NCBI GenBank assembly: GCA_039621445.1
Contig: CP154954.1
Span: 4,702,714-4,725,635, forward strand
Source: Euglena gracilis
Lineage: Eukaryota
Reading direction: 5' to 3'
Length of the DNA stretch: 22,922 nucleotides
Shown here: piece after piece, positions 1 to 22,922 of the stretch
How positions within the stretch are numbered: position 1 is the first letter of the stretch
Layout of the letters: each line of letters begins with the position of its first letter
Made by a program: the position numbers and the translations under genes
Notes under the pieces: generated by a model
The model's database searches: none
The model's input: only the letters and a program-made list of their open reading frames with translations
Told to the model about the DNA's origin: nothing

Positions 1-550
1 ATTGCCTGAACCCGCTTTCTCCGGTGTCAACTTCCTATGGTGCCTAACCTCATCCCAACGAAGACGGGTATCTCCTAATCGGCCAGTGGAATTTCTTGAC
101 CCCCCCCCCCCCGGTCTGCTTGCAGCTCCAGCTGGGAAAATGACTTTCCATCAACCGGCGCGAGGCGCCAGAAATTTTATTGACACCTTCCAAAATTACC
201 ATTTTTTTTGGTATTTCGGGTTTTTTGGGGGGAGCAAATCAGCAAACAAAAAAGCATGTCCCACTGTTGTGACCATGTCTCAAACACACAACTTGCTGGA
301 CCACTCTCTTGCAGGCAATGAATTGTGCTTGGGCTTCCAATGCCACTGGTTGCTGCGAAAAGAGACAGGTTATTTGCTCTTAGTTTTGGTTGCATTCTCT
401 TTGGTTCCCACCCTAATCTTCCCCCTCTGCTCTCTCTAGCTTTCCCTCCTCCCCCTCGACGCATATTGAGTCGTTTGCGACGCGGAGGGCAGGGGTCAGT
501 CAACTTGCTACTTGTCACAGCCAGCATATATATGTATATATGTATATGGG

Positions 551-554
<4 letters not shown>

Positions 555-582
<28 letters not shown>

Positions 583-858
583 TGTATGTATGTATGTATG
601 TATGTATGTATGTATGTATGTATGTATGTATGTATGTATGTATGTATGTATGTATGTATGCATGTTTATGTCTGTCTGATCTGCTCTGTCTGTCTGTCTG
701 TCTGTCTGCTCTGTCTGTCTGTCTGTATGTCTGTCTGTCTGTCTGTCTGTCTGTCTTCTGTCTGTCTGTCTTGTCTGTCTGTCTCTGTCTGTGTGTCTGG
801 TCTGTCTGTGCTGTCTGCCTGCCTGCCTGCCTGCCTTCCTGCCTGCCTCTGTCTTCTG

Positions 859-896
<38 letters not shown>

Positions 897-990
897 TCTC
901 GTCTGTCTGTATTTCTGTCTGTCTGTCGATATGTCTTTCTGTCTGTCTAGTCTGTCTGTCTGTCATGTCGTGTCGTCTGTCTGTCTGTCC

Positions 991-1022
<32 letters not shown>

Positions 1023-1111
1023 CTGTCTGTCTGTCTGTCTGTCTGTCTGTCTTCTGTCTGTCTGTCCTGTCCTGTCGGTCTGTCTGTCTGTCGGTCTGTC
1101 TGTCTGTCTGC

Positions 1112-1164
<53 letters not shown>

Positions 1165-1274
1165 GGTGTCTGTCTGTCTGTCTGTCTGTCTGTCCCTGTC
1201 TGTGTCCTGTCGGTCTGTCTGTCTGTTGTCTGTCTTTCCTGTCCAGGTCTTCTGTCTGTCTGCTCTGTCTGTCT
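555..1274. repeat. Compound tetranucleotide microsatellite: (TATG)n ~555-660 then degenerate (TCTG)n ~669-1274
   Basis: Directly visible tandem tatg and tctg/tgtc units. The long ORFs here (YVCM, SVCL, TDRQ repeats) are translations of the repeat. Confidence 0.97.
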
Positions 1275-2029
1275 TTGACCGCAGAGTGCGAACAAAGCCA
1301 GCAGATATGGCATTTCCCCTTTTCAATCCATGCCCTCCCCACACAACCTCCAACGGCTTAATATATGTGTTTCTCTCAATGTGCCTTGTGTTGTGCCTTG
1401 TCAAGGGGTACCTTCCAGCAGATCCCAATGATCTCATTACTCGCTGAATTAACTGCAACAAATTCTTCCATGAATGAGCAAAAATACCAAATCCTTCACA
1501 ATTGAACACCCTCTTAATCTTTTTTGTGACACTATTGTATTTTTTATAGTGGACTCGAACCAATTTTTTCTTCCACTAGGGCAGAAATCTATAATTTCAC
1601 CAGAGAAGCATTGAAGGTTTGCTTTTGTTAGGCCCACAACACCTTGATTAATTTGGAGTGGTGCAGAAAATGCATGACATGTAGCACCAATTTTTTCCAA
1701 TTCGGGCCACTTTGAGTAAAGTTAGTTCAAGTGAGCAAGTATTGTAGTGTATGAGCAAGTATCGTTGTATTTCCGGCCATTTCCGGCCTCTTTGGTGGTT
1801 TTCGGACATCTTCACCATCTTTGGCCATTGCTGGCTATTTTGGGGCCATTTCAGGTCATTTTATGTCATTTTGGTCACTGCTGTTTCTTGGGTTATTTTT
1901 TTGCATTTTTTTGCATCCATATTTTTTCATTTCTGCGGTGATTTTGGTTGGTTCAGTTTTGGGTCCCAGTGCCGTCCAAACAAACCAATTTCAACTTGAA
2001 AAGGTCCCTTTTCGGTGTGGGTGTGCCAC

Positions 2030-2151
2030 ATACCCCCCCCCCCCCCACAAACCTGACCCACCCCCCCCAGGAAGGGGTCAAGATGCCCCCCCCCGTCCAT
2101 ACCACCACCGGGGGAGGGGGGGGAGTGCAACCTTCCCTAAAAAGAAGCTTG
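2030..2151. mobile_element. Partial copy (right end) of the poly-G/C hAT-type MITE family
   Basis: Poly-C/poly-G runs ending in CTAAAAAGAAGCTTG, resembling the right TIR at 5653-5668. No left TIR or TSD found. Confidence 0.45.
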
Positions 2152-2368
2152 GTCAGAGATACCCCATGAGGACAGGTTGGTGGGGGCTATACACTTGGAA
2201 TTCAGCTTTTTTTGGTTATTATTTACCTGACTATTCGTCGCAGGCCTTTGCTAAGTGCCCCTGGGTGGTCCACTGGTATTTCCACTGGCTGCAGCCAAAA
2301 AGTTGCTAACCACACCCCCGGGAAGGTCCCAGGGTCCTCCTGACTGAAACTTCCTGCAACCCCCATAG

Positions 2369-2644
2369 CGCAAGATACCCCCGAGGGTTGGTGAATCGAA
2401 GTACTGGACTATTGGAACATATTCAATGGAAGAGTTAAAAGCTAGTTTAGGAAGTGGTTGTTCTTTCCTGAAGTACATGCTGAGAAAGATTATTTCATTC
2501 GAATTCTTTGAAAGCAGCATCTTCTTCCTAGAGCTCATTCATAGTCACAGCATCTGCAAAAATAAAACCACGCCTAACGCAGTTGACCACGTATTGTTCG
2601 ATTGTCGGCACACAGTTCACCAATGCGGTGAATTTGTGGTTTGA
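2369..2644 (+). pseudogene. Possible 3' remnant of a non-LTR retrotransposon ORF (zinc-knuckle-like C-terminus)
   Basis: Stop-free frame ending ...HSICKNKTTPNAVDHVLFDCRH..., with C-x10-H-x4-C spacing resembling the C-terminal CCHC motif of L1/I-type ORF2 (first Cys absent). Followed by a T run and a (GAT)n tract. Confidence 0.3.
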
Positions 2645-2664
2645 GCTTTTTTTTTTTACATCTA

Positions 2665-2746
<82 letters not shown>

Positions 2747-2750
2747 GAGA

Positions 2751-2784
<34 letters not shown>
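2665..2784. repeat. (GAT)n microsatellite
   Basis: Directly visible, with one short interruption (gagaat). Confidence 0.97.
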
Positions 2785-2785
<1 letters not shown>

Positions 2786-3829
2786 ATATATGTCATAAAA
2801 AGAAAGCTAATGGTGAAGAAAAAAAGCTATTTGATGCAATTATGTGTTTGCTCGTTGAAGCTTCCCATCTCCAATCCAGTTTGAAAAGGGTTGCCACACA
2901 AACACTTTTTTTCAACCTGATGTTACACCCAAGCTCCGCTGACCTGAAGCCTAAGCCAGCATCAGAGGGAACTACTGCTTACGTGGTCCTCTGCCCTCAA
3001 CCCCGCAACAAAATTCTGCTGTTATAAATTCCCTCGTCCCAACGCTTCGACTCTTCATCAGGTGTGGGAAGCACGCTTGCTCAGTCTCGGTCAGGGTTTG
3101 ATTTTGAGGCTGTGGGGTCAAGGTATGGAGTGCCTCTCACCCTCATCCTTGGTGACTGAACATCAAACCCTGGTCTCAGTCCTCCCCCTTCCTTTTGCCA
3201 GCCAGAAAAAAATGAGTTTCAGAAAATGGACCGTACCATACGGCCCAAATGCTGTTGAGTTGGACGACTGGGAAAAGCTCGGACAAGTTGCAGGTTTCGT
3301 CAAGGGTACATTTGTTCTCATTGTGTCAGCAACGCTAGTTCTCTAAGGCCTGTTTGTGGATCTCTCCAGCAAAGGGTCTTATTTTTAAATTTTTGTGAAC
3401 CCACCAAACCCTTATCAAGCCCGTGTTTGGGCTGATTTTGAGACAGTGAAAGCCTTAGATCTTCGCCCACAGACGGTATCAGACCAAGAACAGCGTTTTG
3501 GGCCAAGGGTTTTAGGGGGCCCGGGGGGCGACCAGCCACGACGCCTTCGGCCCCATCCCCACGCTCCCCCTAACTCTTGGCCCAAACACAGTTCTTGACA
3601 TAAAATTTTTTTGAACCCACCCAACACCACTTTGGTAATTGACTCCCAAAATGCCAAAAGGTTTCAAGCATACAATATAATATAATGTCAGCAGCAGAAG
3701 CAACAATGAGGAGGAGGGCATTGAGCAATGGCAGCACTAACAATAAGAACAATATTAATAGGAATGACGACGACGATGGTGATTCCAGTACGAATATCAC
3801 CATGTGTGATGCCACCACATTATTTGATT

Positions 3830-3893
3830 AATAATGATGACGATAACGACGACGACAACGACGACGACAACGACGACAACAACGACGACGACA
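3830..3893. repeat. (AAT/GAT/GAC/AAC)n compound microsatellite; resumes at ~6289-6330 beyond the hAT insertion
   Basis: Visible trinucleotide units. A similar GAT/GAC tract starts right after the right TSD. Confidence 0.9.
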
Positions 3894-3909
3894 GTCAAGC
3901 ACCTATAGT

Positions 3910-3943
3910 AAAAATGGCCGAAAATGGCCGAAAATGGCCGAAA
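3910..3943 (+). repeat. (AAAATGGCCG)n subterminal decamer array, left end of hAT element
   Basis: Three tandem copies, followed by related TGGCCGACA copies at ~3972-4007. Confidence 0.92.
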
Positions 3944-4136
3944 TTGAAATTTTGGGCTCTATAGGTGGGGGTGGCCGACAATGGGTGGCCGACAAAATGG
4001 CCGACAATGGTTGGAAATGAGAAAAAATTTGTTGGAATTTTTTTTGTGTTTTTTTTCCCTAACAGTTGCTCTTTCCCTGAGGGGCAATTTTCAGTGCGAC
4101 TGATTCTTGTCTCTGTGCAGCCTCTCTCCTTTTGTT

Positions 4137-5381
4137 ATTATGCCTGGCCCTGCAACACATGCTGCTCAAAGAACCGCCTCTGAAAGGGTTATTTGGGCCA
4201 AAGCTGAATGTTTTGATGGCATTTCAGAAAATTTTAGTGACAAGGGCGATGCTGGCATTTTTTTTTATTTTGAAGAATTAAACCCATTTTTAGGATAATT
4301 TCTCCACAAATCTCCAGTATTGCACCCATCTTGGCCATTTTGGATCAATTTTTGCTAATTTTGGGGATAATTTGCACTGATTTGGCAAATATTGGGCTAA
4401 TTTGGGTCAATATGAGCACATTTTATGGCATTTTTGGCCATTTTGCATCGTTTTGGTGATTTCGGGTTATTTTTTATAATTTTTTGTGGACATTGTTGGC
4501 GTTTTTTTTAGGTCATTTGAAACCATTTTATGTCATTTTGGATGCTTTTTGGGGCTTTTTGGGGTCGATTTTAGGCTTTTTGTGGTCATTTTTGGGGTTT
4601 CTGTGGCCATTTCATTTTATTAGGTTGGGAGCCAGTGGATGCAGTGGTTGCAGATAATGGACAAAATGCAATGGATGCAGATGTTGAACAAGATGCAGAC
4701 ACTGGACAAGATGTCGACACTGGACAAGATGCAGACACTGCACAAGACGTGGATGTTGTTCAAGATGCAGATGCTGGACAAGATGTAGATGTTGTTCAAG
4801 ATGCAGATGCTGGACAAGATGGAGACACTGGACAAGGTGCAGATGCTGGACAAGATGTTGATGCTGGACAAGATGCAGATGCTGGACAAGATGCAATGGA
4901 TGCAGATACTGGACAACATCAAGATCTTGACAAGATGCAGGTATTGAACAAGATGCACACACCAGACAAGTGGTTGTGCAGTGGTTGCTGATGCAATGGA
5001 TGTAGATATTGGACAAAATGTAGATTCTGGACAAGATGCAATTTTGGGCAAGATGCAGACATTGGACAATTGGGTGAGCGCATTTGATGTCATTATTTCA
5101 ACATCATGGGCCAATCACATGCTTGCTTGCTTGTTTTGTTTTTGTTCTGCCGCTCAAGCTGAGTGCATTTTCTCCCAATTTCTCCACATCTAGACGGATG
5201 ATCGTCTCAACATGACGGATGACATTTTACATCAAGGCTTCTTTGAAATCATGCCTCTCTTCGCCTGCCATTATGCCTGACCGTGGAACACACATGCTGC
5301 TCAAAGAAGCATCTCCGAATGGGTTATTTTGGGCCAAAGCTGATGGTTTTAATGACATTTCAGAAAATTGTGGTGACAAGG
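4137..5381 (+). repeat. Diverged ~110-bp direct repeat pair (4137-4245 and 5270-5381)
   Basis: Shared colinear blocks attatgcctg, acacatgctgctcaaagaa, gggttattt, gggccaaagctga, catttcagaaaatt and gtgacaagg. Confidence 0.88.
4635..5070. repeat. Minisatellite with ~18-bp unit (GATGCAGATGCTGGACAA-like)
   Basis: Recurrent ggacaagatg at mostly 18-bp spacing. Produces the GQDADA and HLHLVQ repeat ORFs. Confidence 0.93.
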
Positions 5382-5392
5382 TGAGGCAAAGA

Positions 5393-5668
5393 CAGGCTTC
5401 TTTTTAAGTCACCTGGCCCCCCCCCCCCCCCGGGGGAGGGGGGTGGGTGGGTGGGTCTGGGGCCGGACCCCCCTCCCCGGGGGGGGGTCCCGCGCCGGGT
5501 ATACCTTTTCGGCGCAAAGCGCTGAAAATTTTTGAAAATTGCCTTTAACGGGCCCGATTTTGGGGGGTCCCCGCCCCCCCCCCCCCCCCCCCCCCGGGGG
5601 GTCCCGCGCCACCCTGGGTGGGTGGGGGGACCCCCCCCTCCCCCCCGGGGGCCTTAAAAAGAAGCCTG
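5393..5668. mobile_element. hAT-type MITE (276 bp) with poly-G/poly-C interior, nested in the 3896-6280 element
   Basis: Perfect 16-bp TIR CAGGCTTCTTTTTAAG / CTTAAAAAGAAGCCTG. Flanks GGCAAAGA (5385-5392) and GGCAAAGT (5669-5676) give a 7/8 match to an 8-bp TSD. Confidence 0.88.
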
Positions 5669-6181
5669 GGCAAAGTATGTGAAGTGTTTTTTTTTCTCCG
5701 TAAAAGGTGTGGTGCTTTCATTAGGTTTATTGCACACAAGTGGATGGGATCTAGCAGCGCCACCATCAAACAATGTTGCTTGGGGTATCAAGTTGGGATG
5801 GGTGAAGGGAATTTGTTTGTGAAAAGCATCCACACCAAGAGGCTTGAAGAGAAAATCACCAGTTTTGGTGTTGCCATTCACTATTGTGGTTAATATGTCA
5901 TGTGCCAACCACTCTCATGAAGCGTCCCAAGAACCCCCAGCAAAAAGAACCAAAGTGGACAAGAGCCTCCCCGGCAGGAAAAAAGAAGCCCACTCCCAAA
6001 ACCTTGCATTTGCATATTGCAACAAAAAACTCTTTGACCTCTTCAATCCCTGAGGGTTAATTCCAAATGGACCTCCTTGGATGCGTTAGCTTGTCACAAC
6101 TGCTTTCATGTTGACTGAATGATCAAAATGCATTGTTGGTGTGAAAGAATTTTAAGGCAGTTTTACCCACCACCTATAGGA

Positions 6182-6256
6182 AAAATGGCCGAAAATGGCC
6201 GAAAATGGCCGAAAATGGCCGAAAATGGCCGAAAAATGGTCGAAAATGGCGAAAAT
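6182..6256 (+). repeat. (AAAATGGCCG)n subterminal decamer array, right end of hAT element
   Basis: About seven tandem copies, the last ones degenerate. Confidence 0.92.
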
Positions 6257-6709
6257 CTGGGGGTCAGCTATAGGTGCTTGACGACAGTGAAGATGATGAT
6301 GGTGATGGTGATGACGACGACGACGACGACCATGAAGATAATTGCAATGTTACATTGCCTTGGTTGAAATTTCTCACATGGCGTCTCACAAGAAATCTCA
6401 GTTTTATGCCATTTTTCTTTGCAAAGGAGACCATGATTCTGACTCATCACCGTCCCTCGCAACCTTCAAAGAACCAGTTTGCTGGGCAACTGCTCTCTGA
6501 TCCTCTTCTCCCTTCAAGCCCTGCGAATAGCAGGATGTCTTTTCAGGCACCAGCTTTGGTTTTCTGATTTGTCCACTCCTCAGAGGGTTCCAAGAATTTA
6601 TCACTGGCCGTTTCCCAAATTTTTCTATCCACGCCAAAAATTGGCGCTTTGGCCAGGCCATTGCCCTATACCACGCCGAAGCAGTCTGGTCCCCAGCCAT
6701 GCAATCATG

Positions 6710-6960
6710 GCCTGACCCTCCCCTCCCAGGGGGGGGGGTGGCCGACTGGTTTCTGGGCAGGAGGTTTTTTATTAGCCTTGGACCCCCTCCCCCCGGGAGG
6801 GGGGGCAGGGGGTAGGGTGGGTGGGTCCCTTGAACCTCCCTCCCCCCCGGGGTGGGGGTAGGGGCTGGTGGGTGTATCTTTTTTGGCGCGAGTTCGTCGA
6901 AATATTTAAAAAAATTCTCCCCCCAACTCCTTCCCCCTGGGGGGCAAACACCCACCAAAA
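6710..6960. mobile_element. Probable degenerate member of the poly-G/C MITE family
   Basis: Interior motifs resembling 5393-5668 (ccccgggagggggg, gggtgggtgggtc, ttttggcgcg...aaaatt). Termini not resolved. Confidence 0.4.
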
Positions 6961-8472
6961 ATGGCCTGTCACCGAAGGCAAAGGAACTTTTTTTCGGCCA
7001 TTTGCTTCACATTTGTTGGTTAATTTCCCTTAGACTCCAGAATGACCGTTCCTGGCGGTGGGGGGGGGGTAGTGGCCGTCAGGTTTTTGAAAGAGTGGAA
7101 GTGACCCCCTCCCCGGATGTCGATAAAAAGTTGCTTGCACAGAAGACACCAAAAGGCTTCAAGATGTCCCGTTTTTCAACACTTTTGAGTCCAGTGGGAA
7201 ATCATCGATTTCTGTTTGAAGGGTGAAAATTTTGATGCAACCTGGCCGTTTTGAGGCACTCTGGGGGCGTTCCTGAAGAGTGCGCGGTGCCGCAATATGG
7301 GCTGCATTTGGGCCATCTGTTTCAGGGACCAGCCGGAAACCAGGTTCCAAAAAGGCGCACACCCTCCCATGCACTTATTGGTGGGGTTTGGTTTGTCATG
7401 TGCAGTGTCCACTCTGGTTAGGATAAGATGCCACAGTTCCCAGACGTGTTCTGATGCCTGCCAAAAACGTCTCACAAAATTCAATTCAATATGGTGCCTT
7501 CTCATTGCCTATTTTATGTCTTCCTTCCTGAGCATGTCTGCTGGACATGTATTTGCCTTCCCGACGTCCGCTGCAACACCTGGACCATATTTGATGTGCT
7601 CGACTGGATTTGGCAATTGCCTACGGAAAGCTGCCCCCAGAAACCACGTTCTCCAACAATTGTTCAACAGTGTTAACCTTTTGTAAACAACACAATTCCT
7701 GGGCGAAGCTGTTTTCTGATAAATTTCCTTGGACCCAGAGTTTTTCACAGTCGCAAAACATTTTGTTTTGTTGTACAATTTCTCAGGCCGAAACAGCGCC
7801 TAAGCTGCATGGGTATGGTTTTCAGCCTCAACGCCGCCAGCTGCCATGCCCAGATTTGCTGAGTGCTTAGCAGCAGCCCGGCTGGATTGTAGCCAGTCTA
7901 TATTTAGCTGATGGAAATCCTACAGGACCAAAATGAAAAAACCATGGGCACTTTTAATTTTATCCATAATTCCAGAGGGAAGCAAGTATCCGCCTCCCCC
8001 AAAACAAAGGAAGCTATTGCCTGCTTCCCCAACTATGCCAATAAAAATAAACACACATAAAATTTTTGCATGTACATATGCATATGTGTGTGCATGTGTG
8101 TATGACAAACATTTAGAAGCGACAACTGCAGCTGTATTAAAATATCAATACGTATGCTGTTAAAACTTGTAACACCAAACGCCATTTGCACCCAGACACA
8201 CCACAGAGGTGGGATACAGGCCTTTATGAGGACAGGTCAACGAGTACGGAAATGGGAGGCTGTTTTGGACGGGTCCATTTCTGCGGATGCCGGGTCCGGG
8301 CGTTCTTCCCCCTTTGTCGCTGTTCGCCCACGGACAACCCCGCCCCCCTCCGTGCGACGCAAGACGCTGGCCCCGCCGCCGCGCAGCTGTCCTCCCTGCC
8401 TGCCCTCCCGCCGCCCCGTTTGCTGTTTTCTGCCCCAGTTCTCCAAGCCTCCCTTGCGCCACTTTCCCCGAG

Positions 8473-8500
8473 ATGGCTGGTTCCCCCCTCGTCCCCATAG
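8473..8500 (+). CDS. Candidate first coding exon (MAGSPLVPI+G), possibly of the bromodomain gene
   Basis: ATG at the end of a GC-rich island (~8270-8500), preceded by a pyrimidine tract ending in CAG (8436-8438). Followed by AG|GTGCGA, nearly the same donor as AG|GTGCGC at 10850. Phase 1 does not join directly to the 10702 exon, so an extra exon would be needed. Confidence 0.3.
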
Positions 8501-9327
8501 GTGCGAAGTCCAAATACAGTGGGCCAAAATGGAGGGTGACCACGTCTTTTGTGTGTTTTTTTTTGTTGCACCGGGAATCAGCTTCTAAATTCTTCTTGGA
8601 AAATTGATTGAATATCTGACCTAGTCAGTTTAAAATTTGAGGTTGGCGACCCTGTGCGGCCATCGCCTTCCCTGATTGCGACAGTTGACAAATCACCCAC
8701 TTGCCAACCTGCTGGTAAGAAGCTCCAACACTTCTTCACTGGCTGGAGATGAGGAAGGCTTTGGGCAGGTCTCAACATAAGGAAGGTACCCAGAGTTAGG
8801 GTGAGGGGTCTGGGACCCTCAGCCCACACTCCAAGAAGGGTTTGGGGGCACCGTAGGGGAGGAGAACTTAGGTACCAAGGATGAAACAGAAAATGATGAC
8901 CAACACAGGTCTTTCAGACACCTTCTTCTGTTGCTACTCGACTTTGAATGGGAAAAATGTGCTGTTGAAATGAAATCTTACCAACTTGCAAAAGAAAAAG
9001 AATGGCGGTTCAGGGATCCTGGTGAAGATGAGGCCAAAATGCTGCAGCATCTGACCACTCTTCCGCCGTTTTTTTTGTCTTTTTGTTCTGGGAGAAATGA
9101 TGTCTGGAACTTTTTTTTGGGCTGTTCACTTGGAAATTGGTCCCATTTTGGTATGGCAAAAAGGTTGTTATTTTTCTCAGGATGGGATCAAGTTTAAGGT
9201 CTGGATATTACTCTGGCCTAAACTCAGGCCCAACGTCAAATCATGCCCATGTTGCTCGAATGGAATGTTGATATGAGATGCAAGCAGTTCCAGAAGCAGC
9301 AGATCATGTTGGGTGGCGGGTCCAAAC

Positions 9328-9594
9328 CGGCTTCTTTTTAATTTGGAAGACCGTGGATGGGGGAGGGGGGGGGTTGTCCAGATGCTTTAGCACTTTGCAC
9401 CGATATTTTCTTCTCAAGTGGTTTTTATTATTATCTGAGCCTGAAGATTTTAGCCCGAAACCGATAGTTTTGGAGGAAAAAAGTTCAAAAAAATGAATAA
9501 GCGGGTGTGTGGGATATTTTTTGTGGTGTCTTTTTCATGACTCGCCCAGAGGGGGGGAAGTGCTGGGTGCCCCCTCTCTTAAAAAGAAAGCCTG
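9328..9594. mobile_element. Degenerate hAT-type MITE related to 5393-5668
   Basis: Left C-GGCTTCTTTTTAA and right CTTAAAAAGAAAGCCTG resemble the family TIRs. Similar length (~267 bp) with internal G runs. No direct TSD. Confidence 0.6.
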
Positions 9595-9771
9595 GTTTGG
9601 GCCCCCCACCTGGTCTTACGTCAAGTCTTTGGCCTCCCTAAGCTTAACAGAAGGGAAACATGGGTAAACCCTTGGGGAAAGCTGTGCAAAAAAAGGGAAG
9701 CAAACAGATTAACTCCTGGCTGAATTTTATTAATTGCAAATTTCACCTCCTCCCCGGCGATTTTCTGGGAG

Positions 9772-9882
9772 CATGCTATAGTGCCATCAGAAATTTCATT
9801 AACTGGAACATGCCATTATGACATGGGAAATTTCATTAATCAAAACATGCCATTGTGCCATCGGAAATTTCGTTAACCCAAG
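9772..9882. repeat. Minisatellite: 3 copies of a 37-bp unit
   Basis: catgc...cat..gaaatttc.ttaa units start at 9772, 9809 and 9846 (exact 37-bp period). Confidence 0.9.
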
Positions 9883-10701
9883 TGACGTGTGAAGCATATT
9901 TTGCATTTTTCAGGAAGGAACCTCAAGCAGACAACTTTTGGGGGAATTCTCTTTTTGAGGGTGACGGTTTTGTTTGGAGCCAAAAGACCAGAAGACCCCA
10001 GTGAAGGGTCTTCTTCTTGTGCATTTCTGCCGTTTGGCATTTTGATCTACACCATCCCCCAATGACCCCAATTTCAAACCCCTCGGCACCAAGAAAGAAT
10101 GAGCCAAAAGTTACTCATCAGGAAGAAGTGCCCCCAGAACAGGGGATGGAAGTGCCAACATGCTGTTTGTGTCTGTGAATATCCTTCTAAGGGAGATTTA
10201 AAACACAAAAAAATCTTCCAGAAACCTGTCTAATTTTCTATCATCACTCAGTGATCACTCAGAGAGTCTCCAGGTGTCGTTTTTTTCACTGAGGAGGACG
10301 ACAGAAAGTCCCTCCTTTATGAAACCAGGGAGAGATTGGTAGATAGCCTGAAACTTTAATGCCAGAAAATACATACACTGCTTCAATTTCGATTTTTTTT
10401 TGAAAATTCAATGGCAAAATCCATATAGATGCTTTTGGCTTTTCTTTCACCTTCACTTGTTTTCATACAAAAATCCCAAAAAAATTGGTCAGTTTTCAGT
10501 TGTCCAAGCTCATTTTCCTTCTCCCTTTTGATGTGGGCATTTTCTCCAGCATCTGAATATTTTCTAGATTTCTTCATTCGTCAAATGGCATTTTATTTGC
10601 TCACACTGCCAAAGACTCCCCCAAACCAACTCTGCTTTTTTTTTGAAATTTCAACACCTTTGCCATTCCTTCAGTGTACCCCTCTGCTTTCTTTGCTCTA
10701 G

Positions 10702-10849
10702 CTTGGCCAACAATGAAGTCCCTCTGGTCCCAATGATCGAGGGCCTCTACAAAGGATTGAGGCAGGTTTTGGATGCGCTCTTCGCTGCGGACAAGGAGGC
10801 TATTTTTCATCGACCAGTGGATGTGGAGAGTGTGAAGGACTATTTGGAG
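10702..10849 (+). CDS. Bromodomain-containing protein, exon (alphaZ and ZA loop)
   Basis: Pyrimidine tract + TAG acceptor (AG 10700-10701) and donor GAG|GTGCGC at 10850. Translates as LANNEVPLVPMIEGLYKGLRQVLDALFAADKEAIFHRPVDVESVKDYLE, matching the bromodomain F-x-x-PVD...DY pattern. Confidence 0.88.
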
Positions 10850-11971
10850 GTGCGCTCGTTGAGCACCCCCCCCCCAAAAAAAAACTGAGACCCATCAATG
10901 AAATTTCGCAGTGTGTTTTTTGCTTTTTTGTTTTGGTTCCAGATGCCTCCTCTTCCTGTCTCCAGTGTCTTTTGGGGCTGAAGGGCATCATCATTGGCCA
11001 TCACCAATCTGTTCATTGTTGTCCTCATTTCAAGAAATGGACCAGAATTGACAGTATGGGGGGATTCCTTGGATGAATATTTGGCGCCGATCCACCACAG
11101 TAAATTCAGGGAACGAATGCAGCAAAATGATTTCCAAGGCTGACATCATACTTGGGTATTTTTAGAGCCCCCCCCCCTCCACCACATTCGACCTTGGTCC
11201 CGCTCCTCCCTACAACCCTTCCCATCAGACGGTACTCATCGATTAATGCTTTGTTGGCATATGGGAATACCTTCAAAGGCTTTTTCAAGTCCTTTTCGGC
11301 CAAAATAAAACAATGAATTTGATCCGGATCTCGAAACGCCACCCATGACCCCTCAGTGGTTCCATTTGTTGCGGAAGGCTCGCCAGGAGGATACTGACTT
11401 CTTCGGAGCCATTTCTGGTTTGACCCTTTTCTACCCATTTTTTTTTGTACAGACAGTGCTGTTTTCGGCCCAGCAGTTTTCGGCAGTTTTCCGCAGTTTT
11501 TGTTGTATTTGGTTTCTATTTGGAGAAATTCCTTTACGCAATGAGAAATCGACGCTAACCTCAAACGGGCTCTGTTGGACATCTCACCTCCTCCCAGTAT
11601 CCCCAGGGCACCTCCTCAGTCAAGACAATGTCGTTTCCAGCTGGTCTTTTTTGGGGTATTTTTCCCCTTCGAGTTTGACAGTTTTGGCCAAATGTGTCCA
11701 ACAGCCCCAGACACTCATTTTTGGTGGTTCTTTGGGGTTCCTTGGGGTCAAGGTGTCCCCACGTTAATGGACAAGTGTGTGTGTGTGTGTCAAAAATTCT
11801 GAGGGGTACCCTCAAACTTTTCTTAATGGCAAGGGTCGATTTGGTGGGTCTCCCAAATACAAACAACCCTTTGGCTGATTTTTGTCTGACACCCAAATCT
11901 CAGCTGGAAACCAACCAACCTCTTTCCATGGATTTCGAAAGATCTTGTCTTTTGGCGTCCTGTTCCCCCAG

Positions 11972-12020
11972 GTGATTCAGCATCCCATGGACTTCTCTAC
12001 CATTCAGTCCAACCTCGAGG
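11972..12020 (+). CDS. Bromodomain-containing protein, next exon (alphaA)
   Basis: Acceptor ttccccCAG and donor G|GTCAGT at 12021. Joins in phase 0 to give ...DYLE-VIQHPMDFSTIQSNLE, the canonical DY..I..PMD..TI...L bromodomain motif. The intervening GT-AG intron is 10850-11971. Confidence 0.9.
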
Positions 12021-12078
12021 GTCAGTGCTTCCCTCCTGATGACCTCCCCCCAGGGTGCTTCATCGTCACCAATAATTT

Positions 12079-13396
<1,318 letters not shown>

Positions 13397-13398
<2 letters not shown>

Positions 13399-14065
13399 TC
13401 AATCAAGTTGAGTTGCATGCAGGTGTGCAGTTTTTTTCAGCTATGTCGGTGTGATATAAAGTCTGGAGAAACATATCTGAGACGCAGATGATTCTGGGGG
13501 GAACTAGATCATTTTGTACAATATTTTTTAAAAAAATTTCCCCTGGAGATGGCAGCATGTTGTTTTGAACGTGCTATTTGCATGCTCAGTTCTTTTTTAG
13601 GATAAATAAGCATCTGAATCTTCTCTTTGGCTCAGGAAGTCTGATGGCACATCACTGAAAATAACTCACGGACTTTGGTCAGTTGAAATAAGAAATATGC
13701 CAAGTCAGTTTGGTGACCCCCTGCAAAATGCGTGGAAGCATCCTGCTTTGCATACATTTCAGCGACACCTCGAGCTCACTTTTCAGAATGCCATCCTTTT
13801 CAACCGCCCACATTGTGACTTTGTCTTGACTGGCACCATTAATCTCTGACATTTTTTCTTTCTTTCTCCACCACCTCCCTGCGTCGGCGTTTTTCCAATG
13901 TGAATAATGTTCAGCAATAATGTAAAGATGTTTTCCCCTCTCGTCAATGAACCAGTCCTTTTTTCCCAAGATGAAGACGAAGCCAAATCGCTGGTCAGTC
14001 TACGCCACGGAAGCTCTCCCAGAGATTTTTTTATCGCGATATCCAGAGGGTTGGGTTTGGCCGCA
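13397..14065. repeat. Near-identical ~670-bp duplication, copy 1
   Basis: Matches 14312-14989 from tttcaatcaagttgag to gggtttggccgca, with a handful of substitutions and small indels. Confidence 0.96.
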
Positions 14066-14311
<246 letters not shown>

Positions 14312-14313
<2 letters not shown>

Positions 14314-14989
14314 TCAATCAAGTTGAGTTGCATGCAGGTGTGCAGTTTTTTTCAGCTATGTCGGTGTGATATAAAGTCTGGAGAAACATATCTGAGACGC
14401 AGATGATTCTGGGGGGAACTAGATCATTTTGTACAATATTTTTTAAAAAAATTTCCCCTGGAGATGGCAGCATGTTGTTTTGAACGTGCTGTTTGCATGC
14501 TCAGTTCTTTTTTAGGATAAATAAATAATAAGCATCTGAATCTACTCTTTGGCTCAGGAAGTCTGATGGCACATCACTGAAAATAACTCACGGACTTTGG
14601 CCAGTTGAAATAAGAAATATGCCAAGTCAGTTTGGTGACCCCCTGCAAAATGCGTGGAAGCATCCTGCTTTGCATACATTTCAGCGACACCTCGAGCTCA
14701 CTTTTCAGAATGCCATCCTTTTCAACCGCCCACATTGTGACTTTGTCTTGACTGGCACCATTAATTTCTGATATTTTTTCTTTCTTTCTCCACCACCTCC
14801 CTGCGTCGGCGTTTTTCCAATGTGAATAATGTTCAGCAATAATGTAAAGATGTTTTCCCCTCTCGTCAATGAACCAGTCCTTTTTTTCCCAAGATGAAGA
14901 CGAAGCCAAATCGCTGGTCAGTCTACGCCACGGAAGCTCTCCCAGAGATTTTTTTTATCGCGATATCCAGAGGGTTGGGTTTGGCCGCA
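14312..14989. repeat. Near-identical ~670-bp duplication, copy 2
   Basis: Matches copy 1 at 13397-14065. Confidence 0.96.
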
Positions 14990-15109
14990 AAATCTCCTGA
15001 CTCATCTCCGGACTCTCTGAAGTTACAAGACGGAAAGTGTGAGGTTTTTTTTTTTTACTACGTGGTCAAAGTGGGCCATGCAATGCTCTTTTTTGGGGAG
15101 GGGGGCAAA

Positions 15110-15312
15110 GGTAGGTTGGTAGATGGGTGGGCGGGCGGGTGGGTAGTTAGGTAGGCATGTGGTAGGTAGGTTGGTTGGTAGGTTGGTTGGTTGATGGGTT
15201 GGTCGATAGGTGGCTAGATTGGTAGGTAGGAAAGTAGGTTGGTAGCTAGGTTGGTAGGTGGGTAGGTGGGTGGGTGGGCAGGTCGGTAGGTCGGTCGGTG
15301 GGTGGGTGGGTT
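15110..15312. repeat. Degenerate (GGTN)n tetranucleotide tract
   Basis: ggta, ggtt, ggtg and ggtc units. Confidence 0.9.
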
Positions 15313-15359
15313 ATGTGTGTATGAATGTATATCCCTGGGGGGCTGGATGGAGGGGTTAC

Positions 15360-15464
15360 AATGATCTCTGAGCCCGCCGCCTCCGCGGCCTCCTTCCAGG
15401 ACTCCTGCGGCGGCACCTCTCCCCGCAACAGCGCATCGAACTCGCCCGGCAGGCTTGCCAGCAC
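15360..15464 (-). CDS. Probable internal exon of an unidentified minus-strand gene (35 aa)
   Basis: On the - strand: acceptor CACAG|, then 105 nt GC3-rich frame VLASLPGEFDALLRGEVPPQESWKEAAEAAGSEII, then donor |GTAACC. Phase 0-0. Confidence 0.6.
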
Positions 15465-17369
15465 CTGTGGCCGGCAGACGGCTGTGCAGCCACACCATGC
15501 CCCTGCCAAGGACCCCCCCCCTCGCAGGAGGAGGTGTCGATTGGACAGGCGTTCCAATTTCGATCCGCACATTTGGCCGCAATGGCCAAATGTGACAAAT
15601 GTGACACTCCCACGCCTTCGGCAGCAAATGCCTCAACAGGGCCGTTTCTGGCCTGATTTTGGCTCAGGACTGATATAACCCCCATATTTACCTTCACCCT
15701 CCCCCCATACCCCCAATGCAGACCCTCCCCCTCAGGTGGCAAAAATGTGCTGGCCTGATATGGGTGTTCATTGGAGAAGATTTTTTGGCGAAACCCGAGA
15801 CTCCACTTCAGGTGACAAATCTTACAAAACAGGGAGTGCCAATGAAAATTGAAAATGCATCGAAATAAACACTCACAGATTTATCGCACATCTCCCACAC
15901 ATCATAAGAGGGCAATGAAGCAGGCACATTAAGATATACCACAGTCCCAAATACAAATGGAGCGAACCAAATACTGGGGGCAAAGATTTGGCGACCATAC
16001 CCAAGTATTACAAATTTATTTATACATTACACCAAAATTTCTCCTCCACGCAAGCGCCAATGGCGTCACACGAGGGACATGAGACTGGAAAAAATCCAGA
16101 ATTTATCATTTTTTTCTCTGCAGACAGTTTTCGGCAATGAATTTGATGTTTGTGCTTTGAAAAATGGTGACCAGGAGTGAAAAGGAAAAGGAAAATGGCG
16201 ACCTGCAATTTTTTGCTTGAAAATGGTTGGATTTTGGAAAGAATGAGTACAAAGCTGTGTTGGTAATCTTTTTTTTTAATTGGGGGAGTTTGATTTTCCT
16301 CCCAATTTTTATAAGCTCTCAAATTTAACCCCCTGAGAGTCTTGAATCCTTTCCAAACAAATACCAGGCATTTATTTAGGCGGCACATCTCGCACCCAAG
16401 TTTTTTTTGGGTCGATGTGTGCGTTTTCGCAAGAACCACGTTGAGTTCCAGCGTTTCTAGGGGTGAGAGCGAGAGGCAACAGGATTTGACAAAATATGAC
16501 CGAATTCTCGTTTTTGGAACCAGCTCTCCTGGGAATGACGTGTTTTGTTTTTTTGAGGTTGAAATGACACAGAAAACCCCGGACCTATCTTTGGCGGCCG
16601 GATTCGCACTTAAGGATTTTTATGTTGATTTGCGCATATGTGCAAATCCCGACTTTTTGATTCCGGCGGTGAAGGGTTCAGGGGGACTAGGGGGAACACA
16701 CACGGCGGCAAGCAAGGGCAAAAACGAAGCGACTTTTTTGGTTTTTGGTGTGACCCCCGGGACTTTGGCCAAAAAACAGTGTTTTTGACGGTGTCAGGGA
16801 GGACTTTGTGGTCCCAAACCCCGGGACCTTGCCCGCCACACACACCACCACCGGGACCGCCTGCCCGCCTCTTTGAGAGTGCTGATTTTTTTTGGGAAAG
16901 TGTCTCTGGCAGTGTGCAGTGTGTTCCCTCCCGGTGCCTCGCGATGTGTGTAGCTATTTTTACCCCTGGGACTTCTGATTTTTGAACTTGGAAGAAAAGC
17001 AAGGGACTGGGTGACAGGGCTTTGGGAGGGGTGCGGGTCGGTGGGTCTGGTGTGCAGGGGGTGGGGGGAGGAGAGGTCCAGGGGAGAGAGGTGCGGAGGG
17101 TGCAGAGCTGTGCAGGGGTGATGTGCGGCGGGCAGGGCGGCGGGGTGAGACACCCGCAGGGGGTGTCAGTGGGGGCTTGGGGGGACATCGACATTGGTTT
17201 GTGTGCGTGCAACCCAGGACTTTGACCTTTGTGTTTCTGTGAGGCGAAAAACAGACAAACAATGTTTGTGCGCGCACTTGCGCAAATAAACACCCGAACG
17301 TGTGTGGGCCAGGGCAGGAGAGGGGTGACACCGAGAGAAACAGGAATTGAAAAGGGATGGGGGTGACTG

Positions 17370-18772
17370 CAGCACATCCTTCAGTACCGTCTCGCCCTTG
17401 GGTCCGACGTCGGGCGCCAGCAGGGATGGCGGACCGGTCCAGCCGTCCGGCCACCGCAAACACCACTGACTGGTCCTCCGACTCCTCCCCCTCTTCCGCA
17501 TCGACGTCCTCCGGCTGCCGCCGTCTCTCGTGGCGCAGCCCCTTCATCGATGCGAACGTCACCATCTCGTGCACCAGCCTGTTAGGGGCGTCCAGCGATG
17601 GCTGCAGCTCACTGCCGTCCAGCAGGCAGTCCAGGTTCCGCAGGGAGTCCGCCATCCGCCGCCGGTCCACCCCTCTGGCCTTCAGCTCCCGGGCACCGTG
17701 CTGCCCCTGCCTCACCAGGAGGTACAGGTCCATCACGTCCTCATCCGGTGGTGCTGCATGGAGCTGCCCAGCCTGCTGAGCATCGCCTCGTTGACCTCCT
17801 CCGAGAAGCAGCAGGCGGGCAGCTGCTCGTGCCACCGGTCCCACATCAGCAGCGCGCATGCCAGCGTCCGCACGTAGTCCGAGTGACCTCTTGGACGGTG
17901 TCCTGGTGTCGGCGCCTCCAGGTGCAGCAGCATCATCAGGGCGTTGCACAGCACCTTCCGCGCCTGTCCGCCGGTCTGCGGCCGCCGCTCCTCCCAGTGG
18001 CACTCCTGCACCTGCCACCCCAGCGCGAAGCAGACCGGCGCCCAGACCAGCAGCAGGTCCTCCAGCGCCTGCGCCACCTCCAGGTCCCGCTCCAGCTTCT
18101 CCAGGGCCTCCACCGCCTGGGCCTCCTTCCGGCGACAGTCCTCCAGCAGGCGGATGCACTCCATCTCGCGGCTTCCAGTCTGCCACGCCCGCTGCATCTT
18201 GACGCTGGCCTCCGCGTGGCGCACCTGCCGGGTGGTCTGCTGCTCCGCCTCCTCCTTCCGCTGCCGGGCCTGCTGTGTGGTGCCGCTCCACCTCTGGCAC
18301 CACGGTGTCCCGGCGCCGTCGCAGGGTCCGGTCAGCCGTTGCAGGCGGGCGCGGCGGTCCGCCGGCACCATCAGCATGGCGCCGACCCACATCTCCAGCA
18401 CCCGCACCTTTGGCTTGGTGGACCACTGCTCGCCCGGCGCCATCGTGCCCCGCTGGAGGAACAGGAACAGCGGCAGCAGGCGGCGGTACGGCAAGTACGG
18501 CATCTGCTTGTACGCGTGCCACACGCCGTACAGCGGGGGCAGCTGCCGCAGCGCCTCGCTTGCATCCCACCGCTGGCACTCCCGCCCGTACACAACCTTC
18601 AGCTGGCAGTACCAGAGGTTGATGTCCACCAGCACGGACAGCGGGGCTTTCACGCGGCACAGCACGCCGTCCTTCAGGAACCGGAGGACCTTCAACATCC
18701 CCACCTGGGAGGAGATCCGGTCATTCGTCAGCATGAAGGGCCGCCACACCAGGCACTGGGCGTTCTCTCAGC
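17370..18772 (-). pseudogene. Putative DDE transposase, exon 2 (TGA at 18768-18770; frameshift near 17745-17755; 3' end uncertain)
   Basis: ORF 17733-18749 has motifs VLVDINL, LYGVWHAYK, DYVRTL and SEEVNEAMLSRL. Coding-like sequence continues in another frame (DEDVMDLYLLV...) until GC-rich coding character fades near 17370. Confidence 0.7.
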
Positions 18773-19229
18773 CGCATCAGAGTAACCACATTCTGTATGA
18801 GAAAATCAATGCCAGCATCATTCTCACACAACTGATATGACAAAAGCAGAACTTGTTGATGTGCGCATTTGCGCAAATGCGCACATCAACAAGTCCTGCA
18901 AACATTCTTCGGGTCCCTGGTGAGATCTGGTATGATCACAAAAAAAATGTATCTGTGCGCAAATGCGCAAATCAAATAATACAAACATTGTAAAAGAGAT
19001 TTTTTTTGTTAAAGACTGCTGTACCACCTAAGACTGGTATTTAATTCAAACACATAAGACAGAGTTATGTGGGCGCATTTGCGCGCGTGCTGGTGTAATT
19101 AAATTTTATGTAACAGTGAGGCACCTACCTGTACGTCAGAAACACATCATTATTAACAGAAGCAACCAGAATGCCCACACAGACCATCAACCTACAGAGG
19201 CTTTCAAAAAAAATTCAGTCATTCTGATG
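18773..19229 (-). other. Candidate non-conventional (euglenid-type, non GT-AG) intron in the transposase gene
   Basis: AT-rich 457-nt insert. On the sense strand, 5' CAUCAGAAUGACUGAAUU pairs with 3' AAUGUGGUUACUCUGAUG at 16/18 positions (three G-U). CAG at +4..+6 and CTG at -8..-6. Removal joins the two ORFs in frame. Confidence 0.6.
18851..18894. repeat. Perfect 44-bp palindrome
   Basis: ACTTGTTGATGTGCGCATTTGCGCAAATGCGCACATCAACAAGT equals its own reverse complement. Confidence 0.97.
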
Positions 19230-20013
19230 AACGGGGCACGTCCAGCGGCACGCGCAGCTCATGCGCGTCCAGCGGCCGCGCACTGATCTCAGAGACCAGC
19301 TCGATAAACACCGGCAGGTCGGTCTGGACCAGCCGTGCGGACACCCGGTGGACGCGGCCCAGCAGCTGCTCCAGCAACGGGTACCCCGGGTACTCCGGGA
19401 TGGCGTCCACCGCCGTCCGCATCATGGCCATGATACAGCAGTCGTGCGTCCTGATGACCATCCTGAGGTTCAATGTCATGGCCCTCTTCCAGAAGTTGTC
19501 GAACCACAGGACACAGCTGCGCCCCTCCGACTGCTGCCACAGGTCCTCCAGCCGCTCGCACGCCCGCTGCCACCGCCACTGCCGGTTCCACATGGGCTCC
19601 TCTGGCAGGATGCCGCTCGGTCGCAGCAGCCGGCTGGCCGTCCGGTGCCTCGCCAGCGGCGCCTCGTGCTCCTCCGCCACCACCCGCTGCGCCGACCGCG
19701 GGCAGGCGCGTTGCCGCACCGTCCGGTACACCGCCCAGGCGTCCTTCAGCAGCAGCTTGATCCGCTGCCGCCGTGGCTCCCGGGCCAGCTCCTCCAGCAG
19801 CGCCGCGCTCCCCTCCGTCCGCAGTGGCACCCTGGTGTGGGCCACCACCAGTGTCTGCAGCGGGTGGCCTCGCTGCACCACCGCCGCTTTGAACTCCTCG
19901 TAGGTGGCGGTGAAGTGGGCTTTCACCAACTGCCCCAGCAGCTTCCCAGCCTCCGCTACGAAGCTGTCCTGTCACTGCGGTGGGAGTGTGCTGCTGGCCT
20001 GGGAGGACTCCAT
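19230..20013 (-). pseudogene. Putative DDE transposase, exon 1 (N-terminal part; in-frame TGA at 19972-19974)
   Basis: ATG at 20013 is in frame with ORF 19219-19929. Strong GC3 bias. Contains a hydrophobic strand + DN motif (CVLWFDNF) and ends in LRVPLDVPR. Confidence 0.7.
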
Positions 20014-22417
20014 CAGTCCTCCCCAGGTCTGCCGGCATGCTGCCTTTCATCAACCCACAAATCTTTTAACGTCACACCCCCATCATCGTCATCCTGCCTA
20101 CTTCTGGTATATACACATTACACGCTACGTCCCACAATTCTGTGTTTTTTAGAATTGTTTATGCGCGCAATTGCGCAAGTCAATAAAGAAAAAGAACATA
20201 ATAATACACAGCTGTACAGCTGTACCCTGCCTTGCCATCCCCTATGTAAGTCAACTCCAGACAGGGGACAGCACATTAACATCGCCATTGAGCCTTGACC
20301 ACCCCGCACGTGACACACACTCTCACTTTGCGAGCAACAAAACATCCCATTGGTCACAACATCTCAACCATCCAGACAAATCGCACCCTACTGACACAAT
20401 AAGTAACTTGCATACACGCCCATTCAGCGTCAACATCCAGTGACTGGTAACGCAATACCCTCTGGGTCCTTGTAGAACAAAAATCAACCATTGTGCGCAC
20501 AATTGTGCAAATCAACATGGACACTTTTCATTTCTGACATAATCTGGGGCATTACAACCGCCATCTGAGCAACACAAAACAATCACAGCAAGATCAGTTG
20601 TTTATGCGCGCATTTGCGCAAGTGTGCAGTGCGCCATAATTAAAATTTCTTTCCTACATCAGTTAGAAGGTTCCAATTCACCCGCCATTTCTTCCCCGTT
20701 GTCAAAACAGGGGTCCCACACCCCTCTCCAAACACACCCAATTCCATCGTAATTCGCAAATCCTGGCACCCAACAGACCCTCACAATAATTCTGGAATTC
20801 ATCAAAGGTGTCTGTTTTCATCGCAGCATTCACAGGTCATATTTTCACCCTCAAATAGCCAAATACTGTACGCCGCCAGATCTGGCCAAACGGATGCCGC
20901 GGGGTGGTGTAGGGTGGAAGAGGGTGTCGGTAGGTGTTCAACGGACAGTGTGCAAACAACCAGCTGCGGGAGAGGGAGAGGTACAATTTTTCGCGCGTCC
21001 GTCCGGTCGCGGAGTCAGTTAGGATTTTGTATTTGAAGGGGTTCGAATTGCCCAGCCCTAACGAGTTACGTTAGCATTTTCAAAAATTTTTCGGCGGAGA
21101 GGGTACTGGGTCCCGGGGGTTTCACAGAATTCACGCATTTGCGCAATTGCGCAAATTCTAAAGAAAAAACACTTAAGTGCGAATCCGGCCGCCTAAGCTA
21201 TGCCCCCAAAGTGAAAAATCACTGACAAAAACATCAAAACCCCAGTACTGCCTCCCCCTATTTTGAGCGATGCTCTCCTCACCGGTTTTTGGGGCATTTG
21301 CCGGCCTCTGATTTGTGTTTTTGGACGTTTGCCGGAGCGAGGGAATGAGGATGGGGGGTTAGGGGGTCCAGCCGCGTCGCCAAGCGGGACCACAGGGAAG
21401 GATGGTGTGCCTGGGGCTTTTGCGAAGGCTTTTGCAGGGTGAAGGGAAAGTGGTTTGAAGGGTTTGACAGTCGCAATTCCCCACCGAACTTGCAGCAGGA
21501 TTTGTCTGGCCAAATTGTGTCGTGAAAATGGGAGAGGGGATCATGCAAATTTCATGGGAATGATTGATTAATTGCAGCCTTGGTTTGAACAAAGAAAAAA
21601 TGTCCATGTGTGCACTTTAGCACATCGACCGGTTTTGCCGTTCCCCTGGATAATGGCAAATACCCCACAAGTCACACCGCTGAAAGCGGTACAGCAAATT
21701 CCATGAGTTTGGGACAGAGGATGGGGCCGGTTTGCGCAAATGCGCACACCGTCAATGTGTGCATATTTTCGAAAACGACGTCATGTACATTTGTGAAAAA
21801 GGGGTGTGATCAAGTACCACGGCACATAAACAGATTTTGCTCCCCTGAGCCTTTCAAAACAACAATAACTGGAAGGGCTTACACCACAGTCCCACTCTGA
21901 AACCAGACAGAAATTGAAAAATCATATGTATCAAGTACCAGGTTGAAATGAAAAAAAGTGGTCAGTTTGCGTAAATTTGCACGTGGTCGGTGTTTGCACA
22001 CTTTTGAACACCGTCCACGTGCATAAATGTGCTATGTAACAGCCAGGGTGTACAACCCACCTTTTTTTTGACAGACAAGAATACAAATCTGTCGCTCCAG
22101 ACCTTTCAGACAGCTCGTCAGGATGACAGTTCGTAACCTTTGTGTTTCTTAACTTGTATCATGAAGTGTGCAGTTACGTATTTTTGTTTCCCTAGGTGCA
22201 TTCGGCGGTTCAAGGATTTTTCAAAAATTGTCGATGTGTGCAATTGCGCACATTGACAAAGAAAAAAGCTCAAGTGCGAGATCCGCCGCCTGAGTTTTAA
22301 ATGGAGTGGGGGTTAGTGCCTGCACCTCAGCCTGCTCCCAAGTGGCATATTTTGTGCCCCTTTTCATCGTAGTCAGGTCCTGTTATATTATTTATTATAG
22401 TATGTTATTTATATTTA

Positions 22418-22422
22418 GTTGT

Positions 22423-22487
<65 letters not shown>

Positions 22488-22488
22488 G
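22418..22488. repeat. (GTT)n microsatellite
   Basis: Directly visible. Confidence 0.97.
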
Positions 22489-22542
22489 CTTACGTGGGCA
22501 CTTCGGTCAAATCCTTAAATTTTAATTTCCCCCTTTGTCCAC

Positions 22543-22665
22543 TCCGGAGGAGTGCAGCATGCGCATCGTCTCCGACGCATGCAAAGCCGCGTGGTGCCGA
22601 ACCCTTCCAGCCCAGTCCGCAGCCCTCGCCCTCTCGACTGCCTCCCTGGGCACTGTCCTGTTTCC
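22543..22665 (-). CDS. Possible exon of the unidentified minus-strand gene
   Basis: GC3-rich frame TVPREAVERARAADWAGRVRHHAALHASETMRMLHSSG with several nearby CAG acceptors. The weak phase-0 donor GTGGAC would join in frame to exon 15360-15464. Confidence 0.35.
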
Positions 22666-22922
22666 CTGAACGTCCCTGTAAAGTCCAAACCGGTATAGAG
22701 TCCAAACCAGTAGTACTGCTGGTGTCTGCCAACAACTGCTTGTGGTGGCTAGTGACAAATTTTGGGTCACCCGTTGGGCCGCCTCCAGAGCGCATCACTG
22801 AATGCCACCCTTGTGGCTTCTGGGCAGTTTGCACTGACTTCTGAATTTCAATGAATAAATGATTTCTCAAACTCTGAATTAACTTGTGCTCGTGAGAACG
22901 TTCATGCCTTTGGGATGGTTCT

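Follow-up and report, generated by a model that had tools for sequence, protein, structure and literature searches.

Knock-in assays in Euglena gracilis have defined a code for nonconventional introns, 5'-N3CDG ... CH'GN5-6 then purine, which tolerates no 5' spacer other than 3 nt, allows 5 (or 6) nt as the 3' spacer and requires the sequences next to the motifs to pair (PMC12501133). The accessible part of PMC11170887 gives a wider E. gracilis consensus, with CCAGG at +3..+7 and CCTG at -9..-6, and describes a C-rich tract in conventional introns of the same species. As for their origin, the descent of euglenid nonconventional introns from MITE-like elements has already been proposed, with the mechanism not shown in the sections available of PMC11282704 and PMC12621601. 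Literature searches combining nonconventional introns and transposase revealed, by title or abstract, nothing on euglenid element genes.

Here, we analysed a window of 22,922 nt (the whole stretch of DNA under study), in which a preliminary description had proposed that a transposase gene is interrupted by a segment resembling a euglenid nonconventional intron. The explanation that we favour, which could as easily prove wrong as right, is that an inverted-repeat element, possibly of an intron-like kind, inserted as DNA into a dead gene copy. In this reading, some 455-463 nt of inserted DNA interrupt a decayed copy, silent in the sampled RNA, of a transposase-like gene that is GC-rich and in part highly repeated. 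The inserted stretch is AT-rich and non-coding, with short terminal inverted repeats, and holds foldback copies of a kind abundant around the gene, while its inverted ends carry by chance, or had from their origin, a complete euglenid nonconventional-intron code. We infer its arrival as DNA, its nature as a present or past mobile inverted-repeat element, and the order of insertion and decay. A working intron in a working transposase gene is not supported.

The interrupted gene copy

The interruption is located in a GC-rich coding island (~69% G+C) on the minus strand, extending from about 20013 to 17367, in which two reading frames are split by an AT-rich stretch. The upstream frame (19231..19971; ORF 19219-19971, 250 aa) is homologous to residues about 7-257 of its relatives and ends with an invariant Arg, and the downstream frame (17733..18767, 344 aa) is homologous to their residues about 258-636. 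Six metagenome relatives (626-892 aa, 42-54% identical) cross the break without interruption, and the ORFs found on two metagenome loci (657 aa and 714 aa, on L001 and L002) do the same. The family is large, with 1023 cluster representatives at E <= 0.001 and 193 at E <= 1e-30. No close paralogue was detected in the protein collection, where the best matches reached 54% (longer proteins) and 44% (1 match).

The DNA around this island (40-50% G+C) is microsatellite-rich and without other recognisable gene. Among 28 tandem-repeat entries in all, the window includes (GAC)n of 958 nt at 12230-13187, (TGTC)n of 720 nt at 555-1274 and (ATT)n of 210 nt at 14104-14313, and a 10-nt tandem unit, AAAATGGCCG, occurs at both 3911-3943 and 6182-6256, 2.2 kb apart. 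An 18-nt tandem repeat at 4674-4895 (12.3 copies, 78% matches) lies in an open frame whose predicted product is an acidic Asp/Ala/Gly/Gln hexapeptide repeat with no Pfam match. A direct duplication (13365-13904 and 14280-14826) has copies 915-922 nt apart that share 99-100% identity over stretches of 245 and 300 nt, and A/T-rich trinucleotide repeats come after each copy. Pfam searches with the 61 window ORFs outside the gene, together with 2 relatives, gave nothing above cut-off and two sub-threshold rows, Rfam had 0 matches in the window, and none of 28 pattern matches to viral contigs was confirmed.

Sequence searches did not assign the gene to a known transposase family. Pfam matched 0 of 51 family members at E <= 0.001 and gave one sub-threshold row for the two window frames; at E <= 10, ten relatives produced scattered sub-threshold rows and no DUF6589. 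Profile searches of the gene family against PDB sequences reached best E-values of only 0.22 and 0.31. With the Protein Atlas, the upstream frame (ORF A) had no feature match above 0.88, the best three being giant-virus hypothetical-protein clusters. For one relative (P0002), the nearest named Protein Atlas clusters were of DUF6589 (26 of 30 matches, best 0.92), a candidate that the profile search did not confirm.

The AlphaFold model of a full-length relative was confident (pLDDT 89.2, pTM 0.85), and the model for this family (relatives P0001-P0153) showed an RNase H-like core with a ~100-residue antiparallel coiled-coil hairpin inserted behind it. Since fold searches with the full model were swamped by this hairpin (residues 391-490), the core was folded alone (pLDDT 82.5). 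Foldseek returned no match at E <= 0.001 for the models. The best structural neighbours of the core, every one with a Z under 8, were all RNase H-fold enzymes: lentiviral integrase cores (Z 6.3, rmsd 2.4-2.6, 80-82 aligned), Hermes (Z 5.5, 162 aligned residues), the P element transposase (Z 5.2, 168 aligned residues), and Tn5, RAG1 and Transib (Z 4.3-4.8). The family alignment has two invariant Asp residues at the strands expected for this fold, the modelled core placing one on the first strand and the second after the fourth. The gene may thus plausibly be called transposase-like, a reasonable but unproven label: the weak RNase H-fold matches lend plausibility to the claim of the preliminary description, and the sequence searches gave no Pfam or PDB match. 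The surroundings of the gene showed no terminal repeats belonging to a whole element.

Besides the insertion, the gene copy has accumulated four lesions, namely an early TGA, two frameshifts and a missing C-terminus. The region 19972..20013 (minus strand) contains the only ATG of the upstream frame, a candidate start at 20013-20011, cut by an in-frame TGA (19974-19972) after 13 codons, and no other start is available. Homology switches frame between tblastn ends at 17736..17748 and again at 17456..17467, and is no longer detectable beyond 17367; nothing in the window corresponds to the final ~90 residues of the relatives. An independent contig from the DNA run X1 is identical to the window over 17348-17521, so the second frameshift is real and not an assembly error. 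Judged from its sequence, the gene copy is a pseudogene.

Little RNA was recovered. Two raw-read RNA runs (X21 and X24) were mapped on 16000-21500, with about 5-6% of each run read. Only 9 of 12,895,792 X21 records and 29 of 8,290,152 X24 records were placed, 8 of the 9 and 27 of the 29 fitting only partly, and the few reads fell on bins holding the short foldback repeat (see below). In both runs, at this ~5-6% sampling, depth was 0 in 12 of 12 pure exon bins (17472-18759 and 19128-20047), a result that bears on expression and not on splicing. Expression of the gene copy is very low or absent in the sampled RNA.

Ends, content and depth of the insertion

The segment at 18773..19229 (457 nt, minus strand) is the excision unit under the published Euglena code and reads CAT-CAG ... 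CTG-ATGCG, then G. It has CAG at +4..+6 and CTG at -8..-6, with CAT-CAG at 19229-19224 and the G at 18772 following the CTG-ATGCG end, and it matches the published code in every sequence term. Its G+C content is 39.6% vs 69% in the two flanking reading frames, and the insertion contains no ORF. A terminal inverted repeat of 18 nt, perfect over its outer 7 nt, has its 5' arm at 19212..19229 and its 3' arm at 18775..18792 (both minus strand), with 7 more nt (18774-18768) before the reading frame resumes. Taken as RNA, 16 of the first 18 nt can pair with their counterparts in nt -3..-20 (13 Watson-Crick and 3 G-U), including 10 of the 12 positions beside the CAG and CTG motifs when G-U is counted. 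The AT-rich 457-nt interruption, the 16/18 count and the placement of both motifs were all as the preliminary description had reported them.

The preliminary description had further argued that three G-U wobbles favour an RNA stem over a DNA inverted repeat. The wobbles are there, and the asymmetry between strands (3 vs 1) is weak evidence for pairing as RNA rather than DNA, since 14 of 18 positions remain paired on the opposite strand (13 Watson-Crick and 1 G-U). RNA folding, which it had proposed as a check, joined both ends of the segment in the minimum-energy fold (-153.7 kcal/mol, z -4.61, with 0 of 100 shuffles as good), much of the energy being supplied by an internal 25-bp palindrome. 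In chance controls requiring 13 of 18 pairs with a perfect outer 7-bp run, and allowing 13 x 13 end offsets, such ends occurred in 3 of 5000 random window segments (471 nt) and in 5 of 5000 shuffles. The inverted ends are non-random. The code itself is loose, with 197 start/end pairs with 10 of 12 positions paired in the window vs a mean of 84.6 in 30 block shuffles; the notable point is that one code-type pair brackets the gap in the gene.

A palindromic unit centred on GCGCAAATGCGC occupies three sites in the insertion and is also present in the flanks of the gene. One is a 54-nt palindrome at 18846..18899, with 27-nt arms that are 96% complementary, and two more motif copies (18957-18968 and 19073-19084) are found within 18954..19084. 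The motif has 12 matches in the window vs 0.08 expected, all within 17272-21745, a range widened to 16632-22238 by looser copies; no literature match was found for this 12-nt sequence. These motif-centred units are the only similarity between the insertion and its flanks, and the arms of the terminal inverted repeat do not resemble them. More broadly, the foldback unit has a GCGCAAATGCGC-like core, with outer arms such as GGCGGCCGGATTCGCACTTAAG in some copies, and was observed over 16376-22290 (e.g., 16581-16690, 18846-18899, 20493-20508, 20598-20628, 21133-21205 and 22212-22271). It is confined to 6 kb around the GC-rich gene and absent from the first 16 kb of the window; the X1 bins that contain it had summed depths of 33,596-78,270.

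The 5' boundary of the insertion is crossed unspliced by one contig from X1 (169 nt, 19182-19351) and one from X15, a run of uncertain kind (508 nt, 18858-19366), each with more than 31 nt on either side; the 3' boundary was not among the contig pieces listed (16 of 3042). The bridging of the 5' boundary by both contigs indicates that the insertion is real and common to the data sets, and it refutes an assembly artefact or chimera at this boundary, an explanation left with virtually no probability. Over 18858-19366, the X15 contig differs from the window by 17 differences and 3 gaps in 508 nt (about 3%), and X1 has 13 listed differences, most of them common to X15. No difference from the window was seen in the X1 contigs covering 16000-16368, 16423-16622 and 17348-17704. 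This divergence may be uneven along one locus or may reflect a second copy that also carries the insertion.

Summed X1 depth ranged from 50,174 to 154,853 in parts of the gene vs 150-170 in the flank bins at 16000-16367. Near both boundaries of the insertion it was 120-589, at locus level, and in the insertion body it was flank-like (47.6-677.6 at 13 listed positions). These depths indicate that sub-segments of the gene are highly repeated and that the insertion body is not. The suggestion from summed DNA depth that most gene copies lack the insertion was dropped, the boundary depths being at locus level. No family of insertion-like elements was seen in X1 at 95% identity or more, and none of the 15 DNA joints listed, out of 42, skipped 457-466 nt; all link copies of the short motif.

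Most cut-and-paste elements leave a target-site duplication. None of 2 nt or longer was found beside the 455-nt inverted-repeat unit or the 463 extra nt (see below), by eye and in all registers, and this argues against the insertion of a mobile element, as does a body that is not multi-copy in X1 (at least 95% identity). The lack of a duplication, the single-locus depth of the body and the foldback units common to insertion and flanks are what would be expected of a non-mobile insertion, such as break-repair filler from nearby foldback-rich DNA, with the inverted ends as a by-product. This origin is nonetheless distinctly improbable, as the terminal inverted repeat stands at the very ends, which is rare by chance, and its arms are unlike the foldback units. 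For the inverted-repeat element that we favour, the points to be explained on the other side are the exact match to the Euglena code, as in a real nonconventional intron, and a 457-nt cut that keeps the frame, for which the chance is 1 in 3.

Predicted excision outcomes and conserved protein spacing

Uninterrupted homologues, to which the preliminary description had looked for the boundaries, fix the length of the extra DNA, at 463 nt rather than 457 or 466. Spacing was assessed on the 51-member family alignment at the break site, where an invariant Arg stands directly ahead of the break and an invariant Trp just past it, with 7 residues between them in 50 of the 51 members and 6 in one. The window regains Arg-x7-Trp only by a 463-nt removal (19230-18768, or slid by a few nt). 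This stretch, 18768..19230 on the minus strand, is extra relative to the protein family, and its removal joins the Arg codon (19233-19231) to a Glu codon (18767-18765). Cuts of 463 nt starting at 19232, 19231 or 19230 give an identical protein, those starting at 19228-19221 retain seven residues from Arg to Trp with some residues changed, and the one starting at 19229 creates a TAG stop. Neither GT-AG nor nonconventional-code borders occur among these registers.

Removal of the 457-nt segment joins the frames but yields Arg-Cys-TGA-Glu, with the TGA (18768..18770, minus strand) kept in frame, an outcome already present in the preliminary description and reproduced here. The product has Arg-x9-Trp plus the TGA, and x9 is found in none of the 51 family members. 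Once the 3-nt spacer sets the 5' cut, all frame-keeping 3' cuts down to 18767 give stops (TGA, TGA and TAG). A genuine nonconventional intron cut at 19229/18773, dating from when the gene worked, with the TGA two codons past the joint as a later mutation, is conceivable but unlikely. It would account for the full code (N3-CAG, CTG-N5, purine next) with 10 of 12 positions paired beside the motifs, for the pairing of the ends in the minimum-energy fold, for the restored frame and for the lack of a target-site duplication, as an exact intron would have; the large, repeat- and microsatellite-rich setting also fits a euglenid (genome sizes in the available part of PMC12501133). However, it requires an unusual loop length, x9 where 50 of 51 relatives have x7, plus a nonsense mutation that falls precisely within the two additional codons, and the code alone is unspecific, given the 197 window pairs vs the mean of 84.6 in 30 shuffles. 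What the preliminary description had claimed about likeness to euglenid nonconventional introns therefore held for the code, and the reading as an intron fared badly against the TGA and the x9 spacing.

The preliminary description had also offered a GT..AG alternative, a conventional spliceosomal intron from 19232 to 18767. Its GT and AG are present, and the 466-nt removal restores the frame and removes the TGA, giving Pro-Gln-Asn with no stop; so far the suggestion stands. The conserved protein is not regained, however, as this cut loses the Arg present in all of the 51 relatives and leaves the product one residue short. There is also no pyrimidine-rich tract before the AG, where conventional E. 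gracilis introns have a C-rich tract according to the accessible part of PMC11170887. In addition, the X1 and X15 contigs differ from the window at 19231, a synonymous change in the Arg codon after which the GT-AG donor reads GC. A GC donor is allowed but weaker. Taken together, a conventional intron is highly improbable. Against both introns stands the lack of any RNA joint in X21 or X24, at about 5-6% of each run and with no reads in the exon bins. Neither proposed intron restores the conserved protein, the 457-nt cut giving x9 and a stop and the 466-nt cut deleting the Arg.

Under a DNA-level insertion of an inverted-repeat element, the code-directed cut would fall 6 nt short of the true insertion and leave Cys-TGA in frame, so it could not rescue the protein. 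In a euglenid host, the transcript would probably lose nt 19229-18773. The protein comparison yields a checkable prediction, namely that the true insertion is 463 nt and the code-directed cut 457 nt.

Comparison with known introns and elements

A bolder version of this reading, tentative and rather unlikely, would be a recent inverted-repeat insertion with a complete nonconventional splicing code in its own ends, that is, a nascent or failed intron in a transposase-like gene. If true, it would directly exemplify an origin of nonconventional introns in mobile inverted-repeat DNA, and would also show why only some such insertions survive as introns. More generally, a code-bearing insertion with datable borders would be a useful specimen for the question of descent from MITE-like elements. 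It would be one more specimen for this published idea and no new kind; as a single insertion in a dead copy, the locus does not show a mobile element carrying or spreading such introns.

Compared with DDE transposases and integrases (Hermes/hAT, P element, retroviral integrase), the modelled core of the interrupted gene has the same strand order, and in the model it is followed by a long helical insert like that of hAT, P and RAG-type enzymes. Unlike DDE transposases, the gene has no Pfam or PDB sequence match, and its fold matches remain at Z < 8.

Euglenid nonconventional introns have the same CAG/CTG placement, the 3-nt and 5-nt spacers, the purine next and the pairing of the ends, and, like the segment under these borders, they lack GT-AG. 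The length of the segment falls within their range of tens to thousands of nt, as given in the available parts of PMC12501133, PMC11170887 and PMC11282704. The wider E. gracilis consensus is matched by the segment only in its core. According to the same papers (PMC12501133, PMC11170887, PMC11282704), 84.4% of E. agilis introns have short direct repeats at their junctions, which the segment lacks. Unlike those introns, its excision gives no open, conserved frame.

MITE-like introners and non-canonical introns of Micromonas, Amoebophrya, Polarella and diplonemids, as described in the accessible sections of PMC11282704 and PMC12621601, are likewise short, non-coding inverted-repeat insertions in coding sequence. 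According to the same sections (PMC11282704, PMC12621601), those introners have target-site duplications of 3-5 nt and form many-copy families, whereas here there is no duplication and no other copies were seen at 95% identity or more. The remaining comparison is with nested insertions in dead transposable elements: like those, the gene described here is an interrupted, frameshifted, truncated and silent copy with highly repeated parts. Yet an ordinary nested insertion need not carry a splicing code, and the ends of this insert do.
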